From the NCBI GenBank assembly GCA_030324005.1, contig JARDVH010000073.1:93460376-93524375 (forward strand): a stretch of 64,000 nt of DNA, written 5' to 3'. The number at the start of each line of letters is the position of its first letter. Position 1 is the first letter of the stretch. A program made the position numbers and the translations under genes. The DNA comes from Negaprion brevirostris (lineage: Eukaryota). Positions 1 through 64,000 of this stretch are shown here, one piece after another. The notes below the pieces were generated by a model. It made no database searches. It had not been told where the DNA came from and saw only the letters and a list, made by a program, of their open reading frames with translations.

Positions 1-197
1 CAGCCAATCTGAACTTCACTCAAAGTTGTATGAGCAAACTAATGAGGAGATCATTTATTAAAATAATGCAAACACATCATAAGTAGTCAGCTCAATAATC
101 TCCTAATTGGAATTGGGCACAGATATTTCTAAAGAAGTACAAAACGTTGTTTTGTCCTATCAAGTTTAAACTACTAAATTTATGCAGCGTTATCAGT

Positions 198-525
198 TTT
201 TTCATTCGTTCATGGATGTGGGAGTCGCTGGCTGGGCCAGCACTTATTGGCCATCGCTGAGAGCAGTCAAGAGCCAACCACAATGCTCTGCATCTGGAGT
301 CACATGTAGGCCGGACTAGGTAAGGATGACAGATTTCCATTAGTGAACCAGATGGGCTTTACGACAATGGTTTCAGGGTCATCACTGGATTTTAAATTCC
401 AGATTTTTATTGAATTCAAATTTCACCATCTGCCATGGTGAGATTTGAACTTGGGTCCAAAGAGCATTACCCTAGGTCTCTGGATTACTAGTGCAGTGAA
501 AATACCACTACATCACCACATCCCC
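198..525 (-). mobile_element. tRNA-headed SINE (family A, LINE-derived body and tail)
   Basis: Colinear with copies at 591-945 and 59897-60250; minus-strand B-box-like GTTCAAATC; tail GCCAGCGACTCCCACATCCATGAACGAATG. Confidence 0.85.
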
Positions 526-590
526 TAAACATTAAAAGAACAAAACATTTATTAATTTAAAAGGCTCAGTATTATTCATTAAGGATTTAA

Positions 591-945
591 ATTCATTCAT
601 AGGGCATGGGTTTCGCTGGCTGGCCAGCATTTATTGCCCATCCCTAGTTGCCCTTGGAGGGCAGTTGAGAATCAACCACATTGCTGTGGCTCTGGAGTCA
701 CAGGCAGGCCAGGCCAAGTAAGGAAAACAGATTTCCTTTCATAAAGGACATTAGTGAACCAGATGGGTTTTTGCAATCATTGACAATGGTTTTATGGTCA
801 TCAGTAGATTCTTACTTCCAAATTTTTAAAACTTGAATTTAAATTCCATCATCTGCTGTGGTGGGATTTGAACCCTGGTCCCCAGAACGTTAATTGAGTT
901 TCTGGATAACTAATCAAGTGATAATAACACTGGCCTATTGCCTCC
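591..945 (-). mobile_element. tRNA-headed SINE (family A), near full length
   Basis: B box GGTTCAAATCCC on minus strand at about 863-874; tail GGGCAATAAATGCTGGCCAGCCAGCG. Confidence 0.88.
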
Positions 946-950
946 ACAAT

Positions 951-1159
951 GGCTGGGGAGCTTTCTGGCTGTTCATGCTGGTGGGATCTTTTAGTCCTGC
1001 CGATGGCACACTCCTGCTGTGGGTCTTCCGGTAATGTGGGGTGGAGTCAATGGGAAATCCTATTGACAGCAGCGAACCTGAAGATCCCATCATTGGCCAA
1101 CAGTACTCCAGCTTCCCGCCATGTTAAATATGCCACGGGGAGGCCAGAGAATCCTGCTC
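951..1159. mobile_element. MITE-like non-autonomous DNA element (GGGCRGGATTTT...AATCCYGCYC type)
   Basis: Ends in GAGAATCCTGCTC; internal GGGATCTT...AAGATCCC inverted motifs shared with 5280-5443 and 12268-12460. Confidence 0.6.
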
Positions 1160-1294
1160 AGTTTAAGTATTGGATGAGTTAATTTACATGATGGTATGAC
1201 TGCTAGTACATTGCCCATTGTTGTAGTTTGCCATTGAGAATGGGAAACTCCCAAACAATCCTTTAAAATTATCCCAGAAGTGCAGAAATTGAAA

Positions 1295-1525
1295 TGATCT
1301 TAGCTGAGATGACAGTCAGAACATTTGGTCTTGGTATTCTGGTATGAGAAAGGAGAAAGTTTGCTATGTTTCCTGTTACTGATCAATAGTAGTGATTCCT
1401 GCTCATTAATGAGGTGGATGGATGTCAATTGACATTAAAATTGGGTTTGCGTGGTGCCCTCACTGTCAAGTGAACCTTGAGTTGGTCACTGCTCAGGTTC
1501 ATACAAGAACGAGAAGATAGTGAAA
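1295..1525 (+). mobile_element. Highly decayed ancient SINE-like repeat (family C)
   Basis: Patchy similarity by eye to 35875-36175, 28385-28720 and the reverse complement of 45075-45370. Confidence 0.35.
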
Positions 1526-2529
1526 TTATAGCCCACCAAATGTCCAGAGAAGAGAAGTTTTCTTTGCGTACATCCTAACGAGGAACTTTTATGCTAAGAA
1601 ATGGAGCTCTTCTTATTTAAGACACCTACTGTTGGCACCAAGCACTCCTAGGTCAGTAAATAAATTAGAAGTAAATCCATCTGTTCAGCCCCATATCTTT
1701 CATTTCCCACAACCATCTGGTTGTCAAAGTTTTATTTTGCAAATGAAAGAAGATGTTTAGAATTGTTTCTCGACTTGGCTTACATTCAACATGTATCTGT
1801 GTGGAGAGATGCACTGGAATTTACCTGGCATATCAGCACTAAATAAATTCCCACTTGTTACACTTACAGCTGAAAGGCCAGTTGGTACAAGTCAACTCTC
1901 ATTATATAGTAACATGGCTCCAAGAAAAGTTTGATAAGCATTTTTGTTACAGGTATCTACGTCATCCAATCTGCCTGCAATCATAAATCCTTTCACAAAA
2001 TATCTTATCAGTGATGATGGCTTAAAGAGTGATGGCAACATGAACAGGATTTTTAAATGTCACTCATCAAATGAGAACATTGAACTTGTCCTTCCCAATA
2101 CTTCTTAGTTCTTCCTCACTTATACTGTACATGCTCTGCTTTATCCCACTGAATATACTCTACAACCTCTAAATCTGCCACTGTTCTGCATGTCACCTCA
2201 AGTACTTTCTATATGTCGAGTTATTTCCTTTTAGTTATCATCTACGCATTCTACAGCCCTTCACTCGATATCCTGCATATGTCCCATTGTTTCTCATCAA
2301 GCACCCGCTTTGTTTCCCACATTTGTGTATCGAACATTTTCAGTGTTTTCTGCTGTTGTGACTGTGTAATCTTTGTATATTCTATTGCTTTCCTAGACAC
2401 ACTCCACATGTCTCACTACTCTCCATACAGCACGCTCTGTGTATGCTATTGTACCTCCCATTGTTCCCCATTGTACAATTCCCAATTGGGTATCATCAGG
2501 TTCTTCCGGAACGCAACATAATATGTTTC

Positions 2530-3232
2530 GATGACAGGTGGGCAGAAGGAGTCTGCAATGTTACGGAAGTGTGAGGTCATTCACAAATTGGAATTTTTTT
2601 TAATGACAAGAGACAATGAGCTAAGGAGTAGCAAAGGGTATTCACGTATACAAATCACAAAAGGTTAGTGCGCAGATACAAAAAGTAATCATAAAACTAA
2701 TAAAATATTGGCCTTTATCTCAAGAAGTGATGACATTCAAAAGTCAGGAAGTAATGCTTCAGTTGTATCTATTTGGTCAGAGCCCATGTGAAGAATAGCA
2801 TTCAGTTTTGGACACAAATCCTAAGAAAAGATATATTGGTGATAAGGAATACAGTACAGAGTCACAAGAATGATACCAGAATGTAAAAGACTGAATTTTG
2901 AGGATAGTTTGTATTCATTTGGCTTGTATTCCATAGGCTTAGAATGCTGAAGGCGGATGCAAGGGGCATATAAAGGATAAAAGGATAATATTCTATTCTT
3001 CAGGTTTGAGGTGAGAGGGTAAGTTTAGGGGAGACATGCGGGAATAGTTTTTCACACAGAGGATGGTCGGTGCCTGGAGCGCATTGCCAATGCAGGTGAG
3101 GGAAGCAGGTACGTTAGCAACACGCAAGTTGTATCTTGATAGACACATGAACGGGAGATGAAACATAGGATAAAAACTGTGTATCGGCACAGGCCGAAGG
3201 TCCTGTTCCTGTGCTGTATAATTCTTTGTATT
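2530..3232 (+). mobile_element. CR1 LINE 3' portion, degenerate (possibly two abutting fragments)
   Basis: AAGTGTGAGGTCATTCAC (KCEVIH); TTGGCCTTTATC; CAGTTTTGG; terminal GGCCGAAGGTCCTGTTCCTGTGCTGTA. Confidence 0.8.
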
Positions 3233-3303
3233 AGAACATAAGAACATAAGAACATAAGAAATAGGAGCAGGAGTAGGCCATCTAGCCCTTCGAGCCTGCC
3301 CCG
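3233..3303 (-). mobile_element. CR1 LINE 3' terminus running into a gap
   Basis: (AGAACATA)n terminal microsatellite followed by GGAGCAGGAGTAGGCCAT. Confidence 0.85.
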
Positions 3304-3477
3304 NNNNNNNNNNNNNNNNNNNNNNNNNNNNNNNNNNNNNNNNNNNNNNNNNNNNNNNNNNNNNNNNNNNNNNNNNNNNNNNNNNNNNNNNNNNNNNNNN
3401 NNNTATTTGACAACCAATCCTCTATCCACGCTAACACCCTACCCCCAACTCCATGCCCCCTTACATAGGATATGCAG

Positions 3478-4710
3478 CATAGGAAGAGACTAGTCGGCCC
3501 AACCAGTCCATATCAGTGATAATGCTCAGTTCGAGTCACTTCACATCTTTTCTCATCCAAATATACCATCGTAACCCTCTAATCCTTTCTCCCTCATATA
3601 TTTGTCTAGTTTCCTCTTAAATGCATTTTTACTATCCACTTTAACCACTCCCTATGGTGTCAAGTTCCAAATTCTCACACTCTTTGGGTAACAATGTTTC
3701 TTCGGAATTCAGCATACCAAGGGATCTAGGTGTACAGATCCACCATTCCCTGAAGGTAGCAACTCAGGTGGACAAGGTGGTCAAGAAGGCATATGGCATG
3801 TCAGCCTTCATCGATTGGGGTGTTGAGTACAGGGATTGGTAAATCGTGCTTCAGCTGTATAAGACTTTGGCTAGGCTGCATTTGGAGTACTGTGTACAAT
3901 TCTGGTCGCCACACCAGGGTGTTGATGCATTGGAAAGGGTGCAGGAGACATTTCCCATGATATTGCCTGGTTTGGAGGATATGAACTAGGAAGAAAGATT
4001 GAACAAACTTGGATTGTTTTCATTGCAGTGTCGGAGGATTGGGGGGGTGGGGGTTACTTGGTAGAGGTTTACAAGATTCTGACAGACTTGGATAGAGTGG
4101 ATAGTCAGAGTCATTTTCCCAGGGTCGAAGGGCCAATTACTTGGTGGCATAAGTTAAAAATGAGAAGGGGAAAGTTTAAAAGTGGTGTAAGGGGCAAAGT
4201 TTTTCATACAGCTAGTGGTGAATGCCTGGAACGGACTGCTGGAGGAATTGGTGGAAGTAGATTCTGTGACAACTTCAAGAGGCATCTGGATAGATATACG
4301 ATTGGCAGGAAATAGAGGGACACAGGTCACGTAGAGGCAAAAAAATATTAAATTAGAGAGGCATCTGTGTTGGCACAGACTTTGTGGGCTGAAGGGCCTG
4401 TCCCTATGCTGCACTGTTGTTTCTTTGTTTGTAATTCTCAGTTGGGTTTCTTGGTGACTATCTTATATTGATGGCCTCTAATTATTCTCCTCCCCACAAG
4501 AGGAAACATCGCTCTGTATCTACTCTCCCAATACCTTTCATAAAATTAAAGACCACTAATCGGTCATCGGCCTTATTTTTTCAAGACAGAAGGGACCCAG
4601 TCTGTAAATCCTTTCCTGATATATATATATCCATGCATTTTTGATACCATCTTTTCTGTATGGCTACAGAGTGTGCAGCACTCTGTGGTCTAACCAATGT
4701 TCAGTGCATC
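3478..4710 (-). mobile_element. Older CR1 3' fragment split by a younger CR1 (host parts 3478-3710 and 4433-4710)
   Basis: Host reads through as TTCGGAATTC|TCAGTTGGGTTTC once the insert is removed. Confidence 0.7.
3711..4432 (+). mobile_element. 5'-truncated CR1 LINE with AATTC target duplication
   Basis: Encodes RDLGVQIHHSLKVATQVDKVVKKAYGM and LVEVYKIL; CR1 3' UTR; AATTC at 3706-3710 and 4433-4437. Confidence 0.92.
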
Positions 4711-4821
4711 TTTGGCACAAATTCCTTTGCAATCCTACCCCTCTTGAAATGAACAGTGCCAGTTCAATAGGGTTAGGGTAATGATTCATTTGGGTTAGGG
4801 TTAGACACTGAGAAATTTCCA

Positions 4822-5128
4822 GGCGGCACGGCAGCACAGTGGTTAGCACTGCTGCTGCACAGATCCAGGGACCTGGGTTCGATTCCTGCCTTAGGTCATT
4901 GTCTGTGTGGAGTTTGCACATTCTCCTTGTGTCTGCATGGGTTTCCTCCCACAATCCAAAGATGTGCGAGTTAGGTTGATTGACCATGCTAAAATTGCAC
5001 TTGGTGTCCTGAGATGCATAGTTTAGAGGGATTAGTGGGGTGAATATGGGGGTAGGGCCTGGGTGGGATTGCGGTCAGTGCAGACTCGATGGGCTGAATG
5101 GCCTCCTTCTGTACTGTAGGGATTCTGT
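4822..5128 (+). mobile_element. HE1-type V-SINE with CR1-type tail
   Basis: tRNA head (CACAGTGGTTAGCACTG, GGTTCGATTCC), V-domain GTGGAGTTTGCACATTCTCC, tail GGGCTGAATGGCCTCCTTCTG. Confidence 0.93.
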
Positions 5129-5279
5129 CAAATTATTTTAACTGGTGGGAGAATCCAAAAATGTAGGTGCAAATTAAAGCTGGGCCACATCAAAACCAAA
5201 TCAGGNNNNNNNNNNAATACTGTTGCTGTACAAAGGACAGTAATCTATTTCCGATTAAAGGTTCTCAGCCTGATGCATT

Positions 5280-5443
5280 GGGTAGGATCTTCCAGCTGTT
5301 CCTGCTAGTGGGACCTTCTGACCCTGCCAATGGCAACCCTTCCACACTGCAAAGCAAAGCAGCAGAGGGTGCAAACAAGGGGAAATCACATTGACATTGG
5401 TAGGACTGGAAGATCCCGTCATTGACCAGTCGCAGGTCGGCTC
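5280..5443. mobile_element. MITE-like element, partial (runs into gap)
   Basis: Starts GGGTAGGATCTTCC; colinear with 951-1159. Confidence 0.55.
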
Positions 5444-6322
5444 NNNNNNNNNNNNNNNNNNNNNNNNNNNNNNNNNNNNNNNNNNNNNNNNNNNNNNNNN
5501 NNNNNNNNNNNNNNNNNNNNNNNNNNNNNNNNNNNNNNNNNNNNNNNNNNNNNNNNNNNNNNNNNNNNNNNNNNNNNNNNNNNNNNNNNNNNNNNNNNNN
5601 NNNNNNNNNNNNNNNNNNNNNNNNNNNNNNNNNNNNNNNNNNNNNNNNNNNNNNNNNNNNNNNNNNNNNNNNNNNNNNNNNNNNNNNNNTATCGCTGAAA
5701 AGAGATACATGTTACAGAAGCTTGTCAACTTTCGCACATCAGGACAAACACAAGAATGTCAAATTTCAAACCATCAGAACAATTTATAGTACAGGAGAAA
5801 AGAGTGTTGATTGGTAACAAGTCAACCATGGAGAAAGCAAGAGACAACTATCAGTTCCCCCAAGTTCAAAAGGTGCAGTGCTTGAGTATATTCTTTTTGC
5901 TTGCAGAGAAGGGATATTTGTGCAAGAATGTGAATATATAATAAAGAAACTTAATAATTTTTGATACGGTTTCTTCTTAATTAAAAATAATTCCATTACG
6001 AGTTTTTGTTTAAAGATATTTCACTCTCTAAAAATGAAGCGATTACTTTTCTACCCCTGATACTCAGTTACCTTTTTGTGAATAAATTGTGATTCCCTTA
6101 GTGGAAATCCTGGAGCTGAGTCAAATAAGAGCCTTCACCCACCCCACAATATCCAATGGTGCTTTTACAAAATTGTTTTTTGTCTCTGTCTCTCCCAAAT
6201 ACAGGTCACTCACAAAGCTGGGNNNNNNNNNNNNNNNNNNNNNNNNNNNNNNNNNNNNNNNNNNNNNNNNNNNNNNNNNNNNNNNNNNNNNNNNNNNNNN
6301 NNNNNNNNNNNNNNNNNNNNNN

Positions 6323-6657
6323 TAGAGGTTTATAAGATGTTGGTATTGATCGAGTGGATTCTCAGAGGCTATTTCCCAGGACTGAAATGGTCGCGACGAG
6401 AGGACACAGGTTTAAGGTGCTGGGGAGTAGGTACAGAGGAGATATCAGGGGTACGTTTTTTGCTCAGAGTGTGGTGGGTGCGTGGAATTGGCGGTGGTGC
6501 TGGAGGCGGATTCGATTGGGTCTTTTAAGAGACTTTTTGATGAGTACATGGGACTTAATAAGATAGAGGGTTATAGGTAGGCCTGGTAAGTAGGGATATG
6601 TTTGGCGCAACTTGTGGGCCAAAGGCCCTGTCTGTGCTGTAGTTTTTCTATGTTCTA
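6323..6657 (+). mobile_element. CR1 LINE 3' end
   Basis: Encodes DSQRLFPR...TRGHRFKV...FFAQSVVGAWN; tail GGGCCAAAGGCCCTGTCTGTGCTGTA. Confidence 0.92.
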
Positions 6658-6882
6658 AAGTTTTTCAGTGCCTTTCCCTTACCTGAAAGTATACGGCCTC
6701 TGAGAGTACCTCAGGAAATGTTCTTCCCCTAAACGTTCTCTGTACATTGCCGGTGTCAGTGCAACAGGTCAAATTTTGAACCCAGAAAGACCCCTGATTA
6801 TCTTGAATTAAGCACATGGCCCTCCACAGCTGGCATTACGATAACAGGTCTGAGTTATTAAGGAAATCTCAGGTAAGAAAAC

Positions 6883-7670
6883 ATGAGTTAAGTTGTGCGG
6901 ATGGTTATTATTAAGGGGAGCAAAAGTAGCGATTTCCATTCCCACCAGAAAGTTATTGTTACAAGAGTTATATTGTGCTCATCCTGTGGTGACAAAGCTT
7001 GTGCACTGTTATGTGCGGTGGCCCAAGATAGATATCGATACAGAGAGTATGATGTGTTAAGCAATGCGACAAATGCCAAATGCAGTAGAAGTTGCCATCT
7101 GTGGTTCTAATATACCCTTGGGAGTGGCCAGGATGCCCATGGGTGCGAGGACACATCAGTTGGCCCATTCATGGACACCGTGTTCCTTCCTCATTGTAGA
7201 TGCACAGTACAAATGGTGGGAAATACACAAAACAATGTCCACAACCTCATCAGCAACGGTCAAGAAATTTCCACAGAAATTTGTCACACACGAGATGCCT
7301 GAGGGGCCAGTATCAGATATTGGGACCGCATTCACTCGTAAAGAGCTTCAGCATTTCAACCAAGGTTGTTCTACAAATTCAGACTGTTCCCTATCACCCT
7401 GCTTCAAATGGACAGGTTGAGAGAGCCATCCACACATTCAAAACCATGATGGCGAAACAGTTATCAGCCCCTCTACAAAACAAGCTGGCCCGTTTCCTGA
7501 TTACCCACAGAACATCTCCTCATGTCACCACAGGTTTTACACCTACCAATCTCCTAATGGGCAGGTGTATTCGAGTAAGGTTGGATGTGGTATTTCTGAA
7601 TTTGGTGAGGAGGGTGGATGCAAAACTGAACACACAGGAGAAACAATTTGACAAAAATGGAGAGAATATT
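6883..7670 (+). pseudogene. Gypsy/Ty3 LTR-retrotransposon integrase, frameshifted
   Basis: Zn-finger-region remnant LLLQELYCAHP..YVRWPKID; core PWEWP, FLIVDA..KW, VSDIGTAFT, PYHPASNGQVERAIHTFK, RTSPHVTTGFTP. Confidence 0.92.
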
Positions 7671-8170
7671 TAAAGTGGATGATTTGGCCTCTGTAAAGAA
7701 CTATGCTGCTTGTCTGAACTGGATCACTGGAGTGGTCAAGGTCAGAACAGGTCCATGGATGAAATAGATGTCCGCAGAAAAAGGATGAAGAAACACCCGG
7801 ACCATTTGAGAAGAAGAGACTCACGCACAGAACCAGAGGGACAGTCTGCCCCTAGTATGTTTGTCAATGATATTCCTCTGGGTGTAAATAATGCAGCAAC
7901 AAGCTAACCCGAGAAAGAGCCAAATGATGTCCTAGTGGGAACTGGAGAAGTTTCTGCACTGACGCACCTTCGCAGGTTGGGGATTCCCCACTGAGGTACA
8001 AACCTAAGCTCCCTCTATTGCTGGAGCAGCTGTTGGTGAATTTTGATGTTTCCAAAGGATCAGGAAGCCCTGGGACTGGTTTACCTGATAAGGGACTGGA
8101 TTTGAGATCCACTCGTTGTGTAATATTGAGTAGTTGAATTGTTATTGAAAAATGTGAAAATCAGGAATAT

Positions 8171-8389
8171 AAAGTGGGGAGGGATGTGATAATAACAAGC
8201 TCTCAGAGGGTCATGTGACCGGTTGGTTAATTAGCCTGGAGTGTGTGAGTCCTGAGAGTAGATTTTCTTTGCCAGTTAGGAGTCTGGTGTTGTGGAATGC
8301 GGTAAACTTTATAATACACTCATTACGTAGTTACTTACTTTAATAAACAGTCCATTCATTAAGCTACTTGGTGGCCACCCTACGTTGCA
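8171..8389 (+). mobile_element. Polypurine tract and 3' LTR of the Gypsy element
   Basis: Purine tract AAAGTGGGGAGGGA at 8171-8184, TG at 8185, AATAAA at 8342, CA near 8389; right end uncertain. Confidence 0.7.
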
Positions 8390-8419
8390 AGGTATTCAAC
8401 TTTAGAAACTGTTTTCTCA

Positions 8420-8656
8420 ACCTGACCTTCAATGATTTACGCACACGCACCCCCAGATCCCTCTGCTCCTGCAGCCTCTTATGGTGAATTCTGGATTTTA
8501 CACTGCCTCGCTATGCACTTCCCACCAACTTAAATCACATCATTATTTTTTGAAATAAATCCCATCTGCCACAAAACGCACCCATTCCATCAGCCTGCTG
8601 AAAGTTTTTTGAAATTGAATGCTACCCTTCTCACAGTTCACAATATTCCCAAGTTT
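8420..8656 (-). mobile_element. Old CR1 RT fragment
   Basis: Reverse strand carries TGGCAGATGGGATTT and GCAGAGGGATCTGGGGGTGCGTGTGC (WQM.F, QRDLGV). Confidence 0.75.
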
Positions 8657-9213
8657 TGGCATATACTGTTCCAGTCTGGTCGCCACACTATCAGAAGGAT
8701 GTGAAGGCTTTGGAGAGGGTACAGAAAAGATTTACCAGGATGTTGCCTGGTATGGAGGGCATTAGCTATGATGAGAGGTTGGAGAAACTTGGCTTGTTCT
8801 CACTGAAGCGATGGAGGTTGAGGGGAGACCTGATAGAAGTCTATAAGATTATGAGAGGCATGGACAGAGTGGATAGTCAAAAGCTTTTTTCCAGGGCAGA
8901 AGAATCATTTACAAGGGGGCATAGGTTTAGGTGCGAGGGGCAAGGTTTAAAGAAGAAGTACAAGGCAGATTTTTTTTACACAGAGAGTATTGGGTGCCTG
9001 GAACTCGTTGCTGGGGGAGGTAGTGGAAGCGGATATGGTAGTGACTTTTAAGGGGCGCATTGACAAGTACATGAATAGAATGGGAATAGAGGGATATGGT
9101 TCCCAGAAGGGTAGGGGGTTTTAGTTAAGTTGGGGAGCATTGTCAGTGCAGGCTTGGAGGGCCGAACGGCCTGTGGTTGTGCTGTAATTTCCTTTGTTCT
9201 TTGTTGTTTGTTC
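8657..9213 (+). mobile_element. CR1 LINE 3' end, young
   Basis: WSPHYQKDVKALERVQKRFTRMLPGMEGISYDERLEKLGLFSL..RLRGDLIEVYKIM plus 3' UTR. Confidence 0.95.
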
Positions 9214-9215
9214 AG

Positions 9216-10005
9216 AGTGCAGAGACAAATAGGTAATTTCCTGGTTGGCAAGAGGTAACTATTGGAATGCTCAGGGATCTGTGCTGGGACCTCAACTACC
9301 TATAATCTTATATTAATGACTTGGATGAGAATGGACAAACGTGTGCAGGTACAGCAAGTGATTATGATGACAAATGGAATGTTGGCCTTTTTTTGTGAGG
9401 GGAATCGAGCATAAAAATAGGGAAGTGTTGCTACAGCTGTACAAAGCGTTAGTGAGATTGCATTTGGAGGACTGTGTGCGGTTTTGGTCTCCTTACTTAA
9501 GAAAGGATGGAACTGTGTTAGAAGCAGCTCAGAGAAGGTTCACTCAATTCATTCCTGTGTTTGTTTATGAGGAAAGGGTGAGCAAATTGGATCTATATCC
9601 ATTGTAGTTTTTAAAAAATGAGACATGGTCTTATTGAAACATATAAAATCCTGAGGGCACTTGGCGGGTTGTTTGCAGAAAGCTCTTGCGGGGCAATTTA
9701 GAATGAAGGGACACAGTTTAAAAATTCGAGGTCTCCCATTTAAGACTGAGATGAGGAGAATTTATTTATTTAGTCCATGGGATTCTCTTCCCAGAAAACA
9801 GTGGGAGCCTGGGTTATTGAATATATTCAAGGCTGAGTTAGATAGGTCTTTGCTTGACAAACAGGGGTCAAGGGTTATGGGGGACAGACAGGAAATTTCA
9901 GTAGAAATCGGCCAAAATCGAATCAACCATGATCTAATAGAATGGTGGAGCACGGTTGAGGGGCCGAATGGCCTACTGCTCCTCATTCTTGTGTCCTCAT
10001 GTGAA
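9216..10005 (+). mobile_element. CR1 LINE, internally deleted 3' portion
   Basis: CAGGGATCTGTGCTGGGACC (QGSVLG); LLQLYKALVRLHLEDCVRFWSPYLRKD; tail GGGCCGAATGGCCTACT. Confidence 0.9.
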
Positions 10006-10829
10006 CATAGCATTGCTTGTTCAGAGTGGAGGGGGACAGGATTTTCCATTAATATGACTTGCATTTGAAATGGGATGCAAAGTTATACTTAAAGTTTCCA
10101 CCAAATTTTATGCTGGCAAGTGAAGTGCTGTCTGCTTTGGTAGCCGTGTTCCTGGCTGCTCCAGTGAAAATTCCAGCATTAGGTGCAGCATGAACGATAA
10201 GTGCTTGGGTGTCCCGAATATTTGTTGAACAAGAAAGCCCTGGACTCCTGCCGCTCTGGAATAGGAGTATGCAGTGTATTTTATCAAATTTTCTTGGGGA
10301 CATTGACTATTGCACTGGCACCAAGAGCATTAACGTATTTTCGCCAAGGCATAACTTCCGCTGACTGTGACTAAATGAATTAGTGATTAATTTAGCGAAC
10401 TGACTTTTACATCCATACTCCTGTGTGGGTTTGTGGAATAGTATAATTTCTTTTGTGTTGTCCTGGACAAGCTTGAAGATTTATTGTTACTAATACAGGG
10501 CATAACAAAGGTTAAAATGCCCTGCCTTAATGCAATGCTTTAATTAACTATTATGTTATAAATGATATTTATTACATACTAATGGAAACTTCTGGAAACG
10601 GTTATTAGGGAGCTGGCATTTCGTGAATTCTCAGACCAGTAACTCCACAAACTGTGACCTGTGCCATTTAATTGTAATAAAGTTTCAATTCACTTAGTTC
10701 CAGGTAGCTTATTGCATTATTGCTTTTTGCCTTTTAATCAAAGAGGTTAACAACAAATATAGAACAATATTTCGTCGTTGGAGTGCCATTAACTTGGTGA
10801 ACTTTTCACAGAGATGAAATGGCCATCAG

Positions 10830-11192
10830 GCTGCAACATCCAAAGATTTAGGAGAGATGACTGCAAGTGTGTTGGCAAAATTGAGAATCCAAAGCAGTAA
10901 TGAAGTGATGGTGTGGAGTGAGTGGAATTGCACAGGACAGAACCGACGGCTTGTCAAAGGCACAACCAGGGATATAGAGTTGGAGGAGCTCGAAGCAGTA
11001 GGGTGGGGGGATGGCATTGGAGAGTCTTGTAAATTAAGGTGAGGGTTTTAATTTCAATGCATTGTAAGCCAGGGTGCCAAAAGAGAGTCCCAAGAGCAAG
11101 GAAAATGAAAGATCAAAACTTAGTGAAGGATGAAATATATGAAACTTGTTTCGAAAATGTTCAAGATCATGTAAGGTTTAGCTGAGGAGGCC
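10830..11192 (-). mobile_element. Ancient L2-like LINE fragment
   Basis: Purine-rich plus strand resembling the antisense of an L2 ORF2 C-terminal region; heavily diverged. Confidence 0.5.
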
Positions 11193-11197
11193 GAATC

Positions 11198-11525
11198 CCA
11201 CCATCTCAGAAAAGCAGCCAGCAGAATTAAAGACAGTCACGCCTCCGGGTAGTCTCTCTTCCACTTTCTTCTGATACAAAAGTCTGAGGACACATACCAA
11301 CTGACTCAAGAACAGCTTCTTCCCTGCTGCCATCAGATTTTTGAATGGATCTACCTCATATTAAATTGATCTTTCTCTACACCCTAGCTATGACTGTAAC
11401 ACTACATTCTGCACTCTCTCCTCTCCTTCCTGATTAACAGTAAGCTTTGGCCGTGTAGCGTGCAAGAAACAATACTTTTTACTGTATACCAATGCATGTG
11501 ACAATAACAAATCAAATCAAATCAA
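11198..11525 (+). mobile_element. Rex1/Babar-type LINE 3' end
   Basis: Encodes YKSLRTHTN*LKNSFFPAAIRFLN; ends GTGACAATAACAAATCAAATCAAATCAA. Confidence 0.8.
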
Positions 11526-11626
11526 AGAACGGCCAAATTTCTTTCTAATTTCAGCAAATTAAAAGGCACAGTTGGATAACCTTGCATCATTATTCAGTCA
11601 TTATGTGATTATTTTTGTTAACTCGA

Positions 11627-11893
11627 GGGGCAGCATGTTGGCACAGTGGTTAGCACTGCTGCTAACTGGCAGGGACCGGGGTTCGATTACCAGCTTGAGT
11701 CACTGTCTGTGTGGAGTTTGCATGTTCTCCCCATGTCTGCATGGGTTTCCTCCGGGTGCACCAGTTTCCTCCCACAGTCTGAAAGACAGGCTGGTTAGGT
11801 GCAATGACTCGAACAAGTGTGGTGACTGGGGGAATTTCACAGTAACTTAATTGCAGTGTTAATGTAGGCCTTACTTGTGACTAATAAATAAAT
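11627..11893 (+). mobile_element. V-SINE with alternative tail B
   Basis: HE1-type head and V-domain; tail TTTCACAGTAACTT...TACTTGTGACTAATAAATAAA. Confidence 0.9.
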
Positions 11894-12267
11894 GAATTAA
11901 GGTATAATAGAGTATGCGGCTTCATAATTCTCCGGTACACAATGTATCGTAGGCATTATCTACAATTCTCATTTTTAAATGAAAAGTTTTCTCTCAGGGT
12001 GATAGTAAAAACATTAGGAGACTGAGAAGTCTGCCAGGTGATGGTGTTCTGTGTTTCACTATTTTGCATATTTGAGCCACAATGTTTAAAATTTATATTT
12101 CCCTTTTTCGCTTCTTCACTCTTTGTTGAGAATGTTTTTGTTCAGATCAGCACCAAACAGGAAGAAATATTAGTAGCCTTTTCAACAAATGAGAAAGGAT
12201 TTTTTGTTTTAACACCTTGTTGACCAAGGTTGTTGCCATTGACAGAAGCAGTGGTTTAGTAAGGCGA

Positions 12268-12460
12268 TGGCTTGAATTCCCAACCTCACGACGGCAGGAT
12301 TTCACCGTGGCAGATGTGGCAAGCCACGGGAAACGTGATGGGATCTTCCTATCCTGTCAAAGGTTTTGCAGGGCTTGCTGGACCTGCCGCAGATGAACCA
12401 GTTGCAGGAGGGGGTCAACATCAGAAGGACAAGAAGATCCCACTGTAGAAAATCCCAACG
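12268..12460. mobile_element. MITE-like element
   Basis: GGGATCTT...AAGATCCC internal inverted motifs; ends GAAAATCCC. Confidence 0.5.
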
Positions 12461-13358
12461 CAAGTCTCAAGCATTGTGCATACAGACAGAGATATAGATA
12501 CGTTCAAATAGTGGGTGGGTTGGGGGGTGGAGGTCAGGGGGTTGGGGACCAGAAGATCCTGCTGGCAGGAAGAGTCAGAAAAACACCCCCACAGTTTTGA
12601 TGGCTATTGCCAAAACTATAATCAAACTAGATGAGCCAAACTGGCCTACTTTCCTCTTGTATAATTTTATGTAATTTAGACTTTTCTCTTAACAAAATGT
12701 TTGAAGCTCTGTTTCAAAAAGCTGAAAAGAGTGACAATGTGGGTGAAAACATTATTGAGCTACTAAAGCACAGTTAACTACTGTTCTAATTCTTGCTTCT
12801 TTCTATGTTAGCTGATCTAAATTGGAAAAACGACATGGACACTGCAATTAACCTTAGTGTTCTGTCTAAAGAGTCTGAAACAATGCCTGATGCACCACTA
12901 TCAGTACTCACTGTTCTGAATCCCAATGATACCAAGTGGAATAAAACATTCCATGCCCTTTGTTACACAGTTCTTTCAATCCATTTCAAACTTTCAACTC
13001 ATGTATTTAACATCATGTCCACTTTGCCTGCAGTTGAAATACGCAGGGTGTGAACTGCACAGGAAGGGGCATCACACACTGCTCCCTGATCAGTTGAATT
13101 TGTAAATCAATTTGCAAGGCACGAGATACACAGGGTTTTAAAAACATACAAGGAATGGTAATTGGAAAATTGGCCCCATATAATATCACTGCAATTCGGA
13201 ACACCAGGTTGCTGGCTACAAGAAATGAAGTGGATGTGCCATCCACCAGGAAATGGTGGAAACACTCAGCAGGTCAAGCAGTCTCTATGGAGAGAGGAAC
13301 AATTAGCATTTAGGTTGATGTGCTCTGTTCTGATGAAAGATCTTCCAGCTTAAACTGT

Positions 13359-13858
13359 GGGCAGGATTTTCAGTGTCCACGCTCACACCCATCCACCGCC
13401 CCCCCCAACCTCTCCCATCCCAAACGTTTTTTGCAGAGGCAGCCTGCCACTGGTTTCAGTTTTTCATAGAATCATAGAATATCTGCAGTACAGAAGGAGG
13501 CCATTCGGCCCATCGAGTCTGCAACGACTCTCCATCAGACTATCCCACCCAGGCCTTATGCCTGTAACCCTACATATTTATCCCACTAATCCCAGACACT
13601 AAGGGGCAATTTAGCATGACCAATCCACCTAACCTGCACATCTTTGCACTATGGGAGGAAACTGGAACACCCAGAAGAAATGCACGCAGACACGGGGAGA
13701 ATGTGCAAACTCTGCGCAGTCACCCGAGGCCAGAATTGAACCCGGGTCCCTGGTGCCGTGAGGCAGCAGTGCTAACCACTGTGCCACCATGCAGCAGGGG
13801 TTTGCTGCCAACAGGACAGGATGATCCTGCCAGCAAGAGCTTCTGGAAATTTTTGGCC
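13359..13858. mobile_element. MITE-like element interrupted by a SINE
   Basis: Starts GGGCAGGATTTTC; ends GGAAATTTTTGGCC; internal GATCCTGCC. Confidence 0.6.
13465..13796 (-). mobile_element. HE1-type V-SINE, full length, CR1-type tail
   Basis: CATAGAATCATAGAA tail, V-domain and GCTAACCACTGTGCCACC head, all in reverse orientation. Confidence 0.93.
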
Positions 13859-14174
13859 ATTAACTTTGACTTTCTTTTCACAGACACTGCTTGATCTACT
13901 GTTTATTTCCAGCATTGTCTGTTTGCAATTAATGTTTCCAACAATGGCAATATTTTGCTTTTGTACTGGTATAAAAAGTGTTGACTGAATGCAATTTAAG
14001 ATGAGCTGCCACTTCATACCAAACTGTCTCAGGTAAATCAGCGAGATGTTAATGAACAGCCATTAATGTTAACGCCTAAGCATTTGAATTAGCAGAGGCT
14101 CATTACATTAAACTGCTTTTAAATATTTTAAAATTCTAAATAGCAACTAAAAATTAATACTAAAATAAAGATAA

Positions 14175-14400
14175 AATACTGCAGTTGTTGGAATCTGAAA
14201 CAAAAACAGAAAAATGCTGGAAAATCTCAGCAGGTCTGACAGCATCTGAGGAGAGAGAACAGAGCTGTTGTTTCATGTCTGGATGACCTTCATCAGAGCC
14301 CTGACAAAGGGTCATCCAGACTTGAAAGGTTGGCTCTATCCTCTCTCCACAGATGCTTTCAGTCCTGCTGAGATTTTCCAGCATTTTTCTGATTTTGTAT
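14175..14400. mobile_element. Penelope-derived inverted-repeat element with hammerhead-like cores
   Basis: Arms of about 95 bp fold around 14298; minus strand CTGATGA-AGGTCATCCAGACAT-GAAA at 14271-14296. Confidence 0.8.
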
Positions 14401-14440
14401 CAATTTACTACTGTTTGATACAACGCTTTAAAAATATGTT

Positions 14441-14556
14441 GAGTAGGATTTTCCAGTCCAGCTCACTCTGAAAACAGAAAATCCCGCCCGAGGTCAATGG
14501 ACCCTTGCATGGTCTGGCCTCTGCCCGCTACAGTTCCCATGGTGAGCGGGATGGGA
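14441..14556. mobile_element. Short MITE-like element
   Basis: GAGTAGGATTTTCC...GAAAATCCCGCCC...GGAACATTGCCCC. Confidence 0.55.
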
Positions 14557-15814
14557 ACATTGCCCCCCCCCCCTTATATTGAGATTGAGGTCTCCAGGTC
14601 CTGGAGTTTGATTTGCCACAGAATTTTTAGTATTCTATATGGGGTTGGATTCAATTGTGTGGTCTCCTACAGTCACAAATTATTATCGGCTTCTTCAGTT
14701 AGGTCAGGTTCCACAGAGAGTGCCCACAGTGCCTCACCTCAGAATGATTCCATGCTTTCAAGAGAGGAAAAAATTGAAGAGGAAATAAAATGCCAGTACA
14801 GACCATTATCTTCCAAACAACAGTTGACTCTTGAGGCAGATAGAGTGTCATTATATAATGTAGTGCTGCATGTTAATATTTAGATCATAGAAATGCCATC
14901 ACCACACAGAAAACAAAAGTTAATAAAGTTATTTAAAGTCTTCAGTTCTCTTTCCCAGTGAAGGACATTAGTGTAGGGCACTGTCACATGCAGCAGTTGT
15001 TTATTATGTTGGCAATACACAAGTCATTTGGATTTTACAGAGAGCCATTGTGTTTTCAGCAGACACCAGTTTATTCCAGAGCAGCTTGCAGCTGGGTAAG
15101 AGAATAAAGAATTGTAGCAACAGTTATGTATGAACAGCAGACACAGGAGTCAGCTATTATAAAAGAAGGAACTATTTCGGAACCTCAGAAGTTTAACAAA
15201 CCAAAGCTTCTTCACTCTCATTGCATCTGCTTAAAACAAACGAAGTGAAAGTCCTATTTTAAAAAAACACATCAATGAATTCTAGATGCTCAAAATTATC
15301 TATCACACATCACATGGTGTTTATAACTAATGATGTGCAAGGCCCTTTCCCTTAAATTCATTGTTGTTTTGCTATTTCTTGAATGCTTAGAATAAAAATT
15401 CATCAATTCAGCTTCAAAACACCACGTGTCCCATTTTTCTCCTCTCTGCACTAATGTGAACCTGATCTATGAATCACTATTAATGCCACTTGTGCCCAGT
15501 TGCTATTGGGTCTGCTCAGCTGGCACATGACACGTCCCCAAGTGGAAGAAGGCCCTGGTTTAATCAAACCACAACAAAAATCTTGCAGAGTTAGGTAGTC
15601 ATGCCTATTCTAATTGCTGCAGAGCAGAATCATACAAGCTACATTCTTGGCCTTGTATTAAGTCCTAACCTAGTCTAATGGTTATGGTAATGGATTTCAG
15701 CAGGTGGTTCCGGTGAGTCCTACGTCTTGTACAATTGCTGTTAATAATTTGCAGCCCATGACACTACTCGTAGCTAGCACACAGGTAAAAGCACCTCAAT
15801 GGAATCACTGAATG

Positions 15815-17335
15815 CTTATAGTACAGACAGGAGGGAGATCAGGCTGTGATATCCATGCTGCCACTCTGCAAGAGCAAATCAGCTCGCTGCACTTGCCTGC
15901 CCTTTCCCTAAAACCCACCTGCAGATATTTTCTTCAGGTACTCATTCATTTTCCTATTGAGACCTACAGTGGAAAATGCCACGTTCCTAAGGAAGTTCAT
16001 TCTAGATCCTAACCACTCACTGCCTAAAGAAATATTTTCTCATGACATCTTTAACTTCTTTAGCCAATTACTTTAAATCTTTGTCTCTTTGTTTTTGGCC
16101 ATTCTGCCAAAGGAAACAGTTTATCTTTATCTATGTTGTGCAGACCCCTTAGAATACCTCCATCAAATCTCCTCTCAAACTTAGGAAAACACCAGATTTT
16201 CCAATACATCCTCTTAAATAAAGCCCCTGATCCCTATAGAACTATTTTTGGAAATCTTTCCTCCATACTATTTAAAGCCTTCCTACACTGCATTGCCCAG
16301 AACTGAACCCAATACTCCAGCTGAAACTAAACAAGTGTTTTATAAAGTTTCACTGCAGCTTCCTTGCTTTTACATTTTATGCCTTGATTTATGAAGCACA
16401 GGATTCCGTATGTCTTTTTAACCACTCTTTTAACCTGCCTTGCCACCTTCAATGAATTGTGCACATGTACTTGCAGGTCTCTGTCCCTGCACCTTCTTTG
16501 GAATTGCACCCTTTAGTTCATTTTTGCCTTTTCTTGTTCTTCCTCCCAAGCATATTCCTTCATATTTCTCTGCATTAAATTTAATCTGTCATGTCCATTC
16601 CACCAGCCTGTCCATGTTCACCCATTCTGTCTACCTGCCTTGAAGCTTATCACTGTGCACAATTCTTCCAAGGTTTGAATCATCCACAGATTCTGAAATC
16701 TAGACACCCAAATCTAGGTCATTCTTATAATATTAAGAAACATAGTGATCTTAGTGCTGACCCATGGAGAACCTCACTGCTTACATTTTCATAGAACCCC
16801 CACAGAGCAGAAGGAGGCCATTTGGCCCATTGATTCTGCACCGACCACAATACCACACAGGCCCTATTCCCATAACCCACATGTTTACCCTACTAACGCC
16901 CCTAACACTAGTCAAGTTAGCATGGCAAATCAACTTATCCCACAGATCTTTCGACAATGTGAGGAAACTGGAGCATCTGGAGGAAAGCCATGCAGGCATG
17001 GGGAGAATGTGCAAACTCCACATGGACAGTCAGCCAAGGCCAGAATTGAATCCAGGTTCCTGGTGCTGTGAGGCAGCAATCCTAACTACTGTACTATAGT
17101 ACCTTCCTACTGTCCAAAAAACAAACTATTTACCACTCTGTTTTCTGTCACACAGCTCATTTGATATTCATACCCCTGTCCCTTTTATTCCATGGGCCTC
17201 AACATTGCTGATAAGCCATGGCACTTTATAAGATGAATTTTGCAAGTCCATATCAGCTGCATTGTCTTCATCATCACTTTTCCAAGTAAATGTTAACTTT
17301 GCCCTGCATTGTCATTTCTAAAAGGTTTCCCACCA
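15815..17335 (-). mobile_element. Old CR1 LINE (RT to 3' end) interrupted by a SINE
   Basis: Minus-strand RDLQVHVHNSLKVARQVKRVVKKTYGILCFINQGIKCKSKE..KLYKTLV; continues after 17103. Confidence 0.85.
16790..17103 (-). mobile_element. HE1-type V-SINE, CR1-type tail
   Basis: AGAAGGAGGCCATTTGGCCC tail; GGGAGAATGTGCAAACTCCAC V-domain. Confidence 0.9.
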
Positions 17336-17687
17336 TAGAACCATAAAATCCCTACAATGCAGAAAGAGGCCATTTGGCCCTTCGAGATTGTACAGACTCT
17401 CTGAAAGACCATCCCTCACAGGCTCTCACCCTATCCCCATAATCATGTACATTTACTGTGGCTAATCCACCTAACTTACACATCTTTGGACACTAATGGG
17501 CAATTTAGCATGGCCAATCTATCTAACCTGCACATCTTTGGACTATGCAAGGACACAGGAACAGAAGCCTATGTAGGCATGGGGATAACGTGCAAACTCC
17601 AATCAGTCACCCAAGACCAGAACTGAACGTGGGTCCCTGGTGCTGTGAAGCAGCAATGCACTAACCACTGTGCCACCATGCTGCCCA
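17335..17687 (-). mobile_element. HE1-type V-SINE, CR1-type tail
   Basis: Complete head CTAACCACTGTGCCACCATGCTGCCC and CATAGAA tail. Confidence 0.9.
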
Positions 17688-18378
17688 CGTATGTTGCTTA
17701 TTGTTACATATAACTTGATTGTTCTTCTGATTGCATTCGTAAATATCATGAATTAGTACTGTACCCAGTACAAGGAAAATGGATTCATTCTGACCACCTT
17801 AGTGAATGGATCTACAACAAAGGATGCCACCTGTCTAGCTTTTGACCAGACAGTTCAGTCTTTTTAAATATCATGTGCAAAATTTTGTAAAATGAAAACC
17901 AGTTGCCAAAGGTCTTGTGACTAATAATTTTGACCAATTCTCATCAGCAGACTTGCAAATATTATCCCACTCTCAACCCGCTCATAACCATGGTTGCCAA
18001 TTCTGGTTGATTGAATATCTGAAGATTTGCTTAAATGATTTTCAATCACTTGATACTCCATCTTGTGCCACAGCTCATGTTGAAAAGCCCACATGCGTCA
18101 CTGCAACTTCCAAACTTTATTTTCTTCTGCAAAGGAAACTGTCTCAATGGGGTAAAGTGAAGCCGGAATGCATGGTTTATGTTGTGTTCCAGTCACAGCT
18201 TGGTTGGCCAGGAGGTTAGTTCTGTTCTAATTTACAGACACAAATAAGTTCCTCATTGTTTTTTAGACCCATTCCCTCATTCCTGAATCATTTGATATAC
18301 GACTGAGGCTGAAATGAAATGATCGATTTTGTTTTATCCCCTTCACTTTATTTCCCTTAAAGCTTCTCTCTGTCTGGA

Positions 18379-18672
18379 GCTGCCTCACAGCGCCAGGGGC
18401 CCAGGTTCAATTCTGGAGTGTGCACATTCTCCCTGTGTCTGTGTGGTTTCCTCCAGTTCTCTCCCACAGCCCAAAGATGTGCAGGTCAGGTGGATTGGTC
18501 ATGCTAAATAGGTGGATTGGTCATGCTTAGTGTCCAAAGATGTATGGATTATGGGAATTAGCAGGGTAAATTCATGGGGTTACAAGAAAGGGCCTGGGTG
18601 GGATCCTGTCGGAGAGACACTGCTGACTCAATGGACCGAATGGGCCTCCTTCTGCACTCTAGGGATTCTATG
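18379..18672 (+). mobile_element. HE1-type V-SINE, 5'-eroded, with an internal 22-bp tandem duplication
   Basis: GCTGCCTCACAGCGCCAGGG; AGGTGGATTGGTCATGCT twice; CR1-type tail. Confidence 0.88.
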
Positions 18673-18807
18673 ACCACCATGCAAGAAAAGATATCAATTA
18701 TCATTATTGCACTGACATTGAAAGGCAAACCTATTTTATATCCATTAACTCCTTTGATGATACGCACAAAAAGCTCAATGTTCTCTCAGAGTGTAAGGTA
18801 ATGCAAG

Positions 18808-19500
18808 AACAGAAAGATTTGCATTTATATAGCAGTTTTCATAGAGTCCTATAGTGCAGAAAGAGGCCAACTGGCCCCTCAAATCTGCACCAACCACAAT
18901 CCTCATTAACCCATGCATTTATACTAGCAAGTCCCCCTGACACTAAAGGGAAAATTTAGCATGGCCAATCCACCTAACCCACACATCTTTAGACTGTGGG
19001 AGGAAACCCATGCAGACACAGGGAGAATGTGCAATCTCCACACAGACAGTGACCCAAGTGGGGAATCGAATCGGGTCCCTGGCGCTGTGAGGCAGCAGTG
19101 CTAACCGCCGTGCTGCTGAGTTGCCCATAGTTTAGGACATGCCAAAGCACTCTAACGACTACAAGTTATGTTTGAAGTGTATTTATTGTTATAATGTTGG
19201 AAACAGATTAACCAATTTGCACACATCAAGCTCCCACAAGCAGCAAAGTAATATTGACCAGATAATCTGTCTTTTGTGATGTTGATTGAGGGATAAATAT
19301 TGGCCAGGAGACCAACTCTGGATAACTCTCCTGCTCTTCTCTGAAAAATGCCATTGGATCTTTTATATTCACCTGCGAGAGCAAATGGGGCCTTTGTTTA
19401 ATATCTTATCCAAAAAATTGCAACACCTTGGAACAGTTAGCCTTGATTTTTGTGCTCAAAACCTTGGACTCAAATGTGCTACTAACTGAACCACAGCTAA
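18808..19500 (-). mobile_element. DeuSINE (SacSINE1/AmnSINE1-like) split by an HE1 insertion
   Basis: GTTGATTGAGGGATAAATATTGGCCAGGA and AATTTGCACACA..AGCTCCCACAA; tail TTGCATTTATATAGC at about 18819-18833. Confidence 0.8.
18840..19127 (-). mobile_element. HE1-type V-SINE nested in the DeuSINE
   Basis: Head, V-domain and CR1-type tail in reverse orientation. Confidence 0.9.
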
Positions 19501-19674
19501 CAGCTAAAAGGTAGAAGACAATCGATATTTAGTCTCAGGCTTTATGTCAGTCTATGTCAATTTTATTCCATTCCTTTCAGGCATATCTACTGGTTATATC
19601 CAGGAATGAGTCACAATCTTAAACCCTTCTAATTTCCCACAGGTTCCCATGGCCATCGTATCTCACTAAAGCTT

Positions 19675-19982
19675 GTTATTTATTTATTAATTAGTATTAC
19701 AAGTAGACTTACATTAACACTACAATGAAGTTACTGTGAAAATCCCCTAGTCGCCACACTCCGGCACCTGTTCAGGTACGCTGAGGGAGAATTTAGCATG
19801 GCAAATCCACCACACCTGCATGTCTTTTGGACTGTGGAAGGAAACCCGGGCATCGGAGGAAACCCATGCTGACATGGGGAGAACATGCAGACTCCGCAGA
19901 CAGTGATCCACGACAGGAATCGAACCTGGATCCCTGGTGCTGTGAGGCTGCAGTGCTAACCACTGTACCATTGTGCTGCCCC
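19675..19982 (-). mobile_element. V-SINE with tail B
   Basis: ACAAGTAGACTTACATTAACACTACAATGAAGTTACTGTGAAAATCC tail; tRNA head. Confidence 0.92.
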
Positions 19983-19986
19983 ATAG

Positions 19987-20078
19987 TAAGAAGTCTCACA
20001 ACACCAGGTTAAAGTCCAACAGGTTTATTTGGTAGCAAAAGCCGCTAGCTTTCAGGCCTCTGACCCTTTATCAGGTGA
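19987..20078 (-). mobile_element. Penelope-like terminal repeat fragment
   Basis: GTAAGAAGTCTCACAACACCAGGTTAAAGTCCAACAGGTTTATTTGG, shared with 30935-31131 and 45378-45638; degenerate CTGATAA...GAAAGCTA on minus strand. Confidence 0.75.
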
Positions 20079-20269
20079 TTATGACTGCATCATGACTGCC
20101 CCACCGTACCATAACTTCACTGGAGCTGTGGTGTGCCCTATTTACAGCAGTAGTGAGGAAACCAGCCATGGAGAAATTTAGGCGGAACTCCTTTTGGCTT
20201 AGAACAGGATAGCCGACTATACCCAAGTCCTGCTCAGTGAACAGAGATTGAAGCTGGAATCACAAAAAT

Positions 20270-23260
20270 CTGGAGACAGTTATGACTGATTTGCCTTCTT
20301 TGCTAAAGGATAAGTTGATGTGTGCGGATGGTGGGAATAAATAAAACCTCAACAAAAAAGCAAGGCCCCTTTAAATTCTTTGAACAGTGAATTGTAAGTC
20401 TCTTTGAGTGAGTCCACCTGGTAAAGCCGAGGGATTTGTTTCCTGACGAGCTAGCACCTTTCATTTAACTGAAAATCACAGAAGACAAAGTATTGTTGCA
20501 AGAGGCAGTGACCTTTGGTGTCCTTGGAGTCTGCCGTGACCTTTCATCTCTGTTATCCCCAGTGGTCTGCTCTAACAGCTCTAAAACTCCATCCTGCTAG
20601 GCTGAATTCCAATTCCTCATAAAGCCCTTTCCTCTCAAAACAAAACCAATCTCTGCACCAAGGTGGGAGAGAAACACAAGTGCATTGTTCTGTGCAGATG
20701 GGAAGTGGGAGTTACCACAGCAACTGGCCTAATCCCCTCTTTTTGCCACCTTTTAGCCAGCCAATCAAGTACGCCACCTTTTAAATTATGTGCTTGAATA
20801 CCGGTGGCCTATCTGGATGCTTTAATTAGCTGTGATTTTTTTTTGTGTGTGTAACACATACAACGTGATGGGCTAATCGAAATTTGCAAAATAATGACGT
20901 ACCTCCACAAAATATTCCTCCTCCCGAGGCCCAGTCTAAGGAGAGAGAAAAAAACAATAATGAGACCATTATTAAGAGAGGGCATTAAAATGCTGGTCTA
21001 CCATTAAACACAGAACTTAATTGTTCTGGCCTTGTCCACACAATCAACAACCTATTGTTTAACAGTTGAAAAAATAAACGATTGGAGAATGGGTACCATA
21101 ATGATCAGTCTGTGCTGCCATACACGCACCATCCAGAACTGTCAACAGGGGCTATTACAGAATCTCTCGGCAGACAGTCACTTTTTGTCAGAAAAAAGGT
21201 AATTTAAACAGCAAAATGTCTGGGAGCTGCTAAAACAAGCCTTTGTTTGTTGTTTTATAATTGTTCAGAAACAGCTAATAGAGAAGAGGAAAGAAGAAAG
21301 ACAGGAGAAAAGAGGGATAGAGAGAGAGAGAGAGCAAGGGAGGTGGTAAGATATTTTTACGTTGTGATGTTATCAATGGGATATGCTTCATGTTCCCACC
21401 ATTGGTGACGCTCTTTAACATAGAGAACTGGAGCCACAGAGAACTGACAGCATCTGAGACCCAGGTATTCATGGCTTTTGTGATCTGTCACTGGATCTCT
21501 TCAGAGAACTAAATACACAAGCTAGACTCCCTCTCCTTTAGCAACGAGAATTGAAATTTCCATTAGGTCTTGACTGAAGGCAACAGGAAATACGTTAAAT
21601 GGGAAAGGGCAAAGATGTCACTGAGATCTGTTTGAGGACCATGCCCCAGGATCATTAATTACCAGATAAAACACCCAGAAAGAATCAGAAGTAAAGGGGT
21701 AGAGTGCGAGAGTGAGAGAAGGAGGGCTAAAAACACCAACAGTATTCAGTGGACCTCCCTTGCTGACATGAGTCCACAAAATGCTCCATTTATCTTCATC
21801 TAGTCAAGCAAAATTAATTAAGAATCTGACTGTTACATACTTTCCCTTTTTATTACATCAAATAATGTCAGATATCTTGAGGGGGGTGCGGGGGGGATCG
21901 GAATGAGAGAAGTAGAAAACCTCTCGCTGCCGAGATTTATTCCGCATCTACCTGAGAAACAGCTAACCTTTCTTAATTATTTTTACACCATATCTGAAGA
22001 CATGACAGCTATGACAAGGTTTGAATTTTCCCGTATTAGTAAGAAGTATATCCTCACGCTAATTGCCATTCTCCTCTGTATTTAGTTGCAAATATTAAAT
22101 GGTGAAAATTAAGCTTTTTCAATTTGAAAATCACTCAACTGCTTACCAGGAACACAATGCTCTGTTCTTAAAAAGCCCATGCACCCTCGCCCACCCACCA
22201 CCGCTCCCTCCCTCTCCATCTCCCGACAACCCTTATCCTTCCTCTCCTGAAGGTCAACGGTGCGATATAATTGCACGGGCCTCGTGAGCCACCAGGAGAT
22301 CCCTCAAATAGTCATTCTTTATAACACATGCCTACAAATGAGTGGAGGTCTGTTCTACATCGCACTCAAACTCAATCCTGTTCATGAACAGTCTCCGCTT
22401 GCATTTCCAGTATAGGTCAAAGGCTAGAGATGGGAATGTTAGCCAACATTTACTTTTTACTTCTGTCAGCTAATGACACAGAAAGTATTATTCCAGCACC
22501 TCCACTGTCCTCCTGCTGAGCTTGTCGTACTTACATCTTGCCACTGTGAAATTCAAATAGAATTTCTAGAAAATGTGTGCATTTATACCAACATTTATTG
22601 GTCCGTTCACCTGCGTTAAAGGTTATTCCTCACATTTCCTGCGTTCACTCAGCGTATTTGATAAATATGGTGTGATTAAAGGGACAAATGTTGCTGGCTA
22701 TCAATCCTATTTTCCTGGCTCCAGTTTGAAAGTGCATTTGGAAAATTTGAAAAGCTTAAAACCGACAATTCCTATTTGATCCCCACTGGGTGTTGCTCCT
22801 CAGATCAAAACTGCTCAACCTGCTTTACTGGTGGAATTTTTGTTTAAAGGTTACTTCAACTTCCTTGAAACGGCAGGAGCGAATTTCAAGACATGCAGCT
22901 GAAACAGGCTAACAAAGGGGAGACTGTCCCTTGACTATAATTACATTGTCTTGTCAGATGCTTCTCCCTCAATGCACAATTGCATGCAATTCTTTTGAAA
23001 GCATTTCCGAGTAATTTCTTTTAAAAAAATTCCTTATTTGTAACACCTCCTCCATTAAATAAACACAAAGCTCCTGAAATTCCAGCAAGGATTAAGGATG
23101 GGAAAGTTTGCAAGACAGAATTTAAGGCAGAATCCAGTTCTGTTGGGATTGCAGCCTGGTTTTATTTGCTTGCAAGAATGTGTGCTGGGATGGGGTGGGA
23201 TGGTGGTAGGATGCATGTGGAGCAGGGGTGGGGGAACAATATGGAGTGGGGGATGGGGAG
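20270..23260. promoter_or_regulatory. Repeat-free island, candidate cluster of conserved non-coding elements
   Basis: About 3 kb with no recognisable TE; TAATTA, ACAAT/ATTGTT and TGACCT motifs; conservation not testable here. Confidence 0.4.
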
Positions 23261-23929
23261 GGAGNNNNNNNNNNNNNNNNNNNNNNNNNNNNNNNNNNNN
23301 NNNNNNNNNNNNNNNNNNNNNNNNNNNNNNNNNNNNNNNNNNNNNNNNNNNNNNNNNNNNNNNNNNNNNNNNNNNNNNNNNNNNNNNNNNNNNNNNNNNN
23401 NNNNNNNNNNNNNNNNNNNNNNNNNNNNNNNNNNNNNNNNNNNNNNNNNNNNNNNNNNNNNNNNNNNNNNNNNNNNNNNNNNNNNNNNNNNNNNNNNNNN
23501 NNNNNNNNNNNNNNNNNNNNNNNNNNNNNNNNNNNNNNNNNNNNNNNNNNNNNNNNNNNNNNNNNNNNNNNNNNNNNNNNNNNNNNNNNNNNNNNNNNNN
23601 NNNNNNNNNNNNNNNNNNNNNNNNNNNNNNNNNNNNNNNNNNNNNNNNNNNNNNNNNNNNNNNNNNNNNNNNNNNNNNNNNNNNNNNNNNNNNNNNNNNN
23701 NNNNNNNNNNNNNNNNNNNNNNNNNNNNNNNNNNNNNNNNNNNNNNNNNNNNNNNNNNNNNNNNNNNNNNNNNNNNNNNNNNNNNNNNNNNNNNNNNNNN
23801 NNNNNNNNNNNNNNNNNNNNNNNNTTTCCAGTGCTATTGATGGTGAATGGAGTTTTGGCTGGAATGTCAAATTTTCCGTTCTCACACACAACATATCCTG
23901 CCACGGACAAGGCCGGAGAATCCCTCTCA

Positions 23930-24420
23930 ATAGTCACTGTTGCAATATAAGAAATACAATTTGCACACAGTAACGTTTTACAAACAGCAATTAAATAATG
24001 ACCACATAATGTGCATGAGTGGTTTTGAGTGGGGTAAACTCCCTTTTCTTCAAAATAGTATTGTAGGATGTTTTAAGTTTATTTATTAGGGCCATATTAA
24101 CGTGGTGAAGTTACTGTAAAAATCTCCTAGGCGCCACTCTCTGGTGCATGTTTGGGTACACTGTGGGAGAATTTAGTATGGCCAATGCACCTAACAAGCG
24201 CGTCTTTTGGACTGTGGGAGGAAACTGGAGCACCCAAAGGAAACCCACGCAGACACAGGGAGAATGTATAGACTCCGCACAGACAGTGATCCAAGGTGGG
24301 AATCAAACCCAGGTCCCTGGCACTGTGAGGCAGCAGTGCCAACTACTGTGCCACCATTTAAAAGAGTTCATTTAAGAGAGTGAAAACCTCAAGCCTAATG
24401 GCTCATCCAAAGGATGGACA
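23930..24420 (-). mobile_element. DeuSINE fragment split by a V-SINE
   Basis: GTCACTGTTGCAAT...AATTTGCACACAG...AAACAGCAA; resumes CTCATCCAAAGGATGG after 24356. Confidence 0.6.
24077..24356 (-). mobile_element. V-SINE with tail B
   Basis: TGAAGTTACTGTAAAAATC tail; GGGAGAAT..AGACTCCGCACAGACAGTGA. Confidence 0.9.
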
Positions 24421-24479
24421 GAATCTTTAAACTGAAGGATCCAAAGGAAAGTTTGGGAAACCCCAAGTTTTTCTCCCCT

Positions 24480-25640
24480 GTTCATGGAATGAGAGAGTCG
24501 CTGGCTGGACCAGCATCCATTGCCTATTCGTAGTTGCCCTTGAGAAATTGATGGCAAGTTCTCTCCCTGCAGTTCCTGTAGTGTGCTATTGGAAAGGAAA
24601 TTGGGAAGGAGTTTGACCCAGCGACAGTAAAGGAACGACAATATATTTCCAAGAAAGAATGACTTGGACGGGTTCCGCCAAGAAGTGGTGTCCCCAGCTA
24701 TCCCCTGTCCTTTTGCTTCTAATTGATAGGGGCTGTGGGTTGAGAAAATGCTGCCTATGGAGCCTTGTTGAGTTCCTGTAGTGCATTTTGTTGGTGGTAC
24801 ACAGGGCTGCCACTGTGCGTTAGTGGTGAAGGGAGTAATTGTTTATGGATGGGGCACCACAGTTCCAGTATAGTAGCTACGGCCTTTAAGAGTTCGCCAA
24901 CTCAGTCTGTCATGGTGCTACCAAGTCACTCTTGATGATGCATATTGAAGTCTGCCACTCAGAGTACATTGTGGGCCCTTGCCACACCCAGTGTTTCTTC
25001 CAATTGGTGTTCAACATGGAGAAGTATTGATGAATCACCTGAGGCAATGGGTTAGGGCTCAGGGCAGTATATGGTAATCAGCACAAGGTTTCCTTGCCCA
25101 TGCTTGACCTGAAACCATGAGAATTCATGGAGTTCTGGATTGAACCAGGGCAACTATCCTGACTGTATAATGCTATGCCACCACCTCTGCTGGTCAGTGT
25201 CACAGGACATACCAGGAATGGTGATGGTGGTGTCTGGGTCTGATTCTGCGACTATGTCAGGCTGTTAGTTCATTGGTCTGTTGGACAGCTCTCCCAATTT
25301 TGGCATAAGTCCACAGATGTCAGTAAGGGGGACTTTGCAGGGTCAACAAGAGATTGTCATTTTCAGTGTCTAGGTTGATGCTGGGTGGCCTGTCCAGTTT
25401 CCTTCTCATTGACTTTTTAGTGGTTTGATACAAGTGATTGGCTCGCTAGGCCATTTTAGAGGGTAGTTAAGAGTCAACCATATAGACCTAACCAGGTGGG
25501 GATGTCAGATTTCCTTCCCTAAAGGACATTAGTGAACGCAATGGGTGTTTACAAGAATGGTTACGTGGTCATCATTAAACTTTTCATTCCAGTTTTCTGC
25601 TAGGTTAAATTCAAATTCCACCATTTGCTGTGTTGGGATG
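24480..25640 (-). mobile_element. Internally deleted CR1/L2-group LINE: family A SINE body, AP endonuclease region, ORF C-terminus and tail; RT absent
   Basis: Minus strand gives ICGLMPKLGELS..QPDIV, SWFQVKHGQGNLVLITIY, VADFNMHHQE (APE motifs), then SLHH*RTVAALCTTNKMH; both termini match family A SINE. Confidence 0.85.
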
Positions 25641-25659
25641 AATTAAATTAATTTTTTTT

Positions 25660-25868
25660 TTAAATTTGGAATTCTAGTCTCAGTAATGCTATTCATAAAA
25701 CTATCAATCATTGCAAAAACCCATCTGGTTCACCAATGTCCTTTCAGGAAGGAAATCTGCCATCTTTACCTTATCTGGTCTACATTGACTCCAGACACTC
25801 AGACACTTAACTGCTCCTAAGGACAATGAGGGATGGCTAGCAACACCCACATCCCATGAACAAATAAA
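25660..25868 (+). mobile_element. Family A SINE, headless
   Basis: AAAAACCCATCTGGTTCACCAATGTCCTTTCAGGAAGGAAATCTGCC; tail CCCACATCCCATGAACAAAT. Confidence 0.85.
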
Positions 25869-25934
25869 CAGAAACTTACAGTGTGGCAATATTAACAGTG
25901 CTGATCTTCAGAGGAGGGTGGCATGTTTAGTTCA

Positions 25935-26165
25935 GCTGGCACAGCCAAATGTGGAGTTTGCACATTCTCCCAGTGCTTACGTGGGTTTCGACCCACAGTC
26001 CAAAGGTGTGTGGGTTAGGTTGATTGCTCATGCTATATTGATCCTAGTGTCAGGGGGATTAGCAGAGTAAATAAATGGGATAACAGAAATAGGACCTGGG
26101 TGGGATTGTGGTTGGTGTGGACTCAGTGGGACAAATGGCCTCCTTCTGCACTGTTGGGATTCTAT
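25935..26165 (+). mobile_element. HE1-type V-SINE, 5'-deleted
   Basis: V-domain and CR1-type tail AATGGCCTCCTTCTGCACTG. Confidence 0.88.
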
Positions 26166-26794
26166 AATTAATGCCAATAGGGGAAGGATGTTGGCAGGGT
26201 CGGGGGGGGTGGCTTGATCTCTGCCCACCTTGGGTCCTGCCTTCTTGCCCCACCCAGAGTAAAGCAAGTCATGGCACTTAAATGTTGTTTTACAAATAAT
26301 TGTTGAGGAGCTACTATCGGACAGAGACCTGAACACAAAGATGATCCAAGGAGAAAAGTTTGAAGAACACTTCTTTAGGGATTTCAGCCACTGACCCAGT
26401 GTTATTGTTAGGCACATTTAGACTCGGTTCAATTGTGGATATTCCCTTTTAACTCAATTACACAGGGACAAACAAGGTCCAAACACCNNNNNNNNNNNNN
26501 NNNNNNNNNNNNNNNNNNNNNNNNNNNNNNNNNNNNNNNNNNNNNNNNNNNNNNNNNNNNNNNNNNNNNNNNNNNNNNNNNNNNNNNNNNNNNNNNNNNN
26601 NNNNNNNNNNNNNNNNNNNNNNNNNNNNNNNNNNNNNNNNNNNNNNNNNNNNNNNNNNNNNNNTTCTTGATTAAAGCCCATTTCAGTTGGCAGCCTGATG
26701 ATAAGTTTGGCGCTATCTGTCTTCAGATGGTGACTGCAGTTCACGACGTAGTCTGAAACTCTTGATTGCATTAAATTTAAAGCAAAATACTTTA

Positions 26795-26897
26795 AAACAA
26801 AAAACAGAACATGCTGGAAAATCTCAGCAAGTCTGACAGCATCTGTGGAGAGAGAATAGAGCCAACGTTTCGAGTCTAGATGACCCTTCGTCTAGAT
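26795..26897 (-). mobile_element. Penelope-derived single arm with hammerhead-like core
   Basis: Minus strand GACGA-A-GGGTC-ATCTA-GACTC-GAAACGTT; same family as 14175-14400. Confidence 0.8.
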
Positions 26898-26899
26898 TG

Positions 26900-27700
26900 G
26901 GTCTCAAAACACATTCCCACCTACTTTTATTCATCTCAGGGGTGAAAACAACAACAATAAGTGATAGAACATTCTGTAAGCACAGTTTAGCTAGCCAGAA
27001 CCCTTTTGCCTGGTAAATTAACAGACAAACAATCGGATGCAAAAAAAACAATTAAGTGAAATCTCGGTTTAATCTCGATGTGATCATCCAGTCTTTCCCA
27101 CTCCAATCATAGCCTTGTGTGTGAGATCTTTCTGCCGGCATTTCTCATTTAATTAAAGCAGACATTGACAGAAGGACATGGATTAGGCCTGTAATGATGC
27201 ATTTACTTAGATTAAACGGAGTCTCCTTTTGGAGTAATAGCTCAAACAAAGAACAAAAGGAAATTGTTATGAAACAGCCTTTTATCCCAGGCAAAGGTCA
27301 CATTGTAAGGTTTTTAATTTTGTCAGCCGCTGTTAATCTGGTCTGCGCTGATGGAACACGAGAAGCACATTTCAAAGCCAGTTATCATAATACAGCCATT
27401 AAACCTGCAAATTAAAATGTCTGATTTTACACAGGTTGCTTAGATTCAAAACCTCTAATTAGCATGTGGTGCGGATTTTTTTTGTGAGGAGAGAGGGGCT
27501 GAGGGAAATGCTAATGACTTGCTGCCAGGTGACCATTACGCTGTGTGTGATAAAAAAGGGAAACCGGTGAACCAAACTGCACACTTTAAAAGATACATTT
27601 TTTTCTGCTCTTTTATTCTCCCTCCCCAAGCACACTAAAAACTGTGTAAGTCCCCCCTAAAACAAAAATAACACAGATGGCAGAGGTGAAAAGGCATTGG
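26900..27700. promoter_or_regulatory. Candidate conserved non-coding element or enhancer
   Basis: Unique sequence dense in TAAT/ATTA, GGATTA, TGACAG and AAAGGTCA motifs; no credible ORF. Confidence 0.45.
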
Positions 27701-28384
27701 ACAGAATCCCAGGCAGGGCTGAAAGACCACGTTCATGGGGAGGGGAAGACAGACCAAGGCATGGGTACACTTAAATAGGTGGGGAGGGAGAAGGACAGGG
27801 CAGCACTTGAGCTGGAGGGGGAAGGGCCAGCATAATAGGGAGAAAAGAGGATGGAGGACAGGTCTGGGGTGAGGGGGAATGGTCAGCCTTGTGGGGAGAA
27901 GAGGATGGAGGACAGGCCTCGGGTGAGCCTTGGTAAGGATGTGTTGTGTTAGGCAACGGGGAGCAGTTTCAGCTTAAGGGAAATAATTTTGGGCAGGGTT
28001 TAACAACAGGCAGTGGATGGAGAAAGGCTGTGTGTTTGGAGGGGAGGGAGGTTCAATGGGGGGAACGAAAACAAAATTGCACCAAGCGAATAGAAAAGGT
28101 AGATAGAGAATGAGTAGGGTGGGGTTGGGAGAAAGGTTGAATCACAATGAAAGTACACAAAGAGCAGCAATTGGTTCAGTACAGCTGACACGATATTTAC
28201 GATGGCATGCACCTTCCATTCTTATTTTAAATTTATTTTTCTAAAAGTTCAAACAAGTCAGTGTGGAAGCTCTAACTGCTGAAATGCATTGTGCTGCTGC
28301 TATTGCCTTTGTTTCCAAAGTCTACAATTCAATGAGAGCACCATTCCACAGATCCCCCATGACTTGGGGATGACTTGCATCCCA

Positions 28385-28720
28385 CCGAGTACTGAGTTAT
28401 ACAGAGCAGAATCGTTTTGTGGCCTCTGCTGAATCAGTCAAACATTGTCCGGAGTTGGGTGAGTGCTACAATTGTATCTCTCAGCCCCTCTCCTAAGACA
28501 GCAAGAAAAAAACTCAGCTGAGATTCCCATTGCCCACTACCATGAAGTACACAAGTGTGGACAGTAGCTGACAGCAAGCTCATCTATGATTACCGAATAA
28601 CCTGCTGGTCAATCTTTAGGTTTACTCAGAAAAAAAAATCAACCAGTTATGAAAAACACTTCCGGTTAACCAGCACCCATGAGATTGTATACCCGCGTGA
28701 GTCAGAACCTCCATGTAAGG
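28385..28720 (+). mobile_element. Ancient SINE-like repeat (family C)
   Basis: Weak colinearity with 35875-36175 and 37540-37720. Confidence 0.4.
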
Positions 28721-29357
28721 AATTCAAAGCATAGAGATGATTGGATGCGTGTTAAGAGGGTCTGGAGATTTTTTATTATATACTGGTAATTTCCTATGCT
28801 GTTGCAGATAGTAAAAAAAAGTGGTAAACTCTTTTACAAGCATAGAAGTGTTATACCATGTAATGCACAAGGTACATAATTCTTTTAATCTGCAACAGAG
28901 GCCTTTTAAGATTGCAGAGTCTAATTATTGTTAAGCAAATAGAGGCACATGTTATTCAGATTTTAGTTGGTGTTTGGCCAGGCAACTTTGCAGATTATAA
29001 TGTGCTTGTCAATTGCAAGTTGCAGGTGAGAAGGGCACATTAGAAGCGTTTGAGTTCTTCAAGGTTACTTTGCATCAATAGCAATGTGATGATGCTCAGT
29101 GTGAAGTTTGTATACCCTGTTGCCATCTTCAACATATTACTAGCATGTGCCCTATGGTGTTGCCCACATCAAGACAGATGAAGTGCTGTATAGTAACATA
29201 ATATATATCATCATTTAATATTTTGATAAAATAGAGCCCTCGACAGCTCACCGCAACAAAGTTCAGATCAGAAAAAAGTTTCTTGGTCAGCCTATTTGAT
29301 AATTGTACAGTGCCCCTTAATTTTAGTTCTGGAGTTTCCAGCCTTCAGTGCTGGGCG

Positions 29358-29630
29358 TTTTTGATTTACTATTGTCACATGTATTGGGATATAGTGAAAA
29401 TTGTTTCTTGTGAGCTATACAGACAAAACAGAGGAGAATCATAGAATCCTTACAGAAGGAGGCCATTCAGCCCATCGAGTCTGTACCGATCACAATCCCT
29501 CCCAGGCCCTATTCCGGTAGCCCCACACATTTACTCTGCAATTCCTCCTGACACTAGTGACAATCCAGCATGACCAATCAACCTACACGGGAATCTTTGG
29601 AAGGAAGAGGGTGCAGAATGTAGTGTTAGT
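29358..29630 (-). mobile_element. Rex1/Babar-type 3' end interrupted by an HE1 3' fragment (29437-29600)
   Basis: TTGATTTACTATTGTCACATGTATTGG matches reverse complement of 11470-11525; resumes GTGCAGAATGTAGTGTT. Confidence 0.78.
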
Positions 29631-30240
29631 GTTTTTTTAAATCCTTCTTTCAGACTGACTTTCGTATATGTAACGGAGCGTGTTTAGAAAGATTAATACG
29701 AACCCATGCCCCACACAATGCATTCTGCTCTATTTTAAGCTGTTTTGTCCCTTTTAAGAGTTATACGCTCTCAGTTAATATTTTGGCTCCCTTCCCTTCT
29801 GACCGATGTCACAAGTCATCCTCCTGACTCAGTGCAGGCAACTAACCAAGTTGAAACTTGTGGAAATCTCACTTCTATCACACAGACATTTCCTCAGCAA
29901 ACCAGCTGGGATCAGGAGCTCACCTGTGAGGCTGTTATTTAACATTGCATGGCCACTGAACTGCTATCGTCATTGGATTTCGTTTCAAAAGGCGGAAATG
30001 GGCACATGTACGCTGCTGTCACCGTTTTTACTGAAGTTGAATCTGTGAAACTGATCAGAAAAACGTAACAGTGCAGCCTAAAGCAATTCTGCTCTGTGTC
30101 AACATATACACAGGGCACACCAAGCAGCCCAAAACCCCCTTTAGTGTGCCCACTCGCTCACCCTGCACACTGCCACCATCCAATTTCATCTTCCATCGCG
30201 AGTAATAAATGTAAATAAAAGAAATTGGCCAGTGCTCTAT

Positions 30241-30298
30241 GGTAAAGGTTAATTACACATTGGTAAAGGTTAATTACACAACGGTAAAGGTTAATTAC
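30241..30298. repeat. 21-bp tandem repeat, about 2.8 copies (core GGTAAAGGTTAATTAC)
   Basis: Identical 16-mer starting at 30241, 30262 and 30283. Confidence 0.97.
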
Positions 30299-30934
30299 GG
30301 TGCTTTTATTTTACGAGTGTGAAATACCCGTAACTGACAGGTGATGAAATCACGCACAATGTCTTTCTGACTGATCTAACCCCAGCAATCAGCTCCTAAT
30401 GATGTCAGTTTGAGTTTGCTGTGTGTCACTTTGTGACTCTCTGCTGTTTGAAACATGGCACCATGCTGGCTTGAGACGAACAAGCCATTACTTGGCCCTG
30501 GATACAATGCAGCGAAGGCGTCGCTTTGTGTGCATGGCACATCATTTTTTGAGTTACGCTGTGGCGAATCGTATACAGTGAACATACCACCCTGAACCAG
30601 ACAACGCAGATATGTGTTGAGAAACGAATCACTTTTATCACGAATGTATTCCCAAGTGGTGAGGGAATGAATTTTAAGTTTCGTCAGACTCCTGGTGTGT
30701 GCTAAATTATTTTACAGGTGTAAAAAAGTGTTATGGCTGATTGTGGCAATGAGATAATCAATAACTGTATCTCCTCATAAAATATTAAAGGATGATTTTG
30801 ATCTTGTGGCAACTGACCCCATATCTATCTGTACAGAGATGTACAATGGGTCATTAATCCACCTGTTATCTTGACACGTAAAAATTAGACCCCTTGAATT
30901 TAAACTCAGGTATTCAAACCATGTGATAGCCCAC

Positions 30935-31131
30935 ATGGCAAGAAGTCTCACAACACCAGGTTAAAGTCAAACAGGTTTATTTGGCAGCAAACACCACTAG
31001 CTTTCTGAGTGCTGCTCCTTCATCAGGAGGTCACCTCACTTGAGGTTGCCTCACCTGACAAAGGAGCAGCTAGTGGTGTTGTGAGTCTTCTTACTATGTT
31101 TACCGCAGTCCAACACCAGCATCTCCACATC
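30935..31131. mobile_element. Penelope-derived inverted terminal-repeat pair with 9-bp flanking duplication
   Basis: AAGAAGTCTCACAACACC versus GGTGTTGTGAGTCTTCTT; ATAGCCCAC at 30926-30934 and 31132-31140. Confidence 0.82.
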
Positions 31132-31639
31132 ATAGCCCACTTTTGGCACGTGTTTAGGCAGAATCTTTAGAATACAATTTGGGGCTATTCTCAAGGCTGA
31201 GCCAACTGAAGATAAGCCAGTAAAAGCATTGTGTTCAACAGATCATTTAAGAGACAGCAGAAGGAGGGAAAAAACATATTTCACTAAGACCGAACTGCTA
31301 ATTATGTTGATGAATACTGGTAGAGTTACAGTGAATTGGTTCTATTGTGTCACTTTTGTGGTGTTAACATGGAGAACCCCTTTTGACTATTTTACTTCCT
31401 ATGAGTTCTGTAACGGCCACAGAAACAACAATATCACTATCATCATACGTTTGGGCAATGGAAAGGCTCTCACTAAAGCAAGACTATTAAAAAGCCTAAC
31501 AAATTCTCCAGTCCACTTAGTTAGTTAGTGAGCTTGTGACCATACAAAAGAGAAAAGCATGATAACTTTGCACCAAGAGATGCTAATGTTGGTGGGCATT
31601 TTCACAAGATTTCTGTCCCTTTTCTCTGACATCATTTTT

Positions 31640-31997
31640 AGAAATATAAGAACATTGAAAACAGAGGCAGGAGTAGACCATTCAGCCCTTTGAGCTTGCT
31701 CTGCCATTCATGTTGATCATGGCTAATCATCAATATCCTGATTCCCGCCTTCCCCCATATCCCTTGAACCCTTTAGCCCCAAGAGCTATATCAAATTTCT
31801 TCTTGAAATCACACAATGTTTTGGCCTCAACTGCTTTCTGTTTTTGCTTTCACATTTACCACTCTCTGGGTGAAGAAATTTCTCCTTACCTCAGTTGTAA
31901 AAGATTTACCCTTTATCCTCAAACTATGACCCCTAGTTCTGGACTCCCCCACCATCGGAAACATTCTTTCTGAATCTACCCTATCTAATCCTGTTTA
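31640..31997 (-). mobile_element. CR1 LINE 3' end
   Basis: GCAGGAGTAGACCATTCAGCCC terminus; antisense match to 62330-62660. Confidence 0.9.
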
Positions 31998-34439
31998 AAT
32001 TGAGAGAGTTTTTTTTCTTCTTCTCCACTTGTTCCTTTTGATTTCCAAGCTCATTCCCAAGCATTCACTGGTCATTCCCATTTATTTACTGTCATTATGT
32101 TGGCATTGCATGAGAAATCCAAAAGGATGGAAACATTTTGAACAATCTTCTCAGAAGAAATTTCTCTCTTTCTATTGTAAAACATGTGCTAACCTGCTTA
32201 CTTTGAACAGGTTAGTGAAGGCATCAAATTAACGTGCAAAGGAACTTAGCATTGATGCATGAATTTTGCAAATATTGTTGAGATCAATTTTCCCCATAAA
32301 GATCCCCATGACCTTTACTTCTGGGAAAGCACCTCAATTTGAGTTTGAAAGCTTTTGCTTTCCCCACCCCACACTTGGCAAAACTTTCATAGTCACCCCA
32401 AGACAGATGCGGCAGTTGGCTCAACTAAGCCTCTTGGAGGATCATGTGGAAACAACCCTATATCGCATCATTCCATGATTCATTGTCCAAGTCGACTGAT
32501 TGACTCTGCAATCAGCACCAGGCCTATGTTAAATGATCAGTGAACACCCAGTCCTAAAATAAGGCAAAACATCTGCTTATATCAGCATTGGTATTATTGC
32601 TACATTCCTAATACAGCGCTACAGGGAATTCTACATACAACAGTACAGTACTGCACCTAAAAGCCACAATAGGTTGGCAGTGTTTAAAGAATGAAGGAAA
32701 CCATTGTTTAGTATGACTTGTTAAAAGGGAGATTTGAAATTAATTCCCCCCTCCCAAACTTAACACAGCGAGAGAAACTCAACCACGCCATAATTTTCTG
32801 CATGTTGTCTTTACCCACTCTGAAACAGACCCCACCTGCACTCATGCACAATTGAATTAAAACTTTACCACACATATAAGCTTCAAAAAAAAACAAGAAA
32901 AGGTTCTGGATAAACTGGGCTCAACTGGTCTTCGAGAGATTTTTTTTAGAAAAAGATTATTTTCCAGCCTATGGATAAAAACAAAGTGTGATTCAATAAA
33001 ATGATTCATTTTATTGGCTGCCAAAATTACAATGTTAGGCTTGTGCTAGTTCTGTTAACGGAATATTTTGATGACAATTCCGCGTCTCACACATGGTGTT
33101 GAAATGCCTGATGTTTGCCATTTATAGAGACAATTGCCGAAAATCTCCATCCTGGTTTGCAGTGCTGCTGAAAGTGAATGGAGTTTTGGCTGGAACACCA
33201 AACTTTGTTTTTACTTGAGGCAGGGCGGGGAAGGTCAAGATTGGAGAATCCCACCCAATATTGTTTTATTTCCTTCTGAGTTACAATGTCCACCATCTGT
33301 TTGAATTTATGGAGCTTGCGGTTTGGAAAGTCCCCTATCCTATTCCTTGCTTGGTACCAGCTGAACATATTTTCCATTACCGTTCAAAAATTTCTGAGGA
33401 CTCGGCCTAGAGGAGCTGGAGCCCTGGCTAATCTTCCACACTCTCTCCTCTAAAAATCTTGCCCAACCTCCTCAGCTAAGCTTGACTGATAAGACAAACC
33501 AGAGACTGAACCATGGTAAGAGAAATGAAGGATGTAATTTAGTGTTGGTGATAGTGGCCTTGCCCACTGTCTGGAGAAGTGGCAGGACCCCCAAGCTTCC
33601 AAAGTTGGGGGAAAGCCTGTCAGACTTAAATCAGGCACTAAACTGGACAGCTCCGGGCCTTCCTTGAGGACTGAGATCCTGCCTCCCATGAGTTTCCAAC
33701 CAATCAGAGAACTGCAGCTTTCCATTGCCCATGCAGCCAATAATGCATCTATCAGACATCTAGAATCGACAGGGGACACAAACCTCATTCAGGTGGGTAT
33801 GGGTGCACTGAGGGTGGGGAGAAATGTGGCTTGCTAGCAGCGATGAAGGGGATTGGAAGAAAGGTCAGGAAGTTTTGGCTTTCAGTGGGTTCCTTCCCTT
33901 TCCTGATGCCAAGTCAGTTGATCAGGCGCTNNNNNNNNNNNNNNNNNNNNNNNNNNNNNNNNNNNNNNNNNNNNNNNNNNNNNNNNNNNNNNNNNNNNNN
34001 NNNNNNNNNNNNNNNNNNNNNNNNNNNNNNCTGATGCCAAGTGAGTTGATCAGGCGCTGTGTGTCTTTGAATGCGAGACCTCCCACTGAAAGCCCACAAG
34101 AAACTCAACAGGTTTCCTATTACTTTAAAGTGGCCAATATGTGACAGAATTTTACATTGAGTTTGAAAGTTATAATTCAACAGAGACCAGAAGCAGGTCA
34201 TTCCAGTGGTGTATTTTCCTGTGACAGAAGTGGGATCTTCCAGTCCTGCTGATGTTTTTAGGGTTTTGTTTGCTCTACGTGCTCCATCATCACATCACGG
34301 ACCAATAGATCTCACCAGTGAAAAAATTCAGTCTCGGGCGTTAAATCTAATGAAAGGAATCTATGAAGTTAAGAGAGAGAAATTGGCTATGGTACATTGA
34401 TTGGAAACTATGGTAAAAGATATGATGGTAGGCAGGTAA

Positions 34440-35640
34440 AAGCCAACATATAAATAATTACTACAGAGGCCTGAGTTTTTCCAAAAAATGACTAAGGGGG
34501 GGATTTTCTGGAATGTTTCCTGCAGATTGAGAGATGGCAAATGTAACCTTATGATTTAAGAAAAGAAAGAGACTGAAAATAGAGAACCACAGACCTGAGA
34601 GCATGAAATCAGTGGTAGGGAAAATGCTAGAATCTATAATTAAGGATATGATAAAAGGACGCTTAGAGAATAATGGCAAGTTTCAATCGAGTCACAAAAG
34701 GGAAATCATGTTTAACAAACATGTAAGTAGCAGAATAGATGAGGGAACTGGTGTATGTGGTATATTTAAATTTTCAGATAGTTTTTGGTAAGATCCCAAG
34801 CAAGAGGTTAGTAAACAAATTTAGAGCACGTGGGATTGCAGGTAATATACTGGCATGGATTGAGAACTGGCTAATAGACAGAAAACAGAGAATAGAAACA
34901 AATAAGTCATTTTCAGATTGGTCGGCAGTGACTAGTGGGGTACAACAGGATCAGTGCTGGGGCACCAGTTATTCGTAATCTATGTCATTGATTCGGATGT
35001 GAGGATTAAATGTGATAGTTCCAAGTTTGTAGATGGTACAAACTGGGTGGAAGTGTGAGTTGTGAGGAGGATGCAAAGATGCTTCAAAGGGATTTGGTGA
35101 GGCTAAGCAAGTGGGCAAAAATTTGGAAAATAAGCTTATCCATGTTGACAGGAAAAACAAGAATACAGAGTTTTGCTTATATGGTGAGAAGCCGCTAAGT
35201 GTTGAACTTTAAAGGGATTTGATGTTTGAGTCACTGAAACTAACATGCTGATACAGCAAGCTATTTGGAAGATATATGGTATGTTGGCCTTTATTTGAAA
35301 GGATATGAATATAGGTGTAAAGATGTCTTTTGACAATTATATAGAGCGTTAATGAGATTGTATCTCAAATATTTTGTACAGATTTGGTCTCCTTACGTAA
35401 GGAAAGATATACTTGAATAGAAGGAGTGCAACAAAGGTTCACTAAATTAATTCCTGCAATGAAGGGACTGAATTATGAGGCACGATTAAGTCTACTGGAT
35501 CTATATTTTCTGATATTTAGAGGAATGAGAGGTGATCTCATTCAAACATACTAACTTCTTACAGGGTTTAACAAGATAGATGCAGGAAGGATGTTTCCCT
35601 TGGCTAGAGAATCGGATGATCTATCCTACTCCTATATTCC
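34440..35640 (+). mobile_element. Degenerate CR1 ORF2 (RT through C-terminus)
   Basis: SVVGKMLESIIKD; VVYLNFQ..GKIPSKRLVNK..GIAGNILAWIENWLIDRKQR; VTSGVQQ. Confidence 0.92.
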
Positions 35641-35874
35641 CACAAGGCAAAGTTTGAGACGTACCACATGTCTGTCTTCAAGTAAACTGCAGACCTCTTT
35701 CTGTCTAGCAGGTAAGTTATGGTAGTTAAACTTGAATCAGGATTTGATTGATTTAATCGGGCACCAATTCACAAATATTTATAAGATCTCCTCTTTGAGG
35801 TTCACTTAGGTCCAGACCCAAGCAGTTAAGCACCTTGCTTGCTTTTAACTGCCTTGTTTCCACTGAACATTTTC

Positions 35875-36175
35875 AGTGAGCCTAAATGGGTAAATACATT
35901 GCTTGTGTAGTGCTGAGCCATGCAGATCAGGAAATTTCCAGATTCATTTACTGCATTGTGCTTAGCTGGTTGCCTCAACTAGACTAACAATCGGAATCCC
36001 ATAGTTGACCGAAGTGTCCCAGGCTAGGGAGCAGGACACAATGGCCAAAGTTCTATTTCCTACCACCCAGCAGTGTTTCCCAAGCTGGAAAGGTCATCTA
36101 TGTGAACGTCACATGAGCATTGATTAGGATGCCACCATCCTGTCTCTCATTCCCCCTACCAGCACTCATTAGGAT
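35875..36175 (+). mobile_element. Ancient SINE-like repeat (family C)
   Basis: Head GCCTAAATGGGTAAATAC..GCTGAGCCATGCAGATCAGGAA resembles TGGCCTAGTGCATTAGATAC..CTAAACCATACAGACCAGGAA at about 46271-46327. Confidence 0.45.
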
Positions 36176-36319
36176 TGTCCTCGAATTTCTTAGAATTAAT
36201 TACTCATTTCCTGATGACTCCTGGAAGAAAAATCCAAGTGACTGTTGCAAGTATATGGACAGCAGCCTTCATAAATGTCTATTTCTAGGGAGGCTTAACT
36301 GAACTTTGTTTTTCAAACT

Positions 36320-37313
36320 AGAAGCCTGTGACCAACAATGTGCCCCAAGGATCAGTGCTGCGCCCTCTGTTATTTGTCATTTATATTAATGATTTGGATG
36401 AGAATATAGGGGGCTTGGTTAGTAAGTTTGCAGATGACACCAAGATTAGTGGCATAGTGGACAGTGAAGAAAGTTGTCTCGGATTGCAACGGGACCTTAA
36501 TCAATTGGGCTAGTGGCTGACAAATGGCAGATGGAGTTTAATTTAGATAAATGTGAGGTGATGCATTTTGATAGATTGAACCAGGGCAGGACTTACTCAG
36601 TTAATGGTAGGGTGTTGGGGAGAGTTACAGAACANNNNNNNNNNNNNNNNNNNNNNNNNNNNNNNNNNNNNNNNNNNNNNNNNNNNNNNNNNNNNNNNNN
36701 NNNNNNNNNNNNNNNNNNNNNNNNNNNNNNNNNNNNNNNNNNNNNNNNNNNNNNNNNNNNNNNNNNNNNNNNNNNNNNNNNNNNNNNNNNNNNNNNNNNN
36801 NNNNNNNNNNNNNNNNNNNNNNNNNNNNNNNNNNNNNNNNNNNNNNNNNNNNNNNNNNNNNNNNNNNNNNNNNNNNNNNNNNNNNNNNNNNNNNNNNNNN
36901 NNNNNNNNNNNNNNNNNNNNNNNNNNNNNNNNNNNNNNNNNNNNNNNNNNNNNNNNNNNNNNNNNNNNNNNNNNNNNNNNNNNNNNNNNNNNNNNNNNNN
37001 NNNNNNNNNNNNNNNNNNNNNNNNNNNNNNNNNNNNNNNNNNNNNNNNNNNNNNNNNNNNNNNNNNNNNNNNNNNNNNNNNNNNNNNNNNNNNNNNNNNN
37101 NNNNNNNNNNNNNNNNNNNNNNNNNNNNNNNNNNNNNNNNNNNNNNNNNNNTTTTAAAAAGCACTTAGATAGCTTGATGGGTATAGAGGGATATGGGCCA
37201 AATGCAGGCAATTAGGATTAGCTTAGGGTTTTAATAAAAAAGGCGGCATGGACAGGTTGGGCCGAAAGACCTGTTTCCATGCTGTAAACTTCTATGACTC
37301 TGTCTCTATGACT
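36320..37313 (+). mobile_element. Young CR1 LINE 3' kilobase with internal gap
   Basis: VPQGSVLRPLLFVIYINDLDE..SKFADDTKI; WQMEFNLDKCEVMHF; tail ending CTATGACT repeats. Confidence 0.95.
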
Positions 37314-38919
37314 CCAAAACTAACTTAACATGGCCACACCAAGAGAGAGACAGCCTCATGGTACGGTCACATGATTAGAGAAGGCCTGATTGTCACCAGA
37401 CTGGTTACATTTCAAGACTCAAAGAGGGTCATTTTAAAAAATAAATGTATGATTTTTTTTCAGTTTTTTTGAACACTTATTGATGAGGTGTAAAAATATT
37501 GAAGAAGGGGGATAAAAGATTGTTTGACTGGGTGGGGCAATTTAAGGTGGGAAGTCATTTGATGAATGCGTCTGGCCTGAGTTGGCAACCCTGCCACTCA
37601 AACAGACACCAAGCACGCACTGTCTGGATTACACATGAATAATAATTTGGGAAAGGTACTGGAGGACTGCCAGTCCTCGTGTAACCATATCCTAGCATGA
37701 ATCAGCAAATTGAGGGGGAGTAACAAAATATATAGTGCATTCTTGTATTTTTTTTTGAAAAAAAGAATCAATACCTAGTTTTGTCATAAAGCCATTGTTT
37801 GAGTTAGTAGACTTGGGACATGTTCTGAAGATCACAGCAAACCTGGTTACAAGAATCATTAGGTAGTTGACAGGCCATTTACAGGGAGGACCACACATTC
37901 TTGAAAATTGAGAATGGTCTCGTGGAGCTGAATGAGTTAACACAAGGGATTCAGTTTGAAGGATTGCACAAAGGAGGTCCAACATAGTTGTGAATAAAGA
38001 ACGCTGCTTCATTACCAGTGTCATCGTCTTCAATCGAATCCACTTGAAACACAGAGAGGACTGTGTGACAAGTATGAGGTAAGCAAAAGAGAATGTCGGG
38101 TAGGTCTGATGCACAGTATTCTGACTATAAAGACCAAAGAGAAAGAATGACTGCACTGTCTCTTTAATAATAAAATTAGGCAAGATCTTCAAACAAGTGT
38201 ACACTACATACAGCAGCATTTTACTCCAGAGGATGCACANNNNNNNNNNCATGATTTAAACTAGTAGTTATGAGTGTTTGTAGTACACCACAAAATTGAT
38301 CTAATTACACCCTAAAATGAAAGCAGGGAAATCCATACCTAAAACAAATCCAGCATAAAGCTGCCTTTGTAAAAGAGTGCTCCTCTTTATTGTTCAACCA
38401 AAAGGAAAACTTTGTCAGTACCCATAAGACAATTCTTGCTAATAGTGGAAGAGACAAGAGGGATCCATAAGCATATCACATGTCCTATTAAGGGAAACAA
38501 GGCCATTACAAGGGAGAACACAATTGACAGGGGAATAATGAAACAAAAACTCACCCAGTTCAGCCATGTAAAGCAATACTCTTTTCAAGAGAAGCTTTGT
38601 ATATTCTCTCATCATCCATTCAATGTATTCCAAGTGTGTATATATTGGACATTTGAGTCATGGGTATATTAGTAATACATATTTAAACCTTCCCTCCCGA
38701 GGTTTTTCAGTGTGTTTCTTTTTAAAATCAGTTCAGTTTAAAAAGGACTCGTTTCATGTTTTTTTTAAATATGCACCCTGAAAACAATCCACAGCCTCAC
38801 TTGTTCAACAGTCAAAGGTTGTTAAACCTCAGTACACTTGGAAAGCGCCATTATACATTGGCTAAAGAAAGGAACATAATAAAAGCTGGTCAAGTGCCAG
38901 ACCATAGTGAGGACTGTGT

Positions 38920-39340
38920 GATTGCTAAGCTACTAATTCTACAACAGGCCAATCAGTGCGCTAAACTAACAATGTCACAATAGGAGATTCCTTGTTGCTA
39001 AGCCAAGCCAGTGATGCCACGGAAAGCTATTCTGTGTTGTATCTCACTAGAAAGCATTGCTTGTTGCTATGTCTGTGATGTCATAACAGGCCATGTGGCA
39101 GTTGCTGAGTCAGTGACATCACACAAGAGGCCATTTCATGTTACCATATCAGTGACATCACATTAAATCACTTCTTGTTACTCTATCAGTAATTAACACA
39201 ATATTCCTTGTTGCACTTCTTGATGTCACAATGGAAAATTTCTTCAAGCTATCTCAGTAATATCAGACTGAGTTCAGCTCTGTTACAAAGCTAAAGGTGT
39301 TGCACCCTATGGAAAAATATATAACTAATCAGTGTCATCT
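38920..39340. repeat. Decayed tandem array, period about 37 bp (GTTRCY then GTGAYRTCA)
   Basis: GTT-motif starts at 38994, 39036, 39063, 39101, 39140, 39177, 39210 and 39282; most are followed by a GTGATGTCA/GTGACATCA-like motif. Confidence 0.8.
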
Positions 39341-39514
39341 TACAGGACAGCAATGGACAAACTCCATAGCACTTTGCACTATAATGGATCCTGTCTACCC
39401 AATACTGTGATAGACACATAAGCGGTGCAATTCATTATAGCACAGTTGCGAAATGAGTGGTAACAGACTTGCTGATCATTGTGCACACAGTCTGATTTTC
39501 CTTAACAATGTAAA

Positions 39515-39885
39515 TACGATTCTGAGGGGACGACCAGGTGAATGGGGAAAGGATGTTCCTCGTGTGGGAGAATCTAGAATTAGGGGTCACTTTACAAATA
39601 AAAGGCCATCCATTTAAGAAAGAGGTGAGGGAATAAAAATTCTCTGAAGGTTGTGAGACTTTGGAATTCTCTTCCTCGAAGGATGGTTGAGACAAAGTCT
39701 TTGAATAACTTTAAGGCAGAGGTAGATAGATACTTGATAAGCAAGGCGGTGAAAGGTTATTGGGGGTAGGCAAAAGTGTGAAGTTGAGATTAAAATTAGA
39801 TCAGCCATGATCTTATTGAATGATAAGCAGACCTGAGGGACTAGGTGGTCTATTCCTGCTACTAATTTTTATGTTCATATGGATG
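39515..39885 (+). mobile_element. CR1 LINE 3' end
   Basis: GGATGTTCCTC..GAATCTAGAATTAGGGGTCAC; AGATCAGCCATGATCTTATTGAATG. Confidence 0.88.
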
Positions 39886-39918
39886 CATGTTCATATGTAA
39901 ATATGTCATTAGTTGCAT

Positions 39919-40240
39919 GGGGCAGCACGATGGCACAGTCGTTACCACTGCTGCCTCACAGCACCAGGGACCTGGGTTCGATTCCCAGCTTGGGTCACTG
40001 TCTGTGTGGAGTTTACACATTCTCTCTGTATCTGTGTGGGTTACCTCTGGGTGCTCCAGTTTCTTCCCACAGTCCAAAGCTGTGCAGGTTAGGTGGATTG
40101 GCACTGCTAAATTGCTCCTCAGTGTCAGAGGGATTTGCTAAGGTAAATGCATGGGGTTATAGCGATAGGGCTTGGGTGGGCAAGTGGTCAGTGCAGACTC
40201 GATGGGCTGAATGGCCTTTTTCTGCACTGTTGGGTTCTAA
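39919..40240 (+). mobile_element. HE1-type V-SINE, full length, CR1-type tail
   Basis: GGGCAGCACGATGGCACAG head, GGTTCGATTCC B box, V-domain and tail. Confidence 0.93.
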
Positions 40241-41614
40241 GACAGGGTGCATGTGTAATAAATGCCAATCACTACTGCTTATTTTATGCCCGCACTGAGG
40301 TTTTACCTGCCCTCAATATGGCGTTAATGTTTAAAGCATATTACATTTGCTATGCAAAGTAATTGGCAATGCAAGTATGTCATTGTATTGTATTGAGGAT
40401 GAGATCAATATGGGACTCACTTTGTGTAAAATTGATTATGTTTTTTGCAAGGATTTAATCAGTGACTCCAGTTTTTTTTTAATCTCGATATACTGCTGCA
40501 GGGTGATTAATACATAGGCACACACTGACAAATTTATAAGGCAAGATTGCAATCTGTTCCAGCATGCATTTTGAGGGTAATTTTTGCCTTTACCTCTTGG
40601 ACCAGATCATTCACTTGTTATAGAATCCATCTTCTTTTCATTTCTATTGAAAATCCATAAAAATAAAATTGAATAAAACTGATTCTCTGAATGTTTGGTC
40701 ATCCTCTCTTATCGGTTTAGTGTCCACATAATGACGAAAATACCTGTTTAAAATTTATCAATGTGAGTGTGCTTTCTTGGAAGGGATAGATAAGAATAGG
40801 GAAAGAAAAGACCAAGTGTAATTAAAATTCCCACGTAAATCACTCTATATTTCCCACAAAGTGATTCACCACACACCTATACTATATTCACATATATTCA
40901 GCACCATGAGGTAATTTTGGTGCGAGCATTGGGAACTCAACATTGGAACTTGATGCCATGGCTTTCAGTAGTGCCCACCAGCTTGATTTTATGAGAGGCA
41001 TCCAATTTGTAAGTCCTCTCTGCTTTTGCCACAAAATTAGGGACAGACAGTGGGCTTTTGAGGCAGGTGGGCCAACCAGAAGCAACATGTGAAGGACATC
41101 AACAGCCTTCACCATGGCTGCAGGAGGAGGGCTGGTGTGATGAAAGGAATGCAAGAGGCAAAGAGAGGGTTGAGAGAGGAAAGGGACCACAGCACTTAAT
41201 CCTCAGTGTTCTCAGTAGCAAAAGGCTTCAAGAGACACTGCTGAAATGGTAGGCCTCTGCTTACCCTTGACTACAAGCTTCCCATTGTCTTCTAGTTATT
41301 TACTGATCTCATGTAAAACTCGGTCCTGCTGCAGTGAACTTGCTTCCTGTGAGCTGGCAAGCCAAGCCATCATGGGGGAACCTGGTCACCTCAGGAACAA
41401 TTGGAATGGTGAAGAAAAAATGTAATCTAATTACCCCCTCTTATCAATTTCCCACCACTGCTGGTTGTGTGGACATCAGCTCGGTAATGCTGCCCCAGTA
41501 AATGTGCACCGAGGCAGAGACACGTCAGGGTGCCAGTCCAACATTTTTTTTGCCACTTTCCAAGCCCCCAACTTTAAATCTAAGGTGCTGGGAAAATTCA
41601 ACTTTATGAATTTA

Positions 41615-41756
41615 CACTTAGATGAGCACTTTAAACACCATAGATTACAAGGCTGTGAACCAAGTGCTGGAAAATGGGATTAGAATAACAAGGTGTTTGA
41701 TGGCCTGCGCAGACATGATAGGGCTCTCTCTGTGCCATAAAGCCGTATAACTCTAT
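41615..41756 (+). mobile_element. CR1 3' tail
   Basis: TTAGATGAGCACTT..GCTGGAAAATGGGATTAGA..GCAGACATGATAGGGC. Confidence 0.65.
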
Positions 41757-41864
41757 ACCCTACATGATAACACTATGTAATCCCACACAACACTCAGGTC
41801 ACACACATTAGCTTACTTAAGCACCTGCATTGTTTGCTTTACATCTTCATGCACACTTTTTGAA

Positions 41865-42036
41865 CCTCCTTCGGGAAATAGTGGTGAGGTGTTGGAAGGA
41901 AGGGTTAGCAGGCTGATTATCAACCCATCATGAAAACATCTTAGTTCTGTGACCAACAATTCCTGAAGTTGCACTTAAACCTCGAGCCCTGAACTCAGAG
42001 GCAGGGGTCACTGCTTATTGGGCCACAAGACCTCCT
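41865..42036 (-). mobile_element. tRNA-headed SINE 5' fragment (distinct family)
   Basis: Minus strand GGAGGTCTTGTGGCCCAAT..CCTGCCTCTGAG..GGTTTAAGT with A/B-box-like spacing. Confidence 0.55.
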
Positions 42037-42107
42037 CATAAGCATGCTACCATGTTCATATACAACATTAGTACTCACATACACACATCCACTCAAACAT
42101 ATATGCA

Positions 42108-42250
42108 AAGAACAAAGAACAGTACAGCACAGGAACAGGACCTTTAGCCCATCAAGTCTGTGCCCCTCTCATCTAATATTTTCTTGCCTCTACATGGTCG
42201 ATATCTCTCTCATCCCTGCCTATTCATGTATCTATCCAGATGCCTCTTGC
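42108..42250 (-). mobile_element. CR1 3' tail
   Basis: AAGAACAAAGAACAGTACAGCACAGGAACAGG. Confidence 0.8.
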
Positions 42251-42399
42251 ACAGTCAGTTATCCCTCATGCGCATGCATATACACTCACAACTCATCTGC
42301 ACACAATAAGAATTGGCTATTTCAGATTGTGTTAAATTGGTTTCCCAATACCCTGATGACTGGCAGTGACAGTTTGTTATTTGGTGGACTTAAGGAGCA

Positions 42400-43710
42400 T
42401 CATAAGGCATTTAGAGACGCATGTACCGATTAGGGACAGTCAGCATGGCTTTGTGAGTGGAAAATCATGTGTCACAAATTTGATTGGGTTTTTTGAAGGG
42501 GTAACCAAGAAAGTAGATGAGGGCAGTGCAGTTGATGTTGTCTACATGNNNNNNNNNNNNNNNNNNNNNNNNNNNNNNNNNNNNNNNNNNNNNNNNNNNN
42601 NNNNNNNNNNNNNNNNNNNNNNNNNNNNNNNNNNNNNNNNNNNNNNNNNNNNNNNNNNNNNNNNNNNNNNNNNNNNNNNNNNNNNNNNNNNNNNNNNNNN
42701 NNNNNNNNNNNNNNNNNNNNNNNNNNNNNNNNNNNNNNNNNNNNNNNNNNNNNNNNNNNNNNNNNNNNNNNNNNNNNNNNNNNNNNNNNNNNNNNNNNNN
42801 NNNNNNNNNNNNNNNNNNNNNNNNNNNNNNNNNNNNNNNNNNNNNNNNNNNNNNNNNNNNNNNNNNNNNNNNNNNNNNNNNNNNNNNNNNNNNNNNNNNN
42901 NNNNNNNNNNNNNNNNNNNNNNNNNNNNNNNNNNNNNNNNNNNNNNNNNNNNNNNNNNNNNNNNNNNNNNNNNNNNNNNNNNNNNNNNNNNNNNNNNNNN
43001 NNNNNNNNNNNNNNNNNNNNNNNNNNNNNNNNNNNNNNNNNNNNNNNNNNNNNNNNNNNNNNNNNNNNNNNNNNNNNNNNNNNNNNNNNNNNNNNNNNNN
43101 NNNNNNNNNNNNNNNNNNNNNNNNNNNNNNNNNNNNNNNNNNNNNNNNNNNNNNNNNNNNNNNNNNNNNNNNNNNNNNNNNNNNNNNNNNNNNNNNNNNN
43201 NNNNNNNNNNNNNNNNNNNNNNNNNNNNNNNNNNNNNNNNNNNNNNNNNNNNNNNNNNNNNNNNNNNNNNNNNNNNNNNNNNNNNNNNNNNNNNNNNNNN
43301 NNNNNNNNNNNNNNNNNNNNNNNNNNNNNNNNNNNNNNNTGATCTTATAGAGGTCTATAAAGTAATGAGGGACACAGATCAGCTAGATATCTTTTCCCAA
43401 AGATAGGGGTGTCTAAAACTAGAGGGCATAGGTTTGAGGTGAGAGAGGAGAGATACAAAAGTATGTAGAGGGGCAATATTTTCACACAGAAGGTGTCGGT
43501 GTCTGGAACAAGCTGCTAGACGTAGTAGTAGAGGCGGGTACAATTTTGTCTTTTAAAAAGCATTTAGGTAGTTACATGAGTACAATGGGTATAGAGGGAT
43601 ATGAGCCAAATGCGGGCAATTGGGATTAGCTTAGCTGTTTCAATAAAAAAGGCGGCATGGACAAGTTGGGCCAAAGGGCCTGTTTCCATGCTGTAAACCT
43701 CTATGACTCA
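42400..43710 (+). mobile_element. Young CR1 LINE with internal gap
   Basis: IRDSQHGFVSGKSCVTNLIGFFEGVTKKVDEGSAVDVVYM; DLIEVYKVM; same 3' UTR as 37152-37313. Confidence 0.95.
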
Positions 43711-44654
43711 TACTGTTTGCACCAGCACTGTGCTCTTGCCAAAAGTTTAGAAAAGGATTCATGATTTTTTTTTAATTGATGCAATCTTTTGAGCGAATAG
43801 AAGATATAGCAATCATGGATTATTCTATTAAATCCCAACAGATCAATTTGGACTCACGCCATTGTAAAATCTCCAACTGGTTAACCATATAAAAAAGTAT
43901 GCAAGCATCTTTCAAAGTTCTAGAGGCACGGGGTGGGTTGGTGGGTGGCTACCAGTGTGCAGTTAAAATCAATATTGTGATTGAAACATTTTAACAAGCC
44001 CTCCACGGGTAACTGCGTGACACACACATATTGCATTTGTCACTGAAACAGTTAAATCTCTGTAAGGCTCCGTTCAAACGTAAACTTAAACATTTTTCAC
44101 GAGGCAGCTTCTATTTCCATAATGCCCCTCATTGTCAGCTGCTTGTCTAGAGAAATATTTGTGCTGCTGCACAAGAAAACAAACGCCTTTTTCTTCCAGC
44201 CTCCTTTTTTCGCCCCCTATTTAAGTTGGGCACCCGCTGCCCCACCTCCCCTGCTCCCTCATCTCTAAACAACATAAGCAGGTCCAGCTGGGCAACATAT
44301 ACAGCTAGGTCAGTCTCCCTGCTCCCAGAAACCTTCCACAGGGAGTCTTGAGTCATGTCTTTGAGAATTGAAGTGGTGGGGATTGAAAAACGAATTCCAA
44401 GTCCACAGAAAGGATTCGGTTAAGATGCAATTCCTTTCACATCTTTTCTGCCTGTCTTTCATAAATTAGCAAGCCAACTCCTCAAGTGATATATGAATGC
44501 ATTTAAGTCTATATGTACCGTTCATCTGAATTTTATTTCAGTTTAACAGAGGAACGATTAATAATGCACTACCTTTCTCCCGTCCAATTTCTTCATAACA
44601 TTAGTGATAATTTTACAAACTGCCATTGTGACATAAAACCCATTGAGATGCTAG

Positions 44655-44858
44655 AATTATATAATCCCTACAGTTTAGAAAGAGATCATTCAGCCCAGCA
44701 ATCCTGCACCAACAACAATCCTACTCAGGCTCTACTGCCATAACCCCACATATTAACCTCCTTGACGCTAAGGGGCAATTTACCATGGCCAATCCACCTA
44801 AGCTGCACATCTTTGGACTGTGGGAAGAAACCAGAGCACCCAGAGGAAACCCACACAG
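44655..44858 (-). mobile_element. HE1-type V-SINE 3' half
   Basis: CTAAGGGGCAATTTACCATGGCCAATCCACCTAA..GGAAACCCAC. Confidence 0.85.
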
Positions 44859-45074
44859 AAGCTCATTGCGCCATGGAGTCTTAGGTCTGCATTTATTTTT
44901 GATGCACAGAAGATTCAACTTTAGAAATGATGTTTATTGTTATGTAGTTCATACTTTGTACTCAAGTACAACAACAGTTTGCTGCAAATGGACAGTAGTT
45001 TTCCATATTACCCCCAACTTTCTTCTCTCTTATCCAGAAAGTGCACATACTCAAAGGAGATTGCTTCTACGAGT

Positions 45075-45370
45075 GGCAATTTCCCTCTACTCTCCAGTGA
45101 TGTAACCATTCTTTAAGCATGAGTTCTGGACAGTGAGCAGTGGCAGGTTGCATAAGTGGAATCATAGCCTACCCCATCCTCTTAATGCTTCACAGCTGCA
45201 CTTACACACTCTCCAGCAGGGGTCACTAGATAGCAATTAGGAGGAGCAACTTTGGCTCCTTTCTTCCCTTCCTACCCCAGGGCCACAAAGCCAAGTTGTA
45301 GCATCCATGTTGCTCTCTTAGTTACAATCAGTGAAATTGGCCTGGGCATCAACATTGGTTGGCTCTTTCT
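45075..45370 (-). mobile_element. Ancient SINE-like repeat (family C)
   Basis: CCAGCAGGGGTCACTAGATAGCAATTAGGAG resembles the antisense of the central block in 1295-1525 and 35875-36175. Confidence 0.4.
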
Positions 45371-45377
45371 GTTTATA

Positions 45378-45638
45378 TGATGTGGAGATGCCGGCATTAG
45401 ACTGAAGTAAGAAGCCTCACAACACCAGGTTAAAGTCCAACAATTGAGCCTAGGGCTCAGTTTCTGACCCACCACCAAAATGAACTCCATCAGTCTCGCA
45501 GCAGACTCAGAGGAATTCATCAGGTGAATGAGGCTCCAGAAATTCTTCCACAAACTCCAAGAGGCCAACAGTGAACTCAATGGTGATTCCAAATAAACCT
45601 ACTGGACTTTAACCTGGTATTGTGAGACATCTTACTGT
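45378..45638 (+). mobile_element. Penelope-like mini-element: inverted terminal repeats around an ORF remnant
   Basis: CTCACAACACCAGGTTAAAGTCCA / TGGACTTTAACCTGGTATTGTGAG flank LSLGLSF*PTTKMNSISLAADSEEFIR*MRLQKFF. Confidence 0.8.
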
Positions 45639-45654
45639 CTATATGAGTGTCACC

Positions 45655-46030
45655 TACACTTGGTCAGCAGTGATCTTGCCTCTGAGAATTATAGATTCAA
45701 ACTGCACTCCCTCATTGGAACACACAAACTAGGCCGAATGTCCACAGCAGGTCAGTGGGATTGCTATAGTATTAGAGTTGCCATTCTTGGGATTAAATAT
45801 GAAACTGGAGCCTCCTGTTTAAGTACAGAGTTCTAAAGCTTCTCATTACTTCCTCAATGAACATCAAAAATTTATAAACTCGCCACTTGTCGCACTGCTA
45901 TTCGTAAAACACTACTGTGTGAAAAATTGCTCCCCATTGTTTACCTAGATAACAACAGTGACTGCTTCGGAAAGCAATTGATTGTTTGTGTTGTCCTTAG
46001 TGGCATGACCAAGGCACAATGTAAATGCAA
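45655..46030 (+). mobile_element. DeuSINE, decayed
   Basis: CTTGCCTCTGAG head; CTACTGTGTGAAAAATTG..ACAACAGTGACTGC; tail GCACAATGTAAATGCAAG. Confidence 0.6.
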
Positions 46031-46489
46031 GAACCATTTAAGCCCATGGCTCATCAGTGCCGTGTGTTATTTTATTTTTCTTTTATGAGTTCTGAAGTGA
46101 ATCATAACAATGTGTGAGTGAGTGTGTACATCTGAGAGCAATAACAATTCTTCCATCTCAGAGTGTTAGGACCCTTGCAGAAGTTTGACTTCATGTCACA
46201 TTTGAACTCCCTCCAATTCAGTGGGCCTCAAGCCAAGATTAATACACAAATAAACAGAAATGACTCCCAGTGGCCTAGTGCATTAGATACCAAGTCTGCT
46301 GTGATACTAAACCATACAGACCAGGAAGTCTGGATTAGGCTCAGTTATGATGTTCATTTTCTCCTTTTCAGCCGATTCTCCTATCAGGTGAAAGAGTGTC
46401 TAGTCAGTCTATGCTGCTATTGCTGGCTTACAATTAGTTCTTCACTCATTCCATGTTTTGAGAAACCAAGGTGGTACTATTTAGACTTT

Positions 46490-46792
46490 GGATGGCACGG
46501 TAGCGCAGTGGTAGGCACTGCTGCCTCACAACGCCAGGGACCCAGGCTCAAATCCAGTCCAGGTCACTATCCATGTGGAGTTTGCACTTTCTCCCCGTGT
46601 GTTTCCTCTGGGTGCTCTGGTTTTCTCCCACAGGCCAAAGACGTGCAGGTTAAGTTGATTGGCCATGCTAAATTGATCTNNNNNNNNNNNNNNNNNNNNN
46701 NNNNNNNNTATGAGATTACAGGAAGAGGGCCTATGTTGATACAGACTTAATGGGCTGAATGGCCTCCTTCTCTGCTGTGAGGATTCGATGAC
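46490..46792 (+). mobile_element. HE1-type V-SINE with small gap
   Basis: Head, V-domain and CR1-type tail. Confidence 0.9.
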
Positions 46793-47214
46793 TCAGGCTT
46801 CCCAGAGTCTGCAGCATAATCAAACAGGCTCCATTTAAAATAACAGGACCTTGCAATTAATACACTTTTAAATCTGACGATTCGGTTTTGTTTATTCCGA
46901 GCAAGGTTTTCCAATCCTCTGTCCCCAGCTGCAACTGCCCATCTATTTGAATACTAAGAACTCCATCCAGTTCCTTTTCACCATCAGCAGCAGAGTTTGC
47001 ACTCTGCAAATGAAGTTGATGTGGACTTGGAAAAAGTTGAAAAATGGAGAGTCAAACTTTTTGGAACTGATGGTCTTCCATATCTGCCTGCAATTGCTCT
47101 GGAACCCTCTGTCCCACTCCATTTCTCCCAATCTTCAGAAGATTCTTCAAAACCTACCTTTCGACCTTACCTTTGGTTACTTTCTCTAATCCTTCACCCA
47201 ATTCCTGTTCAAGT

Positions 47215-47520
47215 TAAAGTTTATCTGTTAGTCACAAGTAGGCTGACTTTAACACTACAATGAAGTTACTGCAAAAATCCCCTAGTCATTACACACACTG
47301 CGGTATCTGTTCAGGTACACCGAGGGAGAATTTAGCGTGGCCAATGCACCTAACCAGTACATCTTTTGGACTGTGGGAGGAAACCAGACCACCTGGAGAA
47401 AACCCATGCGGAGACAGGAGAACGTGCAGACTCTGCACAGACAGTGAACCGAGCCAGGAATCTGAACCCTGGTCCCAGGCACGGTGGGGCAGCACTGCTG
47501 ACCACTGTGTCACATGCTGC
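47215..47520 (-). mobile_element. V-SINE with tail B
   Basis: TAGTCACAAGTAGGCT..TAACACTACAATGAAGTTACTG tail. Confidence 0.9.
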
Positions 47521-48641
47521 CTGGCTCAGTATCCAAATACTAAATTATCCCGTGAAGTACCAGGTGACATGGACAAAGGGGTTCAGAATGTGGTGTGGGG
47601 ATGTGGGCGGGCTGATGGTGGTGGGGGAGGCAGGGGTGTGCTTCACTTGTTGGTAGGTACTACATATGTGAAGGCTGTTGTTAAAAGTGCAGGTCTAGCA
47701 CCTGCACAAGTGCAAATTGGGCATGGACCTATTGCAAAAGTCTTCCATCAGACAGAACATATAATACATATAATACAGCAGTGCAGAGGTCACAAGCAAA
47801 TTAGAGGCAACTATAACTCGACAGGGGGTGCATCTGATGCACCAATTTCAATATCTCTCATTCCCTCACACAGCCCCGCAAACAAAGTGTGCTTTTAAAC
47901 CTTCCATTCCACTGAAACCATGTTGCACCCTCATGGTTCTTGACCCCAATATTGTGGCACCAGCCACTCTTCTTTTCATCCTTAGGGCAGAACATTTAGG
48001 GTAGAGACACTCATTCCTTCGAACAACCAGTTACGAAAATTCGGTTGTCTGTGCTGATTCATTCCCCTTGTAGCAGATGCTATGTATGCAGCAGGGAAAA
48101 CTGTGTAGCTTTCATATTTTTATCATAAAATTTACGCTGTGACTCATGTTAACATTGTATTACAGAACATTCTGCTGTGATAACACTTGATTTTTAATGT
48201 TATTTCTCTTGCACCCACAAGAGGTTACTGAAATGTTATCACACCCTAATTCTGCCCAGTGTCCCTTCAAGCATCCTGCGTTGCCACACTAGCTGAAGAA
48301 AAAAATTAAAGGAGTTTCTCGCAACCACTTCCACAAAATCCCTTCCCATTTTAAGGCAGGTTCACGATACATCTTCCATCGTGTATAATGTGTTAGTTTC
48401 AGTACATTCAAAATGACCCTCATGCCATTTTTAATCATAAGTTACCACAGCCTTTATAAATTTCAGTCATACAAAACCCTTTACATTAATATTCAGAGGG
48501 GAGTGTGTGCCAAAGTGTTTTCCAGTCGCGATTGAGTTGGAGGTTTCACATTATAGTCAATATGTGCTTTAACTCCTGTATCACTGGCTGCCATTAGCTG
48601 CCAGCACAGTCTAACTTCAGCTGATTTATAGATTTTGATTT

Positions 48642-48657
48642 TGACCTGTGGTGACCT
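48642..48657 (-). promoter_or_regulatory. Perfect DR4 nuclear-receptor element (AGGTCAccacAGGTCA)
   Basis: TGACCT-GTGG-TGACCT on the plus strand in unique sequence; function inferred only. Confidence 0.45.
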
Positions 48658-48937
48658 CATTGCCCTTAACCCGGAACCACATCCAAACTAGCAAAGCTGC
48701 CGGCGAGGGTTATGAGACATTTTGGAACCTGTTCAAACTGAGACTGTTAAAATGCAACTATCTCCAAGGCATGGTTTCCCCAACCGTGGTAGCGTTCTCA
48801 TACACACTGCTCAGTCACTGAGCTAAAGCCAAATTTCCAGCCCAGAAGAAACATAATACTGGCAGAGCACGTACAGAAAGACGAGATTAAATATAGACCC
48901 TGATGTACATTTTCTGTTTTTCCAAGCTTGTTCCTTC

Positions 48938-49002
48938 TAAAGTTTATTTATCAGTATCACAAGTAGACTTACGTTAAGGCTGCAATGAAGTTACTGTGAA
49001 AA
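48938..49002 (-). mobile_element. Isolated tail B (5'-truncated insertion)
   Basis: TTTATTTATCAGTATCACAAGTAGACTTACGTTAAGGCTGCAATGAAGTTACTGTGAAAA. Confidence 0.8.
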
Positions 49003-49089
49003 CAGGAGACTGAAGGGGATCCATTGGTGAGGTTCAATTTACTTGGATTCTTTTGCATAATGTCAGCTTATAACGCTGGACATTGAATA

Positions 49090-49660
49090 TTGATTTATTA
49101 TTTGATTTGTTATAGTCACATGTTTTCATATACAGTGAAAAGTAGTGTTTCTTGCACGCTTTGGAATCATAGAATCCTACAGTGCAAAAGGTCGCCATTT
49201 GGCACATCGAGTCTTCACCGACCACAATCTCACCTGGCTCTATCCCATAACTCTATGCATTTACCCTAGCTAGTTCCCCTGACACGTAGGGGCAATTTAG
49301 CATGGCCAATCCATCTAACCCGCACATCTTTGGACTATGGGAGAAATCCAGAGCAGCCAGAGGAAACACACGCAGAGCACGGGGCGAATGTGCAAACTCC
49401 ACACAGTGTCACAAGCCAGGCATCGAATCTGGGTCCCTGGTGCAGTGAGGCAGCAGTGCTAACCACTGTGCCACCATGCCATCCATGCAGACAAAGCATA
49501 CCATACATAGGGAAGGAAAGAACAGAGTGCAGGGTGTAATGTTTCAGTCATAGCTAGGGTGTACAGAACGATCAACTTAATACAAGGTAGTCTGATGGCA
49601 GTAGGGAAGAAGCTGTTCTTGAGTCAGTTGGTGCGTGCCCTCAGATCTTTGTATCTGATG
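49090..49660 (-). mobile_element. Rex1/Babar-type 3' end interrupted by HE1
   Basis: GATGGCAGTAGGGAAGAAGCTGTTCTTGAGTCAGTTGGT is antisense to about 11296-11335; tail at 49090-49160. Confidence 0.82.
49163..49482 (-). mobile_element. HE1-type V-SINE, full length
   Basis: Head, V-domain and CR1-type tail in reverse orientation. Confidence 0.92.
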
Positions 49661-50789
49661 ACAGTGATGGAAAGAGTTTACAATTGCTCTCTGTCAGTAC
49701 AGGTAAAACAAGCAAAGTAGGAGAGCTTGTAGAAAGTCACTTGGAAAAACAACAACTGTAAACAGTTGGTGCTCATGACTTTTACTTTACTCTTTAATAA
49801 AGTAAATGTCAGCCTGTATTACTGACTCCAACATAGGGAAACTGAAAATAATATGACGTTGCTGTGTAAGTGACGCAACCGATTCCACTTTGGCAAAGAT
49901 ATTTCTGTTTTGAATGATTCTACCCCAATAGCTTCTTTCCATGTTACCTGCTTTACATCCTGAAGCAATTCACATGCCAGATGAGCTTTTGTCAATGCAG
50001 TTGCAATCCCATTCGGTTATCTTGAAACAGTATATATGCTTCCTTCAGCCAACAACTGATAATTCACCTTCATTGAGACGTTAATCATATGGTTCTTTCA
50101 AATGGTAGGATTTTCACTTTAAGTTGACTGAAGTGAACTGCATTTGTGAAAGCAGATTTGGTGTTTTGTCCCCATGCATCCGTAGTTACAGTTCTAGGTC
50201 ACATCCTGTTTTGGATTGTACATGCTGTTTCAAGATTTATGACATTTCAACCTATAGGTTAACATTATACATTCCACTTGTATCTACAGGTTTGTGCTGA
50301 AGGGGTTAAACCCAAAGTCCAAGAGACATCATACACAATACTGAAGCGCATGCCTGTGGGATGAATTTGGTTCTCTTACCCCCATTTCCGTTGAAACACA
50401 AGAGGTCAACATGAAAAGAGCACTGAACGTGTTTCATATCAGTTACACTGGAAGTCTCTCAGACATATTCCATACTTTTCTGTTGAAGAAGTCCTGGGAG
50501 ATAAAGGAACTTCGAACACATGTTGCAGCATCTATCAAAATTGCAAGGTAAATTTGAACCTAACTTGCCATGATGGAAAATAAGATTGGGTGCATTCTGA
50601 AGCATTTGGCTGCCTCAATCCTGTCAGTTTCCTGCTGGACAGGTTAAGTTTAATTAATCCCCATGGGTTAGTATTCTTTTGTAAATAATGCTGAATTTGG
50701 ACAACTGAGCATGATTGAGATGCACCCGAATCTTTACATCCACTGTAGTTTAGTTGGTCACACTCTTGCCTTTGTTGTTGTATTTCCAT

Positions 50790-51158
50790 CCCAATCCATG
50801 ACATGAGCACCTGAATTGAGGCTCCCAATCCCCTGCAGTACTGAGGGAGTGCTGCACTGTCGGAACTGCCATTCTGATTAAATGTCCAAACTGATGCCCT
50901 ATCTGATGGTCATCAAAAATCCCATGGCAGTATATTAAAGGAGAGCAGGGGAGCTAACCTGGGCAATATTTATCCCTCAATCAGCTTCACAAAAATCAAC
51001 TATCTGGTCATTATCACTTAGCTGTTTGTGGGAGTTTGCTGTGTGCAAATAGGCTGCCACATTTTCTATATTACATCAAGCAGGACATCACTGGCTCTAA
51101 AGCACTTTGGGCATTCAGTCGTTGTGAGAGGTGCTATCTAAATGTAAGTCCTTCTTTC
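50790..51158 (+). mobile_element. DeuSINE (SacSINE1-like)
   Basis: GCAGTACTGAGGGAGTGCTGCACTGTCGGA; GCAATATTTATCCCTCAA; GCTGTTTGTGGGAGTTTGCTGTGTGCAAAT. Confidence 0.85.
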
Positions 51159-53065
51159 ATAACATTTACAATGTACATCAGCAACTCGAGTAATATTTAC
51201 AGTCCATATCAGTTTCATGCCTTCCTCTGCAGTAATTCTTATAATGCATGTGTATTATTTTAAATGAGTTAAAAATGCGAAGAAGACATAAAATCAATCA
51301 GACTTCCCAGTCCTAACTGCTAAGCAATTATCTGCTTTAGGGAAAAGCGTCAGTGTGAACATTGGTTAAGGACAGGACCAAGTTTGGACTATGAAGTCCT
51401 TACTGGTCAAGGACTTTGTTAAACATACTTCACACATGAAGAATGCCCACCTGGGCAGCTGCTGCTCTTGTTACTCAGTGAGAGTCAATGCCTTTTGAAA
51501 TGAAAAGTGGAAAACTAACAAGATCAATCAAATCTTCGTAAACTCCTTGGCTGACAGTGACAAATGAGCCTACTAAGTCTGTAGTGAACACATTGCACAC
51601 TTACCAATAATTTACTGAATTCTCCAAAGTTGCGTTAGCAGCATCGCATGAAGTGAAGAAATGGTGCAAAAGTGTTCTCTATACGCTTGAGAAGAATTAA
51701 ATTTCCAGATCGTATTTCATTGCCCCGGTCTGGCTGATGAGAAGTTTGAATTCCCAGTAGGGCCCTACACTGAAGGGCATCCCTCACACTGTAAAGGGGG
51801 ATGCTTGACGAGCTGCGGAAGGCAAGTGTGTTTCTTTTTTTTAAACAAGCTGAAGCTGTCTAACCAGTTACTTTTCAAAATGGCATTTTAACTATTTAGC
51901 TAAATTGTGCAAAGAGAAACGAGAGACAGAATGACGTGGGATGGGTACAAAAACACCCAAACCTTCCACACCTCCCAGGTTGCACAATGCTGAACTAGTT
52001 TAAAGACTCAGAGGGGTTCAAACAAAACCTTTCACATAAACAGGTAAAAAAAAGACAAAAGTCAGTCAACAGATGTCCAACGTAGATAGCACAGAGTACT
52101 TCGGAGACAATGTGTAAAAATAACAGGAAAAATGACTTTATAAAAAGAGCAAATTCACTGAACCGTACATCCCCTTCACTTAGCTAGCACCAAACAAAAG
52201 ATAGAGATGTTCATACTGTGGTTTTTGCCACATGTGCCACTATCTGAAAGTAAAGCTGAGCAGTCTCAAGTAACTTCACAATTTGAGTAATCAGCAGTAT
52301 GCATTTTAACAGATGAGAATTATTGGAGCTCTCAGCTCACTCTGTCACACCTTACGGGTACTCTGTGCGACCGGAGTACTGAAGAGCTTTGACACTAAGG
52401 AACAAAATCATTGTCCTTCTCACCAGAGGTTGATGACTTGTTCCCCCATTCCCATGTTTTTGGCTGTGCTACATCTTGTGAAGGAATGGCAGCAATTTTC
52501 ATATTCCCATGTAGAGCACACTGGGGGCAACCTCATTCAAGCAGTTATGCTGGCTCTTTCAACACTGCATGTGATCAGTCAGTTTCTAGGTCGGTATTTT
52601 ATTAGCAATGTAACAATATAAAAAGGAGCCTCAACACAGCATCCAACTGGGAGCAGAAATACAGCAACAGAAATTGACTGTTTGGCCTCTTTGGTCCCAA
52701 GTCATTTGTTAGCCGTGGTAAAGCTATTGTTTTAATTCAATTTAACAGGCATTTTTTTCAAGGGGCCAATAACTTCAGTACTAATAGCACTGCAGCTATT
52801 TGTTCCTTGCATAGTCACCCGTTCCTCACATTGCACGGTGCTGAAGTTGGGGGTCTGCTCGTCTCCCCATTTACATAATGAATAATAATGCAGCAAACAT
52901 TGATAGTTCTCAGAGCCTTTGTACCTGTTTTGCGCACTAGGCTAATTGAAGCCTGAGGAATGTAAGTAGGTGTAAAATGCAGCTAAAATATGTGAACTGT
53001 GTTCCAAACAATCAGGTGCACTGTGGAAAGTGCTTTTTCCCAAGTTTGGTCCAAATTATTTACAT

Positions 53066-54014
53066 AGGCCTGAATTTTTAGGATAGCATGAGTCCCATTA
53101 ACTCTAGCTGCCCCACAGCCACTTTACCCTCAAATGAGCATTGATTGGCAGAAGGCAGCAGTCCCACTCCTCACTGAGGAGGAAAACACACCCAGCCAAT
53201 CTGATTCCCTGTCCCTGTAGCAACAGAGCTGAAGTGGTCGGAAGTGGAATTGCATGGGGCTACTGAAGAGTCAGTTCCTGGAACTGGAGACCCAGATCAT
53301 TGTCAGGTGTTTCAGGGTGAACAGGACTGTAATGTGCAGGAGGGGGGCAGATTGCAATCAGGGTCTCGGGGGATAGACCAGGTGGATGGGGAGGGGAGAG
53401 ACAGGGAGTCCAAGAGGTCACTGGGAATTAAGAAGGGTATCCCCAGTTGGAAGAGGGCTTCTGATGAATGTGCCACCACTCTCTTCCTGCCTGAGATCTA
53501 ACTTTCTTCATTGTTTGCAATTCCCCCACAACGCTTTAGCCTAAGACTTAAAGCTGGGCACTGAACAGCCCTTAAGTGACCATTTATTGGCCATTTAAGT
53601 GCCTCTTTTTTTTTACTTATTAGTGTCACAAGTTGGCTTACATTAACACTGTAACAAGTTACTGTGAAAATCCTCTATTCGAAACACTCCAGCGCCTGTT
53701 TGGGTACAACAGGGAGAATTTAGCATGCCTATGCACTGAAAGACAGCTCACGTGGGAGCAAACCAGAGCACCAGGAGGAAACCAACACAGACACGGGGAG
53801 AACATGCAGACTCCGCACAAACAGTCACCCAAACCGGGACTTGAACCCGGGTCCCTGGCACTGTGAGGCTGCAGTACTAACCACTGTGCCACCATGCCAC
53901 CCACATTGAAGCAAGGACAGGAAGTAGATGGAAACCCAGGGGGAACCCTCTCCCTGCAAATTTCACGCTTCCTGGCCTAGAAAGCTGCTGGGGAGGGAAT
54001 ATAAAATTGTAGCC
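53066..54014. mobile_element. Old non-autonomous DNA transposon (possibly PIF/Harbinger-derived) split by a SINE
   Basis: Imperfect termini GGCCTGAATTTT / AAAATTGTAGCC; internal palindrome CCCTTAAGTGACCATTTATTGGCCATTTAAGTG. Confidence 0.5.
53612..53902 (-). mobile_element. V-SINE with tail B
   Basis: TTATTAGTGTCACAAGTTGGCTTACATTAACACTG tail; complete head. Confidence 0.92.
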
Positions 54015-54139
54015 ATAGTGCCTTTCAAATCCTGTATTGTCGTTGGTGGATGATGTCCCTCAATTTGAGGGTGACATCTACTCAGAGTGGCGCATTTCTG
54101 CCATGGATCTTCAAGTGAATGAACAGGACCAATTCCTGT

Positions 54140-54465
54140 CCCTTTAGGGCATCCCAAATGCTTCACAGAAAATTGATTATTCTTGCAGTCACTTTGTTAA
54201 ACAACAGCACATAGAAACCAAAGAGCAATGAATAATGACCAGTCATCTGGTTAGGTGGTGTTTGTTGAGGGGTAAATGTTGGCAGGGACACCTCGCATGC
54301 TCTTCTTCATAGCACTGCATGATATTTTATACTAAGCTGAAAGACAGACGAAACCTCAGTTTGCCATTGCAGCCAAAAGATAGGATTTCGGAAAGTTTAG
54401 CACTGTCCCAGCACTGCACTGAATTATGAGCTTAGATTACACACTCAAATCCCAGAATGAGATCT
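54140..54465 (-). mobile_element. DeuSINE, decayed
   Basis: GTTGAGGGGTAAATGTTGGCAGGGACAC; GCACTGTCCCAGCACTGCACTG. Confidence 0.7.
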
Positions 54466-54572
54466 AAAGGGGAAGAAATTGAAACTGTTTGGATCCATTA
54501 ATTCAGCCTTCTGAGTGCCCTTAGAGCTCTGAAATGTGTCTGAATGCAATGCCCTCTGCCGTGACAAGTTTG

Positions 54573-55199
54573 GTGCTGGAGATATTTAGTCAAGGAAGGT
54601 GATGGTGGGTGGGAACCCTGCCTCTGCTCCTAATTAGGTCCATGATGGGAAGGCGCGTGGGCAGCCTTCCTGATCCATCGCCAGCAATTGAGGCCCTTAA
54701 GTGGGCATAATTCCCACCAAAAGACCTCGCCCTTGGTAGTCACCAGGTCAGCAGGGACACCACTATGCCAATAGCTCAAAAAGCAAACTTTGTTGTGATT
54801 GCTTGGCAGGCTTCTGGGGATAGGGTGGCAGGGCCCCTCAGTTAAAATCACTCAGTGGCTCGATCAGGGAACCTGGCACCAGAAATGAGGAGAGTGGAGG
54901 CTGTTAATAGTTAACCACTACCTATTGCCAATGAACACTCTCCCTCACAAAAAACCCCACCCTTTGATCCCCCTCCCGCCATCTCTCACCAGCACAATAC
55001 CAGCAGCAGTAGGTGTAGGCCCAGTGCAATGATTGACCAGTAGCTCTCAGTGTGTGAGGCCTCCACCCCTAAGGCTCTTGATGGCAGGGAAAGTCCATTG
55101 CATATCAGGCACTTCACTGAAGAAAAGCAAGCTTTCCCTAAAAGACACGGCTCTCCAGACAGTGAGTAAGGCCCCCAGCACCTACATTAAACTTTGCCC
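54573..55199. mobile_element. Old non-autonomous DNA element related to 53066-54014
   Basis: Shares AATTGAGGCCCTTAAGTGG motif; ends AAACTTTGCCC. Confidence 0.4.
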
Positions 55200-57154
55200 A
55201 TGATATCTGCTGCGCATGTGCAGAGCTTTGGGATAAACAATGCTAGATGCCACCTTGGTGAAGCTTTTGGCATGTGCACCGTGAATGGACACCTGTTGAG
55301 TTGGCATCTGGAAGCAAAGCTTCACATATTTGGATCAATGGCGAGTATTGTGGTTCTGCCTAGAGAAGTGTAAAAATTAATGTCGTGTTGCATAATACAC
55401 AATTTAAGTGTGCAAAGGGGCCTTATCATGAACAGCCGACAGAAGGAATGTAACAAACTACAGTGCAGATTGCAGCTGATGACTCAAACCAAGAAGTAGA
55501 ATACTTATCTGTCCAAACACCCAACCAATCAGCCAGTGTGATAAACCAGTTTGTAGAAGGTAATTTCAATTTACTGTAACCTAATCCCAATAGTCATTTT
55601 CTATACCGCAACTAAATAAATCATCATCCCCATTGTCTTCAACATTGCATTAGATCCTGTGAATATACCAATGATCTCAGTTTGCCTCAGTGCAAGAGAA
55701 TTATCAGCTTACAGTAATCACACATTCTGAAAGAGTGAAAGTGTGCGTGACCCAAACATGCTCACAGTGGTGTTGCCCATAGCTGCTGCCTTGTCATATT
55801 TTCCCTTATTCATTTGCAGGGTAACTTCAAGGGAGAGGAGCCCTGAAATCCCAACCCTAACCCTCCTGTGCTCCCAGCACTTCTTACAATGAAGTGAGGG
55901 ACCACATTAACACTTACATGAGCTGGCTACATATTTGGCCCCCATAACTATTTAATGCACTTCAGCCTAATACAATCAGGGCTTTCAAATGGGAATTGAA
56001 GAGAAGAAAATGCAGTTCTATGCAGAAACAGATGAGATTAGCTGAGTTGCATTTGCAGAGAGTAAGAATGGACATGATGGGCCAAATGGCCTCCTTTTGT
56101 GCTGTAACTATTCAATACTTTCTAAAACAACAAATGGATTCCATGTCTGTCACCTTCTGAGGCAATCCATCCCACAGTCTCGCAATCAATGACATCTTTT
56201 CAGGATTCATTTTTAACTTGCTTAATCTTGAATTCTATGGCTGCAGAAGTAAATCCCCCAGCTCCATTTCCATTGATTAGTTGAATATAGTGCTGGGACT
56301 CATTTTGAGAGTCACAAACATTGCCATTGCTGCATTCATCCACGTATCTCTATCCAATACATCATTTTGTTGTAATTCCATCCTTTTCGTTCCACCCTTA
56401 TCTGTTACCGAACATTAATTTCATATGGCTCTGTGCTTTCTTTAAGAAGGCAATTTATTGAAACAGAGTCTCTGGCAAGATTTTGAGGTTGTTGCACAAC
56501 TAGAAGATGAAGATAGTTGAGAGACACACAGGATGTCATGGAGGGACGGAAGATAACTAAAGGTAATAATTTAGGATAAAGTGCTCCACTGGCAAAATGC
56601 GAAAGTTCTGGCACAGGGTTCAAGAGATCAGGGAAAATATCCCACACTTGTGGAAGTGACTATACATTACATAAGTCGGAATGATGTCACACTCACTCTG
56701 CCTTTTTGTTTGTACAATGTTGACAGAATGAAAGAAAATTAATCAAATTTTCCCATTTCTGTGTGACTCGGGTGTGAAAAGTGTACAACAAGCTGGGTAA
56801 AGCCTTGCTTTGCTCTCAGACCTAATGATTGCCAGTACCCAAAACTGGAAGACCAAGAGAGGGAAATGCATTAATTCAGCTATACAGCTAAAGCCCTGAC
56901 CCTTCCTTGTGAGATACATGGCACATTCAATTCTGCAACTGTACGAGGAAAGCGTTATCTGTCCTGCTCATCTCCTCTCCTCCATCCAACTCCTTGAAAG
57001 CAGATTCTAAAACACAACACCAAATATTTTGAATTGTTGCTTGATGGGCCGAAGGCTTCCTTCTGCATTGTAAAGACTCTATGATTTCAATGATTCTATG
57101 ATATACCATGGTCTTAATGCTGTTATTGTGTTATCATTTAATAAACTTAGAAAA

Positions 57155-57610
57155 ACTTTCCTGAGACTCTGACCCTTTGCTCTGGACCCCCAAGCCATAG
57201 GAAACAACATCCTTGTCATCCAGTCTGTCCAGGCCTCTTATACACTTCCATTCAATCCCCTTCCATTCTTCTAAATTCCAGTGAATACAAGCCCAATTGA
57301 CCTGATCTATCGTCACGCATCAATCCTTCCTTCCCAGGCATCAGTCTGCTGATTCCCTCAATGGCAGGTATATTCTTTCTTAGATTAGCTATCAAAGTGG
57401 TACACAATACTCCAGATCTGGTCTCACAAGGCCCTGTACAGCTGCAGTAAGACTCCCTTCCTCCTGTATTCAAGTCCTCTTGCGATAAAGGCAACATACC
57501 ATTTGTCTTCCTAAATGCTTGTTGTATCTGTATACTTATTTTCAGTGGCTGGTGTACAAGGACACCAAAGTCCCCTTGTACACCAAAATTTCCCTTTCTA
57601 CCACCATTTC
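57155..57610 (-). mobile_element. CR1 LINE fragment
   Basis: Minus strand LRKNIPAIEG..RLMPG..QLGLYSLEFRRMEGD. Confidence 0.88.
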
Positions 57611-58164
57611 ATGAGGTATGTGTGACTTCTTGTGGAACTCCATTCTGTTTTCTTAGTTTCATCGGGTTTAAAGTTACATGGTTAAAAGGGGTTTGTACAT
57701 CTTCAAATAATATTGAGGGCCAGGTGGATGGCGAGGTATTCGGTTTCATTGATTCACCGAGCATCCCTGAGGATTGCAGCATTTTGATGAATGGATGGGC
57801 AAATCAGATATTGACTTTGACTTGAAGATATCAGTGATACAGTTTTCTACTGGAAACCAACAAGTTAAACATGGCTATTTCTGGCCCACACCAGTGCATA
57901 ATACTCAACAATGGAATACACAAGGACCATTTCTGATGGCTAAGACACTGATCACTGTTCCCAGTAAAATATTGTTGATGTGTGTGGCTTGTTTTTCTGT
58001 GGCATGGTACCTTTAATTTTCTTTGTGCAGCGGGGAACAAGAATTACTAAGTGCCTTCCAGGTTGCTGCACAATCAGACACACGCAGCTCAGTGAGAATG
58101 TTGGAGCTGATGCACTGCTAATGCTCCCCAGCTTGTGCCTGTGATTTTCTGGAGCAGTTTGCAT

Positions 58165-58457
58165 GGTGGCATAGAGGTTAACATGCTGCCTCACAGCGCC
58201 AGGAGTCCCAGGTTCAATTCCAGCCTTGGGTCACTGTCTGTGCAGAGTTTGCACATTCTCCGCTTGTCAGCACGGGTTTCCTCCTGGTGCTCGATTTTCC
58301 TCCCACAGTGCATAAGAGTGCTGGTTAGGTTCATCAGCCGGGCTAAATTCTCCCTGGGTGTACTCAAATAGGTGCCAGAGTGCAGCGATTAGGGGATTTT
58401 CACAGTAACTTCATTGCAGTGTTAATGTAAGCCTACTTGTGACACTAATAAATAAAA
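58165..58457 (+). mobile_element. V-SINE with tail B
   Basis: Best-preserved tail B: GGATTTTCACAGTAACTTCATTGCAGTGTTAATGTAAGCCTACTTGTGACACTAATAAATAAA. Confidence 0.93.
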
Positions 58458-59896
58458 CAATATCGGTAACAACAGTGAAACTGTGCAATGAGTTCTGGCT
58501 TTCTGTGGGTCCAGGATTTTGTTTCGAAATAGTCCAGCGGTTCTGGATGGACTTTGGTGCTGCACAAATGAAGAGGTGAAGGTATTGAAGCGTGAACAAT
58601 ACCAGCCTGAACTGTTTATGCACTGCTCCTCAGTTCCTTTGAGTGCTCCTGGCTAGGCTTCATTACTGCAACCAAACAAGCTCACAGAAGCACTATGAAG
58701 ACAAAGATTACTTTGAAATGCCGAGTAAAGAGCCGGGTCCCCTTTTTCCCTTTTCTTTCGGATTAAGGGTGTGATTTGAATCTGTATGTTGTGTGTGTGT
58801 CTGTGGGAGTGGGGGAAGGTGGTGAACGGGAGACAGAAGTAACCGGAGAGAAGGATGATCACAGATATCATAATATTTGCTTTTCACCGAGTTCAGGTTT
58901 AAACAAAAGAGGCTGACGAGAGAGAGCTGTGCTCCTACTTCAGGGCGAAAAAGAACCGCGCATAAAAGAACGCAACAAACAGAACAGTTAAACATTAAAG
59001 TTTAGTAAATTCACAGTATGAATCAGTCAGAGGCAGTTTAGAAGCTGTCCAACTCACTTTCCGACCATCTGCACTGAATGTGCTCTGTTAAAATAGAACC
59101 ATATGGAATCCAAGCTAGCAATTAACACAGCTTCTGCGCGTTCCACTAATACAGCACAGATTTTTGACTTTTCAGTAAATTCGGCTGCTGAATTCATTCC
59201 ATACTGTGGTGCCTGCAACCTGGCAGCTTTCGCTCATCTCAGCCTTAACTCCTACAAACCCCCCTACACCAACCCCCACCCACCATCCNNNNNNNNNNNN
59301 NNNNNNNNNNNNNNNNNNNNNNNNNNNNNNNNNNNNNNNNNNNNNNNNNCAAAAGAACTTAAATTCATAGATTTTTTTGTTTTTTTTTAAATCCTTCTCC
59401 CCATGATTGGCTTCAGTTCTTACCTGTCACGTTATAGACATGTTTAAATTCATGTATCTACAACTCTCACATTATAAATTCCTTCATTACATTTTGCCTG
59501 AAAGCAAATTTCAATTTTTTTCCCCTAAATTTTTCAAATCCCTGATCTTTTAAGGTTTTTCTCTTCACATTTTCCCTTCATCACAGTTCGCTCGCTATCT
59601 CACATTCTTCTCTACATGGGAAGTAGATCTGGACAACAGAGATGCTCTGGAATGTAGGAGTGGTCGGGCCTACAAGAATGAACTGGGCTGGAAGTCTTGT
59701 CTGGGCTGTGTTTTAGAAATTAGGCAAAATCAAGATGAGAATGGAAGTAATGGGAAATTAGTTTGATAATAAGCCTTTACCTTTATCTCCTCATCTTCTA
59801 ATGGTGGTTAAACTAGACTGATGGAGGGAAATTAAGTCCAAGTGACTCATTGGCTACCAATAGGCCAGCATCTTGTACGCCATATAAGAAACATGC

Positions 59897-60250
59897 GAAG
59901 GCGATGGCCTAGCGATATTATTGCTTGGTTATGAATCCAGAAACTCAGCTAATGTTCTGAGGGCCCAGGTTCAAATCCCGCCATGGCAGATGGTTGAATT
60001 TGAATTCAATAAAAAATATCTGGAATTAAGAATCTAAAAGTGACCATGAAACCATTGTAAATTGCTGAAAAAACCCATCTGGTTCTCTTATGTATTTTAA
60101 GGAAGGCAATCTGCTATCCCTGCATGTTCTGGCCTACATGTGACTCCTGAACCACAGAAATGTGGTTGACTCTTGCCCAATTGTCCTTGGGCAACTAAGA
60201 ATGGGCAATTAATGCTGGCCAGTCAGTGATGCCCAGGTCCCATGAATACA
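59897..60250 (+). mobile_element. Family A tRNA-headed SINE, full length
   Basis: A-box-like TGGCCTAGCG at 59905; B box GGTTCAAATCC at 59968-59978; tail GGGCAATTAATGCTGGCCAG..CCCATGAAT. Confidence 0.9.
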
Positions 60251-60462
60251 TTTTTAGATCTTTTAAGCTCCCTTTAAATAGTGCCAACCCCTGTGAAGCC
60301 AACCCCAACTGGTAGTACTAACCATGCTCTGATAGATTTCTACCTATGACATACTCCAATGAGCTAACACATACCTATGTAACTAGTTCTACCCTTAAAA
60401 TACACTAATTTTAAATTTATAAACCAAACCCTACATTAAGAGGAAGCCCTGATCTTATTGCC

Positions 60463-60761
60463 CAATGATTCTCCAACTTTTTGAGTTGAAGACCCCCCTC
60501 TTTCAAATTGTATCATAATCACAGACCCCTCCATCAAAATCATTATACTATACAATCATACTATGAAAATGCTGCACGGTTTTAAAAATGCTTTTAAAAA
60601 ATCAGTCATGTACTTGCAGATGTTAATAAATGTAAGTGCCTGCTGCTTACAACAGAGTCTGTCTACATTTGTACCCACCCTTCCGCTCTTGCCTCCCTCA
60701 TTTCTCATTGTTTTGCAGATCCTCTGGGAGCTCTTTGCAGACCCCAGTTGGAGAACCAATG
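60463..60761. mobile_element. hAT-Charlie-like MITE
   Basis: 16-bp TIRs CAATGATTCTCCAACT / AGTTGGAGAACCAATG (2 mismatches); 8-bp flanks TTATTGCC / TTATAGAC (6 of 8 identical). Confidence 0.78.
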
Positions 60762-61756
60762 TTATAGACCAATCTGTATCTACAATGACAGCTTTGCTCT
60801 TAACATCCTAATGAAGAAATATATTTGAGTACAAGAGTGAGTGAATACTCAATAAATGTCTGTTCGCCAGAATCTGCACACTAAACATTCACAGATTTAA
60901 TTCTTCTCCTTTCAAACCCCAGCAACCCAACTTCTTGCAAAACTACGAAAATGATAAATTCTGGCCAACTTCCCACTGACTTGATTTACTCAAAGCCTAT
61001 TGTCCTGATAAACAGCTTATTTGTTTTAAAAATAGAGTTACTTTGAGTTCATCCCATCAATGTCTGAAATGACTCAGAAACAAGCTGTAGATTTTTGATG
61101 GGGCAAATCATTGTGCACTTATTTGCGACCAGACTGGTAACAATAAATTATCATTCAGAATGTGCAGTAACAATGAATAGAATGTAATACTGATCAAACC
61201 TAGTAACTCTTGGCTTGGACTTATCATCTCAGTGTCGTTCAAACATTGATCTAGGTTGAAAAATATTCTGTGCAACATTTTCAGTATTTTTGTCAATGTT
61301 TTTTTTAAAAATACTTGTGTTGTAGTGAGCCCTATCTTTCCCCTTCCATTAATCTGTATATTTTTAATGCAAATAATTTACAAATAAATGAAGAAAGGGA
61401 ACAGGAAATGTACTTATCAAACCCCAATCAGTGTGTGCCAACTGACTTTGTTACGAGCACAGTTTTCTAATTTTAAACATTGCAGCATGTATCTTTCTTA
61501 GTCATCTCCATGGAACAGACGCAGAAAACTTTACACAGTCCTCTTGTTAATTTTTCCGACCTGAAAAACCACAAACTAATGCTGTCAAGAAGGGGACTAA
61601 GGCCTGGCCAGCAGGCTCCTGCTCCAAGCAATAAAAATCTGCTGAAAATTGGACTCTCTCAGGGACAACAACAAGATGGGAAACAGGACCAGCAGCAAGA
61701 ATATATTAGCTCAATGCTGAAGGCTTTTTCTGGACAAAATGTGCACTACTCATGAA

Positions 61757-61940
61757 AGAAGTAGTAGAGACTGGTGTAATTTGTCTTTTAAAAAGCATTT
61801 AGACTGTTACATGGGTAAAATGGTATAGAGGGATATGGGCCAAATGCAGGCAATTGGGACTAGCTTCGGGGTTTGAAAAAAAGGCGGCATGGACAAGTTG
61901 GGCCGACGGACTTGTTTCCACGCTGTAAACCTCTATGATT
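61757..61940 (+). mobile_element. Young CR1 3' tail
   Basis: Closely matches 43520-43710 and 37152-37313. Confidence 0.92.
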
Positions 61941-62150
61941 TTAAGTCTCTCACAGGAATGTGAACTTAGTCATCCTGCAAGAAACCCAGTTCAGCAGTCT
62001 TAGCATCAGTTGCTGAAAAAGCACACAGGTGCAGCAGCANNNNNNNNNNNNNNNNNNNNNNNNNNNNNNNNNNNNNNNNNNNNNNNNNNNNNNNNNNNNN
62101 NNNNNNNNNNNNNNNNNNNNNNNNNNNNNNNNNNNNNNNNNNNNNNNNNN

Positions 62151-62660
62151 NTTTTGGTGTCCTTATCTGAGGAAGGATGTTCTTGCTATGGAGGAGGTGC
62201 TGTGAAGGTTTACCTTGATGATTCCTGGGATGACAGGTCTGTCATATGAGGAGAGATTCAATCAGTTTGAAGAGTGAGAGGGTATCTCGGAGACAGTTAT
62301 AAAATTCTAACAGGTTTAGACAAGGTAGGTTCAGAAAGAATATTCCCGAGGATGGGGGAGTCCAGAAAAGGAGGCATAGTTTGAGGATAAAGGGTAAAAC
62401 TTTCAGAATTGAGGTTAGGAGAAATTTCTTCACCCAGAGAATGGTGAACCTGTGGAATTCACTGCCACAGAAAGTAGTTGAGGCCAAAACATGTGTGATT
62501 TCAAGAAGAAATTAGATATAATTCTTGGGCCAAAGGGATCAAGGATTGTGGGGGCGGGGGGAATCAGGGTGTTGAATTTGATGATCAGCATGATCATAAC
62601 GAATGGCAGAGCAGGCTCAAAGGGCCAGATGGCCTCCTCCTGCTTCTATTTTCTATGTAC
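62151..62660 (+). mobile_element. CR1 LINE 3' end
   Basis: TTTTGGTGTCCTTATCTGAGGAAGGATG; TTCTTCACCCAGAGAATGGTGAACCTGTGGAATTC; CR1 tail. Confidence 0.92.
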
Positions 62661-62699
62661 GTTTCTATATATGTTTTACACATTCAAGTTGAAAGGTGT

Positions 62700-64000
62700 G
62701 GAAAATCTGGCACCACCTGGGAGAAACCAACCAACAACAATACCAACAGCCCATTAACAAAGTTGATGCTTTTGTTTCATAGCTCTTAATAAACTTAAAG
62801 ATATTGCCCAGCAGGGAAGATAAGTAAACAGTTAAAAACAGCCTCGATGCAATCTCTCAAAACTGCCTCAGCACAGACAGACTTCTCAAGCCCTTAACAC
62901 AAGAAGGAATGGACATTGCCTTCTCAGCAACAAAGTCTGTCAGCCCAGGAGGAGTCAATGGGATTTACCCAGAATTCTTGAAGGATATCAGATCACAGAG
63001 ATGGAAGTGGCTAGCAAAGGTTTTTTACCAACATCCACAGCAAGTCACCATTCTAAACGTCTGCTGCCAAGCAAAGATAGTATCCATTGCTAAGCCAGGG
63101 AAATCACCTAGTAACCCATACAGTTACCACCCCATTGTCATTAATAGACAAGGGCCTGAAACACCTCCTGCTAAACAGACTAAGTCACTCTCTGGAGCAA
63201 CAATGCCCAACAGGCAAATTATTGCACAGGCTACAACTGCTTCAAGCAGGTCCTGACAATGGCTATAATCTATTGAGGCTAGTTTCTACAAAGACCTGAA
63301 GCCAGAAACCACATTCGCTCACTTTATCCAGTGTCTATGACAGTGTGTGGCGCACAGGCATGCAGCCGAAACTCTTCAAAAATCATCTGCCGTACGAAAA
63401 TCCTACAACTAATCAAATCCATGATCCGCAGCCCACAGGTTCATGTGCACCTTGGAGACCAAATCAACTGCCCATATGTAACCAACGACAGGCTCCCACA
63501 GGGATCAGTCCTCACATTGGCTCTCTTCAACGTATTTACCAGTGACCCTCCTCCCACAAAGTCATGACTCTTCATGTTGGCTTACAGCTTGGCCTTGACT
63601 TTTCGGGCTAAAGAACTTCAGGACTGTGAGAAAACATTGACTGAACATGTATGTTCTCTGGAAGCCTACTTCAGGAAATGGGGACTTCAAACACTGTCAA
63701 GGCTGTCATTTCAACCTTCTACCTGAACAGTTTGAAGGCCGAGGAAGAAATTCATATCTCATTCTGTTGACAACTTCCTGCCCATGAACCAATGCCAAAA
63801 TATCTTGTCATTACTCTTGATTGCATATTGATTTGCCGGCAAAGCCTCCAGAATACTGGAACCAAGGTCAAACTGAGATTGAATCTCAAAAGGAAACTGG
63901 CGGGTATCATTTGGGGCAACAGCGCTAACACTCTGCACAGTGCTTACCTCACTCTGGCCCTCACAACAGCAAAGCCTTGTTTCTCAAACTGGCTCAGGAG
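62700..64000 (+). pseudogene. Vingi/Ingi-type LINE reverse transcriptase, frameshifted, continues past the window end
   Basis: GIYPEFLK, KIVSIAKPGK..SYHPI, YDSVWRTG, LPQGSVL..ALFNVFTSD, PKYLVITLD, RKLAGIIWGNSANTL. Confidence 0.78.

What the first reader, a model, noticed from the sequence alone, without database searches (positions are those of the whole stretch)
24480..25640. A SINE that appears to be the two ends of a LINE, with an RT-less intermediate in the same window
Seen (element strand): the short SINE reads AACTGCCCTC|CAAGGGCAACT at its internal junction (near 656). The long copy has the same 5' block ending AACTACCCTC (near 25459), runs through a short leader into AP-endonuclease codons, jumps near 24860 to the ORF C-terminus, and reaches CTCAAGGGCAACT plus the same tail (near 24544). 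So SINE = 5' block + 3' tail joined at a CTC microhomology. No ORF1 lies between the 5' block and the endonuclease. Inference: the parent may be a single-ORF LINE carrying the tRNA-like head that spawned a deletion series. Bipartite LINE-derived SINEs are known, but an autonomous LINE with a tRNA head would be unusual. Caveat: the long copy breaks at the 3' edge of the B box, so its A/B boxes are not observed.
Basis: partly seen in the sequence, partly recalled or inferred. Interest (0 to 1): 0.72.

Follow-up and report, generated by a model that had tools for sequence, protein, structure and literature searches.

The report
tRNA-headed shark LINE that sheds SINEs
This is a worn, internally deleted copy of a 3.3-kb shark-and-ray jumping gene that codes for its own copying enzyme, starts with a tRNA-like promoter head and lacks the T-run stop signals of RNA polymerase III, so it is likely read by that small-RNA polymerase, and it likely gave rise to the genome's matching short SINEs by losing its middle.

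Summary
24480-25640 is an old copy of a 3.3-kb single-ORF LINE. Head + endonuclease + RT + tail stand at 8 fetched loci, and 28 of 29 related loci carry the SINE 5' block directly before the endonuclease. The family is the elasmobranch Zenon LINE (PMC13343379); its published consensuses begin with this head, but the paper's main text never mentions tRNA or Pol III. The head aligns with tRNA-Thr(AGT) and has A/B boxes. The family majority has no T4 run and no 4-of-5-T window in 3.2 kb (12±4 expected with codons kept; host CR1 has 22), and no in-frame AUG before the endonuclease. This fits Pol III transcription, which is untested. SINE subfamilies match the old or young LINE at both ends, and 10 of 40 unselected junction copies are short head+tail deletion products with different junctions. 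Two corrections: the CTC microhomology is off by one base, and the 24860 deletion was found at this locus only, so it is not shown to be a replicated intermediate. The scan has noted this LINE before on other DNA, including in this genome.

The parts
25459..25640 (-). 5' block shared with the SINE (from the 3' edge of the B box to CCCTC), old-type; A and B boxes lost in this copy
   Evidence: old group in the endonuclease tree
25337..25458 (-). leader: hairpin-like TGAAATGGCC..CAGTTG, then an Arg-rich frame that runs into the endonuclease; no ORF1, no in-frame AUG in the family
24860..25336 (-). AP-endonuclease codons, decayed, about 70% identical to the young family majority
   Evidence: Pfam PF14529/PF03372 on sister copies
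24859..24860 (-). internal deletion of about 1.94 kb (family nt 935 to 2876) that removes the RT; found at this locus only; bridged in two other organisms
24543..24859 (-). C-terminal codons of the ORF
24480..24542 (-). tail shared with the SINE: last codons of the ORF, the family's stop position (TAC in this copy, TAG in the majority) and 3' UTR
589..950 (-). young SINE, junction class A (CCCTC|CAAGGG at 657|656), full tRNA-like head
200..525 (-). old-type SINE of the same family, junction class E (block joined directly to AGGGATGGG-type tail)
59897..60256 (+). young-type SINE of the same family, junction class B
25645..25870 (+). headless SINE of the same family lying 5'-to-5' against the long copy

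Best explanation
The locus is a dead, internally deleted copy of the elasmobranch Zenon LINE, a 3.3-kb element with one endonuclease-RT reading frame whose 5' end is a tRNA-like head with A and B boxes; it is likely transcribed by RNA polymerase III, and its matching SINEs likely arose from it by repeated loss of the middle. Shown: the head is the family's 5' end in old and young subfamilies; there is one 979-codon stop-free frame; the sense strand is free of T4 runs and 4-of-5-T windows; there is no in-frame AUG before the endonuclease; SINEs match the contemporary LINE at both ends; short head+tail copies with many junctions exist. Inferred: (1) Pol III starts at the head and reads through 3.3 kb because terminators were selected against; (2) the uncapped RNA would need cap-independent, non-AUG initiation, or a frameshift from the conserved out-of-frame AUG; (3) during target-primed reverse transcription the RT likely jumps from the last 70-160 nt to just behind the leader hairpin. 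Because the head is already a promoter, one jump would make a complete SINE. Odds by step: head integral to an autonomous LINE 0.97; SINEs from LINE deletion 0.75; Pol III use 0.6.
For: Head at the 5' end: 28 of 29 related loci have the block before the endonuclease. 44 of 68 LINE-class blocks reach the first 25 nt of the head, 31 of them nt 1-2 (queries favoured such copies). 8 loci have head+ORF+tail, and L314 is one 3211-bp match. Old and young head types split on the endonuclease tree with 1 change, SH-aLRT 100. Published consensuses of four sharks and a ray begin with the same head; hagfish and coelacanth Zenons do not (first 400 letters, by eye). tRNA origin: colinear with genomic tRNA-Thr(AGT) plus a ~19-nt insert, z 6.7-6.9, 0 of 200 shuffles; both boxes within 1 mismatch in 24 of 42 LINE and 46 of 75 SINE heads. 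ORF: 979 codons, GDFN, SDH, FADD, stop in the tail; RVT_1 at E 9e-19. Terminator purge: TTT 5 vs 28.2 expected and T4+ 0 vs 4.6, with A/C/G runs near expectation; 4-of-5-T windows 0 vs 12.0±3.9, 0 of 2000 synonymous shuffles; old subfamily 4 vs 27.6; host CR1 of like age TTT 26 vs 25.3 and T4+ 4 vs 4.6; raw copies 0.55 vs 3.92 T4 runs per kb; 41 of 41 long ORFs among 80 metagenome RT loci have 7-49 T4 runs. SINE origin: the 5' block splits by age, not by class; tails do the same; 10 of 40 junction copies taken in genome order are short head+tail elements with LINE-only letters and different junctions.
Against: No transcript, start site or polymerase occupancy was examined. The head gives no Rfam tRNA hit in 7 loci, and only 31 tRNAs of 7 isotypes were compared, so the Thr call is provisional. 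Host CR1 is itself mildly short of 4-of-5-T windows against synonymous shuffles (22 vs 34.3±5.1; 10 of 2000). One metagenome ORF has a similar TTT z-score (L255, -3.5) though it keeps 12 T4 runs. The T4 count alone is not significant with codons kept (P 0.14 on 798 codons). Only one control LINE family was used, and the metagenome relatives are T-richer. No 5' window folds better than shuffles (z -1.3 to +0.7), so no initiation structure is shown. Old/young differences in the leader do not decide between the endonuclease frame and the out-of-frame AUG. The abundant SINE classes A, B, C and E all nest inside class D's breakpoints, so they may be secondary deletions of one SINE. Class D keeps one junction across old and young types, which needs a hotspot or exchange.
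Confidence: 0.6

Rival explanations
1. The LINE carries the head but is an ordinary Pol II element (internal promoter or host read-through). The head is a passenger kept by exchange with the Pol III SINE, and T-poverty has another cause such as codon bias or avoidance of U-rich processing signals.
For: LINEs are held to be Pol II-transcribed, and Pol III products are short (PMC10886601, passages). A 3.3-kb uncapped mRNA poses a translation problem. CR1 shows mild depletion as well.
Against: The purge is specific to T and to the sense strand, survives codon-preserving shuffles, holds in both subfamilies, and removes interrupted runs of the kind that human Pol III also obeys (PMC3141230, abstract). 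Nine out-of-frame ATGs precede the conserved leader AUG, which is itself out of frame, which suits cap-scanning poorly.
Confidence: 0.27
2. The SINE came first in the classical way (a tRNA head added to a bipartite LINE derivative); the LINE then captured the SINE's 5' part by template switching and has been re-homogenised with it.
For: This is the model in PMC5786205. Class D keeps one junction in old and young types. LINE conservation drops where class D's 5' part ends. A few LINEs with SINE-type head states sit among other young endonucleases, at weak support. Non-elasmobranch Zenons lack the head, so it was gained at some time.
Against: 10 of 40 unselected copies are short elements with LINE-only letters on one or both sides of different junctions, so LINE-to-short deletion happens often. 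Head type follows the endonuclease lineage with 1 change. This rival concerns the first origin and is compatible with later Pol III use.
Confidence: 0.2
3. The LINE is target-specific and inserts into the class D SINE at its junction, so head and tail are target DNA and not part of the element.
For: The full-length structure equals SINE-D 5' part + 2.9 kb + SINE-D 3' part.
Against: 0 of 17 5'-truncated, tail-bearing copies show the SINE block end in the 41 nt upstream (by eye). The ORF's last codons and stop lie inside the tail. There is no poly(A) at the internal junction.
Confidence: 0.02
4. The window copy is a chance juxtaposition of a SINE and a LINE fragment, or an assembly chimera.
For: The copy is 70% diverged, headless, and next to an inverted SINE.
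Against: The same junction occurs at 28 of 29 loci, there are 542 exact matches of the 17-nt block-to-leader motif with control 0, and contigs of two other organisms bridge the deletion.
Confidence: 0.01

Closest known systems
Elasmobranch Zenon LINEs (CarCar_, RhiTyp_, ScyCan_, HypSab_, SquAca_Zenon; Stuart et al. 2026, PMC13343379)
   Same: The first 400 letters of the published consensuses match this family's head, body and leader by eye. Length about 3.3 kb, no ORF1, APE+RT, poly(A) tail. R. typus has the young head type; C. carcharias, S. canicula and S. acanthias have the old type.
   Different: The paper's main text has 0 occurrences of 'tRNA' or 'polymerase III' and describes no partner SINE in the passages seen. 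The head's tRNA nature, the terminator purge, the missing AUG and the SINE series are not stated there.
Persaeus, short internally deleted element of lepidopteran Zenon (PMC6740152, passages)
   Same: A Zenon derivative made of the 5' end plus the ORF end and 3' UTR with poly(A); variable breakpoints; several independent origins; template jumping proposed.
   Different: Persaeus has no tRNA homology and no Pol III promoter. Here the deletion product carries A/B boxes and so is built as a SINE.
Bipartite LINE-derived SINEs (Bov-tA, AfroSINE, CoeSINE4, SINE2_Gav; PMC5786205, main text read)
   Same: tRNA head + LINE 5' part + LINE 3' part.
   Different: There the head is added to the deleted derivative and the parents are RTE or Vingi. 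Here the parent is CR1-group and already bears the head. [quoted passage not shown]
Known shark SINEs HE1 (V-SINE, partner HER1), SacSINE1 (Deu, L2 tail), CmiSINE/SINE2-1_CM (CORE, L2 tail)
   Same: tRNA-headed SINEs of cartilaginous fishes that share a tail with a LINE (PMC3747384, PMC5499810).
   Different: The SINE2-1_CM 3' end printed in the PMC3472496 supplement is unlike this tail, and their partners are CR1/L2. HE1 and SacSINE1 sequences were not compared here.
R2 retrotransposons; BovB with SINE-derived 5' ends (both recalled, no call; the BovB paper was not held)
   Same: R2: a LINE RNA made by a polymerase other than Pol II, uncapped, translated without a normal start. BovB: a LINE that has taken up SINE sequence at its end.
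   Different: R2 depends on host Pol I co-transcription and a ribozyme. No ribozyme hit was found here. A terminator purge is not recalled for BovB.

Membership tests
Zenon (CR1 group) LINE | single ORF with APE and RT, no ORF1 | tested here: met
   979-codon stop-free frame, short leader; Pfam RVT_1 and Exo_endo_phos_2
Zenon (CR1 group) LINE | poly(A) tail | tested here: met
   copies end GAATAAAAAA
Zenon (CR1 group) LINE | sequence identity with named elasmobranch Zenon consensuses | tested here: met
   exact motifs from my loci found in 6 supplement rows; first 400 letters agree by eye; rest of each row not visible
Zenon (CR1 group) LINE | RT falls in the Zenon clade against labelled references | tested here: inconclusive
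   no labelled references on hand; RT is 29% identical to host CR1 and groups away from it among invertebrate-type relatives, unstarred
SINE2 (tRNA-derived SINE), for the short elements | tRNA-related head with A and B boxes | tested here: met
   no Rfam hit on 7 LINE loci
SINE2 (tRNA-derived SINE), for the short elements | LINE-related tail, non-coding, many dispersed copies | tested here: met
   2669 and 1302 exact junction matches, controls 0
SINE2 (tRNA-derived SINE), for the short elements | transcription by Pol III | not testable with these tools
   needs inhibitor, ChIP or 5'-end data
SIDE (short internally deleted element) | both ends colinear with one autonomous LINE, middle missing | tested here: met
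SIDE (short internally deleted element) | no Pol III promoter (as Persaeus) | tested here: not met
   A/B boxes present
TPRT insertion hallmarks | target-site duplication | tested here: inconclusive
   repeats of 5 nt or more in 23 of 52 full SINEs vs about 16 in mismatched controls; none clear in 8 full LINEs
RTE/Vingi-type bipartite SINE | parent LINE of the RTE or Vingi clade | tested here: not met
   parent matches published Zenon, CR1 group
Pol III transcription unit (for the full LINE) | no T4+ or degenerate terminator on the non-template strand | tested here: met
Pol III transcription unit (for the full LINE) | Pol III/TFIIIC-dependent, uncapped transcript | not testable with these tools
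   needs RNA experiments

The most novel reading that the evidence does not exclude
Elasmobranch Zenon is an autonomous, protein-coding LINE transcribed end to end by RNA polymerase III from a tRNA-derived promoter and translated without cap or AUG. It has kept this design since before sharks and rays split, and it works as a standing SINE factory: any RT jump from the tail to the end of the 5' hairpin yields a ready-made tRNA SINE.
Probability: 0.5. Interest if true: 0.9.

Novelty: new variant of a known kind. Interest (0 to 1): 0.72.

Why it matters
The working rule is that LINEs use Pol II and SINEs use Pol III, and that SINEs are born when a small-RNA head is fused to a LINE tail. A LINE that carries the head and has purged Pol III stop signals from a 980-codon gene would break the first rule and give a natural case of a 3.3-kb Pol III mRNA. 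It would also offer a one-step route for SINE birth that can be followed in the genome, from one-off deletion copies to families with thousands of exact junction matches. Each step is directly testable with a promoter reporter, inhibitors and 5'-end mapping.

Tried and rejected
Rfam scan of 7 LINE loci: no tRNA or ribozyme hit at E<=10. Exact body motif in viral and metagenome contigs: 0 and 0 matches, so a recalled resemblance to coral repeats stays unsupported. 80 metagenome RT loci: no match to the 5' block, and only 3 passed my filter for an intact APE-bearing ORF, none with an A/B pair upstream; too few to say anything about relatives' 5' ends. Protein searches: close relatives only in Rhincodon, Heptranchias and Mobula (59-73%); others 45% or less. 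An RTEX assignment, first guessed from memory, was dropped. SINE2-1_CM as the SINE's identity was rejected. TSD test inconclusive. MFE folding of the 5' region and tail showed no excess stability. Sequencing-run search: no RNA holder listed; this says nothing on expression. Whether contigs of more distant organisms hold the head-to-endonuclease junction was not obtained from run data. The first two majority builds showed frameshifts caused by columns missing in the reference copy; regional realignment (+1, +13, +15, +7 nt, the modal state in the copies) removed them. Literature searches listed no paper that, by title or abstract start, describes a Pol III-transcribed autonomous LINE or this SINE. 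Repbase/Dfam entries, subscription journals, bioRxiv supplements and the whale-shark genome paper's text were not seen and may name the SINE.

Full report
OBSERVATION. On the - strand, 25640-25459 aligns with the body of the SINE at 589-950 (74%), beginning at the 3' edge of the B box. A short leader follows, then decayed endonuclease codons from 25336, a jump at 24860|24859, ORF C-terminal codons, and the SINE's tail from 24542. Against the family majority the jump joins nt 935 to nt 2876. Contigs of two other coded organisms bridge it, so it is old DNA and not an assembly error. Two details fail. The SINE junction is CCCTC+CAAGGG, one base more than a CTC microhomology would give; none of the 100 listed matches, of 2669, shows the CTC-joined form. 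And the 24860 junction is spanned by 0 of 39 other scored hits; it is one of 10 distinct ORF-internal deletions, each seen at one locus.

THE PARENT EXISTS. A search of the own genome with the leader and endonuclease gave 29 other loci, 28 with the SINE block directly upstream. Longer fetches showed head + endonuclease + RT + C-terminus + tail at 8 loci, L314 being a single 3211-bp match. 44 of 68 LINE-class blocks reach the first 25 nt of the head and 31 start at nt 1-2, as the SINEs do (these queries favour such copies). The column majority of about 23 young copies is 3294 nt long with one stop-free frame of 979 codons holding GDFN, SDH and FADD; its stop lies inside the SINE-shared tail. 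Pfam gives RVT_1 and Exo_endo_phos_2 on real copies. There is no room for ORF1. Young pieces are 84-93% identical to the majority and the window copy is 70%. No fetched copy was seen to be intact.

IDENTITY. Notes of this scan pointed to PMC13343379. I checked it: motifs from my loci occur in its supplement rows, and the first 400 letters of CarCar_, RhiTyp_, ScyCan_, SquAca_ and HypSab_Zenon match the head, body and leader by eye, while hagfish and coelacanth Zenon begin with unrelated, T-rich sequence. The paper defines Zenon by no ORF1 and a poly(A) tail and has no 'tRNA' or 'polymerase III' in its main text. Close protein relatives come only from Rhincodon, Heptranchias and Mobula, and the RT is 29% identical to host CR1. 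The head is therefore an elasmobranch gain that likely predates the shark-ray split (inference from the species list).

THE HEAD. It is colinear with a genomic tRNA-Thr(AGT), with about 19 nt added in the variable loop (z 6.7-6.9; 0 of 200 shuffles; 31 tRNAs of 7 isotypes compared). The old head keeps the loop CTAGTAA of that tRNA. Both boxes are within one mismatch in 24 of 42 LINE heads and 46 of 75 SINE heads. Rfam does not call it a tRNA. The 5' block falls into an old and a young type, each holding LINEs and SINEs (116 blocks). On a tree of the endonuclease region the two head types need one change, at SH-aLRT 100, and the window copy lies among the old ones. The head was thus inherited with the ORF through at least two bursts.

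TERMINATOR PURGE. Human Pol III stops at T4 or more and at degenerate T-runs (PMC3141230, abstract). The family's sense strand has TTT 5 times (28.2 expected) and no T4 run (4.6 expected), with A, C and G runs near expectation. It has no 5-nt window with 4 T, against 23.8±6.8 in base shuffles and 12.0±3.9 when protein and codon usage are kept (0 of 2000). The old subfamily has 4 such windows against 27.6. Phe is 1.8% of residues against a median of 4.2% in 105 relatives. Controls: a host CR1 family of like age, treated alike, has TTT 26 vs 25.3 and T4 4 vs 4.6; raw copies have 0.55 vs 3.92 T4 runs per kb; 41 long RT ORFs among 80 metagenome loci have 7-49 T4 runs. Against: CR1 is mildly depleted in the synonymous test (22 vs 34.3±5.1, 10 of 2000); the T4 count alone is not significant with codons kept (P 0.14); one metagenome ORF has a similar TTT z-score; and one control family is few.

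TRANSLATION START. The long frame opens after a TGA at the end of the SINE block, and its first Met is codon 182, inside the endonuclease. An Arg-rich stretch precedes the endonuclease in frame, as in relative P0016. A conserved AUG in the leader is out of frame in both subfamilies, and the spacing upstream of it is not frame-preserving. Non-AUG initiation or a frameshift is needed; my data do not choose between them, and no window folds better than shuffles. R2's uncapped translation is a recalled precedent only.

SINE ORIGIN. Five junction classes recur. D (CAGTT|CAAGGG) has 1302 exact matches, control 0; A, the window's SINE, has 2669; B, C and E were seen. A, B, C and E nest within D's breakpoints, so some may be secondary. 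Tails track age as the 5' blocks do: among scorable copies, young LINEs 23 of 24 and young class A/B SINEs 16 of 17 have one tail type; old LINEs 6 of 7 and class E SINEs 17 of 18 have the other (unscorable copies left out). The first 40 of 542 matches to the LINE-specific motif CAAGCCACTCAGTTGTA, taken in genome order, gave 21 that continue into the leader, 10 short head+tail elements that rejoin the tail region (family nt 3132-3227) within 0-23 nt in nine cases and 62 nt in one, 8 unassigned (3 with sub-threshold leader scores) and 1 cut by N. The ten have different junctions and LINE-only letters, so they come from the LINE. Such clustering of breakpoints suits an RT jump between the two ends better than later random deletion (inference). 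Target-specific insertion into the SINE is excluded: none of 17 5'-truncated copies abuts the SINE block. How the head was first gained is not resolved.

COMPARISON. Zenon-derived internal-deletion elements with repeated origins are known in Lepidoptera, without a Pol III promoter (PMC6740152, passages). Bipartite SINEs were described from RTE and Vingi, with the head added afterwards; a tRNA-like stretch in RTE-1_DAn is mentioned in passing (PMC5786205, parts 1-4 of 5). Human tRNA/L1 chimeras are few, mostly half-length and antisense (PMC13174262, passages). Also seen: passages of PMC6685494, PMC4824008, PMC5804259, PMC3747384, PMC1845163, PMC5753468 and PMC10886601; parts 1-2 of 6 of PMC5499810; supplement passages of PMC3472496. 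Ten searches listed no paper on a Pol III-transcribed autonomous LINE; Repbase, Dfam and subscription papers were not seen.

VERDICT. The locus itself is an ordinary decayed copy. The family is catalogued, but its tRNA-like head, terminator-free coding strand, missing AUG and SINE-shedding are not described in the papers I read. New variant of a known kind; interest 0.72. Pol III use is the likeliest mechanism (0.6) and is untested. The scan has reported the same reading for this family on other DNA; my counts were made before I saw those notes, and the notes are not independent evidence.

Noticed in passing
window 25645-25870 (+): A headless SINE of the same family lies 5'-to-5' against the long copy. 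Both lack their heads, as if the centre of a head-to-head palindrome was deleted or a 5' inversion occurred at insertion.
   Followed up: partly
window 14187-14411: Inverted repeat with 102-nt arms, 83% complementary, 21-nt spacer; related pieces near 26795-26892. Looks like a MITE.
   Followed up: no
window 24106-24357, 19677-19970, 39925-40242 and many more: A second, very abundant ~320-nt tRNA-headed SINE (V-SINE/HE1-like by recall) with about 20 copies or fragments in the window.
   Followed up: no
protein P0015 (Branchiostoma lanceolatum Hypp5830): The only relative among 105 with less Phe (1.5%) than the shark family; its DNA could be checked for a T-run purge and a tRNA head.
   Followed up: no
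window 200-950: An old-type and a young-type SINE of the family lie in tandem on the same strand, about 65 nt apart.
   Followed up: partly
L035:2101-3350 and L353-L382: A canonical CR1 family with a 572-codon open majority frame and copies 80-85% alike; used here only as a control.
   Followed up: partly
L139-L151 (G000 C154, 8.02-8.10 Mb): Cluster of tRNA genes, many called Cys(GCA) by ARAGORN.
   Followed up: no
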